Positions 1 through 64,000 of a stretch of DNA of 64,000 nt are shown here, piece after piece. Source of the stretch: Escherichia coli 042. GTDB taxonomy: Bacteria > Pseudomonadota > Gammaproteobacteria > Enterobacterales > Enterobacteriaceae. Location: assembly GCF_000027125.1 (NCBI RefSeq), contig NC_017626.1, one strand, 5' to 3'. Made by a program: the position numbers and the translations under genes. How positions within the stretch are numbered: the first letter of the stretch is position 1; each line of letters begins with the position of its first letter. The notes under the pieces are model-generated. The model was given only the letters and a program-made list of their open reading frames with translations, had not been told where the DNA came from and searched no databases.

Positions 1-99
1 AAAGGACGGATTAAGATTTGCGTCGATTGCCACAGCGATCAGCGTACCAATCCGAACTTTAACCCGGCGTCTGTTCCGTTGCTTAAGGAGCAGCCATGA
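1..99 (+). CDS. nrfB: Pentaheme c-type cytochrome NrfB, C-terminal fragment (5' end lies upstream of window)
   Basis: Frame 1 is open from base 1 and encodes ...[10 protein letters not shown]... with a CXXCH heme-binding motif; stop TGA at 97-99 overlaps the nrfC ATG (ATGA). Position upstream of nrfC matches the nrf operon order. Confidence 0.8.
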
Positions 100-767
100 C
101 CTGGTCTCGTCGCCAGTTTCTCACCGGCGTCGGCGTGCTGGCAGCCGTCAGCGGCACCGCAGGACGCGTGGTGGCGAAAACGTTGAATATCAATGGGGTG
201 CGTTACGGCATGGTGCATGACGAGTCGTTATGCATCGGCTGTACCGCCTGTATGGATGCTTGTCGGGAAGTGAACAAGGTGCCGGAAGGTGCCTCGCGCC
301 TGACGATTATTCGTAGCGAGCCGCAGGGCGAATTTCCTGATGTGAAATATCGCTTCTTCCGTAAGTCTTGCCAGCACTGCGATCATGCGCCGTGCGTTGA
401 CGTCTGCCCGACCGGTGCGTCTTTTCGTGATGCCGCTAGCGGGATTGTCGATGTTAATCCGGATCTCTGCGTCGGTTGTCAGTACTGCATCGCCGCCTGT
501 CCGTACCGCGTGCGCTTTATCCATCCGGTCACGAAGACAGCGGACAAATGCGATTTCTGCCGTAAGACCAATTTGCAGGCCGGTAAGCTGCCCGCGTGCG
601 TTGAAGCTTGCCCGACGAAGGCGCTGACGTTTGGCAATCTGGACGATCCCAACAGTGAGATTTCGCAACTGCTGCGCCAGAAGCCCACTTACCGCTACAA
701 GCTGGCGCTGGGAACCAAACCGAAGCTGTACCGCGTACCGTTTAAATACGGGGAGGTGAGCCAATGA
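96..767 (+). CDS. nrfC: NrfC, 4Fe-4S ferredoxin-type subunit of formate-dependent nitrite reductase
   Basis: 223 aa ORF; N-terminal twin-arginine motif (RRQFLTG); multiple CxxCxxCxxxCP Fe-S cluster motifs; operon context. Confidence 0.95.
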
Positions 768-1720
768 CGCAGACTTCCGCATTTCATTTTGAATCGCTGG
801 TGTGGGACTGGCCGATTGCCATCTACCTGTTTTTGATTGGTATTTCTGCTGGTCTGGTGACGCTGGCCGTGCTGTTACGTCGCTTCTACCCGCAGGCGGG
901 CGGTGCAGACAGTACGTTGCTGCGCACCACGCTGATTGTCGGGCCTGGCGCGGTGATCCTCGGTCTGTTGATCCTCGTCTTCCACCTGACAAAGCCGTGG
1001 ACCTTCTGGAAGCTGATGTTCCACTACAGTTTTACCTCGGTGATGTCGATGGGGGTGATGCTGTTTCAGCTCTACATGGTGGTGCTGGTGCTATGGCTGG
1101 CGAAAATCTTTGAACATGATTTGCTTGCCCTGCAACAACGCTGGTTGCCGAAGCTGGGGATCGTACAAAAGGTTCTGAGCCTGCTAACGCCCGTTCATCG
1201 CGGACTGGAAACATTGATGCTGGTGCTGGCGGTAATGCTGGGGGCTTATACCGGCTTTCTGCTATCGGCGCTGAAATCGTATCCGTTCCTCAATAACCCG
1301 ATCCTGCCGGTGTTGTTCCTCTTCTCCGGCATCTCGTCCGGTGCGGCGGTGGCGCTGATCGCCATAGCGGTACGCCAACGCAGTAACCCGCATTCCACGG
1401 AAGCGCACTTTGTACACCGTATGGAGATCCCTGTGGTATGGGGCGAAATCTTCCTGCTGGTGGCGTTTTTTGTCGGACTGGCCCTGGGCGATGACGGTAA
1501 AGTGCGTGCGCTGGTGGCGGCATTGGGCGGCGGTTTCTGGACGTGGTGGTTCTGGCTTGGTGTCGCCGGGCTGGGGCTGATTGTGCCAATGTTGCTCAAA
1601 CCGTGGGTCAATCGCAGTTCCGGCATTCCTGCCGTGCTGGCGGCGTGTGGGGCCAGCCTGGTCGGCGTGTTGATGTTGCGATTTTTCATTCTCTACGCCG
1701 GGCAGTTAACGGTGGCGTAA
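764..1720 (+). CDS. nrfD: NrfD, integral membrane quinol-oxidising subunit
   Basis: 318 aa highly hydrophobic ORF; start overlaps nrfC stop (ATGA); operon context. Confidence 0.95.
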   Translation: MTQTSAFHFESLVWDWPIAIYLFLIGISAGLVTLAVLLRRFYPQAGGADSTLLRTTLIVGPGAVILGLLILVFHLTKPWTFWKLMFHYSFTSVMSMGVMLFQLYMVVLVLWLAKIFEHDLLALQQRWLPKLGIVQKVLSLLTPVHRGLETLMLVLAVMLGAYTGFLLSALKSYPFLNNPILPVLFLFSGISSGAAVALIAIAVRQRSNPHSTEAHFVHRMEIPVVWGEIFLLVAFFVGLALGDDGKVRALVAALGGGFWTWWFWLGVAGLGLIVPMLLKPWVNRSSGIPAVLAACGASLVGVLMLRFFILYAGQLTVA

Positions 1721-1775
1721 GCCAGAACAGAGGTGGTTTCTGGACGTATTCCTTCCTGAAGTCGGTTTTCTGGCG

Positions 1776-3458
1776 TTGTTGTTAAGTCTCGGGGTCAACG
1801 TGTTGACCCCGTTGACGGCCTTCGCGGGAGTGCGGTTGCGCTGGCCTGCCATGATGCGACTCACTTGCATCGGCATTCTGGCGCAGTTCGCGCTCCTGCT
1901 GCTCGCCTTTGGCGTACTGACGTATTGTTTTCTCATCAGCGATTTCTCGGTTATTTATGTCGCCCAACATAGCTACAGCCTGCTGTCGTGGGAACTCAAA
2001 CTGGCAGCGGTGTGGGGCGGTCATGAAGGTTCGCTGCTGCTTTGGGTGCTGCTGCTTTCCGCCTGGAGCGCGCTGTTTGCCTGGCATTATCGGCAGCAAA
2101 CCGATCCGCTATTTCCGCTGACGCTAGCCGTTTTATCTCTCATGCTCGCCGCACTGCTACTGTTTGTGGTGCTGTGGTCCGATCCCTTCGTGCGGATATT
2201 TCCACCAGCAATCGAAGGCCGCGATCTCAATCCGATGCTGCAACATCCCGGTCTTATCTTCCATCCGCCGCTGCTTTATCTCGGCTATGGCGGTTTGATG
2301 GTGGCGGCGAGCGTGGCGCTGGGGAGTTTACTGCGCGGCGAGTTTGATGGTGCCAGCGCCCGAATTTGCTGGCGCTGGGCACTACCTGGCTGGAGTGCAT
2401 TAACGGCGGGGATCATCCTCGGTTCCTGGTGGGCCTATTGCGAACTGGGCTGGGGCGGCTGGTGGTTCTGGGATCCGGTGGAAAACGCCTCTTTATTACC
2501 CTGGCTTTCTGCCACTGCGCTGCTGCACAGTTTATCCCTGACACGCCAGCGGGGGATTTTCCGCCACTGGTCGCTGTTGCTGGCGATAGTTACTCTGATG
2601 CTGTCGCTGCTGGGCACCTTAATTGTCCGTTCTGGCATTCTGGTTTCGGTTCATGCGTTCGCACTGGATAACGTCCGCGCCGTGCCGTTGTTCGGCCTGT
2701 TTGCACTGATTAGCCTTTCGTCTCTGGCTCTGTATGGCTGGCGAGCGCGGGACGGTGGCCCGGCGGTGCGTTTTTCGGGATTATCGCGGGAAATGTTAAT
2801 CCTCGCTACGCTGTTGCTGTTTTGCGCAGTGCTATTGATCGTGCTGGTGGGAACGCTTTATCCGATGATTTACGGCCTGCTGGGCTGGGGACGCCTCTCC
2901 GTTGGCGCGCCGTATTTTAACCGCGCGACGTTACCGTTTGGTCTGTTGATGCTGGTGGTGATTGTGCTGGCGACGTTTGTCTCTGGCAAACGCGTGCACC
3001 TTCCGGCGCTGGTAGCTCATGCGGGCGTGCTGTTATTTGCCGCAGGGATCGTGGTCTCCAGCGTCAGCCGTCAGGAGATCAGCCTGAATTTACAGCCGGG
3101 TCAGCAGGTGACGCTGGCAGGATACACCTTCCGTTTTGAGCGCCTCGATCTGCAAGCCAAAGGCAATTACACCAGCGAAAAAGCGATAGTGGCGCTGTTT
3201 GACCATCAGCAACGCATTGGTGAATTAACGCCGGAGCGGCGTTTTTACGAAGCACGTCGTCAGCAAATGATGGAGCCGTCAATTCGCTGGAATGGTATCC
3301 ATGACTGGTATGCGGTCATGGGCGAGAAAACCGGATCGGATCGTTACGCTTTTCGTTTGTATGTACAATGCGGTGTGCGCTGGATCTGGGGGGGAGGATT
3401 GTTGATGATTGCGGGCGCATTGTTAAGCGGATGGCGGGGGAGGAAGCGCGATGAATAA
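1776..3458 (+). CDS. nrfE: NrfE, CcmF-like cytochrome c heme lyase component
   Basis: 560 aa polytopic membrane ORF with CcmF-like tryptophan-rich region (WGGWWFWDPVENASLLPW); exact start codon uncertain. Confidence 0.9.
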   Translation: MLLSLGVNVLTPLTAFAGVRLRWPAMMRLTCIGILAQFALLLLAFGVLTYCFLISDFSVIYVAQHSYSLLSWELKLAAVWGGHEGSLLLWVLLLSAWSALFAWHYRQQTDPLFPLTLAVLSLMLAALLLFVVLWSDPFVRIFPPAIEGRDLNPMLQHPGLIFHPPLLYLGYGGLMVAASVALGSLLRGEFDGASARICWRWALPGWSALTAGIILGSWWAYCELGWGGWWFWDPVENASLLPWLSATALLHSLSLTRQRGIFRHWSLLLAIVTLMLSLLGTLIVRSGILVSVHAFALDNVRAVPLFGLFALISLSSLALYGWRARDGGPAVRFSGLSREMLILATLLLFCAVLLIVLVGTLYPMIYGLLGWGRLSVGAPYFNRATLPFGLLMLVVIVLATFVSGKRVHLPALVAHAGVLLFAAGIVVSSVSRQEISLNLQPGQQVTLAGYTFRFERLDLQAKGNYTSEKAIVALFDHQQRIGELTPERRFYEARRQQMMEPSIRWNGIHDWYAVMGEKTGSDRYAFRLYVQCGVRWIWGGGLLMIAGALLSGWRGRKRDE

Positions 3459-3834
3459 AGGGCTTCTCACGCTACTGCTGTTATTTACCTGTTTTGCGCG
3501 CGCTCAGGTTGTAGACACCTGGCAATTCGCTAATCCGCAACAACAGGAACAGGCGTTAAATATTGCCAGCCAGTTACGCTGCCCGCAGTGCCAGAATCAG
3601 AACTTACTGGAATCCAATGCGCCGGTGGCAGTCAGTATGCGCCATCAGGTTTACAGCATGGTGGAAGAGGGGAAAAGTGAAGTCGAAATAATTGGCTGGA
3701 TGACCGAACGCTACGGAGATTTTGTTCGCTATAACCCACCGTTAACCGGTCAGACTCTGGTGTTGTGGGCGCTGCCAGTGGTGTTGTTACTGCTGATGAT
3801 ACTGATCCTCTGGCGAGTGAGGGCGAAGCGATGA
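3451..3834 (+). CDS. nrfF: NrfF, CcmH-like thiol-disulfide heme lyase component
   Basis: 127 aa; signal peptide; LRCPQCQNQ redox motif typical of CcmH; overlaps nrfE end. Confidence 0.9.
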
Positions 3835-4427
3835 AACAGCCTCAAATACCGGTGAAAATGCTGACAACACTCACGATTTTGATGGTATTTCTCTGTGTCG
3901 GCAGTTATCTGTTAAGTCCAAAATGGCAGGCGGTACGTGCGGAGTATCAGCGTCAGCGCGATCCGCTACATCAGTTTGCCAGCCAGCAAACCCCGGAAGC
4001 GCAGCTTCAGGCATTGCAGGATAAAATCCGCGCTAATCCACAAAACAGCGAACAATGGGCGTTACTGGGCGAGTATTATCTGTGGCAAAACGATTACAGC
4101 AATTCGCTGCTGGCGTACCGTCAGGCGTTGCAACTACGTGGTGAGAACGCTGAACTGTATGCGGCGCTGGCGACGGTGCTTTATTACCAGGCCAGCCAGC
4201 ATATGACCGCCCAGACTCGCGCAATGATCGACAAAGCCCTCGCGCTGGACTCTAACGAAATCACCGCTCTGATGCTGCTGGCTTCCGATGCGTTTATGCA
4301 GGCGAATTACGCGCAAGCCATCGAACTATGGCAAAAAGTGATGGATCTCAACTCACCCCGGATCAACCGGACACAGCTGGTCGAGTCGATTAATATGGCG
4401 AAATTGTTGCAGCGGAGATCATATTAA
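3831..4427 (+). CDS. nrfG: NrfG, TPR-repeat heme lyase accessory protein
   Basis: ATG at 3831 overlaps nrfF stop (ATGA), giving 198 aa; the ORF track begins at an internal Met (3765) in the same frame; TPR-like repeats. Confidence 0.85.
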
Positions 4428-4768
4428 TCATCTGGTGATGAAGATTATGTTATTGAGCTGCATAAAAAATAATCGAATGAACATATGCCAAAAATAATCA
4501 CCAATCAGTATTATTGCAGATTAAACAAATAAAAATCTTTCCATAACAAATGGTTATTCATTAATCCTGCCATAAACTCGCGTTATTATGCATTAATGCA
4601 GCGAAAAGCTCTGTTGTTAAAGGGTTGCGCAACATACCGCGCAAATGATACTGATCATAAGCGTTAAAAAAATCTACAAACCAACGCAACACAATTCATG
4701 CCCTGGCAGTATGTCACGTTCTCGCGTTTCTGAACGGGGAACGGCGCTCCATTGAGGAAGTCATTCAT

Positions 4769-6082
4769 ATGAAAAATATAAAATTCAGCCTGGCCTGGCA
4801 GATTCTGTTTGCTATGGTGCTGGGCATTCTCCTGGGAAGCTACCTGCACTACCATAGCGACAGCCGCGACTGGCTGGTCGTCAATTTGCTCTCTCCGGCG
4901 GGTGATATCTTCATCCATCTGATCAAAATGATTGTTGTGCCGATTGTGATCTCCACGCTGGTGGTGGGTATCGCGGGTGTTGGTGATGCCAAACAGCTCG
5001 GGCGTATTGGCGCGAAAACCATTATTTACTTCGAGGTGATCACCACCGTCGCCATCATTTTGGGGATCACTCTGGCGAACGTCTTCCAGCCCGGTGCCGG
5101 GGTGGATATGTCGCAGCTGGCGACCGTCGATATCTCGAAATATCAGAGCACTACGGAAGCGGTACAAAGCAGTTCCCACGGCATTATGGGCACGATTTTG
5201 TCGCTGGTGCCGACGAACATTGTGGCGTCGATGGCGAAAGGCGAAATGCTGCCGATCATCTTCTTCTCGGTGCTGTTTGGTCTGGGGCTTTCCTCCCTGC
5301 CCGCGACGCATCGTGAACCGCTGGTGACCGTGTTCCGCTCCATCTCTGAAACCATGTTTAAAGTGACTCATATGGTGATGCGTTATGCGCCGGTGGGTGT
5401 GTTTGCGCTGATTGCGGTGACGGTGGCTAACTTTGGTTTCTCGTCTCTGTGGCCACTGGCGAAACTGGTGCTGCTGGTGCATTTCGCCATTCTGTTCTTC
5501 GCGCTGGTAGTGCTGGGAATTGTGGCGCGCCTGTGCGGGTTAAGCGTCTGGATCCTGATTCGTATTCTGAAAGATGAGCTGATTCTGGCGTACTCCACTG
5601 CCAGCTCTGAAAGCGTGCTGCCGCGAATTATTGAGAAGATGGAAGCCTACGGTGCACCGGCGTCGATCACCAGTTTCGTGGTGCCGACCGGTTACTCTTT
5701 TAACCTTGATGGTTCGACGCTGTATCAAAGTATTGCCGCTATTTTCATCGCTCAGCTGTATGGCATTGACCTGTCCATCTGGCAGGAAATCATTCTGGTA
5801 CTGACGCTGATGGTGACCTCGAAAGGGATTGCTGGAGTGCCGGGCGTGTCGTTTGTGGTGTTGCTGGCAACGCTGGGCAGCGTAGGGATCCCGCTGGAAG
5901 GTCTGGCGTTTATTGCCGGTGTTGACCGTATCCTCGACATGGCGCGTACTGCGCTGAACGTGGTGGGTAATGCGCTGGCGGTGCTGGTGATTGCCAAGTG
6001 GGAACACAAATTTGACCGTAAGAAAGCGCTGGCTTATGAGCGCGAAGTGCTGGGCAAATTTGATAAAACTGCGGATCAATAA
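4769..6082 (+). CDS. gltP: Glutamate/aspartate:proton symporter
   Basis: 437 aa polytopic membrane protein recognised as GltP (DAACS family); AGGA-containing RBS upstream. Confidence 0.95.
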   Translation: MKNIKFSLAWQILFAMVLGILLGSYLHYHSDSRDWLVVNLLSPAGDIFIHLIKMIVVPIVISTLVVGIAGVGDAKQLGRIGAKTIIYFEVITTVAIILGITLANVFQPGAGVDMSQLATVDISKYQSTTEAVQSSSHGIMGTILSLVPTNIVASMAKGEMLPIIFFSVLFGLGLSSLPATHREPLVTVFRSISETMFKVTHMVMRYAPVGVFALIAVTVANFGFSSLWPLAKLVLLVHFAILFFALVVLGIVARLCGLSVWILIRILKDELILAYSTASSESVLPRIIEKMEAYGAPASITSFVVPTGYSFNLDGSTLYQSIAAIFIAQLYGIDLSIWQEIILVLTLMVTSKGIAGVPGVSFVVLLATLGSVGIPLEGLAFIAGVDRILDMARTALNVVGNALAVLVIAKWEHKFDRKKALAYEREVLGKFDKTADQ

Positions 6083-6117
6083 TTGAAGATTGCCGGGGAT
6101 ATCCACCCGGCAATGTG

Positions 6118-6388
6118 TGGATGCCTGATGCGACGCTTGCCGCGTCTTATCAGGCCTACGCTAGACTGCGCAATAGCTTGATTTAGGGTGATTTTGTAGG
6201 TCGGATAAGGCGTTTACGCCGCATCCGACATCAATATCTGATGCGACGCTTACCGCGTCTTATCAGGCCTACGCCAGACTGCGCAATAGCCTGATTTAGC
6301 GTGATTTTGTAGGTCGGATAAGGCGTTTACGCCGCATCCGACATCAATGCCTGATGCGACGCTTGTCGCGTCTTATCAGGCCTACCTT
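6118..6388. repeat. REP/BIME cluster: about 2.3 tandem copies of a ~116-120 bp unit, each containing inverted REP palindromes
   Basis: Directly visible repetition of gatgcgacgcttgccgcgtcttatcaggcctac... and gtaggtcggataaggcgtttacgccgcatccgaca; REP consensus-like sequence between convergent gltP and yjcO. Confidence 0.85.
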
Positions 6389-7076
6389 AACCGTTGGTTA
6401 ATTTCTCAAACTCTTCACAACCGGTATCAAACCCTTCCATACAGCTCAGGTTCAGCCAGTGCAGCGCCTTTTGCTTGTTCTTCTCGATAAAACCTTCTTC
6501 ACCGTTTAAGAACATCATTCCCGCCCAGTACTCGGAATAACCGGTTCGGGAAATCGCAGAGCTGCGTTTGAAATACCAGGTTGCCTTGTCATCGTCGGCC
6601 TTAATGCCCACGCCGTTGGCGTAAATCAAACCAAGCAGCATTTGGGCATCGACGGCAGAGTCGTTCTCCAGATCTTCCGAAGCGTTTTCTAACAGCGAAA
6701 TCGCCTTTGGATAATCCGGTTTACCCGCTTGCGTATTTACCAGAATATGCGCCAGCGTTACTTCACCTTCTTTACTCCCCGCTTGCGCTGCTTTCTCTGC
6801 AAGAACTTTTGCTTGTGGATAGTCCAGACTGACCGGATTGGTGATTTTGATCTGCGCCAACAGCGCGCAGGCATCAGCATCACCGCTGTCGGCGGCTTTC
6901 TGTGCCCAATATTCGGCTTTGCTCAAATCGCCGGAGCTAAACCAGCTGTCGGCAAGAAAATATTGTGCGCGTCGGTCCCCGGCCTCTGCTGCCTTTAAAT
7001 ACTGGCTGCCAGGCTCGGAGTCGTTCGCGTGGGCAAAGAATGTCAAAAACAACATCAATGCGATAATTTTTTTCAT
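6387..7076 (-). CDS. yjcO: Sel1-repeat (TPR-like) periplasmic protein
   Basis: 229 aa with signal peptide (MKKIIALMLFLTFFAHA) and repeated Sel1-like motifs; position between gltP and fdhF. Confidence 0.85.
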   Translation of the reverse strand: MKKIIALMLFLTFFAHANDSEPGSQYLKAAEAGDRRAQYFLADSWFSSGDLSKAEYWAQKAADSGDADACALLAQIKITNPVSLDYPQAKVLAEKAAQAGSKEGEVTLAHILVNTQAGKPDYPKAISLLENASEDLENDSAVDAQMLLGLIYANGVGIKADDDKATWYFKRSSAISRTGYSEYWAGMMFLNGEEGFIEKNKQKALHWLNLSCMEGFDTGCEEFEKLTNG

Positions 7077-7169
7077 TTTGATAATACGATTGGGTAGGGA
7101 GTAACCAGTATAAAGAGTTCGAATGGATAAAAAAACAGCCTCCGGAAGGAGGCTGTAGAAAGGACTGTA

Positions 7170-9317
7170 TTACGCCAGTGCCGCTTCGCGCAGGCGAGTT
7201 TTCAACTTGTTGTACTCGTCAATCACGTACTGCTCGGCGGCGCGCTGATCGGCGATCGACTCGACGCGCACGGCGCAGTATTTGTATTCCGGCGTTTTCG
7301 TAATCGGGCTTAAGTTTTCGGTAACCAGCTCGTTACAGGCACCAATCCACCACTGGTAGGTCATATAAATCGCCCCTTTGTTCGGACGATCGCTGACCTG
7401 CGCACGGGTGATAATTTTGCCTTTACGCGAGTGCACCCAAACCAATGCCTCATCTTCAATACCCAGACGTTTGGCGTCTTCGGTATTGATTTGTGCGTAG
7501 CCAGGTTCATCAGCCAGCGCCGCCAGTGCCGCACAGTTACCGGTCATCGAACGGCAAGAGTAGTGACCAACTTCACGCACCGTTGACAGTACCATCGGAT
7601 ACTCGTCGGTGAGTTTGTCGATTGGCGCTACCCAGTCGCAGGTGAAGAACTGCGCCAGACCGTTCGGGGTATCAAACTTCTCTTTAAACAGATAAGAAGT
7701 CCCCTGATCGGCATCTGAAGTATCGCGGCAAGGCCACTGAATGAAGCCCAGTTCGCCCATTTTCTCGTAAGTCGCACCGTAGAAATCCGGGCACAGATGA
7801 CGCAACTCATCCCAGATCTCCTGGGTGTTGTTGTAGTGCATCGGATAACCCATACGAGTGGCAATTTCACTGATGATTTGCCAGTCCGTTTTCAGATCCC
7901 ATTTCGGTTCAACTGCTTTGAAGAAACGCTGGAAGCCACGGTCAGCCGCAGTAAACACGCCTTCATGCTCGCCCCACGACGTTGACGGTAAAATAACATC
8001 CGCCGCCGACGCGGTTTTGGTCATAAAGATGTCCTGAACGATAACCAGTTCCAGATCTTCAAAGGCTTTACGTACTGCCGACAGCTCCGCGTCAGTTTGC
8101 AGCGGATCTTCGCCCATAATGTACGCGGCACGCACTTCGCCATGCGCTGCGCGGTGCGGCAGCTCGCTGATGCGATAGCCGGTATGCGCTGGCAGGCTTT
8201 CCACGCCCCAGGCTTTGGCGAATTTCTCGCGGTTAGCCGGATCTTTCACGTACTGGTATCCCGGATACGTATCCGGCAGCGCGCCCATATCGCAGGCACC
8301 CTGCACGTTGTTCTGACCACGAACCGGGTTTACACCCGCATGCGGCTTACCGAGGTTACCGGTCAGCATCGCGAGGCTGGTCAGAGAACGCACGGTTTCC
8401 ACGCCCTGGTAGAACTGGGTTACACCCATGCCCCACAGGATGGCGGCGCTTTTCGCCTGGGCATACATCCGTGCCGCCTGACGAATCTCACTGGCGCTGA
8501 CGCCGGTGATATCTTCAACCGACTCCGGCGTGTAGCCTTCAACGATTTTACGATACTCTTCAAAGCCTTCTGTACGGGAAGCGACGAATGCTTTGTCGTA
8601 CAGATTTTCTTCAATAATGACATGGCCCATCGCATTCAACAGCGCGATGTTCGAGCCGTTTTTCAGTGCAATGTGGATGTCCGCAATGCGCGCGGTTTCA
8701 ATTTTGCGCGGATCGCAGACGATAATTTTCGCCCCGTTACGTTTAGCGTTAATTACGTGATTCGCCACGATTGGGTGGGAATCCGCCGGGTTGTACCCGA
8801 AAACGAACACTAAATCGGTATTATCAATTTCGTTAATAGCATTGCTCATTGCGCCATTACCGACCGATTGGTGCAGACCTGCAACCGATGGGCCGTGTCA
8901 GACACGAGCGCAGCAGTCAACGTTATTGGTACCAATAACGGCGCGCGCAAATTTTTGCATTACATAGTTGGTTTCGTTACCCGTACCACGCGAGGAGCCG
9001 GTCGTCTGGATGGCATCCGGACCGTACTTCTCTTTGATGGCGCTCAGGCGCTCGGCAACGTAATTCAGTGCCTCATCCCAGGAAACAGGTTCGAGTTTGC
9101 CGCCACGCTGGCGACGGATCATGGGGGTTTTCAGGCGCGGGGTCAGGATCTGGGTATCGTTAATGAAATCCCAGCCATAATAACCCTTCAGACACAGGGT
9201 ACCCTGGTTGGTTTTCCCCTGCGCTGCCTCCGCCCGGACGATTTTGCCGTTATCGACGACCAGGTTGATTTTGCAACCTGATGCGCAATAGGGGCAAACC
9301 GTGACGACTTTTTTCAT
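7170..9317 (-). CDS. fdhF: Formate dehydrogenase H (selenocysteine/molybdopterin enzyme); in-frame UGA at 8898-8900 decoded as Sec
   Basis: ORFs 8898..9317 and 7170..8849 are in the same frame, separated only by TGA (complement of tca at 8898-8900); together 715 codons; N-terminal Cys cluster (CPYCASGC). Confidence 0.95.
8850..8897 (-). other. SECIS mRNA stem-loop directing selenocysteine insertion at the fdhF UGA
   Basis: Immediately 3' of the UGA on the coding strand: CACGGCCCAUCGGUUGCAGGUCUGCACCAAUCGGUCGGUAAUGGCG, which I recognise as the fdhF SECIS hairpin. Confidence 0.85.
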
Positions 9318-9368
9318 CGGTCTCGCTCCAGTTAATCAAATCACGCATACGCGCTCTCGACTACAGTA

Positions 9369-9384
9369 TGCATCTTTTATGCCA
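9369..9384 (-). promoter_or_regulatory. Sigma-54 (-24/-12) promoter of fdhF
   Basis: Minus-strand sequence TGGCATAAAAGATGCA matches the TGGCAC-N5-TTGCA class with conserved GG and GC, about 55-70 bp upstream of the fdhF ATG. Confidence 0.8.
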
Positions 9385-9439
9385 CATTTTATTTGGGGTC
9401 ATTCCCTGATATTACGGGCACTATTTATTCAAAACTCTG

Positions 9440-9500
9440 ACGAAAAACAGGCTGTCGTCAGTTTTGACGTGACGAAACGAAATACCGCGTGACAGCCATC
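9440..9500 (-). promoter_or_regulatory. Putative FhlA upstream activating sequence for fdhF
   Basis: Cluster of repeated CGTCA/TGACG motifs (tttcgtcacgtcaaaactgacgacag) roughly 100 bp upstream of the sigma-54 promoter; exact site boundaries not resolved. Confidence 0.45.
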
Positions 9501-9514
9501 ACGCGGCAGACATT

Positions 9515-10981
9515 TTATTTTTTCTCGACGACGGGACTTGCCTGATACCCGCCGCCCAGCGATTTCATCAACTGAATGCTTTGGATCACCCGGCGGCTGT
9601 CCAGCATCAGTAATGACATCTCCTCGGCAAGCACTGGCAACCGGGCTTCGGTGGCCTGTAAGCGGCTGGTTAAGCCGCGTTGATAGGCGGCCTCGGCAGC
9701 GCGCTGGGTGAAGCGCGTGGCTTCCACGCGTTCAGCCTGCATCTCTCGCTCGTCGTTGAGCGTTTGCAGACGCGTGCCGTTGACGGCAACGTCGCGCACC
9801 GCATTCAGCACTGACTGGTTGTAACGTTCAATCATCATGTTGCTGGCGGCGCGAGTGCCTTCGAGATTGGCATTCAACCGTCCACCGTCAAACAGCGGCA
9901 ATTTCAGACCCGGGATAAAGTTGAACTGGCGACTGGTTTTTTTGAATAAGGTATCCAGGTGGATAGAATCCAGGCCGAAAAACGCTTTGATATCAAAGCT
10001 CGGATAGAACAGCGCCCGCGCGGAATCCACCTGATCTAATGACGCCTGAACATACCAGCGCATAGCTTGCAGATCCGGGCGTCTGGCGAGCAACTCATAA
10101 GAGAGTGTCGCCGGAATACCGGTCTGGACTCGTGGTAATGCCACCGGTTTGATCTCCGGCATATCGCTGGCTCCCGCGCCAATCAATGCGCGCAGAGATT
10201 CTCTCGTTTCGGTGATTTGCCCTTTGACGGCAGCAATTTGTTTATCGACCGCCAGAATCTGTGCCCGCGCGCCGTGGAAAGGCACTTGCGCTTCCAGACC
10301 GTGCGCCACTTTACTCTGGTGCGCTTTTACCGCGTAATCAATCACATCGCGAGTTTGTTCTAACAGATCGAGCATCTGATAGCTGGCCTGCATACTGTAA
10401 TAAAGCTGCGCTACGCCCGTGGTCAGCGATAGCTCTACTGCTGCGGTTTCTGCCAGCGCGGCATTATGCGCGCCAATGGCAGCGGCAACCGCTGAGCGAT
10501 GCACACCCCACAAATCGAGATCCAGTCCGGCAAACAAACCTACTGTGGCTTCCGTATAGTACGGCCCGTCCATACCCAGTGCTGGCGCATCCATCGCATA
10601 AGGGCTTAAAAAGCCGTTCGCCGAGACACGTTGGCGGTTGAGCATCCCTAACGCTGCGACCTGTAATTGTGAACCGGCATCTAACAAATCGGCCTGCGAC
10701 TGCGCTTTTTCTTCCCGCAGTTTCGCTTCGGCGAGGGTGTGTGAACCACTTAGCGTCCGTTGGATCAGCGCATCCAGCTGCGGGTCATTGAGTTGTTTCC
10801 ACCACTGCGCCTGCGGCCAGCCGGAGCTGGCAAGATGAATATCATCGGCCAGTTTGATTTGTTCCGGTTTGAGCTGTTGATGAGGTGCAGAATCCTTACG
10901 TACCAGGGCACAGCCGGAAATCAGCGTCGTGCTGCCGAGAATGCTGCACAACAGCAGACGTGAAAGTTGACGATTGATCAT
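9515..10981 (-). CDS. mdtP: Outer membrane factor (TolC-like) of the MdtNOP efflux system
   Basis: 488 aa with lipoprotein signal peptide (LISGCA); OMF family; overlaps mdtO. Confidence 0.9.
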   Translation of the reverse strand: MINRQLSRLLLCSILGSTTLISGCALVRKDSAPHQQLKPEQIKLADDIHLASSGWPQAQWWKQLNDPQLDALIQRTLSGSHTLAEAKLREEKAQSQADLLDAGSQLQVAALGMLNRQRVSANGFLSPYAMDAPALGMDGPYYTEATVGLFAGLDLDLWGVHRSAVAAAIGAHNAALAETAAVELSLTTGVAQLYYSMQASYQMLDLLEQTRDVIDYAVKAHQSKVAHGLEAQVPFHGARAQILAVDKQIAAVKGQITETRESLRALIGAGASDMPEIKPVALPRVQTGIPATLSYELLARRPDLQAMRWYVQASLDQVDSARALFYPSFDIKAFFGLDSIHLDTLFKKTSRQFNFIPGLKLPLFDGGRLNANLEGTRAASNMMIERYNQSVLNAVRDVAVNGTRLQTLNDEREMQAERVEATRFTQRAAEAAYQRGLTSRLQATEARLPVLAEEMSLLMLDSRRVIQSIQLMKSLGGGYQASPVVEKK

Positions 10982-13029
10982 TGCGTGGCTCCTTGTACCT
11001 GTTCCTTGGCGGGCGTTAATGCCGGGGCTGTCCAGTCTGGCAAGCGGGCGAAAAGCTGGCAGACGTGTTGTTCCTGTTTTAATAAGGTGGGCAGGATGGC
11101 CTGCGAGGCGGGTGTCTCTTCAAGCGTTATTTGAGGAGAACGGCTGAGTGCGGTTGCCAGACCGGCAGCGTATTTCTCAAGTGCGTCGGCAAACTGACCT
11201 GCTCTGTCCGGCTGTAGTGCGTTATCCAGCGCCTGCGCCGAGTTCCAGGTTGCATCCCAGGCGTGAAGAATATCGCGGCCCTGACGAATAACCGTTTGCG
11301 AACGTTCAATCAGTAGAGCGCGTTCTTCGCTGTCCAGTTGACGCTCCAGCGCCACGCGTTGGAACATCTCTTCACAGGCATTAAACGCCGCATGCAGACC
11401 TATACGAATTTGCAGATAAGTGCGCAGAGCCGTGACTTCCTGCTGGCGTGGGATCCGCATTACTTTACTCAACATACCCAGCGCGCCAGCCAGTTTTTGC
11501 GGCAGTGTGCGCGCTTCACTTTCAGGCCAGACAAAGGTGTAAATCACCGCGGACACCACGGTACCAATGATGATACCCAGGGCGCGATCGCGAATTTCCA
11601 CCAGGTCGTACACTGGGCCAAAAACGTTTTCGAGCGTGGCGAGCGCGAAGGTGACCACCATCTGTGTGCCGATATAAGAAGAGCGTTCAGAGCTGGTGGC
11701 AATCCATGCGCCCAACAGGAAAATCGGTGCCAGCACAAACAGCAATTCGACAATATTGTCCAGCCAGGGCATGACCAGTAACGTGAATAACAGCGCCAGA
11801 ATTGCACCGAAGAAGGCACCGCCAAAACGCAGCGCCATTTTCTGATACGACGAACCAACATTCGGGTTAGCGACGATCACGCAGGTCAGCATACAGGTGT
11901 GAATGCCTTCCCAGTCCACGCCGCTGTAGAAGGTGTAACAGATCAAACAGGCGAGCAGCGTTTTTACCGCGTAGCGCATATAGTCTGGATTGGTAAAAGC
12001 GTCGGCGACCATTGATGGCGGTTTGGTGGCGGGCGTTGGCGGCGTATTCGGGTCCATCTGACCCAGTTGTAACAACGTCTGGCAGATATTCTCCAGGTTA
12101 CATTCCCGTGCCGCCATCGCTTCACTTTCAGTGATCCGCCAGTCGCTTTGCCAGCACTGACCTTCGGCAATGGCATGCTGCAGTTTGTTGATTTCTGAGG
12201 CTAATTTTTGCCGAAATTCAATAATTGCCTGAGAATCAGCAAAAGAGGTGGGATCGTAGCGATTCAGCGTCGAGTAAATGTAGGTTACCGTAGCCACACA
12301 GCTTTGCCACCATGCGCTCTGAGTTCGCCAGTTGGCATCGTCCGCGAGGCAAAAGACATTGAGTTTTTGCAGCGCCAGCGCCTCTCTTTCAATCCGCGTT
12401 TCGGGTAGCGGTGTGAGGCTGTCCGTCAGGTGGCTAATGGCATCATCAAGCCGATCATTAAGCGCCTGATGCATCTGCGTGATAGCGCGGCTGGGAAACC
12501 ACAGCACGCCGATTAACGTCATCAATAACGTCGGATAGAGGCCAACAACGATACACCACAGGGTTAAGCGCACGACCACTTCCGGATAGTCGAGCATGGC
12601 GGGGAAGGTTTGCCCGTAAATAGCGACAATGGCGACGGCGAAAAAGACCAGCCCCAACCGATGGGTGCGCATCAAAAACATACAGCCCATCAGGATCGGC
12701 CCGGCGATGATCAATCGGATCAACGGTTCGCCGTATGACCATTTGTAGATCAAAAACAGGCTGCCGATCTCCAGCATCGTGGCGACCACAAACAAGATCG
12801 CGACAAATTTGGTGTAAAACGCGTTCGACTGAATACCGTAAAACAGTACTGCCAGTGATAACGCCACAAAAGGGATCTCAAAAGTCATTGAGATCAGAAT
12901 CACCAGCAGGCAGCCTACCCAGAGTTGCATAGTCTGCGGCACGCGGCCTGGTCGCCGCTCGCTTAACTCTTCATGAAAGAACGCCAGCAGCCTGACCACC
13001 GGTAATGGCAGGGAGTTGAGCGCGCTCAT
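10978..13029 (-). CDS. mdtO: FUSC-family inner membrane efflux component
   Basis: 683 aa with two hydrophobic domains separated by a soluble region; recognised as YjcQ/MdtO. Confidence 0.9.
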   Translation of the reverse strand: MSALNSLPLPVVRLLAFFHEELSERRPGRVPQTMQLWVGCLLVILISMTFEIPFVALSLAVLFYGIQSNAFYTKFVAILFVVATMLEIGSLFLIYKWSYGEPLIRLIIAGPILMGCMFLMRTHRLGLVFFAVAIVAIYGQTFPAMLDYPEVVVRLTLWCIVVGLYPTLLMTLIGVLWFPSRAITQMHQALNDRLDDAISHLTDSLTPLPETRIEREALALQKLNVFCLADDANWRTQSAWWQSCVATVTYIYSTLNRYDPTSFADSQAIIEFRQKLASEINKLQHAIAEGQCWQSDWRITESEAMAARECNLENICQTLLQLGQMDPNTPPTPATKPPSMVADAFTNPDYMRYAVKTLLACLICYTFYSGVDWEGIHTCMLTCVIVANPNVGSSYQKMALRFGGAFFGAILALLFTLLVMPWLDNIVELLFVLAPIFLLGAWIATSSERSSYIGTQMVVTFALATLENVFGPVYDLVEIRDRALGIIIGTVVSAVIYTFVWPESEARTLPQKLAGALGMLSKVMRIPRQQEVTALRTYLQIRIGLHAAFNACEEMFQRVALERQLDSEERALLIERSQTVIRQGRDILHAWDATWNSAQALDNALQPDRAGQFADALEKYAAGLATALSRSPQITLEETPASQAILPTLLKQEQHVCQLFARLPDWTAPALTPAKEQVQGATQ

Positions 13030-14060
13030 TATTGTGGCTCAAGATTAGCGACTGCCGAAGCGCCGATGCGGAACATTTCCGGGTCAGGTTTATCAACCAT
13101 GATTTTGACCGGAAAACGCTGGGCAACGCGGACCCAGTTAATAGAACGAGACACTTTCGGCAGGCCGCCCAGCACCAGGCCGCCGTCATCCGGTAGCACG
13201 CCGTAGCCAATCGAATCCACTTTACCCTCGAAGGTTTTGCCGCTGTCGCTCATCAGGCGAATCGTTGCGGGTGTACCTGAGCGAATATTTTTCAGATCGG
13301 TTTCGCGGAAGTTGGCGATCACGTACCAGTGACGAGTGTCGATTAGGGTAAAAATTGGGCGCATGGCAGAAGCAAATTGCCCGACGGAGGTTTTGAGGGA
13401 AATGACCCGGCCATCAAACGGCGCGCGAACGGTCGCCATTTCCAGATGCAGTTTGGTCAACGCAATATCCGCTTCCACTGCCGCACGCTGGGCAACTAAT
13501 GCATCCACGCCGCTGACGGCGCTGGCGGCTGACTGCGCCTGCAACAATACGGCATTAAGATCGGCTTCTGCGGCGCGCTGCGCGGTTCTCGCGCGGTCAA
13601 CATCTTCCGCTGAGACGAAACCTTCTTTCAGTAATGGCTCGGTGCGGCGTAATGTATCACTGGCCTGTTTCGCGGCGGCACGGGCTTTTTCTACCGTGGC
13701 ATTAACCGAGTCGGCACCAAACTGTTGTGCGTCAACGCTACGCTGGGTGAGCATAATTTGCTTATCCAGCGCCGCGAGGGAGGCTTCGGCTTTCGCCAGA
13801 TTGGCTTCGTACGGGCGCGGGTCGATGCGGAACAGCAAATCGCCCTGTTTCACCGCCTGGTTGTCGGTGACCGCCAGTTCTACAATGCGACCGCTGACTT
13901 CCGGCACCACATCAATGGTATCTGCTGACGCGTAAGCGTCATTAGTTGATGGCGCACTGTCTACGCGCCAGATAACGAAAACAAGGGCAACCAGCGCCAA
14001 CGCAACCACTAACAGAGCAGGGAATTTACTGCGAGGAGCTTTTTTCGGCGTACTTTCCAT
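13029..14060 (-). CDS. mdtN: HlyD-family membrane fusion protein
   Basis: 343 aa; N-terminal membrane anchor followed by coiled-coil region; 1-nt overlap with mdtO start. Confidence 0.9.
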   Translation of the reverse strand: MESTPKKAPRSKFPALLVVALALVALVFVIWRVDSAPSTNDAYASADTIDVVPEVSGRIVELAVTDNQAVKQGDLLFRIDPRPYEANLAKAEASLAALDKQIMLTQRSVDAQQFGADSVNATVEKARAAAKQASDTLRRTEPLLKEGFVSAEDVDRARTAQRAAEADLNAVLLQAQSAASAVSGVDALVAQRAAVEADIALTKLHLEMATVRAPFDGRVISLKTSVGQFASAMRPIFTLIDTRHWYVIANFRETDLKNIRSGTPATIRLMSDSGKTFEGKVDSIGYGVLPDDGGLVLGGLPKVSRSINWVRVAQRFPVKIMVDKPDPEMFRIGASAVANLEPQ

Positions 14061-14078
14061 GAGCGCGTCTCAAATAGA

Positions 14079-14354
14079 TTAGAAAAATGCCAGCCAGAAC
14101 AGCATGGCGTAGAGAGCAAAAAGGGCGGTATAAATAATTCCGACAAATGCCAGATTGATATTTGCCCGCTGAATAATTCGCCTCGTGATGAGCGTCAAAA
14201 TAAGGCTGGCAATGGCGCAGAAAAACCAGCTGGGATAATAAGCGCCGATCACCGGGATTGCCGGAGATAATGAGCATCCCGAAACCATGAAGACGGGAAT
14301 TATCCAGACTGTTTTTTTGAGTTGCATCGCCATGCGAGAGAGAACTGTTGGCAT
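14079..14354 (-). CDS. ytcA: Small lipoprotein YtcA
   Basis: Start chosen at MPTVLSRMAMQLKK... (91 aa) within the 107-aa track ORF; lipobox (MVSGC); 18 bp upstream of mdtN. Confidence 0.75.
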   Translation of the reverse strand: MPTVLSRMAMQLKKTVWIIPVFMVSGCSLSPAIPVIGAYYPSWFFCAIASLILTLITRRIIQRANINLAFVGIIYTALFALYAMLFWLAFF

Positions 14355-14526
14355 ATTAAATACATCCTGTCTGCTGCGAACAATATCTGTAGTGAATATC
14401 AATATCCATTGAAGGCGTCAGTATGGCTATTTTCTCGATGAATAAAAATAGCTTTATTCAGCCACCGCATTCATAACTTATATATTTTATGTATTAATTT
14501 GTTGTATGTATTTTTAAAATAAATGC

Positions 14527-14552
14527 TTTTGGGGGCTTAAGCGCCCCCAAAA
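14527..14552 (-). terminator. GC-rich hairpin, likely intrinsic terminator after yjcS
   Basis: Inverted repeat ttttgggggcttaagcgcccccaaaa flanked by A/T runs, 11 bp past the yjcS stop. Confidence 0.6.
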
Positions 14553-14562
14553 GTGAGTGGCA

Positions 14563-16548
14563 TTAATTTGGGGTTACGATATTCACCCACAAATCGAAAT
14601 TATCCAGACAGGCAATAATTTCTTCCAGTTTCGCGCCATTGCCAATAATTTTGGCTTTCTTCGCTTTTACCAGATCCGCCATTTTGGCTTGTGCGGTCAG
14701 CACGGCGTGAAGATCTTCACGGCTGATGTAGAAAGAGGCGTTGGCTTCAGGTTGCAGCGTTTTACGGTAGTTAAGCACGCTATCGTTCAGCGTCAGGTTG
14801 AGGTTATCGCCGTTGCTCATATTGAAGTTCAGGCTGATATTCTTACCTGCGGCTTTCGCGCTATCGAGGCGAACGGCCATAAAGTCGAATAGCATTTCGA
14901 CCGACATTCCGCGAAGGGTGTCCGGGAAACCGGTGGAGCTGTGGCTGAACTTATGTACCCCTTCGCGCAGCTCTTTCGCGCCGGTCAGGTAGAAACCGCG
15001 CCAGGTGGCGGACTCGGCCTGATAGCCCAGCTGTTCAAAGTTATTCGCTTGCAGATTCTTCGCGACCTGGTCACCAGGGTTGGCGGCAATCACCTGTTTC
15101 AGCAGTTCTGCCGACCAGCGGTAATCACCTTGCTTGTTCGCTTCTTGCGCCAGGTTGATGACACGGGCAGAACCGCCCAGCGCCTGCACGTAACGTTTAC
15201 CCATCTCCACCTGACCATACGGATGCAGGTTAGCCGGGTTACCGTCGTAATAGCCAAGATAGAAGTTATACACCGCGCGGGCGTTGTGGCTGACAGAACC
15301 GTAATAGCCGCGGCTGGCCCAGTTATTGGCAAGCGCAGGCGGCAGCTTAATCATGTCGCCGATTTCATTCATGGTGTAGCCCTGGTTTGCCAGGTGCAGG
15401 GTCTGGTCGTGAATGTACTTGATGGTATCGCGATATTTACCAATATAATCATTGATATGCTTATTGCCCCAGACCGGCCAGGTGTGCGGCATAAACAGTA
15501 CTTCCGCGTCATTACCCCACATATCCAGCGTTTCGTTCAGATACTCGGTCCACTTGCTGGTGTCGCGGGTTTTCGCGCCGCGCAGAGTGTAGAAGTTGTG
15601 CAGGGTATGCGTGGCGTTCTCGGCGGTACACAGGGCTTTCAGAGCCGGAATATAGAAGTGCATTTCGGCTGGCGCTTCGCTACCCGGAGTCATCAGGAAG
15701 TCAAATTCCAGGCCGTCGATAATCATCTTCTCGCCAGTTCTGACGATAGTTTTAGTCGGTGCAATAATGCTCGGGTCGCCCGTTGCCAGCGTCACGCCCA
15801 GGCCGTTGCCCACGTTGCCTTGCGCGTTGTGCGGCAGTAACAGACCGTAAGAGTAGAGCGCACGGCGGCTCATGATGTTACCCGCCAGCACGTTTTCGCT
15901 GATGGCTTCGTCCATAAAGCCTGCCGGAGCGATCACCTGCACTTTGCCGGATTTAACATCCGCTTCAGAGATAATGCCTTTCACACCGCCATAATGGTCG
16001 GCGTGGCTGTGGGTGTAAATCACAGCAACAATCGGTTTTTGCGGACGATGCTGGAAGTAAAGGTCAAGTGCGGCTTTTGCGGCAGGCGGCGTCACCAGCG
16101 GGTCGATAACAATAATGCCTTTTTCGCCTTCTACAAATGTAACGTTAGAGATATCTTGGCCGCGCACCTGATACATTTTATCGGTGACTTTGAACAGGCC
16201 AGAAATACCGTTGATTTGCGACTGACGCCACAGGCTGGGGTTTACGGTTTCCGGCGCAGCGGCATTAATATCAAATTTGTAATCGTCTGCGCGGTAGTAA
16301 ACTTTACCGTTCGCATCACGCAGAATACCTTCATCCAGCAGCGGGGCGATAAATCCACGCTGGGCATCGTCAAAATCTTGACGATCGCTAAACGGTAATG
16401 ATTTGGCGTAATTCTGATTAATCTGTTGGGTATATTGAGTGGCGGCTTTCGCTTCCTCTTTCGCGTTAGCGGTATTTACCATCATGCCGCTGGCGGCAGT
16501 TAACGCAATAACAATCCTGCTCAAACGGAATAACCGAGAGTTATTCAT
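14563..16548 (-). CDS. yjcS: Alkyl/aryl sulfatase, metallo-beta-lactamase fold
   Basis: Signal peptide; HSHADH zinc-binding motif ([11 protein letters not shown]); start taken at the second in-frame Met region (MNNSRLF...); track ORF is 665 aa. Confidence 0.9.
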
Positions 16549-16800
16549 ATAAATCTCCATTTATCATTTATGTCGTAAATATGTAGTCCATGCAAAATAC
16601 GTCATTTGAAGCTGGCGTTATCATAATTGGGAATTTGCGACTTTAATAAGTGGAAGTGTGAGCGGAGCGAGCCATTTTATTAGGCATTTGTGCTGAAGAG
16701 GGAAAAGTACGCGAATTTATTATCTCTGTAAATAATATGAGGTATTTTATATATTTATTATATATATTGTACTTCGGCAAATACTGAGCACAATTAATCA

Positions 16801-17118
16801 ATGCAACCGGTGTTTCTTTTTAAAAAACGTACCGGAGCAATGGGCGGTCATGTCGCTGGCACCGCAGGATTCTGTGTTGCTGTGCCAACCTTTTATTCAT
16901 GGTCAATGAGTGAGGGGATTGATAAAGAAACCAGGTCGTCAGAGCGCACTGATTATCCGCATTACGCCAGTGACGTTGCACTGGCTTTTGGTTCACGAGT
17001 GGTTGGCCTCGAACTGGCAAAAATGATTGTGGATGCGTGGCTGGGCGCGCAGTACGAATGCGGTCGTCATCAACAACGCGTGGAGGCGATTACGGCAATA
17101 GAGCAGCGGAAAAATTGA
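16801..17118 (+). pseudogene. rpiB: Degenerate remnant of ribose-5-phosphate isomerase B (rpiB) with internal deletion and non-homologous 5' part
   Basis: 105 aa ORF contains SSERTDYPHYAS...VALA joined directly to FGSRVVGLELAKMIVDAWLGAQYE.GRHQQRVEAITAIEQR, which I recall as RpiB residues about 36-53 and 107-149; the catalytic middle is absent. Confidence 0.6.
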
Positions 17119-17186
17119 GATTCATCCACTACTTGCATGGATGAGTAATGACTAATATGGATAGAGTTTCTTTTTGAGGTTGGCTA

Positions 17187-17516
17187 ATGAAACGCTTTCC
17201 GCTATTTCTTTTATTCACCCTGCTCACGCTGTCCACCGTTCCGGCCCAGGCCGATATTATCGACGACACCATTGGCAATATTCAGCAGGCGATTAACGAT
17301 GCTTATAACCCTGACCGTGGGCGAGACTATGAAGATTCGCGCGACGACAGCTGGCAGCGTGAAGTGAACGACGATCGGCGCAGACAATATGACGATCGCC
17401 GCCGCCAGTTTGAAGATCGCCGCAGGCAGCTGGACGATCGCCAGCGCCAGCTTGATCAGGAGCGTCGGCAACTGGAGGATGAAGAGCGGAGAATGGAAGA
17501 TGAGTATGGGCGGTGA
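17187..17516 (+). CDS. yjdP: Secreted charged-repeat protein YjdP
   Basis: 109 aa; signal peptide (MKRFPLFLLFTLLTLSTVPAQA); tandem DDRRRQ-type repeats; GAGG RBS upstream. Confidence 0.8.
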   Translation: MKRFPLFLLFTLLTLSTVPAQADIIDDTIGNIQQAINDAYNPDRGRDYEDSRDDSWQREVNDDRRRQYDDRRRQFEDRRRQLDDRQRQLDQERRQLEDEERRMEDEYGR

Positions 17517-17550
17517 TGTTGAGTCTAGAGCAGGCATCGCCCCTCACCCA

Positions 17551-18321
17551 TCACTCCACCCCAATCTCCACCCCAATCTCCATCCCATCAAACCCCGCCT
17601 CAAACCCCGACGGCAGTGCGTTTTCCATCAGCCACGCATCAAACTGGTGGCTGATATGGGTCAGAATCACCCGTGGCGAGCGGATAACCTGATTCAGCGC
17701 AAGCACGGTATTTAAATCACAGTGATTACGCGGTGCATCCTCGCGCGGCGGGTGGCTGCAATCAATCACCATTACCTGTGGCTGATTATTGCGTAAAAAT
17801 TTCAGCGTTTTTTCCGGCAGGCCTGCGGTGTCAGACAGCCACGCCACCCGGCTATGTGCCGTTTCCAGTAAATAGCCGAAAGTGAGTTTCGAATGATTGA
17901 GCGGCAGCGGCGTGACCTGTAATCCCTGCAAATCAAACACTACAAACGGTTCCACCGTGTGGCTGAAATCAAGCAGGCCCGGATGTTTAAACAGATCGTC
18001 GCAGCCCTGTTCATCCGGCGGGCCGTAGACCGGGATCGAATCGCCCACGCCCCAGCGCAGCGGAAACAGCCCCTGCACGTGATCCATATGGTAGTGCGTC
18101 AGCAAAAACTGCTGGAACGATCCGGGCGACCAGCGATCGGCGAGATCGTGCAGCCCGGCGTCGATCAGGGTGATCGCGTCGTTAAACTTCACGACGCCGC
18201 TGCATGGCTGGCGGCGATACTGTGGTGAGCGCCGCGCTCTGACGCAGGCCGCGCACTCGCAGCCCCATGCCGGAACGCCCTGTGCGCCGCCGGTGCCGGT
18301 GAGCGTGAGGGTCAGACTCAT
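17551..18321 (-). CDS. phnP: PhnP, phosphoribosyl 1,2-cyclic phosphate phosphodiesterase
   Basis: 256 aa metallo-beta-lactamase fold (HYHMDH); last gene of the phn operon; C-terminus carries a 12-bp tandem duplication. Confidence 0.9.
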
Positions 18322-18322
18322 G

Positions 18323-18757
18323 TTACAGCGCCTTGGTGAAGCGGAAGTGACTCTGCTCGTAGCCTTCTCGCAGATAGAAACGGTGCGCGTCGTGGCGCTT
18401 CACGTTGGTCGAAAGCTCAGTCATTTCGGCCCCGGCCTGGCGGGCTTCTTCTTCTGCCCACGCCAGCAACTTGCTACCGACGTTCAGGCCGCGCGCCTGC
18501 GGCATCACCACCAACTCCTGAATTTCGCCGATCCAGTTGACATGATGCAGATGAAACTGCAAATGCAGGCCGATCATGCCGACAACTTCGCCATCCAGTA
18601 GCGCCAGATGGTAGCGCATGTTTGGGTCGCGCAGGTTGGCGTTAAAGCCCACGCGAAACGCGTGGTGGTCAAACTCCGCCTGTTTTAGCTCACAAATCAG
18701 CGCGTAAACTGCGTCGGTGTCGTACTGCGTAGCCGGGCGAAGCTCACAAGCAGGCAT
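18323..18757 (-). CDS. phnO: PhnO, aminoalkylphosphonate N-acetyltransferase
   Basis: 144 aa GNAT-fold protein; operon position. Confidence 0.9.
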
Positions 18758-19301
18758 GGTGTTTCTCCTTCTGATGAATCAGCGTCAGCAGCTTGTCGAC
18801 CGACTGGCGCAGGCTGCCGTCATTATTGAGCGTAAGACAATCCTGAGGAGTATAGCGGGCAGCGCGTGCCAGTCGGGCGTTAATTTCACTGGCATTTTCA
18901 CGACCACGGTTTTCGAGGCGCTGGCGCAGGATCTCCGGCGAAACCTGTAAACAAACGGGCAGCAGCGCCGATTGATAGCGCGCCCGCGCCTGCGGCAGAT
19001 GGGCGCGTGAGCCGTTGACCATCACGTCAAATCCAGCGTGCAGCCAGAGGTCAATCTCGACGCCGATGCCATAATACAGGCCGTTGGCGTGCCAGCTTAA
19101 GGCCAGAAGGTTCTGCCCCGCGCGGGTAAAAAACTCCTGCTCGCTCAGGGCGATATGGTTTTCACTTCCGGCGCTGGCGGCGCGCGTGATGTAGCGATGC
19201 GCTACCAGTAGCTGAGTTTGTTCCCGCTGGCGAAGTTCCGTCAACAGACTGTCTTTTCCGGAGCCAGAGGCCCCCATTAACCAAATCAGTTTTCCCGTCA
19301 T
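18744..19301 (-). CDS. phnN: PhnN, ribose 1,5-bisphosphate phosphokinase
   Basis: 185 aa with P-loop (GASGSGKDS); overlaps phnO and phnM. Confidence 0.9.
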
Positions 19302-20437
19302 CAGAACACCCTTTTACCCTGACGCCAGACGTGGTCGATATGAATGTGGTTGCCCTTGCGATGCGCCAGCACCAGGTCGGCGCGTTTGCCCTCGCCAATC
19401 ACCCCGCGATCCTGAAGATTAAGCGCCTGCGCCGGATTTTTAGTCACCAGCTTCACCGCCTGCGGCAGCGTAAAGCGGTTGCTCTCGTCATCGGCGACGC
19501 GAAATGCCGCATCGAGCAGGCTGGCGGGGTAGTAGTCGGAAGAGAGGATATCCAGCAGGCCAAGCTGCGCCAGTTCACTGGCCGCCACGTTGCCGGAGTG
19601 CGAACCGCCGCGCACGATATTCGGCGCGCCCATCAGCACGTTCATGCCATGCTTGCGCGAGGCTTCTGCCGCTTCGAACGTGGTGGGAAATTCGGCGATC
19701 ACGCTGCCAAGCTGGTGGGATTCGGCAACGTGCGCGTGCGTGGCGTCATCGTGGCTGGCGAGGGCAATGTGTCGCGCGCGGCACATTGCGGCGATGGTTT
19801 CGCGATTTGGCTGCGACCAGCGTGCGGCGAGCGCCAATTGCTCTTCTTCGTACTGCTGCATCTGCGCATCGGTGAGGGAATATTTGCCCTGATAATATTC
19901 GCGATACTTCTCGCGATTGGCGAACTGGCGCTGGCCTGGCGAGTGGTCCATCAGCGATACCAGCGTCACCGGTTCGCGCTGCACCAGTTTTTCAAACAGC
20001 GGCAACGTGGTGTGGTGCGGCAGTTCGCAGCGCAGGTGCAGGCGGTGCTCGGCGCGGTTGACGCCGCGTTTCTGCGTCTCTTCGATGGCGTTGATCATCT
20101 TCTCCAGATTCTCCAGCCGATCGCCGCCGTCGCGCACATCACCAATCGCCACGGCGTCCAGTACGGTGGTGATGCCGCTTGCCACCATCAGCGCGTCGTG
20201 GCTGCTCATCGCCGAATGGGCGGGCCAGTCGACTTTCGGGCGCGGGGTGAAGAATTTATCGAGGTTGTCGGTATGCAGCTCAATCAGGCCGGGTAGTAGC
20301 CAGCCACCTTCGCCGTCCATCGCTTCCGGCTGGCGGCTCTGGCTTTCGGCAAAGGCGCGAATTTCGCCATCCTGTACTTCCAGTGAACCGTGCACCACTT
20401 CGTTTTCCAGCACCAGTTTGACGTTATTGATAATCAT
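19301..20437 (-). CDS. phnM: PhnM, RPnTP diphosphatase (amidohydrolase fold)
   Basis: 378 aa; operon position; overlapping stop/start with neighbours. Confidence 0.9.
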
Positions 20438-21114
20438 GAAGAGGCTCCCATCGGGTGCAGGCGGTCGGCGACGTCATTGCGTACGGCTTCGTCATGGAAG
20501 ATACCGACGATGGCTGCGCCACGGGCTTTAGCTTCGAGAATCAGTTCCACCACCGCGGCGCTGTTTTTGGCGTCCAGCGAGGCGGTAGGTTCGTCGAGCA
20601 GCAGAATGGGGTAGTCGACGATAAAGCCACGGGCGATGTTGACGCGCTGCTGTTCGCCGCCGGAGAAGGTCGATGGTGCAAGGTGCCACAGGCGTTCAGG
20701 CACGTTCAGGCGCGTCAGTAATCGGGCGGCTTTAGCGGCGCAGGCTTCACGCGGTACGCCGGTATCGAGCAGAGGCTGCATCACCACTTCCAGTGCCGAA
20801 ATACGCGGGATGACGCGCAGAAACTGGCTCACCCAGCCGATGGTGGTTTTGCGGATCTCCACCACTTTGCGGGCTGGCGCGGTGACCAGGTCTACCCATT
20901 CCTCACCGTGTTTGATCTGGATTTGCCCTTCGTCGGGCAGATAGTTGGCGTACAGCGAGCGCAGCAGGGTTGATTTTCCGCTGCCGGAGTGGCCGTGAAG
21001 CACCACGCATTCGCCTGCGTTGACGGTGAGCGAGGCACGTTGTAAGACGGGCAGGCGCACGCCGTTTTGCTGGTGCAGGATGAAGGTTTTACTGACGTTT
21101 TGTACGTTAATCAT
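20434..21114 (-). CDS. phnL: PhnL, ATP-binding component of C-P lyase complex
   Basis: Start chosen at [11 protein letters not shown] (226 aa) inside the 240-aa track ORF; Walker [10 protein letters not shown]. Confidence 0.9.
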
Positions 21115-21157
21115 TTTTCGCCTCGTGGTTCGCATATTGGGGATCGGCGCGCGCATT

Positions 21158-21207
21158 GCCCCTCACCCTAGCCCTCTCCCCTCTGGGGAGAGGGCCGGGG
21201 TGAGGGG
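21158..21207. repeat. GC-rich imperfect palindromic element (boxC-like) between phnL and phnK
   Basis: cccctcaccctagccctctcccctctggggagagggccggggtgagggg forms nested inverted repeats; a related sequence recurs at 26472-26558. Confidence 0.7.
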
Positions 21208-21230
21208 ACCAGCGCGCACGGTGTTGCAAC

Positions 21231-21989
21231 TCAATTCTGCAAAACCGATGACACCAGCAGCTGGGTATACGGATGATGCGGGTCGTCGAGCACGCGGTCG
21301 GTTAACCCACTCTCCACTACTTGCCCCTGCTTCATCACCAGCAAACGGTCCGCCAGCAGGCGGGCGACGCCAAGATCGTGGGTAACAATCACTACCGCCA
21401 GGTTCAGCTCCACCACCAGGCCGCGCAGCAGGTCGAGCAGGCGCGCCTGCACCGACACATCCAGCCCGCCGGTTGGTTCGTCCATAAACACCAGCTTCGG
21501 ATGCGTCACCAGGTTGCGGGCAATCTGCAAACGCTGCTGCATGCCGCCGGAAAAGGTGGTTGGCAGGTCGTCGATCCGGTTAGCGGGAATCTCGACCTCT
21601 TCCAGCCACTTCTGCGCGGTGGCGCGAATATCGCCGTAATGACGCGCCCCGGTCGCCATCAGCCGCTCGCCGATATTGCCGCCTGCCGACACCTGGCGGC
21701 GCAGGCCGTCGAGCGGATGCTGATGCACCACGCCCCATTCGGTGCGCAGCAGGCGACGGCGATCGGCCTCGCTCATGCCATAGAGGGAACGGTTTTCATA
21801 GTGAATCTCCCCTTGCTGCGGCGTCAGACGCGCGGAAATTGATTTCAGCAGCGTGGTCTTCCCGGAGCCGGACTCCCCGACGATGCCCAGCACTTCCCCC
21901 GGCCATAAATCAAAAGAGACATCGCTAAAGCCTTTGCCCGGCGCGTAAAGGTGGGTCAGGTTATTGACCGAAAGTAAAGGTTGATTCAT
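21231..21989 (-). CDS. phnK: PhnK, ATP-binding component of C-P lyase complex
   Basis: Start chosen at MNQPLLSVNNL (252 aa); Walker A GESGSGKTT; ABC signature. Confidence 0.9.
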   Translation of the reverse strand: MNQPLLSVNNLTHLYAPGKGFSDVSFDLWPGEVLGIVGESGSGKTTLLKSISARLTPQQGEIHYENRSLYGMSEADRRRLLRTEWGVVHQHPLDGLRRQVSAGGNIGERLMATGARHYGDIRATAQKWLEEVEIPANRIDDLPTTFSGGMQQRLQIARNLVTHPKLVFMDEPTGGLDVSVQARLLDLLRGLVVELNLAVVIVTHDLGVARLLADRLLVMKQGQVVESGLTDRVLDDPHHPYTQLLVSSVLQN

Positions 21990-22831
21990 TGGTTTTTTGC
22001 CTCGCTCTGTTGGCGGCAATAATCGGTATCGGAGCAGACAAACATGCGGTTTCCGGCGTCATCCAGCACCACTTCGTCGAGATAGCTGTGGGTCGATCCG
22101 CAGATGGCGCATGGCTCATCCCACTGCTGAACGGTGAACGGGTGATCGTCGAAATCGAGGCTTTCCACGCGGGTAAACGGCGGCACCGCATAGATGCGCT
22201 TCTCGCGTCCTGCGCCGAACAGCTGCAGGGCGGGCATCATGTTCATTTTCGGATTATCGAATTTTGGGATCGGCGATGGGTCCATGACGTAGCGCCCGTT
22301 CACCTTCACCGGATAGGCATAAGTGGTGGCGATATGACCGAAGCGGGCGATATCTTCATACAGTTTCACCTGCATCACGCCGTACTCCTCCAGCGCGTGC
22401 ATAGTGCGGGTTTCCGTTTCGCGCGGCTCGATAAAGCGCAGCGGTTCCGGGATCGGTACCTGGAAAATAATGATCTGATCTTCGGTCAGCGACGTTTCGG
22501 GGATGCGGTGGCGGGTCTGGATAAGCGTCGCATCGTCCGTACGTTCAGTGGTGTTTACCCCGGTCACGCGCTTAAAGAAGTTGCGAATTGATACGGCGTT
22601 GGTGGTGTCATCCGCACCCTGGTCAATCACCTTCAACACGTCGCTTTCGCCAATCACGCTGGCGGTAAGCTGGATACCACCAGTTCCCCAGCCGTACGGC
22701 ATCGGCATCTCGCGCCCGCCAAACGGCACCTGATAACCGGGGATCGCCACCGCTTTTAAGATGGCGCGGCGGATCATGCGTTTGGTCTGCTCGTCGAGGT
22801 AGGCAAAGTTGTAGCCGCTCAGATTAGCCAT
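21986..22831 (-). CDS. phnJ: PhnJ, C-P lyase catalytic subunit (radical SAM-like, Cys cluster)
   Basis: Start chosen at MANLSGYNFAYLDEQ (281 aa); C-terminal CxxCGSxxxYLDE cysteine motif. Confidence 0.9.
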   Translation of the reverse strand: MANLSGYNFAYLDEQTKRMIRRAILKAVAIPGYQVPFGGREMPMPYGWGTGGIQLTASVIGESDVLKVIDQGADDTTNAVSIRNFFKRVTGVNTTERTDDATLIQTRHRIPETSLTEDQIIIFQVPIPEPLRFIEPRETETRTMHALEEYGVMQVKLYEDIARFGHIATTYAYPVKVNGRYVMDPSPIPKFDNPKMNMMPALQLFGAGREKRIYAVPPFTRVESLDFDDHPFTVQQWDEPCAICGSTHSYLDEVVLDDAGNRMFVCSDTDYCRQQSEAKNQ

Positions 22832-23888
22832 GGTTCTGCTCCTGTTGCAGACGTTTGAGTAGCTCCAGTTCGGCCTGGAAATCGACGTAGTGCGGGAGTT
22901 TAAGGTGCGAGACAAAGCCTGCGGCTTCGACGTTGTCGGCATGCGCCAGCACGAACTCTTCATCCTGCGCCGGGCCTGTCGCGTGCTCGCCGTACTCCGG
23001 GGCTTGTAGAGCGCGGTCAACCAGCGCCATCGCCATCGCTTTGCGCTCGCTCATGCCGAACACCAGCCCGTAGCCGCGCGTGAAGTGCGGCGGCTCATCC
23101 GGCGGGTCGATAAAACCGTTGACCATTTCACATTCGGTCATCAGCAGTTCGCCGACGTTCACCGCAAATCCCAGCTCTTCCGGCACAATCGACACGTCGA
23201 TATAGCCGCTGCGGATTTCGCCTGCGAACGGATGATTGCGTCCGTAACCACGCTGGGTGGAGTAGGCCAGCGCCAGCAAATAGCCTTCGTCGCCGCGCAT
23301 TAATTGTTGCAGGCGGGAGGAGCGTGAGCAGGGGTAAACCGGCGGCGTGCGGGTGATGTCATCCGGCTGTGCGCCGCTATCCTCCTCAAACTTCGCCAGC
23401 CCCTGACGCGCCAGCAGGCTGAAAACGTGCGGCGACGGCTGTTGTGCGCTGTCGGCGGTGGTCAGCGTCGGCGCTTCGCCGTTTGCCAGCAGGGTGAAAT
23501 CGAGCAGGCGATGGGTGTAGTCGTAGGTTGGGCCAAGCAGCTGGCCGCCGGGAATATCTTTATAAACCGCTGAAATACGCCGTTCGAGACGCATCTCCGT
23601 GGTGTCGAGCGGCTCGCTTACCGCGAGCTTAGCCAGCGTGGTGCGGTAAGCGCGTAGCAGGAAAATCGCTTCGACGTTATCGCCGCTGGCCTGTTTCAGC
23701 GCCAGCGCCGCCAGTTCGCGGTCGGCAATGCCGCCTTCGGTCATCACGCGATCTACTGCAAGATTAAGCTGCTGTTCAATCTGGGCGACGCTCAGTTCAG
23801 GCAAATCGGTATTGCCCCGGCGTCGGCTCTCTTGCAGGGCGTGGGCGGCGTCGATCGCCTTCTCGCCCCCTTTCACGGCAACGTACAT
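22824..23888 (-). CDS. phnI: PhnI, C-P lyase core component (nucleosidase)
   Basis: Start chosen at [12 protein letters not shown] (354 aa) inside the 394-aa track ORF. Confidence 0.9.
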   Translation of the reverse strand: MYVAVKGGEKAIDAAHALQESRRRGNTDLPELSVAQIEQQLNLAVDRVMTEGGIADRELAALALKQASGDNVEAIFLLRAYRTTLAKLAVSEPLDTTEMRLERRISAVYKDIPGGQLLGPTYDYTHRLLDFTLLANGEAPTLTTADSAQQPSPHVFSLLARQGLAKFEEDSGAQPDDITRTPPVYPCSRSSRLQQLMRGDEGYLLALAYSTQRGYGRNHPFAGEIRSGYIDVSIVPEELGFAVNVGELLMTECEMVNGFIDPPDEPPHFTRGYGLVFGMSERKAMAMALVDRALQAPEYGEHATGPAQDEEFVLAHADNVEAAGFVSHLKLPHYVDFQAELELLKRLQQEQNHG

Positions 23889-24472
23889 CAGCACACCTCC
23901 ACATGAGTGGTTCGCGGGATAGCCAGCAGCCGCTCGCCGCAGGTCAGGATCAGGTCGATGCCGAGCGGGAACGGGTGCGGGCGCTCGGTAAGTTCGTGCA
24001 GAATGCACTCCGGCAGCTGCGGGGCGATCATTCGTTCTTCGGCAATACCCGCGCCAGTAAGGCGCAGCATGCGCCCGCCGCTCAGGCTGACGACCTGTAA
24101 AATCAGCGTCGCGCCCGCTTCTGGCGCAACAGCGGTGCCGCTGGAAAGGGCGTTAAGCTGTTCGCTGGAAATCGCCTCATCCGTTACCGCGAAGGTCGCC
24201 TGTTCCGGCTGGCTGACCAGCGGCGCGTTGGTATGAAAACGCAGGCTCTGGCTGACGATATCGTTACTTAATGGCGCAGAAAGCCACACCGGCGTGTCGT
24301 TATCGGCCAGCGTCAGCAGCACGCTGGTGGTGGCGATATTCAGTGGCTGCCAGCCGCGCTTGAGCTGATGCAGGGCGACAATCACGCCCGGCTCGCTCAT
24401 GGCCTTTAACAGGCGACGAAAACTGTGCTGGGCATCCTGCACGGGAAGCATAAAAGCGGTTTCCAGGGTCAT
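23888..24472 (-). CDS. phnH: PhnH, C-P lyase core component
   Basis: 194 aa; operon position with overlapping junctions. Confidence 0.9.
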
Positions 24473-24921
24473 GCGTTATCTCCGCGAACCATCGTAAAGA
24501 AGTCGACCCGGCTGGCGTTCACTTCGGCCTGGCGTGCGGCAATGCGTGCCATACGGTCAGCGTCCAGCGGGGCAATAAGGGTTTCTGATAAGTTTTGAAA
24601 ATGGCGGGTTTGCTGCATCAGCGCGTCAATCAGCGCGCAGCGTTCGGCGTGCTGTTTGTCGCGCCCCAGCACCCAGCTGTAGCCGAGCGTGCCGTCAGTC
24701 AGGCGTACGGTGGCGCGGGTGAGCGTGGCGTCGCCAGCAAAAAAGCGTTCGCCGGTGCCACCCATCCGCGCCTGAATCTGCACCAGGCCGGTTTCAGCGG
24801 CGCGGATTACTTCATAGTCGGCAGTGATGTTCAGCGCCTTCAGGCGGGCTGCCAGTTCAGCCGGTTGGCTGTGTGCCAGTACGGACATCCAGTGCTGGCG
24901 GGTCGCGGTATCTGCGTGCAT
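24469..24921 (-). CDS. phnG: PhnG, C-P lyase core component
   Basis: 150 aa; operon position. Confidence 0.9.
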
Positions 24922-25647
24922 TCAGTGCTCCATAGTGAATTCAATCATGTCGGCGCGCGTCAGGCTGACGGAGTACTCCGCCGGGCTGCTTTCACCGTCA
25001 CGGTGGTTAAGGGTGCGCACGCACAGCAGCGGCGACATATTCGGGATTTCAAGACGCTGGCACTCTTTGGCCTGGGCGCGGCGGGCGCTGATCCGCGTCT
25101 GGCTGCGGCGCAGCGCAATCCCCGTTTGCTCGCGCAGAAAATCGTGCAGCGAGCCGCTGTCGAAGCGTTGCAGCGTCGGCCAGAGGGTGAGGTCCGCAAA
25201 GTAGTGGTCGATTAAACAGAGCGCGACGCCGTTGACCCGGCGCAGGGTGCGCAGGTGGATAACGTTCTCGCCCTCGGTTATCCCCAGCGCGTCAGCGACG
25301 TGACCGGAGGCCGGGCGCAGCACCGACAGCAGTTTTTCGCTGGTGGGATGGCTGCCCTGATCCAGCAGGTTCTGGCTAAAACGCGCCTGGGCGTTGAGCG
25401 GGTAATCGAACGGGCGCATCAGTACCAGCACGCCGACGCCCTGACGGCGCTGTACCCAGCCTTTTTCCACCAGTTGGTCGATGGCGCGGCGCAGGGTGTG
25501 GCGGTTCACCTCAAAGCGCGCCGCCAGTTGCTGCTCGGCGGGAAGATAGTCGCCGCAGCGGTAGTGTTGACGAAGCTCCTGCTCAAGTTTTGCGGCTATC
25601 TCCTGATAGCGTGTTGGGTAGCTGGTCGGATGTGTAGACAAGTGCAT
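24922..25647 (-). CDS. phnF: PhnF, GntR-family transcriptional repressor of the phn operon
   Basis: 241 aa from MHLSTHPTSY...; GntR-type N-terminal HTH and UTRA-like C-terminal domain. Confidence 0.9.
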   Translation of the reverse strand: MHLSTHPTSYPTRYQEIAAKLEQELRQHYRCGDYLPAEQQLAARFEVNRHTLRRAIDQLVEKGWVQRRQGVGVLVLMRPFDYPLNAQARFSQNLLDQGSHPTSEKLLSVLRPASGHVADALGITEGENVIHLRTLRRVNGVALCLIDHYFADLTLWPTLQRFDSGSLHDFLREQTGIALRRSQTRISARRAQAKECQRLEIPNMSPLLCVRTLNHRDGESSPAEYSVSLTRADMIEFTMEH

Positions 25648-25667
25648 AGATATCAATGCCTCGCTTA

Positions 25668-26447
25668 TCAGATAAAGTGCTTACGCAACCGTTGAGAGAG
25701 GAAATCCAGCAGGCTGACCGTGACGATAATCAGCACCATCAGGGCGCAGGTTTGCTGGAACTGGAAACCGCGAATCGCTTCCCACAGCGTGACGCCGATC
25801 CCGCCCGCGCCGACCATGCCAACAACGGTGGCCGAACGGACGTTGGATTCGAAGCGATAGAGGGAGTAGGAGATCAGCAGCGGCATCACCTGCGGCAGCA
25901 CGCCGTAGAGGATCTCTTCGAGCTTGTTGGCACCGGTGGCGCGAATACCTTCCACCGGGCCGGGTTCAATTGCTTCTACCGCTTCGGAAAGCAGTTTGGA
26001 GAGCACGCCGGTGGTGTGGATAAACAGCGCCAGCACGCCAGCGAACGGGCCAAGGCCGACGGCGACCACGAACAGCATGGCGAAGACCATTTCGTTAATG
26101 GCGCGGCAGGCGTCCATCAGGCGGCGTACGGGCTGGTAAACCCACCACGGCACCAGGTTTTCGGCGCTCATCAGACCGAAGGGGATGGAGAGAACCACCG
26201 CCAGCGCGGTGCCCCAGACGGCGATTTGCAGCGTGACGGCCATTTCGGTGAGGTAATCCTGCCACTGGCTGAAATCGGGCGGGAAGAAGTCGGCGGCGAA
26301 GGTTGCCATGTTGCCGCCGTCTTTAATCAGCGTGAGCGGGGCCATTTCCGCGCCCTGCCACGAGACGACCAGCACGGCGAGAACAATGGCCCAGCTCAGA
26401 AGCGAGAACCAGCTGCGCTTGGGTGGGGCGATGGTGATGGTTTGCAT
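25668..26447 (-). CDS. phnE: PhnE, phosphonate ABC transporter permease (uninterrupted reading frame)
   Basis: Continuous 259-aa polytopic membrane ORF; no frameshift within the gene. Confidence 0.85.
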
Positions 26448-26471
26448 GTTTGGCTCCGTTTAATGTTTTCT

Positions 26472-26558
26472 CCCTCTCCCTGTGGGAGAGGGCCGGGGTG
26501 AGGGCATCAGCGTGCGCATTTTCCCCTCATCCTAACCCTCTCCCTCAAGGGAGAGGGG
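26472..26558. repeat. Two GC-rich palindromic elements (boxC-like) between phnE and phnD
   Basis: ccctctccctgtgggagagggccggggtgagggc and cccctcatcctaaccctctccctcaagggagagggg; same family as 21158-21207. Confidence 0.7.
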
Positions 26559-26572
26559 ACCGATCGAGCACA

Positions 26573-27589
26573 TTACTGCACCGCTTTACTCACCGAACTC
26601 ATCGCGCTTAACGCGTTGTTCAGGCGGTCCAGGTCATCCAGTTGCGCCTGAATGGCGCTGGTTTTTGCCAGCTTGTCCTGCTCATTCAGCCCTTTATTAC
26701 CTTTTACGCCCTGCATCTCTTTAAACAGTGCGAGTTGGCGAATCGGCACCAGTTGCAGGTCGCTGGAGGCGCGGAACGGGGCCCATCCCAGGCGCTCCAG
26801 CACCGCTTTCTCTTCCGGCGTTTTGCCGTAGTTCATAAAGAAGTCGTAGATCTTGTCTTTGGTGGTTTCGGACAGATTTTTGCGCCAGACGATCGGATCG
26901 CCTGGGATCAGCGGCGATTTCCAGATCACCTTCAGTTCTTTGAGCTTCTCCGGTGCGGAGGTTTTCAGCTTGTCGAGGTTTTCGGTGTTGTTGGTCGCCA
27001 CATCCACCTGTTTGTTGGCGACGGCCAGCGCGTTGGTTTCATGCCCGGCGTTGACGGTGCGCTTGAAGTCGCTGGCGGAGATATTGTTTTTGGCGAAGAC
27101 GTAGTAGCCGGGGACGAGGAAGCCAGAGGTGGAGTTAGGATCGCCATTGCCGAAGGTGAGATCTTTACGCTTCGCCAGCAGATCATTCAGGTTGTTGATC
27201 GGACTGTCTTTGTTGACGATCAACACGCTCCAGTAACCCGGCGATCCATCCGCCGCGACCGTCTGGGCGAAGACCTGACCGTTGGCGCGATCCACCGCTT
27301 CCATCGCCGACAGATTGCCGTACCAGGCGATATCCACTTTATTGAAGCGCATCCCCTGGATAATGCCCGCGTAGTCCGGGGCAAAGAAGGCGTTGACCTT
27401 TACGCCCAGCTTCTTCTCCATATCCTGTAAGAACGGAGTCCATTGCGGTTTCAGGTTTTGCTGTGATTCCGTTGAAATAATGCCGAAATTCAGCGCCTTT
27501 TCCTGCTCTTCGGCGTGCGCCGGGCTTAACAGGGTGCTGAGGCTGAACATGCTGGTGAAGGCCAGCGAGGCAATTATCTTAGCATTCAT
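26573..27589 (-). CDS. phnD: PhnD, periplasmic phosphonate-binding protein
   Basis: 338 aa with signal peptide; operon position. Confidence 0.9.
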   Translation of the reverse strand: MNAKIIASLAFTSMFSLSTLLSPAHAEEQEKALNFGIISTESQQNLKPQWTPFLQDMEKKLGVKVNAFFAPDYAGIIQGMRFNKVDIAWYGNLSAMEAVDRANGQVFAQTVAADGSPGYWSVLIVNKDSPINNLNDLLAKRKDLTFGNGDPNSTSGFLVPGYYVFAKNNISASDFKRTVNAGHETNALAVANKQVDVATNNTENLDKLKTSAPEKLKELKVIWKSPLIPGDPIVWRKNLSETTKDKIYDFFMNYGKTPEEKAVLERLGWAPFRASSDLQLVPIRQLALFKEMQGVKGNKGLNEQDKLAKTSAIQAQLDDLDRLNNALSAMSSVSKAVQ

Positions 27590-27613
27590 TCGTTTTCCTC
27601 AATGATGGGGATG

Positions 27614-28402
27614 TCAGGCAGCTTTCGCGTTTTCTTCGACGCGGTTGATGCTGCGGTAGAGATGGTCAAAACGTTCGTTATCAAACTGTTGGCTGCTGCC
27701 GTCGTAGAAGACGTGCCCCTGGCGCAGGGCGACGATGCGTTCGCAGTAGCGCAGGGCGTAATCCACCTGATGCAGCGTGACGACCACGGTAATGCCGTCG
27801 TTCTGGTTAATGTCGCGCAGGGTGTCCATCACGATGCGCGCCGATTCCGGGTCCAGCGAGGCGATGGGTTCGTCCGCCAGAATCACCTTCGCCTGCTGCA
27901 TCAGCGCGCGGGCAATCGCCACACGCTGCTGCTGTCCGCCGGAGAGGGTGGAAACTCGCTGATGGGCAAAGTGCACCATGCCAACGCGGGTCAGCGCCTG
28001 TAACGCGCGCTGTTTCTGCTCGCGGGTGAAGTAGCTAAAACAGGTGCGCCAGAATGGCGTGCTGCCGAGCGCGCCAATCAGCACGTTCTCCAGTACGCTC
28101 AGGCGATTCACCAGGTTGAATTGTTGGAAGATGTAGCCGGTATTGGCGCGGCTTTTGCGGATATCGCGGGCCAGGCGGCCTTCGCGCTGGACTGTGCGGC
28201 CCAGCAGCTCGATATGGCTACCGGCAGATTTATCGCCGGTAATCAAACCGCTTAAGTGACGTAAAAGGGTGGATTTGCCGGAACCCGACGGCCCAAGCAG
28301 AGCCACCATTTCACCGTGATGAATGTTCAGATCAACCGCGTGCAGCGCCTGATGCTGATTGAAGGTTTTGGCGAGCTTCTCGACACGGATAATCGTTTGC
28401 AT
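27614..28402 (-). CDS. phnC: PhnC, phosphonate ABC transporter ATPase
   Basis: 262 aa; Walker [10 protein letters not shown]; ABC signature LSGGQQQR. Confidence 0.9.
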
Positions 28403-28440
28403 GATGCAGCCTCCCTAAAAAAGTGGCTCCATCGTGGCGG

Positions 28441-28479
28441 ATTATTGTGACGATTTGGTTAATTAAAAGTGACTAACAG
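28441..28479 (-). promoter_or_regulatory. Pho box (PhoB binding repeats) of the phnC promoter
   Basis: Minus strand reads CTGTTAGTCACTTTTAATTAACCAAATCGTCACAATAAT, with direct repeats resembling the CTGTCAT-N4 Pho box consensus, about 40-75 bp upstream of the phnC ATG. Confidence 0.6.
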
Positions 28480-28534
28480 ATGAAGAGTTAACGGGAATTC
28501 GATGACAGTGCGGGAGGGCGGGCCTCCCGGCGGA

Positions 28535-28978
28535 TTATTGCGTTGGTTGTTGTTTGACGACATTAATCATCCACGGTACGCCAAATTTATCGGTGACTTT
28601 GCCGAAGCCATGCGCCCAGAAAGTTTCCTGCCAGGCCATTTCGATTTTTCCGTTGGCGGCAAGATTGTCAAACCAGCGTTTCCCTTCTTCGACCTGTTGC
28701 GAATCGAGCACTAACGTAAAGCCGGAGTAGCTGGCTTTTCCTGACGGTATAGCATCGCTCATCATGATATCGCTTCCGGCAATGCGCACATTGGCGTGGG
28801 CGATGGCGGTATCGGGAAATTGCATTCCGGAAGGGCAGTTCTCGGCGCTGTCCTGCGCTGATTTTGGCATTTCGCCGAAGCTGATTTTATAGATCAGTTC
28901 AGCGCCCAACGTACGTTGATAATAAGCAATTGCGTCGGCACAGTTACCGGCAAAAGAGAGGTAGGGACTTAACGGCAT
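28535..28978 (-). CDS. yjdN: Glyoxalase/bleomycin-resistance fold protein (PhnB)
   Basis: 147 aa; recognised as YjdN/PhnB. Confidence 0.85.
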   Translation of the reverse strand: MPLSPYLSFAGNCADAIAYYQRTLGAELIYKISFGEMPKSAQDSAENCPSGMQFPDTAIAHANVRIAGSDIMMSDAIPSGKASYSGFTLVLDSQQVEEGKRWFDNLAANGKIEMAWQETFWAHGFGKVTDKFGVPWMINVVKQQPTQ

Positions 28979-29137
28979 GATGGTGACCTCAGTTAAGAGA
29001 AGCCAGTTAAGTGTAGTTCGAAATTTATACAGATGAGAGGGAAGCCTGATAAGACGCGGTCAGCGTCGCATCAGGCAGTCGGCATCGTTGCCGGATGCGG
29101 CGCGAGCGCCTTATCCGGCTTACCGATCACAATACAA

Positions 29138-29473
29138 TCAGTTCTTTTTCACAAACTCAGATTTCAGTTTCATCGGACCAAAACCGTCGATTTTGCAATC
29201 GATGTTATGGTCGCCTTCAACCAGGCGGATGTTTTTCACTTTGGTGCCAATTTTCAGCATCGAAGAGCTACCTTTCACCTTCAGATCTTTAATGATGGTA
29301 ACGCTGTCGCCGTCAGCCAGCAGATTGCCGTTAGCATCTTTAACGATCAGCTCGTCGCTTTCCTGTGCAGGTTCTGCGTCGTTCCATTCGTAGGCACATT
29401 CCGGGCAGATGTACATGCCGTTATCTTCGTAGGTGTATTCGGAGTTGCATTTTGGGCAGTGTGGTAATGACAT
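29138..29473 (-). CDS. yjdM: Zinc-ribbon protein YjdM (PhnA)
   Basis: Start chosen at [26 protein letters not shown] (111 aa) with two CxxC pairs; the 160-aa track ORF extends upstream without support. Confidence 0.85.
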
Positions 29474-29874
29474 GTGGATTTCCTCAAAAGTCAGCAGGGC
29501 AAAAGCGCCAAAAAACGGCAGATTGCCGAAAAAGGCCGCAATTATACACAAAATCCCTGAGTTTGTCGGGGGTACTGCTGATTTTAGACGACGATCGTTT
29601 TCATTTGAAAGGAAACGCAAAAAGAAAATAATCTTTTTGCCTCCATTTATTATTTAAGATAAGGTTAATGCTCTACTTGTTCTTTTTTTAATTCAAATGA
29701 TATTTTTATCTTTCTGACGTTTTAAACGTATCGGAAGACGTTATTTATTCTAATAAAAAACAACACGCTAAATATAAAATTATTTCTTGCAGTAATTATA
29801 AAAGCCGAAAACAGAACTCAAAAACAATCTGGCTAAATAAAAGTAACAAAATTTGCTTTAAGGAAGAATTTTCT

Positions 29875-32103
29875 ATGTACACACAGACCCTGTATGAGTT
29901 AAGTCAGGAGGCTGAACGCCTGTTACAGCTTTCTCGCCAACAGTTGCAGTTACTGGAAAAAATGCCTCTCTCTGTCCCCGGAGACGATGCGCCACAACTG
30001 GCTTTACCCTGGAGTCAGCCCAATATCGCCGAACGTCACGCGATGCTGAATAATGAGTTGCGTAAAATTTCCCGACTGGAAATGGTGCTGGCGATTGTCG
30101 GTACCATGAAAGCAGGGAAATCAACCACCATTAATGCCATTGTTGGTACGGAGGTTTTGCCTAATCGTAATCGCCCAATGACTGCGCTGCCGACGCTTAT
30201 TCGCCATACGCCCGGGCAAAAGGAACCGGTACTGCATTTTTCACATGTCGCGCCAATCGATTGTTTAATTCAAAAATTACAACAGCGCCTGCGTGATTGC
30301 GATATTAAGCATCTGACCGATGTGCTGGAAATAGATAAAGATATGCGTGCGCTTATGCAGCGGATCGAAAATGGCGTCGCTTTCGAAAAATATTATCTGG
30401 GTGCCCAGCCTATTTTTCATTGTCTGAAAAGTTTGAATGATTTGGTGCGACTGGCGAAGGCGCTGGACGTCGATTTTCCTTTTTCTGCTTACGCCGCCAT
30501 TGAGCATATTCCCGTGATTGAAGTGGAGTTTGTCCATCTGGCGGGGCTGGAGAGTTATCCCGGTCAGTTGACGTTACTGGATACCCCTGGGCCAAATGAA
30601 GCCGGGCAACCGCATCTGCAAAAAATGCTTAACCAGCAGCTGGCACGCGCCTCGGCGGTACTGGCGGTGCTGGATTATACGCAACTGAAATCGATCTCCG
30701 ATGAAGAGGTCCGTGAGGCGATTTTGGCGGTGGGGCAATCGGTGCCGCTGTATGTGCTGGTCAATAAGTTCGATCAACAGGATCGTAACAGTGACGACGC
30801 CGACCAGGTGCGGGCACTGATTTCCGGGACGCTGATGAAAGGCTGTATTACGCCACAGCAGATATTTCCGGTGTCGTCGATGTGGGGCTACCTGGCGAAT
30901 CGGGCGCGCAATGAGTTAGCCAACAACGGTAAGTTACCACCGCCAGAGCAACAACGCTGGGTGGAAGATTTTGCCCATGCCGCGCTCGGCAGGCGCTGGC
31001 GTCATGCCGATCTGGCGGACCTCGAACATATTCGTCATGCTGCCGATCAGTTGTGGGAAGATTCGCTGTTCGCCCAGCCAATTCAGGCGTTGCTTCATGC
31101 CGCTTACGCTAACGCCTCGTTGTATGCTCTGCGATCTGCCGCGCATAAACTGTTGAATTACGCGCAGCAGGCGCGGGAATACCTGGATTTTCGTGCGCAC
31201 GGGTTAAACGTCGCTTGTGAACAATTGCGGCAAAATATCCATCAGATCGAAGAAAGTTTGCAGCTATTGCAACTCAATCAGGCGCAGGTGAGCGGCGAGA
31301 TTAAACATGAAATCGAGCTGGCCCTGACCTCCGCCAACCACTTTCTGCGTCAACAGCAAGATGCGCTGAATGCGCAGTTAGCCGCCTGGTTTCAGGATGA
31401 TTCGGAGCCGTTAAGCGAGATTCGTACCCGCTGTGAGACACTGTTACAGACGGCGCAGAACACCATCAGTCGCGACTTTACGCTGCGTTTTGCCGAGCTG
31501 GAATCCACTCTTTGCCGGGTGTTAACCGATGTTATTCGCCCCATTGAGCAACAAATCAAAATGGAATTGAGCGAGTCAGGGTTTCGTCCTGGGTTTCATT
31601 TTCCTGTTTTTCACGGCGTAGTTCCCCACTTCAACACTCGCCAGCTGTTCAGTGAAGTCATTTCGCGCCAGGACGCAATGGACGAGCAGAGCACGCGTTT
31701 AGGCGTTGTGCGTGAGACTTTTTCGCGCTGGTTGAATCAGCCCGACTGGGGACGGGGAAATGAGAAATCCCCGATAGAGACGGTTGATTACAGTGCGTTG
31801 CAACGAGCATTAAGCGCAGAAGTCGATCTTTATTGCCAACAAATGGCTAAAGTTCTGGCAGAGCAGGTCGATGAATCTGTTACGGCAGGCATGAATACTT
31901 TTTTCGCTGAGTTCGCTTCATGTTTGACGGAATTACAGACGCGTTTACGCGAAAGCCTGGCTCTGCGTCAACAAAATGAATCGGTGGTCAGGCTGATGCA
32001 GCAGCAATTGCAGCAGACTGTGATGACTCACGGCTGGATTTACACCGACGCCCAGCTGTTACGCGATGATATTCAAACACTTTTCACGGCAGAACGATAT
32101 TGA
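29875..32103 (+). CDS. crfC: Dynamin-like GTPase CrfC (YjdA)
   Basis: 742 aa with GTPase P-loop (GTMKAGKST) and long coiled-coil regions; GGAAG RBS upstream. Confidence 0.85.
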   Translation: MYTQTLYELSQEAERLLQLSRQQLQLLEKMPLSVPGDDAPQLALPWSQPNIAERHAMLNNELRKISRLEMVLAIVGTMKAGKSTTINAIVGTEVLPNRNRPMTALPTLIRHTPGQKEPVLHFSHVAPIDCLIQKLQQRLRDCDIKHLTDVLEIDKDMRALMQRIENGVAFEKYYLGAQPIFHCLKSLNDLVRLAKALDVDFPFSAYAAIEHIPVIEVEFVHLAGLESYPGQLTLLDTPGPNEAGQPHLQKMLNQQLARASAVLAVLDYTQLKSISDEEVREAILAVGQSVPLYVLVNKFDQQDRNSDDADQVRALISGTLMKGCITPQQIFPVSSMWGYLANRARNELANNGKLPPPEQQRWVEDFAHAALGRRWRHADLADLEHIRHAADQLWEDSLFAQPIQALLHAAYANASLYALRSAAHKLLNYAQQAREYLDFRAHGLNVACEQLRQNIHQIEESLQLLQLNQAQVSGEIKHEIELALTSANHFLRQQQDALNAQLAAWFQDDSEPLSEIRTRCETLLQTAQNTISRDFTLRFAELESTLCRVLTDVIRPIEQQIKMELSESGFRPGFHFPVFHGVVPHFNTRQLFSEVISRQDAMDEQSTRLGVVRETFSRWLNQPDWGRGNEKSPIETVDYSALQRALSAEVDLYCQQMAKVLAEQVDESVTAGMNTFFAEFASCLTELQTRLRESLALRQQNESVVRLMQQQLQQTVMTHGWIYTDAQLLRDDIQTLFTAERY

Positions 32104-32978
32104 CCAAGACGTTACTTGACGGCCCCGGTCGCGTGCTGGAGTCGGTTTATTCCCGCTTTTTAGTGGATTTGGCGCAGGGCGATGATGCCCGCCTTCCACA
32201 AGCCCATCAGCAGCAGTTTCGTGAACGACTGATGCAGGAACTTCTTGCGCGCGTGCAGCTTCAGGCATGGACGAACGGCGGCATGTTAAATGCGCCGCTT
32301 AGCCTGCGTCTGACATTGGTGGAAAAACTGGCGTCGATGCTGGATCCCGGTCATCTGGCGCTGACGCAGATCGCGCAGCATCTGGCGCTGCTGCAAAAAA
32401 TGGATCACCGCCAGCACTCTGCTTTCCCGGAGCTCCCCCAGCAAATTGCCGCCTTGTATGAGTGGTTTTCAGCCCGTTGTCGCTGGAAGGAAAAGGCGTT
32501 AACGCAACGAGGCCTACTGGTGCAGGCAGGTGAACAGAGCGAGCAAATTTTTACCCGCTGGCGTGCTGGGGCGTATAACGCCTGGTCGTTGCCTGGGCGC
32601 TGTTTTATCGTTCTGGAGGAGTTACGCTGGGGGGCATTTGGCGATGCCTGCCGTCTGGGAAACCCGCAAGCGGTGGCGTTGTTGCTGGGTGATTTGCGCG
32701 AGAAAGCGACACAACATCTGGCAGAGAGTATCAATGCGGCACCGACCACGCGTCACTATTACCATCAGTGGTTTGCCTCTTCGACCGTTCCGACGGGCGG
32801 GGAGCATGCTGATTTTTTAAGTTGGCTGGGAAAGTGGACCACGGCAGATAAACAACCCGTTTGCTGGTCAGTGACCCAACGTTGGCAAACTGTCGCGCTG
32901 GGGATGCCACGACTCTGTTCAGCGCAGCGTTTGGTGGGGGCAATGGTCGAGGAAATCTTCTCTGTAAATTTGGCGTAA
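32100..32978 (+). CDS. yjcZ: YjcZ, partner protein of CrfC
   Basis: 292 aa; start overlaps crfC stop (ATATTGA). Confidence 0.8.
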   Translation: MTKTLLDGPGRVLESVYSRFLVDLAQGDDARLPQAHQQQFRERLMQELLARVQLQAWTNGGMLNAPLSLRLTLVEKLASMLDPGHLALTQIAQHLALLQKMDHRQHSAFPELPQQIAALYEWFSARCRWKEKALTQRGLLVQAGEQSEQIFTRWRAGAYNAWSLPGRCFIVLEELRWGAFGDACRLGNPQAVALLLGDLREKATQHLAESINAAPTTRHYYHQWFASSTVPTGGEHADFLSWLGKWTTADKQPVCWSVTQRWQTVALGMPRLCSAQRLVGAMVEEIFSVNLA

Positions 32979-33241
32979 ATAATCAGTTACATCAATGAGT
33001 CCTAAACGAAATCCATATGTGAAGTTGATCACAAATTTAAACACTGGTAGGGTAAAAAGGTCATTAACTGCCCAATTCAGGCGTCAACTGGTTTGATTGT
33101 ACATTCCTTAACCGGAGGGTGTAAGCAAACCCGCTACGCTTGTTACAGAGATTGCATCCTGCAATTCCCGCTCCCCTTTTGCGGCCGTCGCGCTGATTTT
33201 TCTGGCGTTTGCGGAAATGGGCCAACTCTGCGAGGAAAGCT

Positions 33242-34744
33242 ATGCTGAAAAGGAAAAAAGTAAAACCAATTACCCTTCGTGATGTCACCATTATTGATGA
33301 CGGTAAACTGCGTAAAGCCATTACCGCAGCATCACTGGGTAATGCAATGGAATGGTTTGATTTTGGTGTTTATGGTTTTGTTGCTTACGCATTAGGTAAA
33401 GTTTTTTTCCCGGGGGCTGACCCCAGCGTGCAGATGGTTGCTGCACTTGCCACTTTCTCCGTTCCCTTTCTGATTCGACCGCTTGGCGGACTCTTCTTTG
33501 GTATGTTGGGCGATAAATATGGTCGCCAGAAGATCCTCGCTATCACTATTGTGATTATGTCGATCAGTACGTTCTGTATTGGCTTAATACCGTCCTACGA
33601 CACGATTGGTATTTGGGCACCGATTCTGCTGTTGATCTGTAAGATGGCACAAGGTTTCTCGGTCGGCGGTGAATATACCGGGGCGTCGATATTTGTTGCG
33701 GAATACTCCCCTGACCGTAAACGTGGATTTATGGGCAGCTGGCTGGACTTCGGTTCTATTGCCGGGTTTGTGCTGGGTGCGGGCGTGGTGGTGTTAATTT
33801 CGACCATTGTCGGCGAAGCGAACTTCCTCGACTGGGGCTGGCGTATTCCGTTCTTTATTGCTCTGCCGTTAGGGATTATCGGGCTTTACCTGCGCCATGC
33901 GCTGGAAGAGACCCCGGCGTTCCAGCAGCATGTTGATAAACTGGAGCAGGGCGACCGCGAAGGTTTGCAGGATGGCCCGAAAGTCTCGTTTAAAGAGATT
34001 GCCACCAAACACTGGCGCAGCCTGTTGACATGTATTGGTCTGGTAATTGCCACCAACGTGACTTACTACATGTTGCTGACCTATATGCCGAGTTATTTGT
34101 CGCATAACCTGCATTACTCCGAAGACCACGGGGTGCTGATTATTATCGCCATTATGATCGGTATGCTGTTTGTCCAGCCGGTGATGGGCTTGCTGAGTGA
34201 CCGTTTTGGCCGTCGTCCGTTTGTGCTGCTTGGTAGTGTTGCACTGTTTGTGTTGGCGATCCCGGCGTTTATTCTGATTAACAGTAACGTCATCGGCCTG
34301 ATTTTTGCCGGGTTACTGATGCTGGCGGTGATCCTTAACTGCTTTACGGGCGTTATGGCTTCTACCTTGCCAGCGATGTTCCCGACGCATATCCGATACA
34401 GCGCGCTGGCGGCGGCATTTAATATTTCGGTGCTGGTTGCCGGTCTGACGCCAACACTGGCGGCCTGGCTGGTCGAAAGCTCGCAGAATCTGATGATGCC
34501 TGCCTATTACCTGATGGTAGTGGCGGTGGTTGGTTTAATCACCGGCGTAACCATGAAAGAGACGGCAAATCGTCCGTTGAAAGGTGCGACACCGGCGGCG
34601 TCAGATATACAGGAAGCGAAGGAAATTCTCGTCGAGCATTACGATAATATCGAGCAGAAAATCGATGATATTGACCACGAGATTGCCGATTTGCAGGCGA
34701 AACGTACTCGCCTGGTGCAGCAACATCCGCGAATTGATGAATAA
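33242..34744 (+). CDS. proP: ProP, osmosensing proline/glycine betaine:proton symporter (MFS)
   Basis: Start chosen at MLKRKKVKPITLRDV (500 aa); 12-TM MFS with C-terminal coiled-coil (DIDHEIADLQAKRTRL). Confidence 0.95.
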   Translation: MLKRKKVKPITLRDVTIIDDGKLRKAITAASLGNAMEWFDFGVYGFVAYALGKVFFPGADPSVQMVAALATFSVPFLIRPLGGLFFGMLGDKYGRQKILAITIVIMSISTFCIGLIPSYDTIGIWAPILLLICKMAQGFSVGGEYTGASIFVAEYSPDRKRGFMGSWLDFGSIAGFVLGAGVVVLISTIVGEANFLDWGWRIPFFIALPLGIIGLYLRHALEETPAFQQHVDKLEQGDREGLQDGPKVSFKEIATKHWRSLLTCIGLVIATNVTYYMLLTYMPSYLSHNLHYSEDHGVLIIIAIMIGMLFVQPVMGLLSDRFGRRPFVLLGSVALFVLAIPAFILINSNVIGLIFAGLLMLAVILNCFTGVMASTLPAMFPTHIRYSALAAAFNISVLVAGLTPTLAAWLVESSQNLMMPAYYLMVVAVVGLITGVTMKETANRPLKGATPAASDIQEAKEILVEHYDNIEQKIDDIDHEIADLQAKRTRLVQQHPRIDE

Positions 34745-34794
34745 GCTGAAACGGATGGCCTGATGTGACGCTGTCTTATCAGGCCAATTGAAGT

Positions 34795-34811
34795 CTTAAG
34801 GTTCACTTAAT
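34795..34811 (+). promoter_or_regulatory. PmrA (BasR) box upstream of pmrR
   Basis: CTTAAGGTTCACTTAAT is a hexamer direct repeat with 5-bp spacer, matching the PmrA box pattern CTTAAT-N5-CTTAAT, about 45 bp upstream of the pmrR ATG. Confidence 0.7.
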
Positions 34812-34855
34812 CTCTGACGCGCATACTCTCCTCCAGGTTAACGGAGGAGAGTGCA

Positions 34856-34945
34856 ATGAAAAACCGTGTTTATGAAAGTTTAACTACCGTGTTCAGCGTG
34901 CTGGTGGTCAGCAGCTTTCTTTATATCTGGTTTGCCACGTACTGA
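34856..34945 (+). CDS. pmrR: PmrR, 29-aa membrane peptide (LpxT inhibitor)
   Basis: ATG at 34856 preceded by GGAGGA; encodes MKNRVYESLTTVFSVLVVSSFLYIWFATY; below the ORF-track size cutoff; its 3' end overlaps the convergent basS 3' end. Confidence 0.8.
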   Translation: MKNRVYESLTTVFSVLVVSSFLYIWFATY

Positions 34946-36012
34946 TCTTTCTTCAGCCGTACCCAGGCCCGCGTGCCGGAAGTCTCTTGCCGGTTTTGCA
35001 GGAAAAACTGCCCGTGATGCAACTGTGTAATGCGGCTGACAATACTTAACCCCAGACCAATCCCGCCATAACGGCTGTCCATACGTACAAACGCTTTACT
35101 CAACTCCCCGCATTTACTCTCATCAATACCCGGTCCTTCATCTTCAACGGCCATGACCGCTCCGCCATCTTCTTGCAGCTTAATCATAATGTTGCTGCCT
35201 TGCGGGCTGTAACGATGGGCGTTTTCTACCAGGTTTCGCAATAACATCCGCAGCAGGGTTGCATCACCTTGAACGGTGATGTCGGCGGCGCTCTCTGGCA
35301 ATAGCAGGGTTTGCTGTCGCTGGTCGAGCATGGTACTGAGTTCGTCATACGAGGGGAGAATGACATCTTCCAGCAGTTTTACATGTTGATAATTACCGGA
35401 AGAAAATGACTGTCCGGCACGCGCCAGTTGCAGCAGCTGGGAGACACTCTCCATCATCTGATCAAGCCGTGCCACTAACGGTGCTACATCAATGTGATGC
35501 GTTTTCGCCAGCAGTTCCAGATGCAAACGCACCCCCGCCAGTGGCGTTCGCAGTTCGTGCGCGACGTCAGCGGTAAACAACCTTTCGTTATCCAGCGTGC
35601 TGGTCAGGCGACTGACCAGATCGTTCAACGCCGAAACCACCGCTTCGATTTCGAGGGTGGCGCTGTGAATGGCAATAGGCGTTAAGTTGTCGGCGGTGCG
35701 CGCTTCCAGCTCTTTTTGCAGCTCCGCCAGCGGCCGGGTGATGCGGCGTACCGCCTGATAGCAGATAAATAGCGTCAGGCTGACCATAAAGACGCCGGGG
35801 ACGATCAGGCTGGCGACCGCCTCGCGGATCTCACGCATGATGTGGCGATCGTTGTTGCGATTGTCGCGTAGCGCCTGCTCAAACAGCTGAATCTGCTCGG
35901 TACTTTCATGCCATAGCCAGAAGACGCTGATCAGCTCAAACACCAACAAAATGGCCCCAATGGTCAATATCAGCCGTTGGCGCAGCGATATTGGTCGGCG
36001 CAGAAAACGCAT
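34921..36012 (-). CDS. basS: BasS (PmrB) sensor histidine kinase
   Basis: HisKA and HATPase motifs (HELRTPL, GIGLGLSIV); start uncertain between 36012 and 36021. Confidence 0.9.
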   Translation of the reverse strand: MRFLRRPISLRQRLILTIGAILLVFELISVFWLWHESTEQIQLFEQALRDNRNNDRHIMREIREAVASLIVPGVFMVSLTLFICYQAVRRITRPLAELQKELEARTADNLTPIAIHSATLEIEAVVSALNDLVSRLTSTLDNERLFTADVAHELRTPLAGVRLHLELLAKTHHIDVAPLVARLDQMMESVSQLLQLARAGQSFSSGNYQHVKLLEDVILPSYDELSTMLDQRQQTLLLPESAADITVQGDATLLRMLLRNLVENAHRYSPQGSNIMIKLQEDGGAVMAVEDEGPGIDESKCGELSKAFVRMDSRYGGIGLGLSIVSRITQLHHGQFFLQNRQETSGTRAWVRLKKDQYVANQI

Positions 36013-36021
36013 CAGATTCAA

Positions 36022-36690
36022 TTAGTTTTCCTCATTCGCGACCAGCATATAGCCAAATCCGCGCACGGTGCGGATACGGGCTTTGCCCACTTTGTCGCGC
36101 AGATTGTGGATATGCACTTCCAGGGTGTTGGTCGAGGGTTCATTGTCCCAGTTATAGATGTCGTTGTAGAGAATTTCCCGATGCACCGGGCTGCCTGCTT
36201 TAAGCATCAGGCGCGACAGCAGAGCATATTCTTTGGGCGTCAGAATCAGTTCTTCTCCGCTCATCCATACCTGGCGGCGACCCATATTCAGCGTCAGATT
36301 GCCAACAATCAGCTCACTTTCGCCCTGATTATTATGGCGTCGTAGCAGGGCGCGGATACGGGCGTGTAACTCTTCCAGCGCAAAAGGCTTCACCAGATAG
36401 TCATCGGCACCGACATCCAGCCCGGCGATTTTGTCGGTCAGCGTATCGCGAGCGGTGAGGATCAGTACCGGCAGGGTGTATTTTTTCTGCCGGATACGGG
36501 CGAGAAAATGCAGTCCATCTTCGTCGGGTAACCCTAAATCCAGTACCACCAGGCTGTAATGACCGGCCTCAAGGCTTTGTTCCGCCATCCGCGCGGTTGT
36601 CACGCCATCGCACGCGTAGCCTTCGGTTTGCGCCGCCAGAATCAATCCCTGCAATAACAGCGTATCGTCTTCAACAATCAGAATTTTCAT
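36022..36690 (-). CDS. basR: BasR (PmrA) OmpR-family response regulator
   Basis: 222 aa with receiver domain (MKILIVEDD) and winged-helix output domain. Confidence 0.95.
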
Positions 36691-38330
36691 TCACTCACTC
36701 TCCTGCAAGTTTGCAGAATATCATCCGCAGCCTGGTAATACTTCGTCTCAACGCCAGTTAATCCCAATAGCGTGGAGAATAAATTATCTTGTGAATAGTG
36801 TTGCGTTTGCGCCTGTTTTTGCAGGCAGTTCTGGTCAACCTGATACCGTTTTTGATAATCCTCCGACAGCCACAGCAGCATCGGCACCTGTTTTTGGCTA
36901 TCCGGGGCGATGGCATAAGGCAGACCGTGCAGATAGATGCCATTTTCACCTAACGACTCACCGTGGTCAGAAAGATAAACCAGGCTGGTGGTGAATTTAT
37001 CCTGATGTTCTTTCAGCAGATTAATCGCTTTATCAACAATATAGTCGACGTAAACCAGCGTGTTGTCGTAAGTGTTCACCAGTTGCTCTTTGGTACAGGT
37101 CTGGATCTCGTTAGTGTCGCAGGTTGGGGTAAATTTCCTGAACTGCGGCGGATAGCGGTTGTAATAGGTCGGACCGTGGCTGCCGATGGTGTGTAAGACA
37201 ATCACGCCATCACCCTGCAGGTTATTGATGTACTCTTCCAGCCCGTGGAACAGCACTTCGTCATAGCATTCGCCGTTGATGCACTGACCAGGCAGATTCA
37301 GCGCGGTGACGTTCTGGTGAGGCACGCGGTCGCAGGCACCTTTACAGCCGCCATCGTTGTCATTCCACAGCACGTTGATGCCCGCTCGCTGAATGATATC
37401 CAGCACGCCTTCCTGGTGCTGTGCCAGCTCTTCTTTGTAGTGCTCACGCGGCATATCCGAGAACATGCACGGTACTGAAACTGCCGTTGCCGTGCCGCAA
37501 GATGCGGTATTAGGGAAATAGACCACGTTATCTTTTGCCAGCCGCGGGTTAGTTTCACGCGGATAGCCATTGAGGGAGAAGTTCTCCGCCCGCGAGGTTT
37601 CGCCGACAATCAGGATGGTCAAATTTTTACGTTTCTCTTTCTGCATTAATGGGTTGCGGTGCGCGTCTTCACCAATTCGCACCAGCGGCAGATTTGCCAG
37701 TCGCTGATGGGAGTACCATGACCAGCTGGCAACAATGCTGTTAGAGGGGCTTAAGGATTTCACCAGCTCTTTGTTGTTGCGGAACAATGAGGCGTAGTCT
37801 TTATAAAACAGTGCGGCGACCAGCAAAATCAGCAGTACAGACACCAGAATATTGGCTCCACGGAAAAGAACACTGCGCAGGCGCGAGGTGGCAGGTTTGA
37901 TTTTAATCCAGCAGGCAATCAGCGCAGCAAGCACGCCGCTGAATCCCAGCGTTAATAACATTTGCGGCGTCATCAACGCATAACTTTCTGCCGGAGTGGT
38001 ATCAATAATATTGGCAATCATCGAGCGGTCGATGACGATGCCGTAAGTCATTATGAAATATTGTGCAGCCGCGCCGACCAGAATAAACAGGCAGGCCAGC
38101 GGTCGATTAAGCCATAAGAAAGAGCTTAGTGTCAGGACAATATTAATCACGCTGAAGGCGACGACTGGCATCGACAAGAAAACCAGTACGTTATGCAGCG
38201 AGTCCAGCGGCAGCGCCTGCAACACCTGTTTAAAAAAGGCAATATTCAGGCAGATAGAGATATAAAAAGCGGCCAACAATAGCCAGGCGAGTAAATTCAA
38301 AGAGGGTCTTTTTAGTAGGCGCTTCAACAT
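36687..38330 (-). CDS. eptA: EptA (PmrC), lipid A phosphoethanolamine transferase
   Basis: Start chosen at [14 protein letters not shown] (547 aa); N-terminal TM domain plus sulfatase-like periplasmic domain; overlaps basR start. Confidence 0.9.
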
Positions 38331-38376
38331 CACGGTGTTTCCATCGAACAAAGTGCGCATATGCTCGCAAAGCAAA

Positions 38377-38393
38377 ATTAAGCCAACCTTAAG
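38377..38393 (-). promoter_or_regulatory. PmrA (BasR) box of the eptA-basRS promoter
   Basis: Minus strand reads CTTAAGGTTGGCTTAAT (hexamer repeat, 5-bp spacer), about 45 bp upstream of the eptA ATG and embedded in a perfect 14-bp inverted repeat. Confidence 0.65.
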
Positions 38394-38433
38394 TTCTTAA
38401 GGTTGGCTTTTATGTTTGCTGGATTAAGGGGAA

Positions 38434-39771
38434 TTAATCTTTGCTTATTGGTGCATCTAAGGGATACGGGTTTTTATGCAGCCGGTTGTAATTCAGCGCA
38501 TACATGGCGGTGATGACCATCAGGGTGACAAATGACCACATAACCTCTTTCGCCCCGGACCCCACCACGGCCCAGATGCAGTAGAGGAAGGCAATGGTAG
38601 TAACTGCCAGATATACCGGGCGTGCTTTACCAAAGTGGCCGTGGCCGAGCAGCAGTAACGCCGCACAGGTGTAAAGATATGGCACCAGTGTAAAGATGAC
38701 CGAGACGGAAGAAACCAGACCGAACTCTTTGGTCGCGTTTGGTGAAATGCTGCTGAGCTGGAAGATGGTCATCAAAATACCGACGATAATCAGCCCCGCC
38801 ACTGGCGTACCCGCTTTATTAACACGGGCAAAAATCGGTGGGAACAGTCCGTCATCGGCAGCGGCTTTCGCCGTTTGACCCGCCAGCAACGTCCAGCCGC
38901 CCAGTGAACCTAAGCAACCCGCAGCTGCGCAGAAGGAAACAATGGCCCCGGCGGTGTCACCCAACGCCATCCGTGCGGCATCACCGAATGGCGAGGCAGA
39001 AACGCGCAGTGCGGCATTAGGGATCATCCCCATAATCGCGGTGGTGGAGAGTACATAGCAAACGGCGGCAATCAATACCCCACCAATGGTGGCGATAGGG
39101 ACGTTGCGTTTCGGGTTTTTCACCACACCTGCGGCAACGGAGGCACTTTCCACACCGATGAACGACCACAGCGTAACGTTAAGGGTACTTTGAATTGCAC
39201 CGAAGGTGCCCAGGCCGCTGACGTTCCATGCCGCCATATAGGTTTCACCACGGAACCAGAACCAGCCAAATACGGCAATCCCGACGATGGGGATCAGCGC
39301 CAGCACGGTGGCAACGGCCTGCACGCGGGTGATCATTTTCGGACCGACAATATTCAGCAGGACGAAGATCCACAGCACCACGACGCAGGTGATGGTTAAT
39401 ACCAATGGATCTTTCAGAATCGGGAAGAAGTAACTTAAATAACCTACGCCAATGACCACCATGGCGATATTGCCGATCCAGCAGGCCAGCCAGTAGAGGA
39501 CGTTGGTTTGATAACCGAGAAACGGCCCAAAGCAGCGACGGGCGTAAGCGTAAGAACCACCAGGACTTGGGTCGAGGAACGACATTTTGGCGTATACCAT
39601 CGAGAGCCCCAGCGCACCGATAATCGTCACCAACCATCCATAAATGGCAATCCCGCCAGTGGAGGCCAGGTTTGCAGGTAACAGAAAAACACCTGACCCC
39701 ATAATATTCCCCGACACCATCAGGGTGACGGGGATTAAGCCCACTTTGTGAGCATCAGCATCCGAAGACAT
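38434..39771 (-). CDS. adiC: AdiC, arginine:agmatine antiporter
   Basis: 445 aa APC-family transporter; context with adiY and adiA. Confidence 0.95.
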
Positions 39772-39907
39772 AATTAAACTCCTGCGAAGGCGAGCTTCGT
39801 GACAATAAATTACGTCATATCATACGCCTGCATTCGATAGTTGAATTATTATCGACCGGGTTATCGCTGATGCCGTTATTAATATAGCTCTTCGTTAAGG
39901 TTAAAAA

Positions 39908-40669
39908 TCAGGCGACAGTGCGTTCTCTGTGCTGACTAACATAATGCAGAGGCGTCATACCGTAGAAGTCTTTAAAGACAGAAATAAAGTACGACGTACT
40001 GTTGTAGCCGCAGGATTGTGATACCTGAGAGATATTTTTACCGTCCATCATTAATTCATTGACGGCATAACGCATGCGGCAGGTGGTGATTATTTGGCTA
40101 TAACTGGTGTTTTCGCTTTTCAGCTTTTTCTTTAACAGACTCGGGCTAAGACATAAACAACCGGCTACCATACTAAGATTCCAGTCTTTGTGGATATCGC
40201 TTTCAATAATTTGATAAACGCTGTCACTTACACAATTACGTAACATATACATCATTAATGAAAGGAATTTTTTACTGTCGAGAAAACGGGATAGCACAGT
40301 GAATAATAATGCACGTGTTCGTTCCTTTTCTGACTCAGTTTCAGCGGGCATCATGCTATGTTGCGCGGCAACGCGAAAGACGTCTGGCGTCAGGCATGGC
40401 AGGGTGAGGATGGGCGTAGCGCTACGTTGCCATACTGGTATTTGCGAGAGATCTTTATTCAGAAACCGGAGGTAATCTTTGATGATGTCGTGACTAATAT
40501 GAGCAACCAAAGTGTTATTAAGAGAGGAGACGTCGATAATATTATTTTCACAATTTAATAACGCCATATGGTTAGCTTTAAGGCTAATAGGTTCTTTCCC
40601 ATTCACCCTTATCCAGACATCTTTTTCAGTCAATAAAACAATACAAGGTTGGTCGCTGCAAATCCTCAT
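39908..40669 (-). CDS. adiY: AdiY, AraC-family activator of the adi system
   Basis: 253 aa with C-terminal AraC-type HTH. Confidence 0.9.
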   Translation of the reverse strand: MRICSDQPCIVLLTEKDVWIRVNGKEPISLKANHMALLNCENNIIDVSSLNNTLVAHISHDIIKDYLRFLNKDLSQIPVWQRSATPILTLPCLTPDVFRVAAQHSMMPAETESEKERTRALLFTVLSRFLDSKKFLSLMMYMLRNCVSDSVYQIIESDIHKDWNLSMVAGCLCLSPSLLKKKLKSENTSYSQIITTCRMRYAVNELMMDGKNISQVSQSCGYNSTSYFISVFKDFYGMTPLHYVSQHRERTVA

Positions 40670-41004
40670 ACATGTACTCCTGAGTGCGAATAAAAGACCA
40701 GTTCTCGCTAAAGCGAAGCGATACCGGGAAATGGTTATATAATTGTATGATGAATATAAACATGCATAAAAATAACGAGTTTTACTAATATTACAAATTT
40801 TTATAGTAATTTCTCATGTACATATTTTTTTACAGGCTAAAAAAAGGATAAATAACAGGCAAAAAAAAGCGCGGGGTGGGACCGCGCAAAAAGCATGACA
40901 TTTTTTGTTTGCAGCAATTTTTATGAAAACGTTGCCATACTTAAAAGGCCTCAAGCCAGGCGGCGTAATGTTATTTAACAATTACGCCTTCAGCGGAATA
41001 GTGG

Positions 41005-43272
41005 TTACGCTTTCACACACATAACGTGGTAAATACCGTCAATAATTTCTGTCCCTTCTGTTTCGTGTTCAAATCCAGGGAAATGATGGTCCCAGGATTG
41101 CAGCGAGCGTAAATAACTTACTTGCGGACTGTTTTTATCGCCGAAGTTTTCACCAGACAGCAGCATCGGGATTCCTGGCGGATACGGGATAACTGAGTTT
41201 GCCGCGATGCGTCCTGGCAGATTTTCAATGGATACCAGTTCGACATTGTTGTCGACAATCGCGTTGTACGCTTCACGCGGGGTGATTTCCGCCACCGGCA
41301 GGCCGGAATAGGCTTCGTTCAACCGTGCGCCAGGGTTGTTTTCTTTCAGCCAGGCAAACATGGTGTCACCCAGATCGTGAATCCCCATGTTCGCGTAAGT
41401 GTCAGGATATTGTTCAACAAGTTCCGGCATCACCTGCGCCAGCGGTGTGTTGGCGTCATAGTGGCGTTTGAAGGAGCAAAGGGTGTTAACCAGAGTCCCC
41501 CATTTCCCACGGGTTATGCCCATAGAGAACAGGAACATGATTTGGAAGTCAGTGGTGCGGGTAGGCACAATGCCGTGGCGACCAAGCCAGGCAGTGACCA
41601 GCGCCGCCGGAACACCGGTTTCTTCCAGTTCACCATCTTCACCCATTCCCGGAGCAAGGATGCTGACTTTAATCGGGTCGAGCATACTCCAGTTATCCGG
41701 AATATCTTTGAAGCCGTGCCAGCTTTCGCCCGGATGCATGACCCAGCAGTCCTGAACGGTGGTCAGCAGTTTGGTTGGTGCGTCAGCAAAGTCATAGGTT
41801 TTGCCGGTTTGTGGGTCGGTGACGACTTCTTTGTTCCACGGTTTGAAGAACCAGCTACCGTCAGCGGTGAACTCTTTATACAGCCGCGCCATCGCCTGAC
41901 GGAAATCAACCGCTTCGTCGATCACTTCCTGGGTCAGTGACAGGCCGCTGTTGCCGTCCATCATCGACACTGCCACGTCGTTGGATGCACAGATGGCATA
42001 CAGCGGGGAGGTGGTGGCATGCATCATGTAGGCCTGGTTGAAGCGGGAGAAGTTAATCGCCCCACGACCTTCACGTACATGAATATAAGAGGCCTGTGAC
42101 AGTGCATTCAGTAGTTTGTGGGTGGAGTGGGTGGCGAAAACGGTAGGACCGTTGTGATCGCCAGGTTCGCCGCGCATGGCATAGTGATCGGCATAGATCG
42201 GGTTGAAACGTGCATAGCCGTACCAGGCTTCGTCAAAGTGCAGACGATCGGAGGTTTTTTCCAGCAGATCCTGCGCTTCTTTAGCGTTATAACACACGCC
42301 GTCATAGGTACAGTTGGTCACTACGCAGTAAGACGGTTTTTGCCCGGCTTTGTCTTTAGTCAGCGGGCTTTCACTGATTTTCTTCTGCAAGGTTTCAGGT
42401 TGCATTTCCTGCGGATAGATTGGCCCGATAATGCCGTAGCGGTTGCGGCTTGGCACCATGTAGACCGGTTTCGCGCCCGTCAGCATCAAGCCTTGTTCGA
42501 TGGATTTATGGCAGTTACGGTCAACGACCACGACATCGTTATCGGTCATGCAAGCCTGCATGATGGTGCGGTTAGAGCCGGAAGTACCGACGACTACCGA
42601 CCAGGAGCGATCGGCACCAAATACGCGTGCGGCATATTTTTCGCTTTCGCCAAATGCGCCAGTATGGTCAAGCAAAGAACCGAGGGAAGTTCGTTCGATG
42701 CCCATGTCGGTGCGGAACAGATTTTCACCATAGAAGTCATGGTAGAAACGTCCGGCGGGTGTTTTGGTAAAACCAACGCCACCCTGGTGGCCTGGCGCTG
42801 CCCAGGAATATTCATGGATGTCGCTATATTTCATCAGCGCGCTGAACAGTGGCGGCAACAGTTGCTGGCGGTAGCGGGTCATCGCGGCAACGGCGCGTCC
42901 GGCGATAAAGTCGGCGGTATCTTCCAGAATCCAGGCGAATTCATCGACAAGCTCCAGCAGATCCCGGTCCATTGCGGCGAGGGCTTTTTCCCGATCGCCC
43001 AACAGGAAGACCGGCACGTTTTGTTGGCGCTCATGAAGCTTACCGATCAATTGTCTGACGTTTTGATGTTCGTCCGGATGTTCCATTTGATAGCTGAACA
43101 TCAGGCAGTCAATGGCTTCGTTTGAAGAGAGAATGGCAAAACCATCATCAAAGGAGGTGGATTTAATCACGGTAACATTTTGCTGGCTTAAAGCATCTGC
43201 CAGACGCTCAACGGCGTTACCGACCCAGGTGTCTTGATGGAGAAACTCGCTTTCAACAATTAATACTTTCAT
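41005..43272 (-). CDS. adiA: AdiA, biodegradative (acid-inducible) arginine decarboxylase
   Basis: 755 aa from MKVLIVESEF...; PLP-fold decarboxylase with conserved STHKLL lysine motif. Confidence 0.95.
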   Translation of the reverse strand: MKVLIVESEFLHQDTWVGNAVERLADALSQQNVTVIKSTSFDDGFAILSSNEAIDCLMFSYQMEHPDEHQNVRQLIGKLHERQQNVPVFLLGDREKALAAMDRDLLELVDEFAWILEDTADFIAGRAVAAMTRYRQQLLPPLFSALMKYSDIHEYSWAAPGHQGGVGFTKTPAGRFYHDFYGENLFRTDMGIERTSLGSLLDHTGAFGESEKYAARVFGADRSWSVVVGTSGSNRTIMQACMTDNDVVVVDRNCHKSIEQGLMLTGAKPVYMVPSRNRYGIIGPIYPQEMQPETLQKKISESPLTKDKAGQKPSYCVVTNCTYDGVCYNAKEAQDLLEKTSDRLHFDEAWYGYARFNPIYADHYAMRGEPGDHNGPTVFATHSTHKLLNALSQASYIHVREGRGAINFSRFNQAYMMHATTSPLYAICASNDVAVSMMDGNSGLSLTQEVIDEAVDFRQAMARLYKEFTADGSWFFKPWNKEVVTDPQTGKTYDFADAPTKLLTTVQDCWVMHPGESWHGFKDIPDNWSMLDPIKVSILAPGMGEDGELEETGVPAALVTAWLGRHGIVPTRTTDFQIMFLFSMGITRGKWGTLVNTLCSFKRHYDANTPLAQVMPELVEQYPDTYANMGIHDLGDTMFAWLKENNPGARLNEAYSGLPVAEITPREAYNAIVDNNVELVSIENLPGRIAANSVIPYPPGIPMLLSGENFGDKNSPQVSYLRSLQSWDHHFPGFEHETEGTEIIDGIYHVMCVKA

Positions 43273-43470
43273 CATTGCTTACCCGGTTATGAAGGAATCT
43301 TCGTTGCGGGCAAGTATCTTCCGGCCTTTTCGGGCTGTAAAGCGCGTGAAAAACAAACATTTTTGAAATATTTGTTTTTATAAACAATATGTTATGTGAT
43401 TATTTTAAATTATTTTCACTGCTTATTATCGACGGCTAAACTATTTTTTTGGCTGATACTGATATCGTCT

Positions 43471-44379
43471 TTAGCCGGGAAACGTCTGGCGGCGCTGTTG
43501 GCTAAGTTTGCGGTATTGTTGCGGCGACATGCCGACATATTTGCCGAACGTGCTGTAAAAACGACTACTTGAACGAAAGCCTGCCGTCAGGGCAATATCG
43601 AGAATACTTTTATCGGTATCGCTCAGTAACGCGCGAACGTGGTTGATGCGCATCGCGGTTATGTACTGTTTCATCGTCAATTGCATGACCCGCTGGAATA
43701 TCCCCATTGCATAGTTGGCGTTAAGTTTGACGTGCTCAGCCACATCGTTGATGGTCAGCGCCTGATCATAGTTTTCGGCAATAAAGCCCAGCATCTGGCT
43801 AACATAAAATTGCGCATGGCGCGAGACGCTGTTTTTGTGTGTGCGCGAGGTTTTATTGACCAGAATCGGTTCCCAGCCAGAGAGGCTAAATCGCTTGAGC
43901 ATCAGGCCAATTTCATCAATGGCGAGCTGGCGAATTTGCTCGTTCGGACTGTTCAATTCCTGCTGCCAGCGGCGCACTTCAAACGGGCTAAGTTGCTGTG
44001 TGGCCAGTGATTTGATCACCATGCCGTGAGTGACGTGGTTAATCAGGTCTTTATCCAGCGGCCAGGAGAGAAACAGATGCATCGGCAGATTAAAAATCGC
44101 CATGCTCTGACAGGTTCCTGTATCTGTTAGTTGGTGCGGTGTACAGGCCCAGAACAGCGTGATATGACCCTGATTGATATTCACTTTTTCATTGTTGATC
44201 AGGTATTCCACATCGCCATCGAAAGGCACATTCACTTCGACCTGGCCATGCCAGTGGCTGGTGGGCATGATATGCGGTGCGCGAAACTCAATCTCCATCC
44301 GCTGGTATTCCGAATACAGCGACAGCGGGCTGCGGGTCTGTTTTTCGTCGCTGCTGCACATAAACGTATCTGTATTCAT
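43471..44379 (-). CDS. melR: MelR, AraC-family melibiose operon activator
   Basis: 302 aa with C-terminal AraC-type HTH; divergent from melA. Confidence 0.9.
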   Translation of the reverse strand: MNTDTFMCSSDEKQTRSPLSLYSEYQRMEIEFRAPHIMPTSHWHGQVEVNVPFDGDVEYLINNEKVNINQGHITLFWACTPHQLTDTGTCQSMAIFNLPMHLFLSWPLDKDLINHVTHGMVIKSLATQQLSPFEVRRWQQELNSPNEQIRQLAIDEIGLMLKRFSLSGWEPILVNKTSRTHKNSVSRHAQFYVSQMLGFIAENYDQALTINDVAEHVKLNANYAMGIFQRVMQLTMKQYITAMRINHVRALLSDTDKSILDIALTAGFRSSSRFYSTFGKYVGMSPQQYRKLSQQRRQTFPG

Positions 44380-44531
44380 GGATGGCTCTCTTTCCTGGAA
44401 TATCAGAATTATGGCAGGAGTGAGGGAGGATGACTGCGAGTGGGAGCACGGTTTTCACCCTCTTCCCACAGCGGCGAGGGGAGCGTCCGAGCATCATGAG
44501 GCCGAAAACTCTGCTTTTCAGGTAACTTATT

Positions 44532-44581
44532 CCCATAAACTCAGATTTATTGATGCTTCACGTAGGATCTGAGTTTATGGG
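44532..44581 (+). promoter_or_regulatory. MelR operator sites of the melA promoter (inverted pair)
   Basis: cccataaactcagat (44532-44546) and its inverted copy atctgagtttatggg (44567-44581), 20 bp apart, about 80-130 bp upstream of the melA ATG. Confidence 0.7.
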
Positions 44582-44661
44582 AATGCTCAACCTGGAAGCC
44601 GGAGGTTTTCTGCAGATTCGCCTGCCATGATGAAGTTATTCAAGCAAGCCAGGAGATCTGC

Positions 44662-46017
44662 ATGATGTCTGCACCCAAAATTACATTTATCGGCGCTGGT
44701 TCGACGATTTTCGTTAAAAATATTCTTGGTGATGTGTTCCATCGCGAGGCGCTGAAAACGGCGCATATTGCCCTGATGGACATTGATCCCACCCGCCTGG
44801 AAGAGTCGCATATTGTGGTGCGCAAGCTGATGGATTCAGCAGGGGCCAGCGGCAAAATCACCTGCCACACCCAACAGAAAGAAGCCTTACAGGATGCCGA
44901 TTTTGTCGTGGTGGCATTTCAGATTGGCGGTTATGAACCTTGCACGGTGACTGATTTCGAGGTCTGTAAGCGGCATGGTCTGGAACAAACCATTGCCGAT
45001 ACGTTGGGGCCGGGCGGTATTATGCGCGCGCTACGTACCATTCCGCATCTGTGGCAAATTTGCGAGGACATGACGGAAGTCTGCCCCGATGCCACCATGC
45101 TCAACTACGTTAACCCAATGGCGATGAATACCTGGGCGATGTATGCCCGCTATCCGCATATCAAACAGGTAGGGCTGTGCCATTCGGTGCAGGGAACGGC
45201 GGAAGAGCTGGCGCGTGACCTCAATATCGACCCGGCTACGCTGCGTTACCGTTGCGCAGGTATCAACCATATGGCGTTTTACCTGGAACTGGAGCGCAAA
45301 ACCGCCGACGGCAGTTACGTGAATCTCTACCCGGAACTGCTGGCGGCTTATGAAGCAGGGCAGGCACCGAAGCCGAATATTCATGGCAATACTCGCTGCC
45401 AGAATATTGTGCGCTATGAAATGTTCAAAAAGCTGGGCTACTTCGTCACGGAATCGTCAGAACATTTTGCTGAGTACACACCGTGGTTTATTAAGCCAGG
45501 TCGTGAGGATTTGATTGAGCGTTATAAAGTACCGCTGGATGAGTACCCGAAACGCTGCGTCGAGCAGCTGGCGAACTGGCATAAAGAGCTGGAGGAGTAT
45601 AAAAACGCCTCCCGGATTGATATTAAACCGTCACGGGAATATGCCAGCACAATCATGAACGCTATCTGGACTGGCGAGCCGAGTGTGATTTACGGCAACG
45701 TCCGTAACGATGTTTTGATTGATAACCTGCCACAAGGATGTTGCGTGGAAGTAGCCTGTCTGGTTGATGCTAATGGCATTCAGCCGACCAAAGTCGGTAC
45801 GCTACCTTCGCATCTGGCCGCTCTGATGCAAACCAACATCAACGTACAGACGCTGCTGACCGAAGCCATTCTTACGGAAAATCGCGACCGTGTTTACCAC
45901 GCCGCGATGATGGACCCGCATACTGCCGCCGTGCTGGGCATTGACGAAATATATGCTCTTGTTGACGACCTGATTGCTGCCCACGGCGACTGGCTGCCAG
46001 GCTGGTTGCACCGCTAA
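44662..46017 (+). CDS. melA: MelA, alpha-galactosidase (GH4, NAD/Mn-dependent)
   Basis: 451 aa; N-terminal Rossmann motif (KITFIGAGSTIF); GGAG RBS. Confidence 0.95.
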   Translation: MMSAPKITFIGAGSTIFVKNILGDVFHREALKTAHIALMDIDPTRLEESHIVVRKLMDSAGASGKITCHTQQKEALQDADFVVVAFQIGGYEPCTVTDFEVCKRHGLEQTIADTLGPGGIMRALRTIPHLWQICEDMTEVCPDATMLNYVNPMAMNTWAMYARYPHIKQVGLCHSVQGTAEELARDLNIDPATLRYRCAGINHMAFYLELERKTADGSYVNLYPELLAAYEAGQAPKPNIHGNTRCQNIVRYEMFKKLGYFVTESSEHFAEYTPWFIKPGREDLIERYKVPLDEYPKRCVEQLANWHKELEEYKNASRIDIKPSREYASTIMNAIWTGEPSVIYGNVRNDVLIDNLPQGCCVEVACLVDANGIQPTKVGTLPSHLAALMQTNINVQTLLTEAILTENRDRVYHAAMMDPHTAAVLGIDEIYALVDDLIAAHGDWLPGWLHR

Positions 46018-46664
46018 GGGGTTATCGCTTCCGGCGCTCTGGTTATCAAGCCAAAGCGCCGTAGCTGGCGGCAATGCAAGCGAGCGAGGAATATCACCGT
46101 CGTTAATGCGCCAAGCAGCGCGCAGAACATATCGGATTGCGTGTCCCACTGGTCGCCCTGGGTGCCGAGAAAATCATCCGCTCCCTGACCCATTGCCAGC
46201 GCCGCCCACCACTCGATTAATTCATACATCGCGCTTATCGCCAGCGCCACGCAACAGACCAGAAACGCCACCATTTTACGTCCGCGAACGTACATCCCGC
46301 GCACAAGGATCTCACGTGCCACCAGTGCAGGCACCAGCCCCTGGAAAAAATGCCCCAGCTTGTCATACGGATTACGGCTCAACCCCAGCCATTCCTGCAC
46401 CTCAAAACCAACGGGGACTTTCGCGTAGGTGTATTGTCCGCCGACCATCAGGATGATGGCGTGAAAGAAAATGAGCGTATAGAGCAGCGGCGTTAACGGA
46501 TAACGTCTGGCGGTGGCAAGCAGTAGCGGCACGACAATAATCACCGGTGTCACTTCCATCAGCCAGGTGAGTTTGTCATGGGCCGAAATGCCGGTATAAA
46601 TCAGGATTAACGTTAGCGCCAGTGCGCCGGTGTTAAGAATTAACGGCTTGAGTGTGCGGGTCAT
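46014..46664 (-). CDS. yjdF: YjdF, inner membrane protein (C-terminus probably altered)
   Basis: 216 aa hydrophobic ORF; its stop (complement of 46014-46016) overlaps the melA stop codon by 2 nt. Confidence 0.8.
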   Translation of the reverse strand: MTRTLKPLILNTGALALTLILIYTGISAHDKLTWLMEVTPVIIVVPLLLATARRYPLTPLLYTLIFFHAIILMVGGQYTYAKVPVGFEVQEWLGLSRNPYDKLGHFFQGLVPALVAREILVRGMYVRGRKMVAFLVCCVALAISAMYELIEWWAALAMGQGADDFLGTQGDQWDTQSDMFCALLGALTTVIFLARLHCRQLRRFGLITRAPEAITP

Positions 46665-46786
46665 GGTGAGTTCGCAAGTCAGGGAAAATACTGACTATTC
46701 ACCAGCAAGCGTGAAATTACAATCGTAAAAGAGGTGGCCCAGGGGGATCACCTGGCAGCATGCTGCCAGGCGCTGGGCCGAAGAGG

Positions 46787-48433
46787 TTACTTAGTGCAGT
46801 TCGCGCACTGTTTGTTGACGATTTGCTGGAAGAAGTCGTTACCTTTGTCATCGACCAGGATAAACGCCGGGAAATCTTCTACTTCGATTTTCCAGATAGC
46901 TTCCATACCCAGCTCTGGATAAGCGACGCATTCCAGATGCTTGATGCTCTGCTGCGCCAGTACCGCCGCCGGACCGCCGATGCTACCGAGGTAGAAGCCG
47001 CCGTGTTTATGACACGCGTCGGTAACCTGCTGACTGCGGTTACCTTTCGCCAGCATGATCATGCTGCCGCCGTGGGATTGCAGCAGATCCACGTAGGAGT
47101 CCATACGACCTGCGGTAGTTGGGCCAAGTGAACCTGATGGATAACCGGCAGGGGTTTTCGCCGGACCCGCGTAGTAGATCGGGTGATCTTTGATGTACTG
47201 CGGAAGTTCTTTACCGGCGTCAATCAGCTCTTTCAGCTTGGCGTGTGCAATATCTCGACCCACAATAATGGTGCCGGTGAGCGACAAACGAGTGGAAACC
47301 GGATATTGCGAAAGCTGGGCGAGGATCTCTTTCATCGGGCGGTTAAGGTCGACCTTCACCGCTTCGCCTTCACCGGCCTGACGCAGTTCTTGTGGAATGT
47401 ACTGGCCTGGATTGTGTTCCAGTTTTTCGATCCAGATACCTTCGCGGTTGATTTTCGCTTTAATGTTACGGTCAGCGGAGCAGGAGACGCCCATGCCTAC
47501 CGGGCAGGATGCGCCGTGACGTGGCAGACGGATAACGCGAATGTCGTGCGCGAAGTATTTACCGCCAAACTGCGCGCCAAGACCGAGTTTCTGGGCCTCT
47601 TCCAGCAGTTCCTGTTCCAGCTGGACATCGCGGAACGCCTGACCATGTTCGTTCCCTTCCGTCGGCAGCTCATCATAATAGTGAGCGCTTGCTAACTTGA
47701 CGGTTTTCAGGTTGGTTTCCGCAGACGTACCGCCAATCACAAACGCGATATGGTACGGCGGGCAGGCTGCCGTACCGAGGGTACGCATTTTCTCAACGAG
47801 GAAGTTTTTCAGTTTGCCGGGAGTCAGCAGAGCTTTGGTTTCCTGGTAGAGATAGGTTTTGTTGGCAGAGCCGCCGCCTTTAGCGACACAGAGGAATTTG
47901 TACTCATCGCCATCTACCGCGTACAGGTCGATTTGCGCAGGCAGGTTAGTGCCGGTGTTGACCTCTTTGTACATGTCCAGCGCCGCATTCTGTGAATAGC
48001 GCAGGTTATCTTCGATATAGGTGTTATAGACGCCTTTCGACAGCGCTTCTTCATCACCGCCGCCGGTCCACACGCGCTGACCTTTTTTACCGACGATGAT
48101 CGCGGTGCCGGTGTCCTGGCAGGTCGGCAGCACGCCTTTGGCGGCGATTTCGGAGTTTCTTAAGAATTGCAGCGCCACGTACTTGTCGTTTTCGCTGGCT
48201 TCTGGATCTTGAAGAATAGCCGCGACCTGTTTCTGGTGTGCCGGGCGGAGCATGAAAGAAGCGTCGTGAAAGGCTTGCTGCGCCAGCAGAGTCAGGGCTT
48301 CTGGTTCCACTTTCAGGATGGTTTCACCGTCGAAGTCGGCAACGCTAACGTAATCGGAAGTGAGTAGATAGTATTCGGTATTGTCTTTCCCCATCGGGAA
48401 AGGTGCCTGGTAGATAAAGGGTTTGTTTGACAT
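46787..48433 (-). CDS. fumB: FumB, class I (Fe-S) anaerobic fumarate hydratase
   Basis: 548 aa; class I fumarase; immediately downstream of dcuB. Confidence 0.95.
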
Positions 48434-48510
48434 AGCTTCCAGCCTGTAACTCTGTATTTGTTATTCGAAAATGGCGTGCCGCGTAGTGACGGGCGGCACG
48501 CAAAGTGCAT

Positions 48511-49851
48511 TTATAAGAACCCGTACATCGCGGCGAAGATCCAGCCGAAGACGCACGATACGCTCACACCAATCAACCCCGGCAGAATAAAGCTGTGGTT
48601 AATGACGAAGCGACCGATGTGGGTGGTGCCGGAACGGTCAAACTGAATCGCTGCCAGATCGCTCGGATAAGTCGGCAGGATGTAATAACCGTAGCAAGCC
48701 GGTGCTGAAGCCACGATGTATGCCGGATCAACGCCGATCGCCAGCGCGACCGGAACAATCGCCGCCAGCGCCGCAGCCTGAGAGTTTACAAACTTGGAAA
48801 CCAGCAGCAGAACAATGGCATAGGCCCACGGATACTCTTTCACCATTTCGCCCAGTACGCCCTGAATTTCAGACATATGTGCACCGAACATGGTTTCTGC
48901 CATCCATGCGATACCGTACACCGCCACGATGGCGATCATACCGGAACGGAAGACTTCGTTTTTTGAGATAGACGCGGGATTGGTTTTGGTCAGGATAATA
49001 ATCAGCGCCCCGGTCAGCAGCATAAACATCTGAATAACCAGTACCATCGACAGCGGTTTGCCACCGAAGGATGGACGCAGGTCCGAATCAGCACCAAGAA
49101 GGGCGACTACAGCGATTGCCCCGAGGAAAATCCACATTGCCAGCCAGTTGCTTTTCGGCAGTTTTTTATCCAGCAGCGTCGCGGTATCACCGTAAACATA
49201 CTCACGGTTTTCCGGTACGGAGATGAATTTCTGGAACTCTTCGTCTTTATCCAGATCTTTACCGCGGAACCAGCTGAAGATACCGATCGCCAGGATACCG
49301 ATTAACGTCGATGGAATGGTGATTGCCAGCAGGTCGAGGAACTCAAGATGGCGACCATCAAAGGTGACATTACCCAGCATCGCAACCAGAGACACGACTG
49401 CAACCGACACCGGACTGGCGATAATCCCCATCTGTGCACCAATAGAACTTGCCGCCATCGGACGTTCCGGACGGATATTGTTCTTAATAGCAACGTCGTA
49501 GATGATCGGCAGAATGGTGTAAACCACATGACCCGTACCGCAAAGAATGGTCAGCGTACAGGTCACAAACGGCGCGACAATTGAGACATATTTCGGGTTA
49601 CGGCGCAGCAGCTTCTCGGCAATTTGCAGCATGACATCAAGACCGCCCGAAGCTTGCAAGGTCGCCGATGCCGCCACCACCGCAATGATAACCAGCATGA
49701 CATCAACCGGTGGTTTACCTGGCTGAAGGTGGAAGACGAAGACCAGAATGACCAGACCGATACCGCCTAATAAACCCAGCGCGATACCACCCTTTCTGGC
49801 ACCATAAAACAGACATATCAGTATTATGATAAGTTGGATAGTAAATAACAT
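48511..49851 (-). CDS. dcuB: DcuB, anaerobic C4-dicarboxylate antiporter
   Basis: 446 aa polytopic membrane protein; context with dcuSR and fumB. Confidence 0.95.
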
Positions 49852-50421
49852 GTGTGAACCCTCGCGATAATCCTATTTAAATTTTTGCTGAATAGATCAC
49901 AGTCACGTTCTGTTTTGTATGAACTGTTTTCAGAGCCTGACTAAATATCCGTTTGGTCGTTACCGGCTTGAGCAAATACCTCACAGTGAATATTGGCTGA
50001 TTAAAGCAGCGGCAAATTTATGCACTGTGATAAGCGGCTTTTTCAGAGAGAAAGACTCTCTGGCGATGGGTTTATAGTTTGTACAACGCAGATGTTAATG
50101 TTTTGTTTGCTTCTATCTTATTGATATTTATCGGTCTGTTTTTTGTTCTCAGGGCAGATGTCATTAGGTTTATAGATTAATCTGATCTACCCATTTGTGG
50201 GTAAAAATACACATAATGCGGGTGACATAATAGTTAATTAACTTTTGTTAGCGTTTTGAAATTAAAAACACCGTTCATCTGAAGAGATATTAATTTTTAA
50301 CGATGATGGAGGGATAATTATATTTGATCTGGCACAAGTTTTACTGATGAAGAATGTAACTTGTGCCAGGAATATTTTGCATTACAGTAATAATTATTAC
50401 TTACAGATAACCAGCGATCCG

Positions 50422-51141
50422 TTATTGGCAATATTGTTTCAGCAGTGAGTAGTGTTCTGCCTGAATTCGGTAACGGTAAACCGGACGCCCCGTTACGCCA
50501 TAATGGATACTGGTGAACAAGATGTGGCAGTTGACCAGCCAGATGAGGTATTTACGGCAGGAAACACGTGAGATGTTAACCTCGTTGGCCAGCTCGTCGG
50601 TTGAAAACTCATAGTCCTGATGCGCGTCAATCCACTGGCACAGCGTGCGTAACGTCTGCGGCGTTAAGCCTTTTGGCAAGCGACGAGGATCCTGTTCGTT
50701 GGAGCTGCTGCCGTGGATTAGCTGATCAAGCTCGGCCTGGTCATAATACTGATGTTTTTCCAGCGCCATTTTCTTTTGCCGCCAGCCGGTGAGCGCCTCT
50801 TCAAAGCGGGAAGCCTGGAAGGGTTTGATCAGGTAATCCACGACACCGTAATGCAGCGAATCTTTAATGGTTGCCGCATCGGCTGCGGAGGAGATGACAA
50901 TCACATCACTTTTGCAACGCGCGTTATGCAGGACAGGCAGTAAATCGAGCCCGTTCTCTTTTTGCATATAGATATCGAGCAATATCAGGTCGATAGGCGT
51001 ATCGCTATCGAAGATAATCTCTTTGGCTTTCTCCAGCGTCGAGGCTGTTCCACAGCATTGAAAGCCCGGGATTTGTGCCACGTATCGGCGATTCAGCTCC
51101 GCGACCATTGCGTCGTCATCGATAATTAATACATTGATCAT
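50422..51141 (-). CDS. dcuR: DcuR, response regulator for C4-dicarboxylate metabolism
   Basis: 239 aa with receiver domain (MINVLIIDDD) and C-terminal HTH; overlaps dcuS stop. Confidence 0.95.
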   Translation of the reverse strand: MINVLIIDDDAMVAELNRRYVAQIPGFQCCGTASTLEKAKEIIFDSDTPIDLILLDIYMQKENGLDLLPVLHNARCKSDVIVISSAADAATIKDSLHYGVVDYLIKPFQASRFEEALTGWRQKKMALEKHQYYDQAELDQLIHGSSSNEQDPRRLPKGLTPQTLRTLCQWIDAHQDYEFSTDELANEVNISRVSCRKYLIWLVNCHILFTSIHYGVTGRPVYRYRIQAEHYSLLKQYCQ

Positions 51142-52769
51142 CTGTTCGACCTCTCCCCGTCCCAGGGTATCTGGACAAAAAATTGTGTGAAAATCCCGGG
51201 TTCCGATTCCACGGCGATGCTGCCGCCGAGATTTTCTACCTGTTGTTTGACAAGTGCTAAACCGACGCCTCGCTCGCTTCCTTTTGTCGAGACACCTTTG
51301 TCAAAAATGTGATCGATTTTGTCGGGTGCGATCCCCGGTCCATCATCGTTAACTTCACAGTGCAGCCAGCCGTGACGGTAGTGCAATGTTACGCTAATTT
51401 CGCCACCGGGTTCCGGCCCTAATGCTTCCAGCGCGTTTTCTATCAGATTTCCCAACGTGGTAATCAGCGTCGCGACCTGGTCTTCACTGCCGCTGTCTGG
51501 CAGCTGGCTTTCACTGTTTAAAATCAGCGTATGGCCTAAATCGGTCGCGCGGTTAATCTTGCTGATTAAAAAACCAGCGATAACCGGAGATTTGATCTTA
51601 CCCAGCAGAGAGCCAATCTCTTCCTGATAGTTATTGGCTGTTTTGAGAATGTAATCTTCCAACTGCTTATAACTCTTCAGATGCAATAATCCGAGAATCA
51701 CATGCAATTTATTCATAAATTCGTGGGACCGTTCACGAAGTGCGTCAGCATAGTTGACCAGACCGTCGAGTCGTTGCATCAGTTTACGTACTTCAGTTTT
51801 GTCCCTGAAGGTTGAAATGGCACCGATGATAACGCCATTACTGCGCACCGGAACGGTGTTGATCAGTAATAGCCGGTCTTTAATCGTAATCTCTTCGTCG
51901 CGGCGCGGGGTACCGTCGCGTAACACTTCCGAGACATCTACCACCTGTGACCACGAGTGGCTTAGCGTCGACAGTTTCTCATCGTCCTGCGACTTACGGT
52001 AATTCAGCAATTCTTGTGCGGCATCGTTGATCAGCGTGACCTCGCCGCGATCGTCCACGGCAACGACGCCTTCTTTGATAGACTGCAACATGGCCTGGCG
52101 TTGCTCAAACAGCGTGGAGATTTCGTAGGGTTCCAGGCCGAAAAGGATTTTTTTCAGTACTTTAACCAGAATGCAGGTGCCAATCAGTCCGACCAGCATG
52201 CCAAATAATACTGACCAGATAATGCTCCAGCGACTGTCATTGATCTGTTGGGTCACGCGGCTTAACTCAAGGCCGATCGCCACCACGCCAATTTGTTTAT
52301 GATTTTCATCGTAGATGGGGGTAAATACGCGTAAAGCCTGCGCCAGAAAACCGCGATTGATAGCGACATTTTCTTCGCCATTCAGCGCTTTAAGGATGTC
52401 ATCACCTTTAAATGGCTGACCAATACGCTGGGCTTCAGGATGCGAGTAGCGAAGACTTTGCATATCGGTAACGACAATAAACAGCAGATCGTTGCGTTTG
52501 CGTACGGCTTCCGCGATGGCCTGGATGCCGCTCTCCTGCGGTTTTTTCTGCAAGCCCTGACGGATTTCCGGCGAGTCGGCGAGAGTACGCGCCACTGCCA
52601 GTGCCTTGTTGGCTAGCCCGTCTCGCGTCATATCACTGATTTGCGAGAAGTAAATCAGATGCACCACCAATAGCACCGAGAACAGTACCGCGCTGACCAT
52701 TAAGATCACAGTGGTACTCAATTTCATCGGACGTTTGCGTAACATGCGGTAGGGCAATGAATGTCTCAT
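51138..52769 (-). CDS. dcuS: DcuS, C4-dicarboxylate sensor histidine kinase
   Basis: 543 aa with two TM segments, periplasmic sensor and PAS domains, and kinase core. Confidence 0.95.
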   Translation of the reverse strand: MRHSLPYRMLRKRPMKLSTTVILMVSAVLFSVLLVVHLIYFSQISDMTRDGLANKALAVARTLADSPEIRQGLQKKPQESGIQAIAEAVRKRNDLLFIVVTDMQSLRYSHPEAQRIGQPFKGDDILKALNGEENVAINRGFLAQALRVFTPIYDENHKQIGVVAIGLELSRVTQQINDSRWSIIWSVLFGMLVGLIGTCILVKVLKKILFGLEPYEISTLFEQRQAMLQSIKEGVVAVDDRGEVTLINDAAQELLNYRKSQDDEKLSTLSHSWSQVVDVSEVLRDGTPRRDEEITIKDRLLLINTVPVRSNGVIIGAISTFRDKTEVRKLMQRLDGLVNYADALRERSHEFMNKLHVILGLLHLKSYKQLEDYILKTANNYQEEIGSLLGKIKSPVIAGFLISKINRATDLGHTLILNSESQLPDSGSEDQVATLITTLGNLIENALEALGPEPGGEISVTLHYRHGWLHCEVNDDGPGIAPDKIDHIFDKGVSTKGSERGVGLALVKQQVENLGGSIAVESEPGIFTQFFVQIPWDGERSNR

Positions 52770-52949
52770 CAGCTTCCTTGTGTGACAAATTTCTTAAGCA
52801 TTATCTCTGATGAGGCGGGTAATTCAAAGGGAGTAAGAATGATTGGCTATATAGGGGAAGAGACTCTGGCAACGGAAACTGCCAGTGCTGTATGAAGATT
52901 CCAGGGCTATGCTTATAGTGAAAACCATACTGATGAGAGAGGGAAGGTC

Positions 52950-53180
52950 ATGGATCAGGCGCTACTGGACGGGGGTTATCGCTGTTATACCGGCGAAAAG
53001 ATCGATGTCTATTTCAATACTGCGATATGTCAGCATTCTGGCAATTGCGTACGTGGCAACGGCAAGTTATTTAATCTCAAACGAAAGCCGTGGATCATGC
53101 CGGATGAAGTCGACGTTGCCACTGTGGTTAAAGTGATTGATACGTGCCCGAGCGGCGCGCTGAAATACCGTCATAAATAA
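52950..53180 (+). CDS. yjdI: YjdI, small cysteine-rich protein
   Basis: 76 aa with Cys pairs (CYTGEK...CQHSGNC...CPSG); GAGGG RBS. Confidence 0.8.
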
Positions 53181-53191
53181 GCGAGGGTAAA

Positions 53192-53464
53192 ATGGAAATA
53201 CGCGAAGGCCACAATAAATTTTACATTAATGACGAACAGGGCAAGCAAATCGCTGAAATTGTCTTTGTGCCGACCGGAGAGAATTTAGCGATTATCGAAC
53301 ATACCGATGTCGATGAAAGCCTGAAAGGGCAAGGGATTGGTAAACAGCTGGTTGCGAAAGTCGTGGAAAAAATGCGTCGGGAAAAACGAAAAATTATCCC
53401 ACTATGCCCATTTGCGAAACACGAATTTGATAAAACGCGTGAGTATGATGATATTCGAAGTTGA
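53192..53464 (+). CDS. yjdJ: YjdJ, small GNAT-like acetyltransferase
   Basis: 90 aa; Q/R-x-x-G-x-G/A-like motif (GQGIGKQL); 11 bp after yjdI. Confidence 0.8.
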
Positions 53465-53692
53465 TGGGAGAGTACAGAGTCACGATATTTTTCTTGCTCT
53501 CCGCGGTGTGATGCAGGAGAGTATCTGAAGGGTAGGGGGATGCACAAAGAATGGTCAGAGAGAGCGTTTTTTTGTCCCAAGTCATCCCCTTTACTGAGCA
53601 AAAAAAAAAGAATATCTCCTATATGAAAATCATCGATCGGGGTTAATAAGTTTTGCGTCCCCAGAGCGTTCAATATTGATAGGAGTCATATT

Positions 53693-53989
53693 ATGGAAGG
53701 TAAAAACAAGTTCAATACTTATGTTGTTTCTTTTGATTATCCATCATCTTATTCCTCAGTGTTCTTAAGGTTAAGATCATTGATGTATGATATGAATTTC
53801 TCCTCTATCGTGGCTGATGAATATGGGATACCACGACAATTGAATGAAAACTCCTTCGCAATAACGACATCGTTAGCCGCAAGTGAAATCGAAGATTTAA
53901 TCAGGCTTAAATGCTTAGACTTACCGGATATTGACTTTGACCTCAACATTATGACAGTTGATGATTATTTCCGTCAGTTTTACAAGTAG
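53693..53989 (+). CDS. ghoS: GhoS (YjdK), type V antitoxin endoribonuclease
   Basis: 98 aa ORF directly upstream of the 57-codon ghoT ORF; recognised as YjdK. Confidence 0.8.
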   Translation: MEGKNKFNTYVVSFDYPSSYSSVFLRLRSLMYDMNFSSIVADEYGIPRQLNENSFAITTSLAASEIEDLIRLKCLDLPDIDFDLNIMTVDDYFRQFYK

Positions 53990-54016
53990 CCAGGAAGGAT
54001 AAGAAGAACATAAAAA

Positions 54017-54190
54017 ATGGCACTATTCTCTAAAATATTAATTTTTTATGTGATTGGTGTGAACATATCCTTTGTCATTATCTGGTTTATCTCACATGAG
54101 AAAACACATATTCGTTTACTTAGTGCATTCCTGGTCGGAATAACCTGGCCAATGAGTCTGCCTGTGGCATTACTTTTTTCTCTCTTTTAG
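54017..54190 (+). CDS. ghoT: GhoT (YjdO), small membrane-lytic toxin
   Basis: 57 aa hydrophobic ORF MALFSKILIFYVIGVNISFVIIWFISHEKTHIRLLSAFLVGITWPMSLPVALLFSLF; below the ORF-track size cutoff; 27 bp after ghoS. Confidence 0.8.
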   Translation: MALFSKILIFYVIGVNISFVIIWFISHEKTHIRLLSAFLVGITWPMSLPVALLFSLF

Positions 54191-54308
54191 GAGCTGTAGT
54201 TGAGTGGACCCGCTGGTTATCTTGAAACGAAGCGTCTCTCCTCATAACTGGATTTGCGGAACGACGAACGAAGCAGTCGCCTGACTGCTTCGTTCATTTA
54301 AGTGAAAT

Positions 54309-55826
54309 TTATTTCTGTGGGCGCATCGCCGGGAAGAGAATAACGTCGCGAATAGTATGGCTGTTAGTAAACAGCATAATCATTCGGTCGATACCAATAC
54401 CCAGACCAGCGGTTGGCGGCAGACCATATTCCAGCGCAGTCACGTAATCTTCGTCATAGAACATGGCTTCGTCGTCACCTGCAGCTTTAGCGTTAACCTG
54501 TTCCTGGAAACGTTCAGCCTGATCTTCTGCGTCGTTTAATTCGCTAAAACCATTACCGATTTCACGACCACCGATGAAGAATTCAAATCGGTCGGTGATT
54601 TCCGGGTTAACATCATTACGGCGCGCCAGCGGAGACACTTCTGCCGGATATTCCGTAATAAAGGTTGGCTGAATCAGATGTGCTTCTGCCACTTCATCAA
54701 AGATCTCCGTAACAATACGTCCCAGACCCCAGCTTTTCTCTACCGTAATTCCGATAGATTCAGCTAATGCTTTAGCAGCATCAAAATTATCCAGGTCGGC
54801 CATATCGGTTTCTGGACGATATTTTTTGATTGCTTCGCGCATGGTGAGTTTTTCAAACGGTTTGCCGAAATCAAACACATGCTCGCCATAAGTGACTTTA
54901 GTGGTACCAAGAACCTCTTGTGCCAGGGTGCGGAACAGGGACTCCGTCAGTTCAATCAAATCGTGGTAATCCGCATACGCCATGTAGAGTTCCATCATTG
55001 TGAACTCAGGATTATGGCGAACAGAAATACCTTCATTACGGAAGTTACGGTTGATTTCGAATACCCGTTCAAAACCGCCTACAACCAGACGTTTCAGATA
55101 CAGCTCTGGCGCGATACGCAGGTACATATCTAAATCCAGAGCGTTATGATGGGTAATAAACGGGCGAGCAGATGCCCCACCTGGAATTACCTGCATCATC
55201 GGGGTTTCTACTTCCATAAAGCCGCGCGCGACCATGAACTGACGGATAGCGGCCAGAATTTTTGAACGGACAACAAACGTTTGACGGGATTTATCGTTAG
55301 CGATGAGGTCCAGATAACGTTGACGATAACGGACTTCCTGATCCTGCAGACCATGGAATTTATCTGGTAAAGGACGTAGTGCTTTAGTCAGCAGGCGCAG
55401 CTCAGTACAGTGAATGGAAAGCTCACCCGTTTGCGTCTTAAACAGCGTACCGCGGGCACCGATAATGTCACCCAGATCCCATTTTTTAAACTGATCGTTA
55501 TAAACACCTTCTGGCAGGCTATCTCTTGCAACGTACAGTTGAATACGGCCACCGACATCCTGCAACGTTACAAAGGAGGCTTTCCCCATGATACGACGGG
55601 TCATCATTCGGCCAGCAACCGAGACTTCAATGTTTAAGGATTCCAGTTCCTGGTTATCCTTCGCATCAAACTCTTCGTGCAACTGGTCAGAGGTATGGTC
55701 GCGGCGAAAATCATTGGGAAACGCCACACCTTGCTGACGTAGTGCCGCCAGTTTTTCGCGGCGATTTCTCAGTTCATCGTTAAAATCAATAGCCTCATTG
55801 GCTCCCCGTGTTTCTCGTTCAGACAT
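54309..55826 (-). CDS. lysU: LysU, inducible lysyl-tRNA synthetase
   Basis: Start chosen at [11 protein letters not shown] (505 aa); class II aaRS motifs; adjacent to dtpC and cadA, which distinguishes it from lysS. Confidence 0.9.
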
Positions 55827-56062
55827 TTTGGTTCCTCTAAATCCAGCTTTCAATTTAGCGTAGATAAAGAGACAGATCGGTACACTGTATTATCTGCCTC
55901 GACTATTAATAACTCAGTTTATCTTATCGAAACTAACGCTTACCTCAAGTTGATATCACTAATAAATAACCATAAAAATGGTTTAAATGACTTATTAATC
56001 TCGATTTGCTAGTGTGATAAACTGAAAGTTAATTTATTCATAACCAATTGTTTTTACGACAG

Positions 56063-57520
56063 TTAATCGTTGCTCTCCTGTATCATATTCGTCGGCGTGC
56101 TAAACAGAAAACGGGTAGCAAAGGCCAATACCACGATGATCGCGACACAAGCCAACGTCCACTCTCCCATCTGAGAAAAGAATCGCTGGTAAGCGGCAAT
56201 TGCCATACCGCTAATTTGCGACTCTGTCGTCTGCTGTGCCACGACGCCTGCCAGCCAGTTGGCGACCGCGCCTGTTGCCAGCATATAAATACCGGTTAAT
56301 ACGCCAGACATTTTCAGACGCGTGATTTGCGCAATCGCCACCGGGTCAATAAAGAGTTCAGCAAAGCCCATTAGCGCCAGCCCGGATACCATCACGCCCA
56401 TTGACGCTTGACCGCCAGCCGCTGCATGTCGGGCATCAAATGCCAGCAACATAAAGCCACAAGCCATCAGCAGTAAGCCAAAGGCAAACTTCAGCCAGAC
56501 GCGCAATGCTGAATTGCCGCGGCTTTCTGGCGACGCCAGCCAGGCCAGAACAACCCCAGCGAGCATCACCGCAATGGCATTCACCGACTGGAATAGTGCT
56601 GTAGGTACTTCAATATTGAATGCCTGACGATTCACAAAGCGATCGATAAACAAGCTGATGGTACTGCCGCCCTGTTGTGCCAGTACCCAGAACAACGTCC
56701 CGACAAACATCAACAATACAATTTGCCAAAGAGCACGGCGGTGTTCGGGGAATTTGATCATCATGCGGGCAATGATTTGTGCTGCAATGAGGCAAACGAT
56801 CGCCAGCAAATATCCGGACCAGTCGTTCTCCAGCAGCAGGGTAAAAAATACTGGGGCTAAACAGAGCATCACCACTAACCAGCTCCATACTGGTAAGGCA
56901 AATTTGACGCTAGTGAGCGCTTTCTTATCCATACTACGCGTGGACTGGAAATGACGATGACCGCTTAAGAAAATCAACAAACCGATAAACATGCCGCCAC
57001 CCGCAAGGGCAAAGCCAACATGCCATCCATACCACTGAGCAGCCAGGCCGCAGGCGATGGGGGCGGCGATAGAACCGATATTGCCTGCAGCATACAGCAG
57101 CGAAAAACCGCCATCACGTCGATGATCGTTCTCGTCGTAGAGCTCGCCAAGCAAACAGCTGATGTTTGATTTGAATAAACCGTAGCCACAAATAATGATT
57201 GCCAGCGCCAGATACAGGCTAAAGGTTGAATTTGTATCAATGCCCAGCACTACATGGCCAAGGGTCATTAACAGCGCGCCGGCAATCACTGCAGTGCGGT
57301 TGCCGAGCAGGCGGTCGGCAAGCCAGCCGCCGAGAATAGGGGTAACGTAAACCAGAGAAGCATATGCGCTGAACAGGCTGATGGCATGGTTATCATCAAA
57401 ACCAAGCTGATGGGTGAGATAGAGAATGAGTAAGGCACGCATGCCGTAAAAACTGAAGTACTCCCAGATTTGGATCGCCACGATATAGTATATCGCGCGC
57501 GGCTGTGAGGGTGTTTTCAT
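56063..57520 (-). CDS. dtpC: DtpC (YjdL), POT-family di/tripeptide permease
   Basis: 485 aa POT/PTR2 transporter. Confidence 0.9.
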
Positions 57521-57578
57521 GTGTTCTCCTTATGAGCAAAAAAGGGAAGTGGCAAGCCACTTCCCTTGTACGAGCTAA

Positions 57579-59726
57579 TTATTTTTTGCTTTCTTCTTTC
57601 AATACCTTAACGGTATAGCGGCCATCAGCCTGACGGTATGCACCGTGAATATCGGTTTCAAAGCCCGGATAGTGAGCGCCGATTTCACACAGCATCTGCA
57701 GGAACTCCAGAACCGGACGGCTTTCTTCGGTGATCATTTCACCCGGCATTACCAGAGGAACTCCCGGCGGATACGGAAGGATCATATTGGCGTTAATACG
57801 ACCGACCATTTCGTCGAGGTAAACTTCTTCGGTCATACCGTGCAGCTCTTTCTGGAACGCAGCATACGGAGTCATTACCATTGTCGGCAGCACTTCAAAT
57901 GCGCGATACATCAGATCCGGCAGATTGTGGTGAACAATCAGTTTGTGGATATTCTGAGCCAGTTCCTGAATACGCATGTTTTCATAGAATTCAGGATCTT
58001 CACGATACAGAGACGGCAGCATGTTTTTCACACGCAGGTTCAGATCGAACGCACGTTTGAAGTCAGTCAGAGCACGCAGCAGGCTCAGTGCTTTGGTCTT
58101 ATCGATACCGATGCTGAACAGGAACAGCAGGTTATACGGACCGGTTTTCTCAACAACGATGCCATGTTCGTCGAGGTATTTCGCCACGATGCTGGCCGGA
58201 ATACCGAAGTCGCTCATGGTGCCGTCTTTTTCCATCCCCGGAGTCAGCAGGGTGACTTTGATCGGGTCAAGATACATGTGCTCGTTATCGATGTTTTTGA
58301 AGCCGTGCCAGGTGCTGTCAGAACGCAGCGGCCAGCATTCAGTCGTATCGATATGATCCGGCTGCCATACATCAAAGAACCAGCCATCAGATTCCGTTCT
58401 CAGGCGTTTGATCTCTTTACGGAATTTGATCGCACGTTCAATGGAACCGTTGATCAGACGCTTACCAGCATTACCTTTCATCATCGCCGCAGCGGTTTCA
58501 GTGGACGCCACGATACCGTAGTGCGGAGAAGTGGTGGTGTGCATCATGTAGGCTTCGTTAAAGGTTTCTTCGTTTACGTCACCTTTAACGTGGATCATGG
58601 AAGCCTGAGAGAATGCCGCCAGCAGTTTGTGAGTGGACTGGGTTTCGTAAATCACTTTCCCTTCTACACGGCCACCGCTCATACCGCATTTACCTTCGTA
58701 AATCGGTGAGAAGTTGGTGTAAGGCACCCACGCGGAGTCAAAGTGGATGGATTTGACATCCAGTGTTTTCTTGATGAAGTCGGTGTTGTACAGCAGACCA
58801 TCATAGGTAGAGTTAGTAATTACAGCATGTACCGGCCAGGTTGCGTTTGGTGTTTCTTTCACGCGCTTAGCAATGGTAGCGTGCTGGAATTCACTCTGTG
58901 GGATACCACCAAGAATACCGTAAGCGTTACGGGTCGGGCGGAAATAGATTGGCGTAACATCGCTCATCATCATCAGGTGGGTCAGCGATTTGTGGCAGTT
59001 ACGGTCAATCAGAATGGTGCTGCCTGCCGGAGCTGAGTACATACCAACAATTTTGTTCGCAGTGGAAGTACCGTTGGTCACCATGTAGCTGCGGTCTGCG
59101 TTAAAGACGCGAGCAATATACTGTTCTGCTTCTTTGTGTGGACCACTGTGATCCAGCAGAGAACCCAGTTCAGATACTGAAATGGAAATATCAGATTTCA
59201 TGGTGTTCGGACCAAAGAAATCATAGAACAGGCTACCTACCGGGCTTTTCTGGAATGCAGTACCGCCCATGTGACCAGGAGTACAGAAAGTATATTTACC
59301 TTCACGAACATATTTAAACAATGCTTTGGTCAGCGGAGGCAGAATAGTGTTGATATATTCGTCAGTGGTCTGCTTGATCTTGTTAGCAATATCTTCAGCA
59401 GCACCCAGCGCATATTCAAAGAAGCTAATCTGTAAACGCAGGTCATTCAGGCTTACATCGAGAGTGGAATACGTATTAGCGAACGCGTACAACGGCAGGT
59501 TCTCGTTCATTTTGCTAATTTCTTCGCACAGCTCGAGATTATATTTATCCCAGTCAAAAATAACGCCGCACAGACGCGCATTGTTTTCGATCAGTTTTAA
59601 TAAGTCGTCACGGTCGTTCGGGTAAACAATCTGGAAGTTCAGACGTTCAAGCGCGCGATGAAGTTCACGGATGGGTTCTTCTTTAAAATAAACCCCCATG
59701 TGATTCAATATTGCAATAACGTTCAT
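57579..59726 (-). CDS. cadA: CadA, inducible lysine decarboxylase
   Basis: Start chosen at MNVIAILNHMGVYFKEEPIRELH (715 aa); PLP lysine motif STHKLL. Confidence 0.95.
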   Translation of the reverse strand: MNVIAILNHMGVYFKEEPIRELHRALERLNFQIVYPNDRDDLLKLIENNARLCGVIFDWDKYNLELCEEISKMNENLPLYAFANTYSTLDVSLNDLRLQISFFEYALGAAEDIANKIKQTTDEYINTILPPLTKALFKYVREGKYTFCTPGHMGGTAFQKSPVGSLFYDFFGPNTMKSDISISVSELGSLLDHSGPHKEAEQYIARVFNADRSYMVTNGTSTANKIVGMYSAPAGSTILIDRNCHKSLTHLMMMSDVTPIYFRPTRNAYGILGGIPQSEFQHATIAKRVKETPNATWPVHAVITNSTYDGLLYNTDFIKKTLDVKSIHFDSAWVPYTNFSPIYEGKCGMSGGRVEGKVIYETQSTHKLLAAFSQASMIHVKGDVNEETFNEAYMMHTTTSPHYGIVASTETAAAMMKGNAGKRLINGSIERAIKFRKEIKRLRTESDGWFFDVWQPDHIDTTECWPLRSDSTWHGFKNIDNEHMYLDPIKVTLLTPGMEKDGTMSDFGIPASIVAKYLDEHGIVVEKTGPYNLLFLFSIGIDKTKALSLLRALTDFKRAFDLNLRVKNMLPSLYREDPEFYENMRIQELAQNIHKLIVHHNLPDLMYRAFEVLPTMVMTPYAAFQKELHGMTEEVYLDEMVGRINANMILPYPPGVPLVMPGEMITEESRPVLEFLQMLCEIGAHYPGFETDIHGAYRQADGRYTVKVLKEESKK

Positions 59727-59805
59727 AGTCATATCTCCAGGTAAAAAAGGCCCCTCCCAACACATGGGACAAAATGAAAGGAGGAGCCTCGGAAAATACT
59801 TTTAA

Positions 59806-61140
59806 TTAATGTGCGTTAGACGCGGTGTGGTTATCCATTGAGTGGCTCTGGCGCTCGTGCATTTTGCGAGCGTAGAACATCAGAATAATCAGGCTGACGA
59901 TGAAGGTACCTGCCAGCTCGAAGGAGCTTGCGCCCATCAGCGCGATGAAGCAGAACACGCAACCCAGTACAGAGCAGATCAGGCTGACAAAGTTGCGGAT
60001 GTTAACGCCTTCAAAACGAATCAGGTCAACGCAAGAGTAGAAGTACGGCAGCATAGTCAGCAGTACTGCGATACCGGTCAGTTCACCGAACAGGTCAGAT
60101 GCTTTACCACCGGCAGAGTTCATCAGAGTGATGAGGATCATCAGGGCAGTCATTTTCACTGCAGCCAGCAGCAGACCTTTTTTCGGAATACCGTTGCTGT
60201 CGACTTCACCATAAACTTTCGGGAAGTTACCGTCGTTAGCGGCACGTACACCTGCCTGGCCTACCAACATCATCCAGGAGCCCAGAGAAGTCAGGCACGC
60301 AAAGGCGGTGAATGCAGAAACCAGCGGCGCAGCCCAGTTACCGAGGATAGTTGAAGCACTGATTGCAAACGGAGCACCGGAAGCTGCCATTACAGAAGAC
60401 GGATACATACCGGAAAGCACCTGAGTCGCAGCGATATAAACAATACCTGCTAAACCAGTACCCAGCATGGTTGCCAGCGGAACGGTACGTTTCGGGTTTT
60501 TAACCATACCAGTACTTACTGCTGCGGATTCAACACCCACGAAGGCCCACAGGCAGAGCAGAATACTTTTAATGATCGCATGACCATCAGTGGTATCCGC
60601 AGTATTCCAGTTAGCTGCATAAGTTGCAGCATCAAACCAATGCCAGCCAACAATAGCAGTCATCACCACAGGAATAAGAACCAGCACCAGACCAATAGTG
60701 GTTAAACGGCTTACCCAGGTACCGCCGAGCATATTTACAAAGGTAAATACCCAGACGATAGCAATACAGGCGATACCCGCCGGAACAGGATCATTTAATA
60801 CTGGGAAGAAGGTGGAAAGATAAGATACAGCGGTAATACCAATCGCCAGGTTACCAATCCAGTTAGCATGGTAATAAAGAACACCTGTCTGAAAACCAAA
60901 TGCAGGGGAAATTTCTCCGGCATAAGCAATTGGGCCACCTTGTTGCGGGTTTTTTGTTGCCAGTCGGGCATATACATACGCCAGCGACATTGCACCAATA
61001 ATAGAGATAATCCAACCCCAGATAGCAATACCACCGATACTTGCTAGGTTCGCAGGTAATAATGCAATACCGCTCCCCATCATATTACCGGCAACCACAC
61101 CGGTACAGGCAAATAGCCCGATCTTCTTGGCAGAACTCAT
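59806..61140 (-). CDS. cadB: CadB, lysine:cadaverine antiporter
   Basis: 444 aa APC-family transporter upstream of cadA. Confidence 0.95.
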   Translation of the reverse strand: MSSAKKIGLFACTGVVAGNMMGSGIALLPANLASIGGIAIWGWIISIIGAMSLAYVYARLATKNPQQGGPIAYAGEISPAFGFQTGVLYYHANWIGNLAIGITAVSYLSTFFPVLNDPVPAGIACIAIVWVFTFVNMLGGTWVSRLTTIGLVLVLIPVVMTAIVGWHWFDAATYAANWNTADTTDGHAIIKSILLCLWAFVGVESAAVSTGMVKNPKRTVPLATMLGTGLAGIVYIAATQVLSGMYPSSVMAASGAPFAISASTILGNWAAPLVSAFTAFACLTSLGSWMMLVGQAGVRAANDGNFPKVYGEVDSNGIPKKGLLLAAVKMTALMILITLMNSAGGKASDLFGELTGIAVLLTMLPYFYSCVDLIRFEGVNIRNFVSLICSVLGCVFCFIALMGASSFELAGTFIVSLIILMFYARKMHERQSHSMDNHTASNAH

Positions 61141-61505
61141 GCTCTTCTCCTAATTTCATTTTTGAATTTGGAGTCCGGGTCATGATGTATAACTATTTCC
61201 TGACCAGACCAAACTGGCGCTAAGAATACTCACGAAAAAAGGATTAATCCTAAAGATTAGGTGAAATAACACAAAAGTTTCTGTAAGTGAGAACTTGAGG
61301 TTTTTTATTAACACATCAGGATCGCAAGTTGATATCATGAAAAGATAAACATTCAATGTTTACAATGGATTGCGGGACATTTTCTGGTTAAATTTATGTA
61401 ATAAAAATTATGCGGCAAATAAATTGCCGCAACATATTATACCAACAGAAACATACAAAAACTCAACAATAAATATTGCCGAGCATAAATCAACCCGGGA
61501 GTTAC
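61141..61505 (-). promoter_or_regulatory. AT-rich cadBA promoter/operator region (CadC and H-NS target)
   Basis: 365-bp AT-rich intergenic region between cadC stop and cadB start; individual sites not resolved. Confidence 0.55.
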
Positions 61506-63044
61506 TTATTCTGAAGCGAGAAATTTGTCGAGATAAGGTACAACATAAGGAACAGAAGTCTGGAATATACCATTTTCAATCCAGTAAAGGGTGTTTGCCC
61601 CTGGGCGTAAATTAAAGGCGGTGAGATATGCATCAGCTGCTTCCCGGTTCATCCCCTTCATTTCATAAACCTTGCCAAGCAACACATAATTTAGCCAGGA
61701 CATTTCAAGATCAATGCCAGTATTTATCGCCTGGTAAGACTCATCTGTTTTACCTTTTACCAGAGCACTGACCGCTTTTATTTGATATATAATGGACAGG
61801 TTATTCAATTCCGGTAGTGTAACAATGTTATCTATTTCTGTGTTCAGTGCTGCTAATTGTTTTTCATCTAAAGGATGTTGAGAATGGCGCACGATATCAA
61901 CTAATGCTTTTTCTGCTCTCGCGTAGGTAAATTCTGGGGATGATTGAACAATCTCACCTAATAATTCACTGGCACGGTTCAATGATTTATCATCGCCATG
62001 CAGTAAATAATCATGTGCCTGATAAAAATTAGTTAATAACGCACCACGATGAGGCAAAATTTGCTGGAGCATCTCCTGCATTCGTTGTGGCCACGGTTGG
62101 TTTAACGCTTTTGATAAACTCTGGAGTAAATCATTTTGAATCGCCAGCTGATTACCGTTAGTGATGACATAACGTTTATCCAGCATGGTTGAACCATCTG
62201 CATTGTCTACCAATTTTACCGACATAAAGCATTGTTGAGCACGGTATTGGCGCTGATTAACAAACGCAATAGATAATGTTTTACCGGAACTGCTCGGTTC
62301 ATCAATGTTGTAGTTGATTTTGTCATGCACCATAAAGGTGGAGAAGGTGTTAAGTGATGTCGCCACCAAATCACCCACGCCTATCGCGTAAGAGAGCTGA
62401 TACGGGGAACTCCAGCTGTTACAACTTTTATTTACCATATTAATGTCAATATCGCGTGGATTGAGCAAAATACGCGATTTGCTCATCGGAAGACGTGTAT
62501 CAAGACTTGAAAACGCTACCAGTGCTACACAGATACCTAACGACAACAGGAAAAAAAACCATACCCAAAAGGTAGTGAATCGTTTGCTTTTAACTGGGGA
62601 TTGTTCAGGTGGCGTTGCGGTGTTTTGAATGTTAAGACTGTGGGAGGGAGAATCTGTGTCAGGAACCGCCTCTGGTATAGGGGGAGGCGAAGATAGCATT
62701 ATTTCCTCTCCCTCTTCTTCGCTGTACCAGATAACCGGCACCATTAATTTATAGCCGCGCTTTGGTACAGTAGCGATATAGACAGGACTATCTTCATCAT
62801 TATCTTTTAATGACTTACGTAGTTCTGAGATACTCTGCGTCACAACGTGATTGGTGACAATACTTCTCTTCCAGACATTATCGATAAGTTCATCCCTGCT
62901 AAGTACTTCGCCACTGTGTTGAGCAAAGAAAACCAGAAGATCGATTAATCTCGGCTCAAGGGTAAGTTGACGCCCATTGCGGCTAATTTGGTTTATGGAC
63001 GGAGTAACAAGCCATTCGCCAACGCGAACTACAGGTTGTTGCAT
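61506..63044 (-). CDS. cadC: CadC, membrane-integrated ToxR-like activator of cadBA
   Basis: 512 aa; N-terminal winged-helix DNA-binding domain, single TM segment, periplasmic sensor domain. Confidence 0.95.
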   Translation of the reverse strand: MQQPVVRVGEWLVTPSINQISRNGRQLTLEPRLIDLLVFFAQHSGEVLSRDELIDNVWKRSIVTNHVVTQSISELRKSLKDNDEDSPVYIATVPKRGYKLMVPVIWYSEEEGEEIMLSSPPPIPEAVPDTDSPSHSLNIQNTATPPEQSPVKSKRFTTFWVWFFFLLSLGICVALVAFSSLDTRLPMSKSRILLNPRDIDINMVNKSCNSWSSPYQLSYAIGVGDLVATSLNTFSTFMVHDKINYNIDEPSSSGKTLSIAFVNQRQYRAQQCFMSVKLVDNADGSTMLDKRYVITNGNQLAIQNDLLQSLSKALNQPWPQRMQEMLQQILPHRGALLTNFYQAHDYLLHGDDKSLNRASELLGEIVQSSPEFTYARAEKALVDIVRHSQHPLDEKQLAALNTEIDNIVTLPELNNLSIIYQIKAVSALVKGKTDESYQAINTGIDLEMSWLNYVLLGKVYEMKGMNREAADAYLTAFNLRPGANTLYWIENGIFQTSVPYVVPYLDKFLASE

Positions 63045-63625
63045 AATAGAAACTCATTCGAAAAGGGAATGATGCAATGATAATTGCCACAACCTATTTT
63101 TACCATCTATAGATGGGTTTATTTACATATTATTGGTGAATGCAAGACGTTATTTTTACCAGACATAAACTTCTTGATCACATAGTATTGAGAAAGGATT
63201 TTACTGAGAACCAGAAGTAATATTCCTTACCATCAAAATTCATCATCTTTGCCAAAGAAAAATGTTCAGAAAATAATCCATGGAAAATTGTCCGGAGCGC
63301 TTACTATTTTAATGGATTGTTAGTCTTTGCATGAGCAAGCGGACTGATACATTTCTCTTTGTTCTCATTCAGAAAATCTCATCAGTCGGCGTTCAGACCG
63401 GTGTTGTGCTTTATGGATGCGTTACGCTCCTGATGACGTCATTTGACATTCAACAGCATCACGGGGTCGCACGACATTTCACGTCAGTCAGCGCTATAGC
63501 TCAGGAACAAATTTTCCCGAATTGGGATATACCCGCAAAATGCTGGTGTTGTGGGGAGAATTTGGTTGAGTTCGGTAGAAATGATTTTTAGGCAGAACGC
63601 TTAAATTGTGGCGTCCTGAAACGAA

Positions 63626-63651
63626 AAACGGACCTCCGTGGAGGTCCGTTT
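63626..63651 (-). terminator. Intrinsic terminator downstream of the tRNA-Phe (pheU) site
   Basis: 11-bp stem aaacggacctc/gaggtccgttt with 4-nt loop, followed on the minus strand by a U-rich tract (tttcgtttc). Confidence 0.65.
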
Positions 63652-63660
63652 ATATGAATT

Positions 63661-63682
63661 TGGTGCCGGACTCGGAATCGAA
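63661..63682 (-). other. pheU: Truncated 3' end of tRNA-Phe (pheU) without the rest of the gene: probable att-site direct repeat
   Basis: tggtgccggactcggaatcgaa is the reverse complement of the tRNA-Phe 3' end (..TTCGATTCCGAGTCCGG-CACCA) with one C missing; sequence beyond 63682 does not continue the tRNA. Confidence 0.7.
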
Positions 63683-64000
63683 AATTTCTTTTATCATATT
63701 GATATTAATATAATTTATTTGGTTTGATTAAAAATGTACCCTCAATTATACCCGCAGTCCCTTTTGATATCGAAAGGGAATCACACTCGGGATCAGGCTG
63801 AGAGCACAGAAGGAAAGTACCTGGCTATTATATCGTTAATTCTGTCAATCAGTTCCAGCCTTTTGAAAGTGATGTGTGCAGATCCCTTCTTAAAGTATTT
63901 AATGATGAACATCTCGTCTTCATAGCGCTCTTTACCCTGAACGGACTGGATGTGACCATCCAGACGAATAGTGATGTTTTCCCGGTTGTCGGGGATCGGT
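63683..64000. mobile_element. Distal end of a probable genomic island integrated at the tRNA-Phe att site (continues beyond window)
   Basis: Abrupt change to AT-rich sequence immediately after the tRNA 3'-end fragment; contains the 3' end of a minus-strand ORF. Confidence 0.5.
63793..63999 (-). CDS. C-terminal 68 codons of a hypothetical island protein (start beyond window end)
   Basis: Open minus-strand frame from the window edge to a TGA (complement of 63793-63795): ...ENITIRLDGHIQSVQGKERYEDEMFIIKYFKKGSAHITFKRLELIDRINDIIARYFPSVLSA; no identity assigned. Confidence 0.45.
   Translation of the reverse strand, partial: PIPDNRENITIRLDGHIQSVQGKERYEDEMFIIKYFKKGSAHITFKRLELIDRINDIIARYFPSVLSA

Follow-up and report, generated by a model that had tools for sequence, protein, structure and literature searches.

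An in-frame 12-bp tandem duplication at the 3' end of phnP in a lineage of Escherichia coli

The sequence analysed is a stretch of 64 kb of Escherichia coli DNA, called the window below, and positions are those of the window unless another locus is named. The phnP gene lies on the minus strand and faces the convergent gene yjdP. The features at its 3' end are listed here.

17551..18321, minus strand: phnP coding sequence, 256 codons followed by a TGA stop at 17551-17553; last gene of the intact phnC-P operon
17566..17577, minus strand: copy 1 of the 12-nt unit ATTGGGGTGGAG, codons I249 G250 V251 E252; equals the single copy of reference strains
17554..17565, minus strand: copy 2 of the 12-nt unit ATTGGGGTGGAG, codons I253 G254 V255 E256; the extra copy, missing in the references
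17578..17582, minus strand: TGGAG pentamer (CTCCA on the plus strand), putative slippage microhomology, spanned by the period-12 run
17584..17607, minus strand: two degenerate 12-nt units, GGGTTTGAGGCG and GGGTTTGATGGG, residues GFEA and GFDG; place of independent 12-nt duplications in other E. coli
17537..17611, minus strand: G-run-rich tract, G4Hunter -1.6 (75 nt) and -1.76 (50 nt), the extreme of the window
17517..17550, no strand: spacer between the convergent genes yjdP and phnP, 34 nt, without the 100-124-nt palindromic insert of K-12, GF60 and 700481

The sequence CTCCACCCCAAT is present twice at 17554-17577 as a 12-nt tandem, the plus strand there reading ctccaccccaat ctccaccccaat. A preliminary description of the window had reported a 12-bp tandem duplication at this place with ccaccccaatct as the unit; the duplication is real, and that unit is the same repeat in a register shifted by +2 bases (17556-17567 and 17568-17579). 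Its placement of the repeat at the phnP C-terminus, read as EIGV-EIGV, is likewise borne out, the unit occupying the last codons (residues 249-256). Two copies and the adjoining CTCCA form a perfect period-12 run of 29 nt (17554-17582), and TGGAG recurs with 12-nt spacing at 17566-17570 and 17554-17558. This run is the sole perfect tandem duplication with a period of 9-30 in the window. As chance model we used 60 simulations of a first-order Markov process, which gave on average 0.33 perfect tandem duplications (period 9-30) counted over any period; a period-12 run as long as that of the window occurred in none of the 60. TRF reports 17554-17587 with a period of 12, 2.8 copies and a score of 61, and the count reaches 2.8 through the adjacent unit on the upstream side, GATGGGATGGAG, a degenerate copy.

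The phn operon is found as a contiguous minus-strand series of open reading frames from 17551 to 28402, with all phn reading frames present. The phnE gene is intact (259 aa, 25668-26447, minus strand), with one GCTGGCGC octamer and without the 8-bp insertion of K-12. Between phnL and phnK, the gap at 21157-21230 holds a palindrome of G and C runs, CCCCTCACCCCGGCCCTCTCCCCAGAGGGGAGAGGGCTAGGGTGAGGGG, which we take to resemble boxC-type repeats. Carriers of the 256-aa phnP differ in it: one locus (L005) lacks it, and in another (L007) a different REP-like element takes its place.

On the other side of phnP, the yjdP-phnP spacer is also 34 nt long in FDAARGOS_497, and the palindromic insert of K-12, GF60 and 700481 sits just after the phnP stop. 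Across the loci compared, the choice of GAG or GCG as final phnP codon goes with the presence or absence of this insert. The yjdP gene (17187-17516, plus strand) has a coding repeat of its own next to phnP, namely 21-bp tandem repeats at 17370-17452 in approximately 3-3.5 copies with 76-78% matches, which encode DDRRRQL of YjdP. Further along, the allose (als) operon is missing at 16561-17118, and yjcS (14563-16560) is followed directly by a reading frame of 105 aa (16801-17118). A clean alignment to K-12 rpiB is obtained only for the 3' portion of this frame, between about 16981 and its stop codon. Its start is, by eye, similar to early rpiB, which would suggest an internal deletion together with a 5' truncation. 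The 105-aa rpiB remnant is annotated likewise in GF60 and 700481.

In the C-P lyase pathway PhnP acts as phosphoribosyl 1,2-cyclic phosphate phosphodiesterase, hydrolysing 5-phosphoribosyl 1,2-cyclic phosphate, and phnP mutants cannot use phosphonate phosphorus and build up ribosyl 1,2-cyclic phosphate (PMC3463581). The window protein scores 428.2 bits against NCBIfam TIGR03307 of the metallo-beta-lactamase superfamily, above the equivalog cut-off of 272.25. The match pairs residues 3-248 with profile positions 1-248 of 249, so that the profile ends at residue 248. Solved structures of E. coli PhnP are 3G1P and 3P2U, and the window protein aligns to PDB 3G1P with E = 7e-176. When 27 homologues, the window protein among them, are aligned, residues H76, H78, D80, H81, H143, D164, H222, H225, C21, C23 and C26 are invariant; the HxHxDH motif, the Cys-rich zinc site and the other metal ligands are thus all conserved. 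Compared with the 252-aa PhnP of E. coli K-12 (3G1P, 3P2U), it is the same gene in the same operon position and with the same metallo-beta-lactamase fold, approximately 97-98% identical over residues 1-251 and with the metal-binding residues all kept. It differs in repeating EIGV and in ending in E instead of A.

For comparison with references we used K-12 JM109 and three other complete E. coli genomes. Their phnP is 759 nt long, encodes 252 aa and holds one copy of the unit, and the tails of the four proteins are GMEIGVA, GMVIGVE or GMEIEVA. EIGVEIGV was found in none of the references aligned. The earlier comparison of a 256-aa reading frame with 252 aa in K-12 was correct, the K-12 protein ending in GMEIGVA, and these one-copy references of 252 aa support the suggestion that a slipped-strand duplication added four residues, a mechanism that we infer from the sequence.

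A region search matched 5,404 complete genomes, and the best of the full-length matches shows a gap of 12 nt precisely where the extra copy lies. When the last 200 nt of phnP were used as query, the top matches listed start at query base 16, after one copy, except for three genomes that carry other duplications. Among the matches listed, the EIGV duplication was not found in the complete E. coli genomes of the searched collection, this census being near-exhaustive only for alleles at least approximately 92% identical over the last 200 nt. Nor is (EIGV)2 present in any of the 133 other PhnP proteins retrieved (134 including that of the window). A scan of 100,044 species-representative genomes with a 26-nt pattern gave one match, in the MAG Gammaproteobacteria Glo_5 (L009, 6185-6240), and no match was obtained in JGI metagenome contigs. 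The Glo_5 match was rejected as a PhnP relative: the repeat lies in the gene of a TonB-dependent receptor with no relation to PhnP, which uses a different reading frame of the same DNA and gives (GGDW)n.

The coding strand of the phnP 3' tract can be written as GGGTTTGAGGCG / GGGTTTGATGGG / ATGGAGATTGGG / GTGGAG, i.e. with a periodicity of 12 nt. Other E. coli strains carry expansions in this tract, 18-40 nt upstream of the EIGV duplication. A20 and GF130 have GGGGTTTGAGGC twice (GFEA x2, 256 aa), A37 and Q5 have it three times (GFEA x3, 260 aa), and 700481 has TGGGGTTTGATG twice (VGFD x2), giving GFEVGFDVGFDG and again 256 aa. As in the window, these alleles are 12-nt in-frame tandem expansions within the last approximately 17 codons, in the same G-rich periodic tract. 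They differ from that of the window in units, registers and flanks, they stand on phnP backbones 48-49 nt different from it, and they lie inside the C-terminal hairpin, whereas the EIGV copy comes after it. They are also rarer in protein look-ups: the GFEA x2, GFEA x3 and VGFD x2 alleles each occur in further assemblies (3, 9 and 11 contigs read), against 175 blocks for the allele of the window. Because units, registers, backbones and flanks differ, the other expansions are independent events. On the alleles compared, the last approximately 17 codons, a tract of about 50 nt, would seem to be a minor hotspot of in-frame 12-nt expansions. In Q5, phnP (L015, 801-1585) has in addition two bases, GC, inserted at nt 39, which are unrelated to the expansion, and RefSeq describes the gene as frameshifted. 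No description of phnP C-terminal length variants was found in the literature; an E. coli pan-genome paper places phn genes including phnP among the loci with structural variation or high divergence (PMC12595684).

The effect of the extra residues on the enzyme was assessed from an AlphaFold model (27 homologues, mean pLDDT 85) and from the constructs used for crystallography. In the model the last beta-strand covers residues 248-251, i.e. the first EIGV, while residues 252-256 are coil of low confidence, with a pLDDT below 50 for 254-256. The first copy thus appears to stand where the last beta-strand of the native protein does, the second being modelled as a short flexible tail. Since the extra copy would hang off in this way, the 256-aa enzyme is expected to work normally and to behave like the 252-aa form. 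The deposited chains of 3G1P and 3P2U have HHHHHH directly after A252, and a six-residue C-terminal extension is therefore compatible with folding. C-terminally tagged PhnP enzyme is active. From the model and the tagged construct, the duplication is likely harmless and its effect nil.

An alternative is that the four additional residues alter PhnP function, e.g. stability, dimerisation or activity, and were selected in the lineage. The allele is fixed across moderately diverged assemblies, the otherwise intact operon implies that the gene is probably in use, and the hairpin motif G-x-E-A-G-[FY]-D-G-M-x-I is conserved across genera, all of which would fit such a role. Against this, the duplicate follows the last structural element as a coil modelled with low confidence, and a tag of six residues at the same position left a crystallisable enzyme. 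Hitch-hiking alone would moreover fix the allele in one clonal lineage, and the persistence in nature of three other insertions in the same stretch suggests tolerance and not selection. A selected change of function is on balance improbable.

As to the origin of the extra copy, the two copies are perfect and head to tail, and the unit is single-copy in relatives and outgroups, as expected of a slipped-strand duplication. The ancestral allele would have ended in ATGGAGATTGGGGTGGAGTGA, which is the window sequence minus one copy and has TGGAG twice, 12 nt apart; removing one copy in silico leaves TGGAG-ATTGGGG-TGGAG. The nascent strand may then have slipped from the second TGGAG back to the first, and re-copying of ATTGGGGTGGAG would yield exactly the observed sequence. 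Replication slippage, or an equivalent unequal exchange between the TGGAG pentamers, most likely occurred as one event. The nearest relatives end in GTGGCG or have ATGGTG ahead of the unit, and alleles ending in GTGGCG (K-12, GF60) offer a poorer repeat. The protein tail MEIGVE is found in nature only on a distant backbone (P0026), and by exact protein look-up the single-copy protein on the same backbone is not on record. Because the immediate single-copy ancestor with this protein backbone is not on record, the TGGAG...TGGAG substrate is a reconstruction. We also inspected the junctions for an origin of the 12 nt by imprecise excision of the downstream palindromic insert of K-12, GF60 and 700481. 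No simple deletion of this insert gives the observed sequence, and a plain tandem duplication is therefore the more parsimonious explanation.

The repeat could instead be a fast-switching VNTR, similar to a contingency locus, where the copy number flips often. The neighbouring GFEA unit does occur in 1, 2 and 3 copies in different strains, and the same operon holds a reversible slippage site: in K-12, an 8-bp slippage insertion in phnE makes the phn operon cryptic and is reversible under selection (PMC6469041). Both cases concern a short tandem repeat gained or lost by slippage, but the repeat in phnE is frameshifting, knocks out the permease and reverts, whereas that in phnP preserves the frame, stands at the end of the gene and gives no hint of switching. 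A 12-nt in-frame unit at the 3' end of the last gene, present in only two copies, makes no on/off switch; a change in its number neither shifts the frame nor alters the spacing of a promoter, and copy-number variation was seen only for the neighbouring GFEA unit, in another lineage. Exact protein look-up returned no three-copy protein on the same backbone and no K-12 PhnP with the same EIGV duplication, just as it returned no one-copy form, and an expansion of any kind was seen in only 5 of approximately 5,390 complete genomes. Being in frame, terminal and apparently stable, the phnP repeat does not behave as a contingency locus, and frequent switching is very unlikely. Judging from the alleles on record, the duplication looks like a single old event.

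Also to be considered is the G-richness of the tract; the next-best G4Hunter segments of the window reach 1.15-1.18. It might be a structure-prone, G-quadruplex-like hotspot that repeatedly makes PhnP length variants, some of which, when phosphate is limiting, would tune the stability of the enzyme or that of the operon mRNA at its 3' end. A relaxed G-quadruplex motif is present at 17540-17574, only when loops of up to 12 nt are allowed; the tract holds no canonical motif with N1-7 loops, and ViennaRNA folding with G-quadruplexes enabled predicts none in it. The RNA fold of the repeat region is unremarkable (z = -1.1), and no promoter-like or terminator-like site touching the repeat was found. 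There is little chance that such a tuning hotspot exists.

The direction of the event was judged from relatives and outgroups. A length of 252 aa, with one tail of five residues following DGM, is nearly universal among the full-length cluster representatives of PhnP in Escherichia, Citrobacter, Klebsiella, Enterobacter, Salmonella and other Enterobacteriaceae. Of the complete genomes in the collection, GF60 has the closest allele, with one copy and 10 differences in the first 744 nt; its syntenic locus has phnL-P annotated and shares the als deletion of the window. Since the references, nearly all enterobacterial outgroups and GF60 have one copy, the two-copy EIGV state is derived. Slippage deletes as readily as it duplicates, yet that two copies were ancestral and one was lost in K-12 and other strains is scarcely credible when essentially all full-length PhnP of other enterobacterial genera, and the closest relative with the same als deletion, have the single-tail form.

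In the position index of the collection, 175 blocks list this exact protein of 256 aa. The count over NCBI, ENA and Logan sources is 94 contigs, and one of the assemblies with it is a metagenome scaffold. It is named E. coli PhnP in the public protein collection, under accessions such as CBG37281.1. The carrier loci that were fetched have the neighbourhood of the window, namely phnO next to one end of phnP and, beyond the other end, yjdP, the 105-aa rpiB remnant and yjcS. Of these four loci, two are only 1-2 SNPs from the window over 6.7 kb; the other two have 0 and 11 SNPs over the same length, and their phnK-phnL repeat element is different or absent. Because the same protein and neighbourhood recur in many independent assemblies, the allele is not an assembly error: short tandem repeats are occasionally miscalled, but independent recurrence of an identical protein and neighbourhood from several sources leaves a sequencing or assembly artefact with practically no probability. 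The 256-aa phnP is an inherited allele of a moderately diversified lineage, with the duplication now fixed in this one minority lineage of E. coli.

We therefore have considerable confidence in a genuine, heritable in-frame 12-bp duplication (ATTGGGGTGGAG x2) that arose once by slippage or exchange in one lineage, is neutral or nearly so, and is one of several independent expansions. Within this reading, the duplication itself, its lack in references and outgroups, its recurrence across independent assemblies and the other expansions are observed, and the slippage mechanism and the neutrality are what we infer. The duplication is ordinary, a lineage-specific, probably neutral slippage polymorphism.

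The duplication matters as a lineage marker and as an annotation-length difference (256 against 252 aa) in a well-characterised enzyme, and has little wider biological weight. As a natural case, it illustrates cleanly how slippage can leave the frame intact in a coding tract that is short, G-rich and periodic. What is new beyond the preliminary description is that the same 50-nt tract has been expanded independently several times in E. coli: the C-terminal hairpin and tail of this enzyme of the metallo-beta-lactamase fold tolerate four or more independent expansions of 12 nt. The phnP length variants could be used as simple markers in typing the lineages that carry them.

Follow-up and report, generated by a model that had tools for sequence, protein, structure and literature searches.

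A BoxC repeat in the phnK-phnL gap of Escherichia coli as the probable one-unit state of a length-variable array

The phn operon of Escherichia coli carries a GC-rich palindrome between phnK and phnL, which raises the question of whether this sequence is a dedicated regulatory element or an ordinary repeat. The stretch of DNA analyzed here (64,000 nucleotides, referred to as the window) is E. coli/Shigella-like and shows 99.5% identity to E. coli across adiA-melA. Genes were identified by way of the RefSeq annotation of E. coli loci with 95 to 98% identity to the window. The phn operon is located on the minus strand, and the palindrome lies in a gap of 116 nt between the phnK stop codon and the phnL ATG. 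The original prediction regarded this gap as the only sizeable one in the distal operon, and the annotation bears this out: from phnF to phnP, the junctions otherwise overlap or abut. In the proximal operon, a gap of 125 nt separates phnD and phnE and holds a second BoxC copy. The junction is composed of the following features:

21231-21233, minus strand: phnK stop codon TGA (sequence; RefSeq annotation of homologous E. coli loci)
21149-21217, no strand: whole inverted repeat with arms 21149-21181 and 21185-21217 (repeat search; RNA and DNA folds)
21112-21124, minus strand: phnL start codon (21112-21114) with Shine-Dalgarno sequence GAGG (21121-21124) (sequence; RefSeq phnL coordinates; fold)

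In the mRNA, the outer stem begins 11 nt and the inner stem 23 nt downstream of the phnK stop. The phnL start codon and the GAGG stretch are positioned 3' of the hairpin and are mostly unpaired in the predicted fold. For annotation, the repeat matters in that it produces a false upstream phnL ATG at 21156. A reading in which the phnL coding sequence reaches into the repeat (a 240-aa ORF from 21156) was considered and rejected as artefactual, since the homologues comprise 226 aa and begin at 21114 behind GAGG. The in-frame ATG inside the repeat (window 21154-21156) is a possible source of start-codon misannotation for phnL. The phnE gene of the window is intact (259-aa ORF, 25668-26447, minus strand); in K-12 it is annotated as a pseudogene.

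Positions 21158 to 21207 read gcccctcaccctagccctctcccctctggggagagggccggggtgagggg, a GC-rich nested palindrome as originally described. A repeat search revealed that the inverted repeat is bigger than the 50 bp first noted and spans 21149-21217, with arms of 33 nt that are 82% complementary and a loop of 3 nt. An outer GCGCGC clamp surrounds the BoxC core. RNA and DNA folds were computed with ViennaRNA, which considers Watson-Crick pairing only. The 121-nt intergenic RNA (minus strand, phn sense) has a predicted folding energy of -69.7 kcal/mol, compared to -44.8 +/- 3.4 for shuffled sequences (z = -7.36, rounded -7.4), and none of 200 shuffles was as stable. The 51-nt core alone reached a predicted -50.2 kcal/mol as RNA, and the 69-nt element reached -63.0 as RNA and -34.1 as DNA. 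The predicted inner stem comprises 22 bp with one C.A mismatch, and the outer GC clamp comprises 6 to 8 bp. The flanking CCCCTCACCC and GGGTGAGGGG blocks are predicted to pair together, which lengthens the central stem to 22 bp. The 21-mer GGAGAGGGCCGGGGTGAGGGG occurs three times in the window with up to three mismatches, compared to 0.00 expected occurrences. A chance palindrome at 21149-21217 was ruled out by the shuffle folds and this 21-mer count.

The element was compared with published repeat families. The TMECO pattern has been defined as 5'-CCCTCNCCC N3-6 GGGNGAGGG N3 GGGNGAGGG-3'; K-12 has 23 copies, which are always intergenic, with types A (second loop TTA) and B (second loop CCG) paired on opposite strands (Holder 2015, PMC4666352). 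The phnK-phnL element matches this pattern on both strands with zero mismatches:

21172-21206, plus strand: complete TMECO/BoxC motif of type B, CCCTCTCCC-CTCTG-GGGAGAGGG-CCG-GGGTGAGGG (exact match to the pattern of PMC4666352)
21160-21194, minus strand: complete TMECO/BoxC motif, type-A-like, second loop CTA (exact match to the pattern of PMC4666352)
21172-21194, no strand: central stem CCCTCTCCCC / GGGGAGAGGG with loop TCT at 21182-21184 (alignment with the IAI39, TCM3e1, ST2747 and CFSAN018748 alleles)

The two motifs overlap and have the central stem in common. The second loop of the minus-strand motif is one base off the TTA of type A, which the two-unit alleles at phnK-phnL carry. BoxC, the PIT element, TMECO and HPG1/HPG2 are one family (Bergler 1992; Hoyne 2000, 2002; Holder 2015, PMC4666352; Kaplan 2016, PMC5100583). 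BoxC was described as a sequence of about 56 bp with 22 to 32 copies in K-12 (Bergler 1992; PMC2267715), and HPG1/HPG2 were described as G-quadruplex motifs (Kaplan 2016, PMC5100583). The same module, CCCCTCACCCTAACCCTCTCCCCAGAGGGGCGAGGGGACCG, is found upstream of K-12 fabI (envM), where BoxC was reported for the first time; this site is present in Kaplan's table (PMC5100583). The element agrees with BoxC in pattern, loop types, intergenic site, multiple copies and the pairing of A and B motifs on opposite strands (A-like here). These results indicate, at the level of sequence, that the element between phnK and phnL is a real BoxC copy, so the boxC-like identity proposed for it was confirmed.

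Comparison with other members of the family revealed further likenesses. The blocks CCCTCTCCC, GGGAGAGGG and GGGTGAGGG are exact, the type B loop is CCG, the array is unstable from locus to locus, and a plain stem-loop arises by partial deletion of a pair. The element differs from the family in that its motifs overlap completely on one stem (n = 1) instead of forming two hairpins about 40 nt apart, that its A-type loop is CTA and not TTA, and that its exact allele is absent from 5,426 complete E. coli genomes. The supplements of Holder et al. 2015, which cover 63 TMECO loci, contain no mention of phnK, phnL, phnD or phnE. Both the family and the manner of the allele's origin are already known, and the element is ordinary.

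Assignment to REP/BIME, whose consensus palindromes usually form inverted pairs, was rejected, since the element, when aligned to the BIME allele of K-12, bears no sequence resemblance to it within the boundaries that the two have in common. The two repeat types have identical boundaries at this junction, are GC-rich palindromes and have a similar RNA stability (-61 versus -69 kcal/mol), but their sequences are unrelated, and BoxC is without the GCCGGATG..CATCCGGC core. A search of the whole window against Rfam 15 gave no gathering-threshold match at the locus; at E <= 10, applied to the locus only, generic hairpin families were found, all far under threshold. The REP-derived family naRNA4 (REP325-type) matches other sites of the window (29043-29120, minus strand; 6199-6269 and 6312-6382, plus strand) and not the phnK-phnL element. 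In the yjdN-yjdM gap, K-12 has about five tandem units of approximately 100 nt that match window 29044-29127, where the window has a single unit. Above the gathering threshold, Rfam also reported the sRNA STnc630 (181 bits, 34787-34952, plus strand) and SECIS_2, a selenocysteine insertion element (87 bits, 8851-8905, minus strand).

A search for other copies of the family identified two more sites within the window:

26472-26557, no strand: second BoxC locus in the phnD-phnE gap, with a type B motif (plus strand, 26472-26504) and a type A motif with one mismatch (minus strand, 26524-26557)
17540-17550, no strand: remnant CCCCTCACCC just downstream of phnP (pattern search; comparison with K-12)

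The phnD-phnE pair has the two-hairpin form, with an RNA fold of -65.6 kcal/mol (z = -5.7). At yjdP-phnP, where the window keeps only CCCCTCACCC, K-12 has a full two-hairpin BoxC array, which corresponds to HPGQ 51 (PMC5100583). Strain EcPF15 has the short form of the window downstream of phnP. With the 76-nt element as the query, 23,543 places were found in 4,421 E. coli genomes, with a median of 6 per genome, and 33 of these matches were plasmid-borne. The element therefore belongs to a multi-copy family, both in the window and in E. coli genomes, and is not unique to this locus.

The alleles of the phnK-phnL junction were counted in 5,426 complete E. coli genomes, about 5,384 of which have the operon. 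They share the boundaries ..CGTGGTTCG and CTCAATTC.., which enclose a variable segment:

21133-21229, no strand: part of the phnK-phnL gap that differs among alleles (alignment with K-12 and Ecol_316)
21139-21158, no strand: left flank GGGGATCGGCGCGCGCATTG (direct repeat D1; comparison with the phnD-phnE array of strain S51)

In the window, the variable segment is entirely BoxC-derived; in K-12 and about 89% of E. coli, a REP pair (BIME) is located between the same boundaries. This BIME was found in 4,840 of the 5,426 genomes, and for the K-12 allele a fold of -61.0 kcal/mol is predicted there. About 543 genomes (e.g., IAI39, CE10, TCM3e1 and ST2747) were found to have a two-hairpin BoxC array with a gap of 178 nt, and a three-hairpin array with a gap of 242 nt was found in one (CFSAN018748). 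The one-hairpin form of the window was found in none of the 5,426 complete E. coli genomes. A four-hairpin array with a gap of 298 nt is present at 3260-3557 of QNRL01000011.1 (L009), which is labelled Pseudocitrobacter faecalis DSM 27453; Tandem Repeats Finder assigned it a period of 61 nt and 3.4 copies. The gap thus measures 116, 178, 242 and 298 nt for n = 1, 2, 3 and 4 units, and no fewer than five length alleles exist at this locus. In each E. coli genome with the operon, the junction is occupied by a BIME or by a BoxC array (4,840 plus 543 versus about 5,384).

Two side observations concern the descent of these loci. The phn genes of L009 are 92 to 93% identical to the window in DNA, and its PhnK and PhnL proteins are about 99% identical; the Citrobacter and Enterobacter loci show 80 to 83%. 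The much closer match to the window suggests either that an Escherichia-type phn operon was transferred or that the record is mislabelled. On both sides of the junction (window 20400-22100), the genes are 98.4% identical to those of Ecol_316, which has the BIME allele, and 96 to 97% identical to those of TCM3e1, which has the BoxC allele. This suggests that recombination has made a mosaic of the operon around the repeat.

Alignment of the BoxC alleles revealed a common design. An outer arm, CCCCTCACCC, is followed by n units of CCCTCTCCCC-loop-GGGGNGAGGG with a spacer of approximately 38 nt, and a second outer arm, GGGTGAGGGG, completes the array. The unit period is 61 to 64 nt, and in the predicted RNA of every allele, the same outer helix closes the whole array. 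The left flank at 21139-21158 corresponds to the sequence that joins neighboring units in BoxC arrays (GGGGATCGGCGCGCACGTTG in strain S51), which indicates that it is repeat-derived and not a unique spacer. Of the array, which comprises 2, 3 or 4 units in other genomes, the central stem at 21172-21194 is the sole hairpin unit left. The window allele equals the IAI39 two-unit allele minus exactly 62 bp, which is the distance between the two direct CCCTCTCCCC repeats of 10 nt that bound the deletion. In addition, one substitution is private to the window allele, which reads TAG in place of the TAA of the two-unit alleles. Judged by this alignment, the window allele represents a length-variable array in its one-unit state. 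The 62 bp would have been lost by replication slippage or by recombination between the direct CCCTCTCCCC repeats, with slippage as the likely route. In the "palindrome effect" described by Holder et al. (PMC4666352), paired TMECOs lose part of both motifs and a plain stem-loop remains; by comparison of the alleles, the 62-bp deletion in the window is an instance of this effect.

The one-hairpin form could also be a sequencing or assembly artefact caused by a jump across a two-hairpin array. Its absence from all 5,426 complete genomes fits this explanation, as does the position of the lost segment between direct repeats within strong secondary structure. We consider an artefact very improbable. 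The allele carries the private TAG for TAA, deletions of this kind have been documented as real polymorphisms (Holder, PMC4666352), and metagenome contigs commonly contain fused hairpins built in the same way. Assembly collapse is unlikely because the direct repeats, with only 10 nt, are too short for it.

The instability of the array can be related to the DNA itself. The G/C-rich blocks can form a hairpin, a triplex or a G-quadruplex in vitro, and this capacity probably underlies the high rate of length change. Consensus oligonucleotides form intrastrand purine-motif triplexes in vitro (Holder 2015, PMC4666352) and undergo a K+/Mg2+-dependent switch between G-quadruplex and hairpin in vitro; the published CD and NMR data concern such consensus oligonucleotides. 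Together with the greater variability of TMECO loci compared to control loci (Holder, PMC4666352) and the at least five length alleles at phnK-phnL alone, these properties would suit a DNA-level element that acts through a triplex, a G-quadruplex/hairpin switch or a cruciform on replication, recombination or supercoiling. Such a role is doubtful. No triplex was detected in vivo by footprinting, and the duplex dominates when the complementary strand is present (Holder et al., PMC4666352). As judged from the folds, the complete Watson-Crick hairpin of the fused form should prevail over triplex or quadruplex. Instability is a consequence and does not in itself speak for a purpose.

To place the E. 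coli alleles in context, the phnK-phnL spacing was gathered with PhnK across at least 80 species other than Escherichia and Shigella. Among the species listed, the spacing is mostly short. The close Enterobacteriaceae listed have 7 to 18 nt in eight loci, REP-type palindromes in seven and a BoxC array in one. Some relatives (Citrobacter, Leclercia and Enterobacter) have a gap of 7 to 9 nt. The sequence TAA-GAGGCCAAC-ATG forms the junction of Citrobacter sp. FP75 and Leclercia, where the stop codon adjoins the ribosome-binding site. One to three REP-type palindromes, which differ in number and orientation, were found in Enterobacter cloacae, E. asburiae, Kluyvera, Pluralibacter, Cedecea, Citrobacter werkmanii and strain RIT691. 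Comparison of these loci shows that the ancestral spacing was 7 to 18 nt, with the phnK stop next to the phnL ribosome-binding site. By the same comparison, REP-type palindromes have filled the junction independently in many lineages. Relatives with a short gap and no hairpin indicate that the hairpin is not required by the operon. The phnK-phnL junction thus presents itself in the alignments as a site that tolerates insertions and where palindromic repeats accumulate.

The phnD-phnE junction, one of the few nonoverlapping junctions of the operon and the only other one compared, was analyzed in the same manner. K-12 has REP there, the window and EcPF15 each have a BoxC pair, and S51 has a double pair with a period of 127. 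EcPF15 combines BoxC at phnD-phnE with BIME at phnK-phnL, which shows that the two sites vary independently.

The original prediction attributed partial termination to the hairpin. A scan of 20400-22100 for a stem followed by a T-run found no terminator-like site on either strand, and no minus-strand promoter was found in the same region. In the mRNA, CAAUGCGCGCGCC comes after the hairpin and contains no U-run; the sequence following the stem is CAATGCGCGCGCC. According to the summary by Holder 2015 (PMC4666352) of the work of Hoyne & Maher 2002, PIT elements have no promoter or terminator activity, and RNA polymerase is unaffected in vitro and in vivo. The hairpin resembles Rho-independent terminators as a GC-rich stem-loop downstream of a stop codon but differs from them in that it has no U-run, has a far longer stem and sits within an operon whose downstream genes are required. 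This result indicates that the hairpin is not an intrinsic terminator, and the termination claim did not hold.

A partial intrinsic terminator that reduces transcription of phnL-P would draw on the strong GC-rich stem-loop in the transcript and on a published presumption. Repeats of the form CCCTCTCCC-XX(X)-GGGAGAGGG, with about 100 copies per genome in Enterobacter sp. 638, are presumed to act as terminators (Taghavi et al. 2010, PMC2869309). These repeats have the identical central stem, and they duplicate or triplicate at gene 3' ends, which matches the arrays of two to four units at phnK-phnL; they differ in that outer GGGTGAGGG blocks are not mentioned in PMC2869309. The chance that this reading applies at phnK-phnL is very small. 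Besides the missing T-run and the PIT results reported through Holder, the pathway requires phnL-P, and in phosphate-starved K-12 these genes are transcribed together with the rest of the operon.

Effects of the hairpin on mRNA decay and translation were considered separately. REP stem-loops are a model for the shielding of upstream mRNA from 3' exonucleases. By analogy, the stem-loop in the phn mRNA would be expected to block 3'-to-5' exonucleases and to favor the phnC-phnK segment. The great stability of the RNA stem makes such an exonuclease-barrier role plausible, as does the presence, at the same site in most E. coli, of a REP pair whose fold is about as stable (-61 kcal/mol). For K-12, in which the junction has the BIME allele, RNA-seq work has reported a phnGHIJK sub-transcript and coverage that falls along the operon; for the BoxC allele, these data support the barrier reading weakly and indirectly. 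The stem-loop would also separate phnK termination from phnL initiation and thereby break the ancestral coupling, while the phnL ribosome-binding site is left free outside the stem in the predicted fold. We infer such an uncoupling of phnK and phnL translation by analogy. To our knowledge, no RAYT-type enzyme, no binding of DNA gyrase, IHF or Pol I and no mRNA-stabilising effect has been shown for BoxC.

These considerations lead to the question of whether the hairpin is a selected intercistronic mRNA element, equivalent to REP/BIME, that sets the stability or translation of phnC-K versus phnL-P. The very stable RNA stem, the K-12 REP pair of similar stability at the same place and the sub-transcript with decreasing coverage in K-12 are in line with such a function, and palindromes have been acquired at phnK-phnL in about half of the sampled Enterobacteriaceae. 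We regard this reading as unlikely, but it keeps a real share of probability because every E. coli with the operon has a BIME or BoxC. Relatives with a 7- to 9-nt gap do without a hairpin, and unlike in a tuned regulator, the number of units varies from 1 to 4 and the type varies between REP and BoxC. The same REP/BoxC alternation at phnD-phnE fits insertion tolerance and not a specific function, and the published PIT tests, as relayed by Holder, found no effect on transcription. A broader variant, in which the phnK-phnL and phnD-phnE boundaries are selected for some very stable stem-loop and REP/BIME and BoxC are interchangeable recruits, has a slim chance in our estimate. If it were true, the recruited stem-loop would set the ratio of PhnC-K products to PhnL-P.

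The fused hairpin was also found outside E. coli. The design CCCTCACCC-NNN-CCCTCTCCCC-NNN-GGGGAGAGGG-NNN-GGGTGAGGG, a fused form of 47 nt, is present in at least 120 JGI metagenome contigs (L089-L208), mostly from sediment or wetland, with 40 to 50% GC and unrelated AT-rich flanks. The exact allele of the window (TAG/TCT/CCG) was not found among the 120 contig matches listed. The internal triplets co-vary: perfect complementarity was found in 48 of the 118 distinct loci listed, compared to an expected 18 +/- 3.5. Several contigs hold multiple related hairpins, some of them 4 to 6. In sixteen of the contigs listed, the hairpin lies within a conserved element of approximately 115 nt that has no Rfam match. 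This longer element, tagattcttacat..tctgagaattttcttctaacatttt-[hairpin]-gaaatttcaaatatctttggctagaattt, occurs in both orientations (L099, L105, L108, L111, L124, L130, L138, L144, L170, L183, L185, L198 and others); a small RNA or a miniature mobile element are two possible identities for it. TMECOs have been reported in 262 proteobacterial genomes, and GC-rich triplex motifs have been reported in cyanobacteria (Holder et al., PMC4666352). One possibility is that a much wider family, produced by some generating or mobilising mechanism, is built around the long hairpin of BoxC.

Insertion of BoxC as a miniature mobile element by a trans-acting transposase, as proposed for REP and RAYT, would account for a dispersed multi-copy intergenic family, for the same stems in at least 120 unrelated environmental contigs, some within the longer conserved element of ~115 nt, and for the boundaries shared by the REP and BoxC alleles of E. 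coli. We nevertheless judge it improbable. The alleles compared show no target-site duplication, the shared GAG being too short, and no terminal inverted repeats beyond the palindrome itself. Only 33 of the 23,543 matches are on plasmids. We know of no transposase associated with BoxC. TMECOs show no association with transposons, phages or plasmids (Holder et al., PMC4666352).

Taken together, the element is very probably a BoxC copy that was brought to the one-unit state of its array by the 62-bp loss and that is a nonessential, unstable repeat and not a dedicated regulator. Effects of the hairpin on the transcript would then be by-products of its structure. The functional half of the original prediction, differential decay or partial termination, was not supported by the analyses here. 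For the biology of the operon, the finding is of little import; the family has been described four times since 1992 without a demonstrated function. Its value lies in the phnK-phnL junction as a compact natural allelic series, which comprises the empty junction of related genera, the REP pair and BoxC arrays with n = 1, 2, 3 and 4. Since all alleles lie between identical boundaries in a well-studied operon, the series would offer a clean test of the effects of BoxC and of array expansion and contraction. It could address whether BoxC affects mRNA stability or translational coupling and how arrays change in length.

Follow-up and report, generated by a model that had tools for sequence, protein, structure and literature searches.

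The phnE gene of Escherichia coli K-12 is rendered cryptic by an 8-bp insertion, the deletion of which restores transport (PMC6469041, PMC4759930). The locus described here lies in a 64-kb window (the whole stretch of E. coli DNA that was analysed) and raises the question of whether phnE and the phosphonate operon around it are intact, and whether phosphonate use can be predicted for the strain. The sequence-only reading of this stretch had proposed an uninterrupted phnE frame lacking the K-12 insertion, within a complete 14-gene C-P lyase operon.

The phnE reading frame and its 8-nt repeat tract

The hydrophobic protein encoded at this position was identified as the phnE translation, and the following two features were defined.

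25668..26447, minus strand: phnE, intact, membrane permease of the phosphonate ABC importer, 259 aa, ATG start; TIGR01097 and BPD_transp_1
26027..26042, minus strand: slippage tract, two tandem 8-nt units GCTGGCG(T/C), ORF nt 406-421; three copies in K-12

Alignment of the window phnE with the K-12 MG1655 pseudogene (b4583, NC_000913.3) contained a single indel, a gap of 8 nt, and no other frameshift. In K-12 the tract reads GCTGGCGT GCTGGCGT GCTGGCGC, i.e. three tandem copies of the unit, whereas in the window it reads GCTGGCGT GCTGGCGC, two copies, as it does in 2016C-3878, the E. coli strain that matched best. The two units begin at ORF nt 406 within a continuous frame; the three-copy 40-mer is absent from the window and the frame carries no +8 shift. 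Both the uninterrupted 259-codon ORF and the absence of the extra K-12 repeat were thus confirmed as originally proposed.

The consequence of the extra unit in K-12 is a frame shift at residue 141, after which the protein stops following residue 189. The motif EGIRATGA... begins at residue 166, and on established knowledge of ABC importers we take it to be the cytoplasmic EAA-type coupling loop. The K-12 shift therefore deletes this loop, from residue 166 on, together with the final hydrophobic segment, and the window protein keeps both. When one unit was removed in silico from the K-12 sequence to give a phnE+ revertant, the resulting 259-aa protein differed from the window PhnE at one position only (V21I), and the 27 nt differences between the window phnE and the K-12 haplotype were mostly synonymous. 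Activity has been reported for the K-12 revertant PhnE protein (PMC6469041), and from the single-residue difference to that active protein we infer that the window PhnE would transport phosphonates and Pi.

The TIGR01097 PhnE equivalog model scored 311.3 bits against a cut-off of 216.7 and covered residues 16-258 of 259, and Pfam BPD_transp_1 scored 91.8 bits against a cut-off of 26.4 over residues 88-258. The cognate genes phnC (27614-28402) and phnD (26573-27589) adjoin phnE on the same strand. The exact PhnE protein was found on at least 1000 public contigs, and RefSeq annotates phnE as intact, with an equal 780-nt extent, in near relatives.

The start codon was considered separately, the K-12 pseudogene being annotated from 51 nt further upstream. 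This annotation and the caveat in the sequence-only reading, according to which the ATG at 26447 could lie inside a longer, disrupted gene, are the only points in favour of the window phnE being a chance frame or a fragment with the wrong start. The frame before the ATG reads ...GRGRKH*TEPN-M, with an in-frame TAA five codons upstream, so that a longer phnE ORF is impossible and the ATG cannot be internal. A GGAG Shine–Dalgarno sequence lies 7 nt before the ATG and is kept in K-12 and 2016C-3878, and the 51 extra nt of the K-12 annotation fall in a REP-type spacer element that is missing from the window. The 780-nt extent annotated by RefSeq in the relatives is identical to that used here. The equivalog model, the upstream stop and the alignment accordingly ruled out both a chance ORF and an internal start, and we regard this alternative as having next to no probability. 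For annotation purposes, phnE in the window strain is an intact gene and not a pseudogene as in K-12.

The phn operon, its control region and predicted function

The 13 other K-12 Phn proteins each gave one full-length, ungapped tblastn match in the window, at 95.1-100% identity. The genes are in K-12 order on the minus strand, running from 28402 (phnC) down to 17551 (phnP), and the features of the operon other than phnE are as follows.

28447..28479, minus strand: Pho box of the phnC promoter, CTGTTAGTCACTTTTAATTAACCAAATCGTCAC, inside the 132-nt yjdN-phnC spacer (28403-28534)
27614..28402, minus strand: phnC, ATPase of the phosphonate ABC importer, 262 aa; 98.5% to K-12; NF007438, 606 bits against a cut-off of 365
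26573..27589, minus strand: phnD, periplasmic phosphonate-binding protein, 338 aa; 99.1% to K-12; TIGR03431, 376.5 bits against 261
26448..26572, minus strand: phnD-phnE spacer, 125 nt, two G+C-rich hairpin repeats (CCCTCTCCC-n4-GGGAGAGGG type), GGAG at the 3' end
24922..25647, minus strand: phnF, GntR-type regulator, 241 aa; 100% to K-12; NF007486, 518.6 bits against 363
24469..24921, minus strand: phnG, C-P lyase core subunit, 150 aa; 97.3% to K-12; TIGR03293, 177.5 bits against 89
23888..24472, minus strand: phnH, C-P lyase core subunit, 194 aa; 97.4% to K-12; TIGR03292, 203 bits against 91.5
22824..23888, minus strand: phnI, C-P lyase core subunit, 354 aa; 98.9% to K-12; PF05861, 515 bits against 34.5
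21986..22831, minus strand: phnJ, radical-SAM C-P bond-cleaving subunit, 281 aa; 98.9% to K-12; PF06007, 500.6 bits
21231..21989, minus strand: phnK, ATP-binding subunit, 252 aa; 99.6% to K-12; TIGR02323, 411 bits against 303
20434..21114, minus strand: phnL, ATP-binding subunit, 226 aa; 97.8% to K-12; TIGR02324, 369 bits against 256
19301..20437, minus strand: phnM, RPnTP diphosphatase, 378 aa; 97.9% to K-12; NF011981, 809 bits against 375
18744..19301, minus strand: phnN, ribose 1,5-bisphosphokinase, 185 aa; 95.1% to K-12; NF007485, 352.7 bits against 153
18323..18757, minus strand: phnO, aminoalkylphosphonate N-acetyltransferase, 144 aa; 100% to K-12; NF007530, 314.7 bits against 142
17551..18321, minus strand: phnP, cyclic phosphodiesterase, 256 aa; TIGR03307, 428 bits against 272, residues 3-248

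All phn genes begin with ATG, contain no internal stops and have the K-12 length, with the exception of phnP, which is longer by 4 aa. The NCBIfam equivalog cut-offs were passed by 12 of the products (PhnC, D, E, F, G, H, K, L, M, N, O and P). At E<=1e-10 no NCBIfam model matched PhnI or PhnJ, and both instead score far above their Pfam cut-offs. PhnJ keeps G32, C241, C244, C266 and C272; from established biochemistry we take Gly32 to be the radical site and Cys241, Cys244 and Cys266 to hold the Fe-S cluster, with Cys272 likewise assigned a role. The earlier statements that phnC to phnP are all present without frameshifts, and that the 14-gene operon is complete by sequence, therefore hold in gene order, reading frames and family models alike.

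An operon that is intact by sequence could still belong to a strain unable to use phosphonates, whether through missense changes, the C-terminal duplication in PhnP, polarity caused by the hairpins that separate phnD from phnE, or a fault in the Pho regulon at another locus. Compared with K-12, several substitutions are indeed non-conservative, namely W124Y and G127R in PhnC, G98E and G264D in PhnI, K223H in PhnM and H156L in PhnN. Against a disabling effect, the exact PhnC, PhnI and PhnM sequences, like that of PhnE, are each found on at least 1000 public contigs, as would be expected of selected variants, and all products score above the curated family cut-offs. The exact PhnN protein was found on 33 contigs and matches accession CBG37283.1 exactly.

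The 3' end of phnP carries an in-frame 12-nt tandem duplication, with GAGATTGGGGTG present twice at 17557-17580 (minus strand) just before the stop. It adds the residues EIGV, giving 256 aa compared with 252 aa in K-12, whose PhnP ends ...MEIGVA. This 4-aa insertion is a further point in favour of a defective operon; however, the family-model match spans residues 3-248, so the C-terminal extension lies outside the modelled domain, and the 256-aa form appears in 175 indexed blocks of the public collection, again as for a selected variant.

Near-identical sequences were found in independent public contigs and assemblies. The window aligned to L005, L007, L008 and L009 at 99.92-99.99% over approximately 20.8 kb, and to L004 at 99.94-99.98% in two blocks; L008 (LR134238.1) and L009 (LR134246.1) are GenBank records of approximately 5.3 Mb. 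Together with the widespread exact proteins, these contigs indicate that the variants described above are lineage-typical alleles and not sequencing errors. The closest complete RefSeq E. coli genomes were more distant, at 98.2-98.3% over the phn region and approximately 99.0% over 36000-60000, whereas identities of 99.9% or more were reached by GenBank and metagenome contigs; the lineage of the window is thus poorly represented among complete RefSeq genomes. As a separate observation, phnL, mdtN and mdtO are split into fragments in L008 and L009 (coordinates 7206-7888 and 14262-17346), with 5-13 gap openings in their alignments to the window; indels introduced during assembly, and not true pseudogenes, could account for these splits.

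The phnD-phnE spacer is polymorphic in E. coli, with two hairpins in the window, one in 2016C-3878 (64 nt) and a REP-type palindrome in K-12. Strong hairpins of this kind could modulate downstream expression, and the difference of the 125-nt, two-hairpin spacer from that of K-12 is a point in favour of polarity. On the sense (minus) strand of the spacer, however, no terminator-like site or T-tract was found after the hairpins, and a transcription terminator at this position was rejected. Spacers of the same 125-nt length lie between phnD and phnE genes that are annotated or called as intact in RM14516, L004, L005, L007, L008 and L009, RM14516 combining its spacer with an intact annotated operon. 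The perfect hairpin pattern occurs in one copy only in the whole window, and a 41-mer from the spacer gave no exact match in the GTDB species-representative genomes. The repeat may resemble the enterobacterial 'boxC' repeat.

The stretch between the yjdN terminator hairpin and the ATG of phnC is identical in the window, K-12 MG1655 and 2016C-3878. Within it, we take 28447..28479 to be the PhoB-binding site, as is established for the phnC promoter of K-12, and the identity to K-12 upstream of phnC is consistent with a putative Pho-regulated promoter for the operon. The regulators phoB, phoR and pst are located outside the window, which leaves some room for a defect elsewhere. Weighing these points together, we consider it improbable that the strain is unable to use phosphonates despite its intact operon.

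The preferred interpretation is instead that 17551-28479 (minus strand) is very probably the wild-type phnCDEFGHIJKLMNOP operon of E. coli in complete form, its phnE carrying the two repeat copies of the functional allele, from which we infer growth on phosphonates. The phn mechanism is known from K-12 and the E. coli B system. PhoB switches on the phnC promoter during phosphate starvation; PhnF presumably acts as repressor. PhnGHIJKLM, PhnN and PhnP convert alkylphosphonates via ribosyl-phosphonate intermediates to PRPP and an alkane, with PhnJ cleaving the C-P bond by radical-SAM chemistry. PhnCDE imports phosphonates and also Pi (PMC6469041), and PhnO acetylates aminoalkylphosphonates (PMC3463581). 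The intact phnE, the complete operon, the K-12-identical promoter region and the PhnJ residues make a phosphonate-using strain a sound prediction, and under phosphate starvation the window strain is accordingly expected to use phosphonates and import Pi through PhnCDE. Beyond correct annotation the result matters little.

Distribution of the two- and three-copy phnE alleles

Alleles were counted in a collection of complete E. coli genomes (n=5,426); phnE was found in 5,394 of them. Among the full-length matches in an evenly spread sample (n=29), 24 had the in-frame 780-nt footprint and five had a 788-nt footprint. A junction-spanning 40-mer for the three-copy allele was present at >=80% coverage in 1,010 of the 5,426 genomes (18.6%), and the exact two-copy 34-mer in 2,337, the remainder being untyped by these probes. 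The 34-mer count probably underestimates the intact alleles, since nearby SNPs break the 28-nt seed, and the 780- versus 788-nt footprints are the better guide. With short junction-spanning queries, no one-copy or four-copy allele was detected in the 5,426 genomes; matches to the four-copy query proved to be three-copy genomes with 40-nt footprints and were discarded.

These frequencies agree with the literature, in which most E. coli carry a functional phnE (PMC6469041). The finding for the window is therefore correct but already known, and the contrast with K-12 that the sequence-only reading implied is unremarkable, intact phnE being the common state in E. coli. At this locus it is K-12, the reference, that is atypical.

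The three-copy allele is nevertheless found beyond laboratory K-12. Judged from strain names and source fields, approximately two-thirds of the three-copy rows in the spread sample were non-laboratory isolates, with sources including people, pigs, poultry, wastewater and kangaroo. Six such isolates (L010-L015), in each of which phnE is annotated as 'frameshifted', differed from K-12 by 0-2 SNPs in 1,240 nt and had the 105-nt spacer length of K-12 from phnD to the phnE ATG. This near identity to K-12 suggests that the OFF allele has been inherited by descent on one phnE haplotype rather than having arisen by frequent independent switching. Fixation by descent in a large natural clade, approximately one-fifth of complete E. 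coli genomes, might in turn mean that certain niches tolerate or favour the loss of PhnCDE transport.

The same tract could also be read as a switch, in which case the two-copy state would be the present phase of this clone, natural populations would be mixtures of ON and OFF cells, and phosphonate utilization would be a reversible, population-level trait. The tract slips in K-12 in the three-to-two direction under selection (PMC6469041, PMC4759930), and in Pi-starved cells the 8-bp deletion appears at high frequency (PMC4759930). Going by its title as listed in PMC6469041, reference 6 of that paper terms the phase variation reversible, and both the two-copy and the three-copy alleles are natural. 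Frequent switching is nevertheless difficult to reconcile with the absence of one- and four-copy alleles from the 5,426 complete genomes, with the K-12 phnE haplotype shared by the six three-copy isolates, which points to descent in one clade, and with the low slippage rate to be expected of just two repeat units. We therefore consider this population-level reading rather unlikely, although it complements the main interpretation of an intact wild-type operon rather than excluding it. Considered at the level of the individual allele, the two-copy phnE of the window is probably able to flip to the three-copy OFF state by replication slippage, like the K-12 revertants. A broader proposal, namely that the 8-nt tract is a natural contingency switch rather than a laboratory oddity of K-12 and that ON strains such as that of the window could switch, is advanced only tentatively and is somewhat doubtful.

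Flanking genes and comparison with known systems

The operon is embedded in an E. coli-like gene neighbourhood. One flank comprises gltP, yjcO, fdhF, mdtPON, ytcA and yjcS, and the other comprises yjdN, yjdM, crfC, proP, basRS, eptA and adi, continuing through cadA. The genes bounding the gap on the phnP side are listed below.

14563-16560: yjcS
17187-17516: yjdP

The interval between them (16561-17186) lacks the als operon (alsK, E, C, A, B, R) and the greater part of rpiB, a region that amounts to approximately 7 kb at the yjcS-yjdP position in K-12 and RM14516. Fragments of rpiB are left at approximately 16911-16985 and from 16981 onward, and a 105-aa remnant ORF lies at 16801-17118. Each of the six public contigs encoding the 256-aa PhnP is organized in this way.

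The fdhF-like gene (7170-9317, minus strand) was called as two ORFs, 7170-8849 and 8898-9317; an in-frame TGA presumably lies between them, with no disruption of the gene implied. Such a codon is expected here, since formate dehydrogenase H uses TGA to encode selenocysteine, and in RM14516 the homologue is annotated by RefSeq as a single CDS containing selenocysteine. On the opposite flank, the yjdN-yjdM spacer (28979-29140) is approximately 160 nt long compared with 657 nt in K-12 MG1655, which indicates extra intergenic material in K-12 at that position. The footprints of the best RefSeq matches over 17100-29600 were approximately 380 nt longer than the window, and an IS1397-family transposase is annotated inside some of them.

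Compared with the E. coli phnE+ allele of K-12 revertants and most RefSeq genomes, the window phnE is the same in length (780 nt, 259 codons), in carrying two copies of the repeat unit and in its position between phnD and phnF. It is distinguished from the K-12 phnE+ haplotype by the 27 nt differences and by the content of the phnD-phnE spacer. With the cryptic K-12 allele (b4583, the phnE1 pseudogene) it shares the gene, the locus, the repeat unit and the flanks, but lacks the third 8-nt unit. At the level of the operon, the order and orientation of the 14 genes, the 95-100% protein identity and the flanking yjdN, yjdM and yjdP are those of the known E. coli phn system, from which the window differs in the four additional codons of phnP, in the missing als operon and most of rpiB on the phnP side, and in its intergenic repeat content.

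Follow-up and report, generated by a model that had tools for sequence, protein, structure and literature searches.

The spacer between phnD and phnE in the phn operon of Escherichia coli 042 is, almost certainly and on the strength of its letters, filled from end to end by an inverted pair of type A and type B units of the enterobacterial repeat BoxC (PIT element, TMECO). Taken as a whole, the explanation that we find best is a BoxC pair that also acts as a stabilising hairpin in the phn mRNA, a combined reading that we hold in even balance between acceptance and doubt. BoxC is a textbook enterobacterial repeat, so finding it here is not in itself news; the element is already known, and this locus-specific allele is present in hundreds of sequenced E. 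coli genomes. The repeat is ordinary, and it may be its position that matters. The modest value of our results lies in the comparison of this position among species, where a stable stem-loop follows phnD in 77 of 79, with at least three unrelated families of sequence supplying it.

The window, by which we mean the whole 64,000-nucleotide stretch of DNA analyzed, carries on its minus strand a phn operon of the E. coli type, recognizable in its open reading frames (Table 1), and its phn DNA is 96-99% identical in nucleotide sequence to that of E. coli genomes. The permease gene phnE is intact here and is a cryptic allele in K-12. A first-pass annotation had placed two copies of the GC-rich palindromic family seen at 21158-21207 between phnD and phnE. 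Both the location and the kinship proved correct, as the copies lie within the phnD-phnE spacer and have in common with 21158-21207 the CCCTCNCCC/GGGNGAGGG arms, the TA and CG linkers, and a GCGYGCGC flank. Each copy, however, consists of three arms (one C arm and two G arms) and lacks the full four of the palindrome at 21158-21207.

Table 1. Features of the phn region in the window, with positions counted from its first letter.
Feature	Position	Strand	Basis
phnC	27614-28402	minus	ORF
phnD, periplasmic phosphonate-binding protein gene	26573-27589	minus	ORF and annotation of homologous E. coli loci
phnD stop codon	26573-26575	minus	
phnE, permease gene, intact, 259 aa	25668-26447	minus	ORF
phnE start codon	26445-26447	minus	
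phnE Shine-Dalgarno, GGAG	26454-26457	minus	
phnF	24922-25656	minus	ORF
phnG	24469-24921	minus	ORF
phnD-phnE spacer, 125 bp	26448-26572		
Composite BoxC unit, 108 bp, two inverted three-arm units	26465-26572		
Element 1, CCCTCTCCC-TGT-GGGAGAGGG-CCG-GGGTGAGGG, type B	26472-26504	plus	Published pattern, 0 mismatches
Element 2, CCCTCTCCC-TTGA-GGGAGAGGG-TTA-GGATGAGGG, type A	26557-26524	minus	Published pattern, 1 mismatch
Composite centre, CATCAGCGTGCGCATTTTC	26505-26523		Sequence comparison and alignment
phnK-phnL four-arm palindromic BoxC, reference copy, GCGCGC flanks	21149-21217		
One-arm BoxC remnant, CCCCTCACCC, just 3' of phnP	17540-17549		

The two copies lie on opposite strands, and their third arms point inward to a GCGTGCGC centre. 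The whole centre of the composite (26505-26523) equals the two flanks, right and left, that border the four-arm element between phnK and phnL, overlapped at GCGYGCGC, and the four-arm element is in turn made of two overlapping TMECOs (21160-21206). Element 2 is the unit that reads in the sense of the phn mRNA; its block on the plus strand is CCCCTCATCC-TAA-CCCTCTCCC-TCAA-GGGAGAGGG (26522-26557). The composite ends in GTTTTCT... and ...CGATCGAGCACA, and it spans the distance from the phnD stop codon to 7 nt short of the phnE Shine-Dalgarno sequence; the true repeat unit is the entire composite and not each copy. The pattern greatly exceeds chance: GGGAGAGGG occurs six times in the window against 0.2 expected, confined to the phnD-phnE and phnK-phnL loci, and the complete three-arm pattern has four matches in the window, against none in 60 dinucleotide shuffles.

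BoxC, later the PIT element and later still TMECO, are successive names of one repeat, with a literature that runs from Bergler 1992 and Bachellier 1999 through Hoyne & Maher 2000 and 2002 to Holder et al. 2015 (PMC4666352). Using the published TMECO pattern, CCCTCNCCC N3-6 GGGNGAGGG N3 GGGNGAGGG with at most one mismatched position (PMC4666352), we found that both units conform, the plus-strand unit without mismatch and the minus-strand unit with one. The types of this repeat are told apart by the second loop, TTA in type A and CCG in type B, and close pairs always combine one A with one B on opposite strands; K-12 has five such pairs, and its commonest TMECO form is "type A mm" (PMC4666352). 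The phnD-phnE pair follows this pairing rule, with a second loop of CCG in the plus-strand unit and of TTA in the minus-strand unit. By alignment, the 108-nt composite has 94.5% identity to the intergenic element between hrpB and mrcB of K-12, which appears as TMECO 1+2 in Table S2 of Holder et al. (PMC4666352), and it is through this element that homology to the K-12 members of the family can be drawn. The pair is also intergenic and strain-variable, the phnD-phnE spacer existing in at least six allelic forms in E. coli genomes. Because pattern and paralogy agree, we regard its membership in BoxC as established. MG1655 holds 23 TMECO copies, all of them intergenic (PMC4666352). The phnD-phnE spacer of K-12 holds a REP/BIME, and the phnD-phnE copy is therefore not among the 23; in the accessible parts of the supplement of Holder et al., in which 63 TMECO loci were surveyed, we found no phnD/phnE entry. 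The first-pass annotation missed both that this is a named, characterized repeat family and that this junction varies greatly from one E. coli strain to another.

A REP/BIME identity for the window's own element, for which we required an imperfect palindrome of 35-40 bp with a consensus of the GCCGGATG...CATCCGGC type, was rejected because no REP core motif occurs in 26448-26572. In alignments with the alleles of K-12, B, and E308, the sequence between the conserved flanks is unrelated to the composite of the window. A scan of 20000-29000 returned no Rfam family above the gathering threshold; it gave only sub-threshold matches to microRNA-hairpin models, with E values of 0.04-0.7 that are at chance level.

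Within E. coli, a 421-nt junction query matched 5422 of 5426 complete genomes, with coverage of at least 80% in only 1338, and a junction-specific 121-nt query placed the double-unit allele in about 348 of the 5426. We compared ten E. coli alleles by sequence. The composite allele (124-125 nt) is carried by the window, by Ecol_316 (NZ_CP018957), whose spacer is identical to that of the window, and by OkiPb01714. ETEC1701 has a collapsed hairpin of 60 nt with the loop ACA (L003 449-508), which corresponds to a deletion between the GGGAGAGGG direct repeats, 65 bp from one another; a different collapse of 67 nt, in which the loop TTGA was kept, is found in O91 RM7190 (L089 199-265), and strain 98218 has a collapsed unit of 64 nt in inverted orientation (L090 199-262). 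A canonical REP/BIME of 104-105 nt occupies the site in K-12, B, and Ecol_656, and E308 has a BIME with a partial deletion (89 nt). No backbone sequence is common to the BoxC and REP alleles within the stretch bounded by the stop codon of phnD and the Shine-Dalgarno sequence of phnE, and a stable hairpin is retained in all ten alleles compared (-22 to -73 kcal/mol). The ends of the inverted collapsed unit of 98218, GTTTTCT... and ...CGATCGAGCACA, are intact, as might be expected of a discrete unit able to insert or to invert. Instability of the family, including the decay of palindromic pairs to a plain hairpin, has been described by Holder et al. (PMC4666352).

The RefSeq copy of K-12 has no repeat features annotated in its phn region. 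Its annotated phnD-phnE spacer of 54 nt is an artefact, since the start of the phnE1 pseudogene (L001 10444-11336) was set inside the REP; the real spacer, with its BIME, measures about 105 nt, like that of E. coli B. Between phnK and phnL, where the window has its four-arm BoxC, K-12 has a two-REP BIME within the same conserved flanks (L001 5897-6006). The phnD-phnE and phnK-phnL junctions, both of them internal spacers of the phn operon, therefore swap repeat family between strains. On the 3' side of phnP, K-12 carries a BoxC of about 100 bp (L001 2225-2330), listed as TMECO 22 in Table S2 of Holder et al.; the window retains the one-arm remnant, and its sequence looks like the outcome of a deletion between arm-like repeats. 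At the 3' end of phnP itself, the 12-bp unit CCACCCCAATCT (17556-17590, minus strand) is tandemly duplicated relative to K-12, which fits a phnP open reading frame of 256 aa versus 252 aa. BoxC units also occur between flgH and flgG in the flagellar cluster of the E. coli plasmid pMTY18781-3 (L008 1501-1684), one of only 11-34 plasmid matches versus thousands on chromosomes.

In the sense of the mRNA, the spacer is predicted to form a single long hairpin whose outer, middle, and inner stems pair the arms of one unit with those of the other; its free energy is -65.6 kcal/mol (z -6.55), which none of 200 shuffles equalled. An alternative fold consists of three stacked local hairpins (-51 to -57 kcal/mol), which as models of folding during transcription would be more plausible than the single long hairpin. 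The first-pass annotation had called for each element to be folded; structure was found in the pair, and the units folded singly yield no more than a stem of 9 bp at about -18 kcal/mol, with z from -1.0 to -1.8, which is not significant against shuffles of equally biased sequence. The RNA of the phnK-phnL reference element folds at -68 kcal/mol (z -8.8); as single-stranded DNA, each strand of the composite reaches about -28 kcal/mol (z about -4.2). The main predicted stem begins 13 nt past the phnD stop codon and leaves the start codon and Shine-Dalgarno sequence of phnE outside; a weak outer flank helix of the MFE fold overlaps the Shine-Dalgarno sequence. The stem is followed in the mRNA by AGAAAACAUUAAAC, with no U-tract. 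Identity as an intrinsic terminator was rejected, since a GC-rich stem is present but no U run follows it, and since a scan of the minus (mRNA) strand over 26300-26750 found no terminator-like or promoter-like site. A G-quadruplex in the phn mRNA was rejected as well: its G-tracts are not continuous (GGAUGAGGGG), and the C-arms that complement them lie next to them, a layout in which hairpins are expected to prevail.

To place this junction in a wider setting, we scanned for PhnD with one genome per species, which gave 80 loci, mostly from Enterobacteriaceae with two from Vibrio. The phnD stop and phnE start were located by tblastn, with phnD-phnE results for 79 loci, and a spacer was called stably structured when its MFE was at or below -15 kcal/mol. 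By this measure, the phnD-phnE spacer (median 104 nt, median z against shuffles -5.7) is structured in 77 of 79 species, which do not amount to 77 independent events because the sampled species are related. BoxC-type sequences make up about 36 of the 79 spacers, whether as single hairpins, as compact palindromes, as head-to-head pairs, or as composites in either orientation; REP-type sequences make up at least 22. Among the remaining spacers are REP-like sequences, remnants of BoxC, and GC-rich hairpins of unrelated sequence, these last in Atlantibacter, Enterobacillus, Vibrio, and bacterium B14. Between the end of the last stem and the phnE start codon lie a median of 22 nt. The composite is found in opposite orientations in different genera, which, together with the inverted unit of strain 98218, would be tolerable for a symmetric hairpin role.

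Two sets of loci in this comparison are of interest in their own right. Pseudocitrobacter faecalis (L009) and P. vendiensis (L010) encode a PhnD 99% identical to that of the window, and their DNA identity to the window is 89-90% over phnCD and 95-96% over phnE and downstream; this mosaic may reflect an exchange of part of the phn operon between genera, to go by the sequences. The spacer of P. faecalis is 251 nt long and holds four TMECO units, and that of P. vendiensis holds a collapsed hairpin. A Pseudocitrobacter origin for the window was rejected, because its nucleotide identity to Pseudocitrobacter is 89-96%, against 96-99% to E. coli, and because Ecol_316 has the very same spacer. Further, four loci (L028, L053, L077, and L084) have expanded arrays in phnD-phnE spacers of 200-280 nt, where tandem copies of about 40-50 nt, either degenerate BoxC-like hairpins or the repeat ACGAGTAAACGAAGGCACGGCGCCC..., lie beside intact BoxC units.

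The foremost rival to a role in the mRNA is that BoxC at this locus is a selfish or neutral repeat, and phnD-phnE a permissive hot spot where it has no effect on phn expression; BoxC units, in the manner of REPs, would build up in those few spacers of operons where an insertion is tolerated, and perhaps an existing hairpin attracts more palindromic elements. Such a repeat would be at home in the extreme polymorphism of E. coli (composite, two collapse products, inverted unit, BIME, and partial BIME), in the restriction of the composite to the 348 or so genomes given above, and in a window strain without the BoxC that K-12 has after phnP. The family has been linked to genomic instability, and two dedicated studies reportedly found no function (PMC4666352). 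Two of the 79 species also get by with a bare phnD-phnE spacer of 22-23 nt that has no hairpin. A neutral repeat is harder to reconcile with the neighbouring, non-overlapping spacers, which are seldom structured (6 of 80 for phnC-phnD, median 24 nt; 4 of 73 for phnE-phnF, median 11 nt) against the 77 of 79 at phnD-phnE, or with the perfect stem of at least 9 bp that is kept in every collapse product. Nor does it account for the taxa without BoxC or REP at this site (Atlantibacter, Enterobacillus, and Vibrio), which have a unique GC-rich hairpin there. Constant structure, changing families, and bare neighbouring spacers are hard to explain by the indiscriminate insertion of repeats, and we consider the neutral reading unlikely.

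What we propose for the composite, by analogy and with a confidence that stops just short of even, is that it works like the REP stabiliser between malE and malF and favours phnCD mRNA over phnE-P. The idea of the first-pass annotation that the binding-protein gene is favoured over the genes downstream is a reasonable analogy with malE-malF and is partly supported, with indirect comparative backing from the stem-loop seen in the phnD-phnE spacer of 77 of 79 species. The spacer would be transcribed within a single phnC-P polycistronic mRNA, and its RNA would fold, 13 nt past the phnD stop, into a stem-loop of great stability, as a single long hairpin or as three local ones, with the ribosome-binding site of phnE left free by the main hairpin. 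Because it has no U-tract, the hairpin would let RNA polymerase pass; after endonucleolytic cleavage farther downstream, it would block 3'-to-5' exonucleases, and the phnCD segment, which includes the binding-protein gene, would outlive phnE-P. The role would reside in structure and not in sequence, such that REP/BIME or unrelated hairpins could fill the same position elsewhere. At the DNA level, the same element would be an unstable palindrome able to form an intrastrand triplex, which collapses, inverts, or is replaced between strains.

The composite has the structural marks of the stabiliser class, namely a stable predicted stem-loop without a U-tract that lies directly 3' of phnD and inside an operon. 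In the model case, malE mRNA is protected by the 3' structure of the malE-malF intergenic region, and among five ABC operons of E. coli, the part stabilised was in every case the substrate-binding gene (PMC5927463). Under phosphate limitation, phnC, phnD, and phnN were the only phn genes differentially expressed in K-12 (PMC7657598), which has the REP allele; we take this as a weak hint in line with a stabiliser, and beyond this indirect K-12 hint we found nothing in the literature on a discontinuity in the phn transcript. Many K-12 TMECOs lie 11-23 nt past a stop codon, according to Table S2 of Holder et al., who themselves found no link of TMECOs to gene function or operon position and tied the family to genomic instability and frequent loss (PMC4666352). 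This instability and frequent loss suggest weak constraint on any one copy.

The same short distance between stop codon and stem also admits an opposite effect, in which ribosomes finishing phnD collide with the stem, stall, and are rescued by trans-translation, so that less PhnD is made. REP hairpins no more than 15 nt past a stop have been reported to stall ribosomes and lower the expression of the upstream gene (Liang, Rudd & Deutscher 2015, as relayed in PMC12306157), and with a stop-to-stem distance of 13 nt in the window, stalling could offset or reverse the proposed gain for PhnD. Among species, the first stem begins a median of 6 nt past the stop and within 15 nt in 73 of 77, but this tight spacing may merely reflect elements that fill a short spacer. 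The precedent, as relayed, is limited to REPs and does not extend to BoxC, and a brake on PhnD would be counter-intuitive given that ABC binding proteins are normally needed in excess (PMC5927463). We therefore regard a translational brake as improbable.

A role in DNA alone, where a purine-motif intrastrand triplex or a cruciform, formed in DNA left single-stranded by replication or transcription, would serve as a replication pause or a variation-generating recombination hot spot, seems to us very improbable. It draws on the stable triplexes that consensus oligonucleotides form in vitro (Tm 70-82 deg C), as seen in CD and NMR work that included a type A with mismatch and a type B, and on the greater variation of TMECO loci than of control loci (PMC4666352); in vivo, however, DMS footprinting gave no triplex signal, and addition of the complementary strand led to duplex (PMC4666352). 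The composite does have one triplex-capable unit on each strand, and deletions between direct repeats 64-65 bp apart explain its collapsed alleles, but instability is a property and not a function, and the unrelated hairpins at the same junction in other taxa would be left unexplained. A triplex in the phn mRNA itself was rejected, since RNA reportedly does not form triplexes of the purine motif.

Least probable of all is a partial terminator or attenuator, at which RNA polymerase would terminate or pause and send fewer transcripts into phnE-P. Espeli et al. are said to have shown in 2001 that BIMEs attenuate transcription, which counts in favour of such a site, and Metcalf & Wanner reportedly found in 1993 that phnE-P depend on read-through from the phnC promoter, which counts against it. 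The hairpin is very stable and GC-rich, as attenuation would require, but no U-tract follows the stem, the terminator scan of the mRNA strand was empty, and PIT elements are reported to act neither as promoters nor as terminators and to leave RNA polymerase unaffected (Hoyne & Maher 2002, via PMC4666352).

Were the stabiliser reading to hold, it would give BoxC its first assigned role, in which it would shield mRNA from decay between cistrons and so set the stoichiometry of PhnD to PhnE. The phn operon offers a clean natural experiment, with alleles that have the BoxC composite, a collapsed hairpin, or a BIME, and these bear both on BoxC as a REP-like stabiliser of mRNA and on the effect of stop-proximal hairpins on the output of binding proteins. 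A broader suggestion, which we advance tentatively and are more inclined to doubt than to accept, is that BoxC is the functional equivalent of REP and that selection at phnD-phnE keeps "some stable hairpin" just downstream of the binding-protein gene; unique hairpins, REP/BIMEs, and BoxC composites may then have replaced one another over evolution as interchangeable modules. For annotators, this is a warning that different repeat families met at a single locus can be analogous in function and not noise.

Set beside known systems, the phnD-phnE pair shows no essential difference from BoxC/PIT/TMECO, with which it agrees in pattern, A and B loops, inverted A+B pairing, and intergenic site, as well as in strain-to-strain instability that includes collapse to a plain hairpin. 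Relative to the BoxC of phnK-phnL, which is a compact four-arm palindrome, it differs in having its third arms turned inward across the centre. With intrinsic terminators, it shares a GC-rich stem-loop downstream of a stop codon; unlike them, it has no U-tract. It is also located within an operon in which the later genes depend on read-through, and PIT elements were negative for terminator activity in the account cited above. The closest functional parallel is with the REP/BIME stabilisers, of which malE-malF is the model (Newbury/Higgins 1987; Dar & Sorek 2018, PMC5927463). Like them, the composite is a GC-rich palindrome without a U-tract, and like the malE-malF element, it directly follows the gene of an ABC binding protein and precedes that of a permease. 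The sequences are unrelated, and stabiliser activity is a feature of REP that for BoxC we only infer, yet true REP/BIMEs sit at the phnD-phnE position itself in E. coli K-12, in E. coli B, and in Citrobacter.

Follow-up and report, generated by a model that had tools for sequence, protein, structure and literature searches.

The Shine-Dalgarno sequence (SD) of pmrR in Escherichia coli 042 lies in the 3′ arm of a stable, conserved hairpin, and the opposing 5′ arm (the anti-SD) overlaps what we predict to be the −10 element of the PmrA-dependent promoter. We propose that the stem is a promoter-embedded anti-SD, which would keep pmrR silent on RNA that reads through from the upstream gene and leave it open on PmrA-initiated mRNA, and which would secondarily form the 3′ end of proP RNA. 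We put the probability of this reading at about 0.55. The gene, its promoter, its overlap with basS and even the hairpin (in Rfam) were already known, and since every component is annotated or published, the finding is otherwise ordinary; the insulator hypothesis is our only addition. The window referred to below is the whole 64,000-nt stretch of E. coli 042 DNA that was analysed. The genes concerned are the following.

33242-34744, + strand: proP coding sequence, upstream of pmrR in the same direction and a source of RNA that continues into the pmrR region (RefSeq, ORF list).
34856-34945, + strand: pmrR coding sequence, a 29-aa membrane peptide, MKNRVYESLTTVFSVLVVSSFLYIWFATY (ORF list, RefSeq, NCBIfam).
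34921-36021, − strand: basS (pmrB) coding sequence (ORF list, RefSeq).

An earlier sequence-only reading of this DNA had placed a 29-codon open reading frame at 34856-34945, between proP and basS, and had named it pmrR. Both the frame and the name held. The translation given above was recovered at these positions, and it scored 74.2 bits (cutoff 30) against NF033224, the NCBIfam equivalog model of PmrR, with residues 1-29 aligned to profile positions 1-29. RefSeq annotates the locus, between proP and pmrB, as ‘pmrR: LpxT activity modulator PmrR’. The gene had been called unlisted, which is true of the first-stage ORF track, owing to its length cutoff, but not of RefSeq. A 301-bp query around pmrR found matches in 5408 of 5426 complete E. 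coli genomes. Compared with the published PmrR of Salmonella enterica and E. coli (NF033224; EcoCyc G0-10707), this is the same gene and shows no difference, including the PmrA box and the convergence with pmrB/basS; box, translation and basS overlap have all been published.

pmrR is thus a known gene: its product is an LpxT-inhibiting membrane peptide of 29 aa, its promoter is activated by PmrA, and its coding sequence converges on basS and overlaps it. Tagged PmrR fractionates with membranes, and both deletion and overexpression of pmrR impair growth, with phenotypes that depend on the start codon (PMC11429745). The absence of a ribosome footprint would have spoken against the frame; instead, pmrR is translated, with a Ribo-RET start signal that rises 5-fold in low Mg2+, a condition to which a pmrR transcriptional reporter showed no response, a result that counts against our reading of the locus (PMC11429745). 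The link to LpxT in E. coli comes from genetic evidence, and PmrR determines whether lipid A carries diphosphate or phosphoethanolamine, affecting polymyxin and bile resistance (PMC8129183).

Between proP and pmrR, and at the related eptA promoter, we distinguish the following elements.

34787-34952, + strand: Rfam RF02052 (STnc630), matched over its full length (model positions 1-166 of 166) with 181.4 bits, the gathering score being 55.
34795-34811, + strand: PmrA (BasR) box, CTTAAG-N5-CTTAAT (motif match; kept in 56 pmrR loci; published deletion).
34822-34827, + strand: CATACT, the predicted −10 hexamer, which runs into the beginning of the 5′ arm (orthologue alignment).
34825-34834, + strand: hairpin 5′ arm, the anti-SD, ACTCTCCTCC (inverted-repeat search, folding, covariation).
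34832-34836, + strand: predicted PmrA-dependent transcription start (box geometry and −10 hexamer).
34835-34842, + strand: hairpin loop, 8 nt (inverted-repeat search, folding).
34843-34852, + strand: hairpin 3′ arm, containing the SD, GGAGGA.
38377-38393, − strand: second PmrA box, just upstream of eptA, with which the eptA-basRS operon begins (motif match).

The stem had been described as a perfect 9-bp helix at 34826-34851. It is perfect (100% complementary), but it is 10 bp long and spans 34825-34852; GGAGGA does lie in its 3′ arm, at 34843-34848, 7 nt before the ATG. When folded as RNA, the stem reached −19.9 kcal/mol (z = −4.4), and none of 200 shuffled sequences folded as well; the − strand version reached −20.2 kcal/mol. 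The same hairpin is contained in the consensus structure of RF02052. No U-tract follows the stem directly, either on the + strand (GTGCAATG) or on the − strand (ATGCGCGT), and a terminator scan did not call the SD hairpin. We rejected an intrinsic terminator as its identity, since a U-tract after the stem is absent in any species and on either strand.

The PmrA box had been placed about 45 bp upstream of the frame, which agrees with the 44 nt that we count from the end of the box CTTAAGGTTCACTTAAT to the ATG. This box is a perfect instance of YTTAAK-N5-YTTAAK, a pattern with two copies in the 64-kb window, where chance would give 0.10. That it is a functional PmrA box is borne out by an E. coli deletion of the box alone, which gives the phenotype of PmrR loss: in a PmrA-constitutive strain, the deletion caused sensitivity to polymyxin B that was reversed by deleting lpxT (PMC8129183).

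Ten nucleotides 3′ of the box, every orthologue carries a hexamer of the form NAnACT (CATACT, GACACT, GATACT and others). Its A, A and T are conserved in 49, 52 and 53 of 53 sequences (alignment columns 29-34), whereas the two A positions are paired in just 22 and 34 of them. Conservation thus exceeds what pairing needs, and its pattern is that of a −10 element, with A at −11 and T at −7, rather than that of a helix. At promoters controlled by PmrA, the pmra-box overlaps the −35 element and covers about −37 to −21; the cryo-EM paper sets it four bp downstream relative to the PhoB box (−41 to −25) (PMC10570014). With the box ending at 34811, this geometry would put the start near 34832; the hexamer would put it at 34834-34836 (34834-34835 when 7-8 nt are counted), and the base at hexamer +7 is A in 32 of the 53 orthologues. 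The PmrA-dependent start is therefore predicted, from the sequence, to fall where the 5′ arm gives way to the loop, on the arm's last bases or the loop's first. A literature search that did not include Kato 2012, which possibly shows it, found no mapping of the pmrR start site. A simple sigma-70 scan called no promoter at pmrR, as expected for an activator-dependent promoter, and is uninformative here.

The eptA promoter (38330-38393, − strand) has nearly the same layout as that of pmrR: a box, an equal 10-nt spacing to a −10-like gAgcAT, and 46 nt from box to ATG. No comparable stem forms in its leader (−8.9 kcal/mol, z = +0.6), and PmrA promoters therefore do not carry the stem as a general feature.

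The predicted start divides the RNAs that carry pmrR into two classes. RNA begun at 34832 or 34835 folded to −6.8 kcal/mol, no better than shuffled sequences (z about +0.4 to +0.7). In E. coli, the probability that the SD window is unpaired was 0.07 on read-through RNA and 0.73 on RNA from the predicted start; averaged over the 53 orthologues, these values were 0.14 and 0.50. If transcription starts at 34832-34836, then, the gene's own mRNA would lack the 5′ arm and its SD would be free. The hairpin had been suggested to exert translational control. This probably does not apply to the PmrA-induced mRNA, whose predicted start excludes the 5′ arm, but it stands for RNA that contains that arm.

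The mechanism that we propose follows from this geometry, in which the 5′ arm overlaps the −10 hexamer and would end at the PmrA-dependent start. RNA started under PmrA control would have no 5′ arm and a leader of about 21 nt, and with its SD open it would be translated. RNA entering from proP (in Escherichia) or from uvrB (in most other genera) would carry both arms, fold at about −20 kcal/mol and bury the SD, and pmrR would not be expected to be translated from it. Such untranslated RNA would be terminated by Rho further downstream and then trimmed back to the stem, which would leave the stem as a stable 3′ end of proP RNA. Through the hairpin, synthesis of PmrR would depend on the activity of PmrA and be shielded from transcription arriving from upstream.

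To follow the stem across other Enterobacteriaceae, we sampled 80 loci with BasS relatives, one genome per species, and aligned the DNA downstream of basS. In 56 loci a PmrA box was followed, 40-46 nt later, by a hydrophobic open reading frame of 28-33 codons ending beside pmrB. All but one of these pmrR loci (55/56) have a stem between box and ATG, with a mean energy of −17 kcal/mol and the SD always in the 3′ arm; the loop varies among orthologues from 4 to about 10 nt. Covariation was scored on 53 distinct sequences and a 12-pair helix. In this alignment 81.9% of cells were paired, compared with 41-52% when the 3′ partners were slid by 1-3 columns, and the covariation score was 0.250, compared with 0.137 in shuffles, none of which (0/500) reached 0.250. 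One stem pair occurs as AU in 17 sequences, CG in 17, GC in 6 and GU in 6, and other pairs switch between UA and CG or between CG and GC. Pairing and covariation above the controls indicate that the stem is under selection and is not a chance palindrome. In the 3′ arm, A57 and G58, which lie outside the SD core, have stayed able to pair with the CT that is fixed in the −10 hexamer.

The alignment also bears on which strand folds. In the core of the stem, G.U-type pairs outnumber A.C pairs by 36 to 9. This excess favours RNA of the + strand, because a G.U pair there is a C.A mismatch on the − strand. The two outermost pairs are rich in A.C, which would suit the − strand; this is because their A residues are fixed. 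Comparing the folding energies of the two strands gave a mean difference of −0.64 kcal/mol that was not significant (p = 0.71), and we therefore claim no strand from energy. The sequence alone thus weakly favours the + strand, and the core G.U ratio, together with the RNA 3′ ends mapped in vivo, is the only evidence that does.

Some close relatives have no pmrR, among them the Pseudescherichia vulneris group and a Pluralibacter MAG. In these, the stop codons of uvrB and pmrB are just about 25-30 nt apart, and different hairpins occupy the junction. We had considered an absence of hairpins where pmrR is absent as a case against a role at RNA 3′ ends, and dropped it because these junctions bear hairpins of their own.

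Whether RNA from upstream reaches pmrR depends on what precedes it. Just 3′ of proP lies an imperfect inverted repeat:

34756-34786, no strand assigned: imperfect inverted repeat just 3′ of proP (14-nt arms, 86% complementary).

We take this repeat to be a REP-like element. E. coli proP RNA therefore has a stable REP-like stem already upstream of the pmrR promoter. Citrobacter amalonaticus has no such repeat, and its box begins 2 nt past the proP stop codon. The gene that precedes pmrR in the same direction is uvrB in at least 37 of the 56 loci and proP in 8. Often 20-50 nt separate this gene from the box, and at times the gap is negative, the box and the uvrB stop codon overlapping; most loci thus leave no space for a terminator. 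Some Kosakonia loci have the uvrB stop codon within the first half-site of the box (...GCATCTTAATG...), so that there the pmrR promoter overlaps the end of the upstream gene. A terminator-like hairpin between upstream gene and box was found in only 10 of the 56 loci. A tally of fold energies showed the stem to be no weaker in those 10, which counts against an insulating role. Short gaps and few terminators indicate that read-through into pmrR is built into the layout.

Published maps of RNA 3′ ends in MG1655 were converted to window positions by subtracting 4297260, and two features of the + strand fall near the stem.

34856-34857, + strand: mapped RNA 3′ end, 4-5 nt after the stem (Term-seq, MG1655 4332116, PMC7815308; the RNAtag-seq method TRS, peak at 4332117, PMC10687069).
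35208, + strand: Rho-dependent (bicyclomycin-sensitive) termination site, antisense to basS (MG1655 4332468, score 8.58, PMC7815308).

The Term-seq and TRS listings give no − strand 3′ end near the stem. According to the TRS authors, SEnd-seq places termination of the upstream gene inside pmrR (PMC10687069). The Rho site lies about 260 nt past the pmrR stop codon, and substantial + strand signal was present upstream of 4332468 without any PmrA-inducing treatment (PMC7815308); antisense transcription thus reaches well into basS in the uninduced state. Taken together, the 3′ ends, the Rho site and the SEnd-seq statement establish that read-through RNA from the upstream gene exists. Stem-loops can define the stable 3′ ends of Rho-terminated transcripts after exonuclease trimming. 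The pmrR stem resembles such structures in being stable, in lacking a U-tract, in having a 3′ end a few nucleotides on and in having a Rho site downstream, and it differs from them in that its 3′ arm provides the SD for the gene that follows, and in that the stem is conserved with that gene. Given the missing U-tract and the absence of a terminator call, the 3′ end at the foot of the stem is probably best read as that of a Rho-terminated RNA trimmed by exonuclease. Within the pmrR coding sequence there is a further, terminator-like stem (TGCTGG TGG TCAGCA) with a T-rich tail (34899-34923, + strand), which is also a helix in the STnc630 consensus; no RNA 3′ end is placed there in the Term-seq or TRS data.

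The same hairpin has been treated as a 3′-UTR stem-loop of pmrB (Xu 2021). In that study, pmrB clones ending +126, +103 and +86 past the basS stop codon gave colistin MICs of 16, 4 and 0.5 µg/mL, respectively. These endpoints correspond to window positions 34795, 34818 and 34835, and they coincide with parts of the pmrR promoter: +126 falls on base 1 of the PmrA box, +103 lacks the box but retains the −10 hexamer and the complete hairpin, and +86 removes the 5′ arm and the −10 hexamer. The effect of the ‘3′-downstream region’ may thus reflect restoration of a functional pmrR promoter, a reading that leaves the 315-fold difference in pmrB mRNA unaccounted for. Were the hairpin to work as we propose, it would offer a reading of this puzzling 3′-downstream effect on the colistin resistance of pmrB clones.

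The sequence-only reading had named another outcome that would count against it, namely that the hairpin is simply the proP terminator. The RNA 3′ ends at the stem agree with this in part, but ‘simply’ does not fit, as the stem is kept with pmrR whatever the upstream gene. A broader form of this explanation, the main rival to our own, to which we give a distinctly smaller share of belief and which we regard as unlikely, is that the stem does no more than form RNA 3′ ends, by blocking exonucleases or by weak termination. It would do so for the convergent neighbours, which are proP or uvrB on the + strand and possibly eptA-basRS on the − strand, and its overlaps with SD and −10 would be a by-product of the short space (about 42 nt) between box and ATG. 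It would account for the two datasets that put + strand 3′ ends 4-5 nt past the stem, for the other hairpins at the same junction in pmrR-less relatives, and for the sharp difference in the Xu 2021 constructs between +86, in which one arm is lost, and both +103 and +126; in addition, folding is equally good on either strand, with no separation by the energy test. Neither strand, however, has a U-tract after the stem in any species, and the half-life of pmrB mRNA was equal for +86 and +126 (Xu 2021). The stem is kept even where the upstream gene is already followed by a REP-like repeat (E. coli) or by a terminator-like hairpin (the 10 loci), and the core ratio of 36:9 argues against a role on the − strand. 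A by-product would also have to explain why the SD is always in the 3′ arm and why A57 and G58 stay complementary to the CT of the hexamer. Moreover, burial of the SD is unavoidable on any RNA that contains the stem, whatever the purpose of the stem.

A second alternative keeps the stem inside the pmrR 5′ UTR, where it would tune translation of the PmrA-induced mRNA, whether by constitutive damping, as a thermometer, or as a switch that some factor opens. The SD does sit in a very stable, conserved stem. We rejected the thermometer, as a perfect 10-bp GC-rich stem at −20 kcal/mol is presumably too stable for one. PmrR dosage appears to matter, with both deletion and overexpression harmful to growth (PMC11429745), and the 27-fold Hfq enrichment of STnc630 in Salmonella would permit a trans-acting opener (PMC2515195). 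This explanation nevertheless requires a start at or before 34825, no more than 14 nt after the box, which would set the box at about −31 to −15, in conflict with the overlap of pmra-box and −35 element (PMC10570014), and would disregard the conserved −10-like hexamer; the frame is, moreover, translated on induction (Ribo-RET, PMC11429745). We consider it quite improbable. Still less probable, and in our view very much so, is that STnc630 is a true small RNA bound by Hfq, or an RNA with two functions, and that the stem belongs to its regulatory fold. The full-length RF02052 match points that way, as does the source of the family, an Hfq co-immunoprecipitation in Salmonella that recovered 27 reads, against 1 in the control, from the proP/basS intergenic region (PMC2515195 and its supplement). 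Yet the Northern blot for STnc630 was entered as ‘nd’ (PMC2515195), the frame is translated, and the phenotypes depend on its start codon (PMC11429745). The bounds of RF02052 begin 8 nt upstream of the PmrA box (34787 vs. 34795) and end 7 nt past the pmrR stop codon, resembling a read cluster rather than a mapped transcript. Rfam lists RF02052 as a small-RNA gene, whereas here its span holds a promoter and a translated small open reading frame, and we did not retain it as a discrete non-coding RNA. Finally, a perfect inverted repeat over the core promoter could be a DNA operator for a dimeric regulator covering the −10 element and the start site. We rejected this, the least credible of the four, on covariation and loop length: the arm sequences vary while complementarity is kept, G.U-type pairs are common and the loop is variable, which is the pattern of an RNA helix and not of a protein-binding site.

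The proposed promoter-embedded anti-SD has a precedent in mobile elements. In IS10 and IS50, sequence upstream of the gene's own start pairs with the ribosome-binding site, and only read-through transcripts are translationally silent. This protection of the transposase from outside transcription, or ‘fold-back inhibition’, was reportedly worked out by Davis, Simons and Kleckner in 1985 and by Schulz and Reznikoff in 1991. The arrangement at pmrR would be similar if the predicted start is right, in that its anti-SD would then lie upstream of the gene's own start; the geometry is conserved in 53 orthologues. It differs in that pmrR is a chromosomal gene for a regulatory peptide and not part of a mobile element, in that its anti-SD arm overlaps the predicted −10 element of an activator-dependent promoter, and in that the stem additionally marks the 3′ end of the upstream mRNA; specificity for one RNA isoform is, at pmrR, our own deduction. 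We therefore suggest, at somewhat less than even odds, that the stem is an anti-SD ‘insulator’, such that only PmrA-initiated RNA is translated and read-through RNA is silent, and that this design is shared by at least 50 species of Enterobacteriaceae as a chromosomal counterpart of the protection of IS10 and IS50. If this is true, a 29-codon gene set between convergent genes with nearly no spacer would stay strictly under PmrA control despite constant transcription from upstream, and an anti-SD arm placed upstream of the start site would serve as a design rule for insulating small open reading frames. Our search of the literature, which did not cover Kato 2012, found no discussion of a role of the hairpin in pmrR translation.

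The suggestion that the insulator design is conserved extends to PmrR-like peptides of Klebsiella, Raoultella, Kluyvera and Kosakonia, which are divergent and for the most part unrecognised. In these genera, and in Phytobacter and others, an open reading frame of 29-30 codons occupies the position of pmrR. These frames share the PmrA box, the hairpin and the abutment with pmrB; the Klebsiella-type peptide MQKINFREYLAVATALVIIVAFFHQWVLTF is an example, with a conserved W-x-L-[TS]-[YF] end. Two Klebsiella/Kluyvera-type peptides that we compared with the NCBIfam PmrR model gave no match, so that such peptides may go unannotated.

At its 3′ end, pmrR meets basS as follows.

34921-34945, no strand assigned: overlap of the pmrR and basS coding sequences, 25 nt (ORF coordinates).
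35045, + strand: primary 3′ end reported for pmrR mRNA, 100 nt past the stop codon and antisense to basS (MG1655 4332305, TRS supplementary file 6, PMC10687069).

The last 25 nt of pmrR had been said to overlap the 3′ end of convergent basS, and they do so at these positions; the overlap with pmrB has also been shown elsewhere (PMC8129183). Across species the overlap of the two coding sequences ranges from −8 to +57 nt, the value of 25 nt being found mainly in Escherichia, and the convergent, abutting layout of pmrR and pmrB is present in all 56 loci. With its 3′ end at 35045, pmrR mRNA covers about 125 nt of basS. The overlap of the two transcripts is like that of convergent excludons, and ExcludonFinder lists the pair (PMC12288877); the overlap of the coding sequences themselves is not conserved.

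Follow-up and report, generated by a model that had tools for sequence, protein, structure and literature searches.

The 64,000-base stretch of Escherichia coli chromosome analysed here (the window) carries on its minus strand adiA, adiY, adiC (38434-39771), eptA (36687-38330), basR and basS, with gene names taken from the RefSeq annotation of matching E. coli genomes. The RefSeq K-12 annotation places no feature in the 103-bp gap between adiC and eptA. A repeat search located in this gap a perfect inverted repeat with two arms of 14 nt each (38380-38393 and 38396-38409) that are 100% complementary and lie 2 nt apart, and the same 30 bases occupy positions 4335640-4335669 of K-12 MG1655 (NC_000913.3); a search of Rfam returned no family at the palindrome. 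The original prediction had described the 14-bp palindrome and its 2-bp spacer correctly but had placed them at 38381-38410, one base too high; its wider range, 38377-38410, does cover the palindrome together with the adjoining PmrA box, and the hairpin that it put about 25 bp past the adiC stop begins 24 nt after it by coordinates. In the direction of transcription, the features of the gap are the following.

38434-38436, minus strand: adiC stop codon TAA, from the list of open reading frames and the annotation
38380-38409, no strand: palindrome AAGCCAACCTTAAG-tt-CTTAAGGTTGGCTT, 14-bp arms with a 2-bp spacer
38396-38409, minus strand: distal (adiC-proximal) arm of the palindrome, AAGCCAACCTTAAG on the minus strand, outside the canonical box and the 5' half of the predicted RNA stem
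38396-38401, no strand: distal hexamer CTTAAG, 2 bp upstream of the box, candidate inverted PmrA-type half-site
38377-38393, minus strand: PmrA/BasR box CTTAAGGTTGGCTTAAT, an exact match to YTTAAK-N5-YTTAAK made of the eptA-proximal arm plus three bases
38367-38381, minus strand: U-rich tail UUAAUUUUGCUUUGC following a GCC...GGC stem, match of the terminator scan (tail score 3.79)
38358-38363, minus strand: -10-like hexamer CATATG, 13 nt downstream of the box
38328-38330, minus strand: eptA start codon ATG as annotated in K-12, 46 nt from the end of the box

The palindrome is the sole perfect inverted repeat of at least 14 bp (loop of at most 8) across the window, for which the chance expectation is about 0.002 (64,000 x 9 x 4^-14). 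Among six sequences (the window and five Escherichia species representatives), 13 of the 14 positions of the distal arm are free of substitutions, whereas 13 of the 28 columns of the flank towards adiC are variable (Fisher p = 0.003), and no variation occurs in the 31 columns that run from base two of the distal arm through the last base of the box. Of 5426 complete E. coli genomes, 5385 (~99%) carry a 34-nt core unchanged, while the surrounding 96 nt differs in ~1,490 of the same 5,426. The core has a median of one copy per genome and at most two, and the palindrome was accordingly rejected as a REP/BIME element, being single-copy and lacking the many-copy hallmark of that class. In one strain, E. 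coli GN04171 (NZ_CP095520.1; L063, 2420-2560), the end of an IS1 element adjoins ...GGCTTTTATG with the breakpoint inside the adiC-proximal arm, and the deletion has removed eptA-basRS along with the genes as far as alsA; this single case provides no evidence that the palindrome is a hotspot.

Template switching can make arms match without selection. The distal arm could in principle be functionless, its symmetry having arisen by chance or through template-switch 'correction' of a quasipalindrome and having been kept through low divergence, and the fact that CTTAAG is its own reverse complement, and could thus seed a short inverted repeat, is consistent with such an origin. So is the outcome of a covariation analysis of the stem, in which paired cells amounted to 87.6% compared to 86.8% in shuffles, a difference that is not significant in a test with little power, since the 3' arm is frozen by the box. 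One compensatory pair, C-G to A-U, was seen in two sequences (L011 and L014). However, an arm that is invariant beside a flank with nearly half of its columns variable, the low chance expectation per window, and the retention of arms of 12-16 bp in separate lineages (Escherichia, C. amalonaticus, C. sedlakii, Intestinirhabdus and locus L024) all speak against a distal arm without function, which we regard as very improbable indeed.

The eptA-proximal arm coincides with a PmrA (BasR) box. The consensus for such boxes consists of two YTTAAK hexamers 5 bp apart (PMC10927774; PMC1525208), and the adiC-eptA gap contains an exact match on the minus strand, composed of the upstream half-site CTTAAG (38393-38388), the spacer GTTGG (38387-38383) and the promoter-proximal half-site CTTAAT (38382-38377). 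Of this box, the upstream hexamer, the 5-bp spacer and the CTT of the downstream hexamer belong to the palindrome, and the final AAT lies outside it. YTTAAK-N5-YTTAAK occurs twice in the window compared to 0.10 expected from shuffles. Among 54 orthologous loci, most have the anchor 61 +/- 2 nt away from the ATG (range 59-65), and the box, TTAAgGTTg.CTTAA, is invariant or nearly so in 47 distinct orthologous Enterobacteriaceae promoters, whose consensus reads TTAA...cTTAAgGTTg.CTTAA.........g..A..AT. The gene yjdB/pmrC is among the validated PmrA targets (PMC1525208), and in the pmrCAB operon the PmrA box overlaps the -35 region (PMC10570014; PMC1525208). Based on the exact consensus, the fixed distance to the ATG, the near invariance and this literature, we identify the element as the known PmrA site of the eptA-basRS (pmrCAB) operon, as had been proposed for eptA on the minus strand. 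A mirror-image box on the plus strand was considered and discarded: its second hexamer would be CTTTTA, without the TAA contacted by PmrA (PMC10570014), and the box therefore reads in the eptA orientation only. Downstream of the box, the A..AT columns that fall in the -10-like hexamer are invariant in the 47 distinct promoters. If CATATG is the -10 element, we infer that eptA transcription would start near 38351 (K-12 4335611), giving a leader of ~20 nt and placing the box at approximately -42 to -26.

Read as RNA, the same bases are predicted to form a hairpin. In adiC/eptA-sense RNA, the minimum-free-energy structure folds the palindrome into a 13-bp stem with a 4-nt loop, with an energy of -17 to -20 kcal/mol for the hairpin alone, and the 101-nt context folds to -31.3 kcal/mol (z = -4.8 compared to shuffles). 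The 3' flank of the stem is UUAAUUUUGCUUU, with six T in the first eight bases after GGC, interrupted by AA; in the eptA promoter, these tail bases double as the spacer that separates the box from the -10-like hexamer. A scan for terminator patterns matched the palindrome on both strands. We also scored all positions of the window with a d-score that combines stem energy and T-tail (the d'Aubenton Carafa formula with TransTermHP tail weighting and approximate absolute thresholds). The adiC-sense site, with a d-score of 8.8 and a stem of -15.3 kcal/mol for its 12-bp GC-closed core, ranks 19 among the terminator-like sites of the window and is, by score, a moderate intrinsic terminator. In Escherichia, the gap holds no other hairpin below -3.4 kcal/mol. 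The predicted adiC 3' ends fall at ~38371-38375 (K-12 4335631-4335635, minus strand), ~7-9 nt past the stem.

By the same d-score the opposite strand of the palindrome ranks 5: on the plus strand of this strain (38380-38424) the palindrome is followed by TTTTATGTTTGC and outscores the adiC-sense site. We rejected the plus-strand site as the real terminator, as its tail is not conserved (scores of 3.4-3.5 in other Escherichia and 2.2-3.2 in C. amalonaticus) and no plus-strand gene ends at the palindrome. The sense tail is conserved throughout the Escherichia/Citrobacter/Salmonella clade; it is also retained, as a T-rich tract, in lineages without the hairpin, and may therefore be conserved as a promoter spacer. 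A strand-specific wobble test, meant to show which RNA strand is under selection by comparing G-U with A-C mismatches (12 and 10 cells, respectively), revealed no asymmetry towards either strand.

We scanned genome contigs for EptA, which yielded 60 loci, with adiC directly upstream in 26 (Escherichia, Salmonella and most Citrobacter). Across these 26 loci, the stability of the palindrome hairpin drops as that of a second hairpin located between adiC and the box rises (Spearman rho -0.76, over about nine lineages and not phylogeny-corrected). Where the second hairpin is missing, as in Escherichia and C. amalonaticus, the palindrome folds at -15 to -22 kcal/mol. In Salmonella and the C. braakii group, where a REP-like second hairpin of -15 to -25 kcal/mol is present, the palindrome has decayed and folds at -2 to -4 kcal/mol; the remaining Citrobacter are intermediate. 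Such a pattern would be expected if selection on a hairpin at the 3' end had been relaxed. The GC-rich, REP-like inserts that Salmonella and most Citrobacter carry between the stop codon of adiC and the box (L006, L007, L010-L014, L016-L018, L022, L051-L053 and L055) form hairpins such as GCCCGATG...CATCGGGC and GGCCGGATA...TATCCGGCC, of -11 to -28 kcal/mol, and lengthen this interval, otherwise about 24 nt, to 52-68 nt.

None of the second hairpins has a T-tail, and so they may stand in for an element that stabilises the 3' end and not for a terminator. The palindrome would then act as an RNA hairpin without termination, a barrier guarding the adiC mRNA from 3' exonucleases as REP hairpins do, with termination or processing of the transcript taking place elsewhere. 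The REP-like, tail-less nature of the seeming replacements and the imperfect U-tract of the E. coli element point in this direction. However, scans by the usual criteria class the AA-interrupted tail of the E. coli hairpin as that of a terminator, nothing else in the Escherichia gap resembles a terminator ahead of eptA, and read-through would place eptA-basRS under adi control, of which we found no report in the literature searched. We consider a barrier without termination quite improbable.

We return to termination as the preferred role of the hairpin. The hairpin and its T-rich tail persist under other co-oriented upstream genes, namely a DUF2238/yjdF-like gene in Intestinirhabdus (L021) and a fumarase gene in C. 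koseri (L046), a distribution that fits an insulator before eptA rather than an adiC-specific element. The stem, the U-rich tail, the position after the stop codon, the conservation of the arm outside the box and the decay of the palindrome where another hairpin exists all argue for the adiC terminator that had been proposed, and on this computational and comparative evidence we judge a terminator role likely. Our literature search retrieved no 3'-end data for this site (the Term-seq and operon-map supplements examined have no adiC or eptA entry) and no paper on an overlap of box and terminator or on an adiC terminator. At a different set of loci, those of Kluyvera and relatives (L025, L031-L034, L039, L049 and L057), a co-oriented CofD-family gene runs to within a few bases of the distal hexamer and no hairpin intervenes, and with this layout read-through into eptA, or operon-like expression, seems possible.

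Conservation of the inner palindrome extends beyond the loci with adiC or a stable hairpin. The TTAA of the distal hexamer, 4 bp upstream of the TTAA in the first half-site of the box, does not vary across the 47 distinct eptA promoters from Enterobacteriaceae, whether or not adiC or a hairpin is present. These include 23 promoters without adiC upstream (Klebsiella, Raoultella, Kluyvera, Enterobacter and relatives), in which the upstream gene is of the CofD family, the hairpin reaches only -1.5 to -10 kcal/mol and no T-tract follows. Since the distal TTAA is kept in promoters that lack both adiC and a stable hairpin, a terminator role cannot wholly explain the inverted repeat, and part of the conservation of the arm must have another cause. 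The comparison thus indicates, for the inner palindrome, a further function at the DNA level that does not depend on adiC, a point that the original prediction had missed. The distal hexamer fits YTTAAK on the strand opposite to eptA in 39 of the 47 promoters and on the eptA strand in 17, and it looks like an inverted third PmrA-type half-site, at approximately -50 to -45, which is to our reading of these promoters a new finding. Candidate binders are PmrA in a different register, QseB, likewise an inducer of eptA (PMC10597456), and the RNA polymerase alpha-CTD. Pantoea and Tatumella either lack the distal hexamer or have it at variable spacing.

These features raise the question of whether the palindrome is mainly a DNA-level operator, with three PmrA-type half-sites (a distal inverted one, 2 bp, then the two direct ones), the distal site being used by a second binding mode of PmrA or QseB or by the alpha-CTD, and the longer arms and the hairpin in E. 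coli being incidental. The invariance of the distal TTAA in promoters with weak hairpins and no adiC, the preference of the distal hexamer for the inverted orientation, the induction of eptA by QseB and the repositioning of PmrA on DNA in the activation complex (PMC10570014) would all be in line with this reading. However, an operator accounts for 4-6 bp and leaves unexplained the other 8 bp (AGCCAACC) that do not vary within Escherichia, and it does not predict that the outer arm decays beside a REP-like hairpin. The E. coli arnB and pmrR boxes carry TATTAG and ATTGAA in place of a distal TTAA, which is thus not a general PmrA requirement. Moreover, the 8-bp offset matches neither the 11-bp PmrA repeat nor the 3-bp upstream shift of PmrA resolved by cryo-EM, and that shift, which we considered as an explanation for the distal TTAA, cannot reach it (PMC10570014). 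As the main role of the palindrome, an operator is possible but on balance doubtful; as a role of its inner part it is compatible with the terminator and not exclusive of it.

A more elaborate proposal joins the two. PmrA or QseB could occupy either a productive head-to-tail pair or a non-productive head-to-head pair of half-sites in a three-site operator whose bases double as the adiC terminator, coupling both processes. We hold this to be unlikely. If true, the operator would be a built-in brake on the autoregulated pmrCAB operon, and PmrA occupancy and adiC transcription would be linked in both directions, the bound protein acting as a roadblock and the terminating polymerase occluding the promoter, which would connect the arginine acid-resistance system to lipid A modification.

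Taken together, the evidence favours one stretch of DNA with two readings. As double-stranded DNA, the eptA-proximal arm plus AAT would be the PmrA/BasR box of the eptA-basRS promoter, at which a phosphorylated PmrA dimer would bind head-to-tail and take over the -35 contact; binding and -35 replacement are established for pmrCAB in the literature, and at this site they are deduced from sequence and conservation. As RNA, adiC transcripts would fold both arms into the stem-loop, followed by UUAAUUUUGCUUU, and most of them would end inside the eptA promoter spacer, so that termination would insulate eptA-basRS from acid-induced adi transcription. An older short inverted repeat, TTAA-N4-TTAA, which eptA promoters conserve at the DNA level, was probably the seed from which the palindrome grew outward, and extension of this repeat into a terminator stem in the Escherichia/Citrobacter lineage would be the simplest history. 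We conclude that dual use of the palindrome, as a PmrA box in DNA and as an adiC terminator in RNA, is plausible and probably correct. 'One element, two jobs' is a fair description, to which the adiC-independent, DNA-level role of the inner palindrome should be added.

The overlap of two known signals is tidy but fairly ordinary: both elements are of familiar kinds, and overlap of a terminator with the next promoter is unsurprising in short bacterial gaps. Its interest lies in the genes that it separates. The self-activating eptA-basRS operon drives chromosomal polymyxin/colistin resistance, adiC is part of an acid-induced system, and PmrAB is also responsive to mild acid. A terminator that is leaky or dependent on PmrA occupancy would let acid-induced adi transcription feed into PmrAB levels, and a tight one would be an insulator separating the acid and PmrAB responses. 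The most useful new lead is the conserved third half-site, a testable addition to the two-hexamer model of PmrA at its own operon. Neither the insulator nor the third half-site overturns anything.

Comparison with known systems shows which parts of this arrangement are familiar. With the PmrA-activated promoters of pbgP/arnB, ugd and pmrCAB, the eptA site, which is that of pmrCAB itself, shares the sequence, spacing and orientation of the hexamers, and its position upstream of eptA is fixed; unlike the E. coli arnB and pmrR boxes, which have neither a palindrome nor an inverted hexamer, it is embedded in a 30-bp perfect palindrome and preceded by a conserved inverted hexamer. It resembles intrinsic terminators, including those of the two-way type, whose stem is flanked by an A-tract on its 5' side and a U-tract on its 3' side, in having a stable stem-loop soon after a stop codon, a U-rich tail and matches on both strands, but its stem is unusually long with an A/U-rich centre, its U-tract is broken by AA, and its stem and tail are also the activator site and the spacer of the next promoter. 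Another such site lies between adiA and adiY, where a strong terminator-like hairpin, GCGCGGTCCCACCCCGCGC followed by T8 (~40870-40888, minus strand), comes after adiA and ranks 4 in the window; Rfam has no match at this hairpin, and the 3' UTR of Salmonella adiA yields the sRNA AdiZ/STnc1180 (bioRxiv 10.1101/2025.06.06.658255). The REP-like hairpins of Salmonella and most Citrobacter occupy the same place, the 3' end of the adiC mRNA, and are likewise stable stem-loops, but these GC-rich structures have no T-tail and do not overlap the box, whereas the E. coli palindrome is single-copy.

A further parallel is the proP/pmrR junction on the plus strand of the same window (34744-34856), where a co-oriented gene is likewise followed by a hairpin, an exact PmrA box and a PmrA-regulated gene. 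There, proP ends at 34744, a REP-like hairpin, GGCCTGAT...ATCAGGCC (34757-34785), lies between proP and the box, and the box, CTTAAGGTTCACTTAAT (34795-34811, plus strand), which is the second exact match in the window, precedes a pmrR-like ORF of 29 amino acids (34856-34945) within an Rfam STnc630 match (34787-34952). At proP/pmrR the hairpin and the box are adjacent but separate, whereas at adiC/eptA the two are fused.
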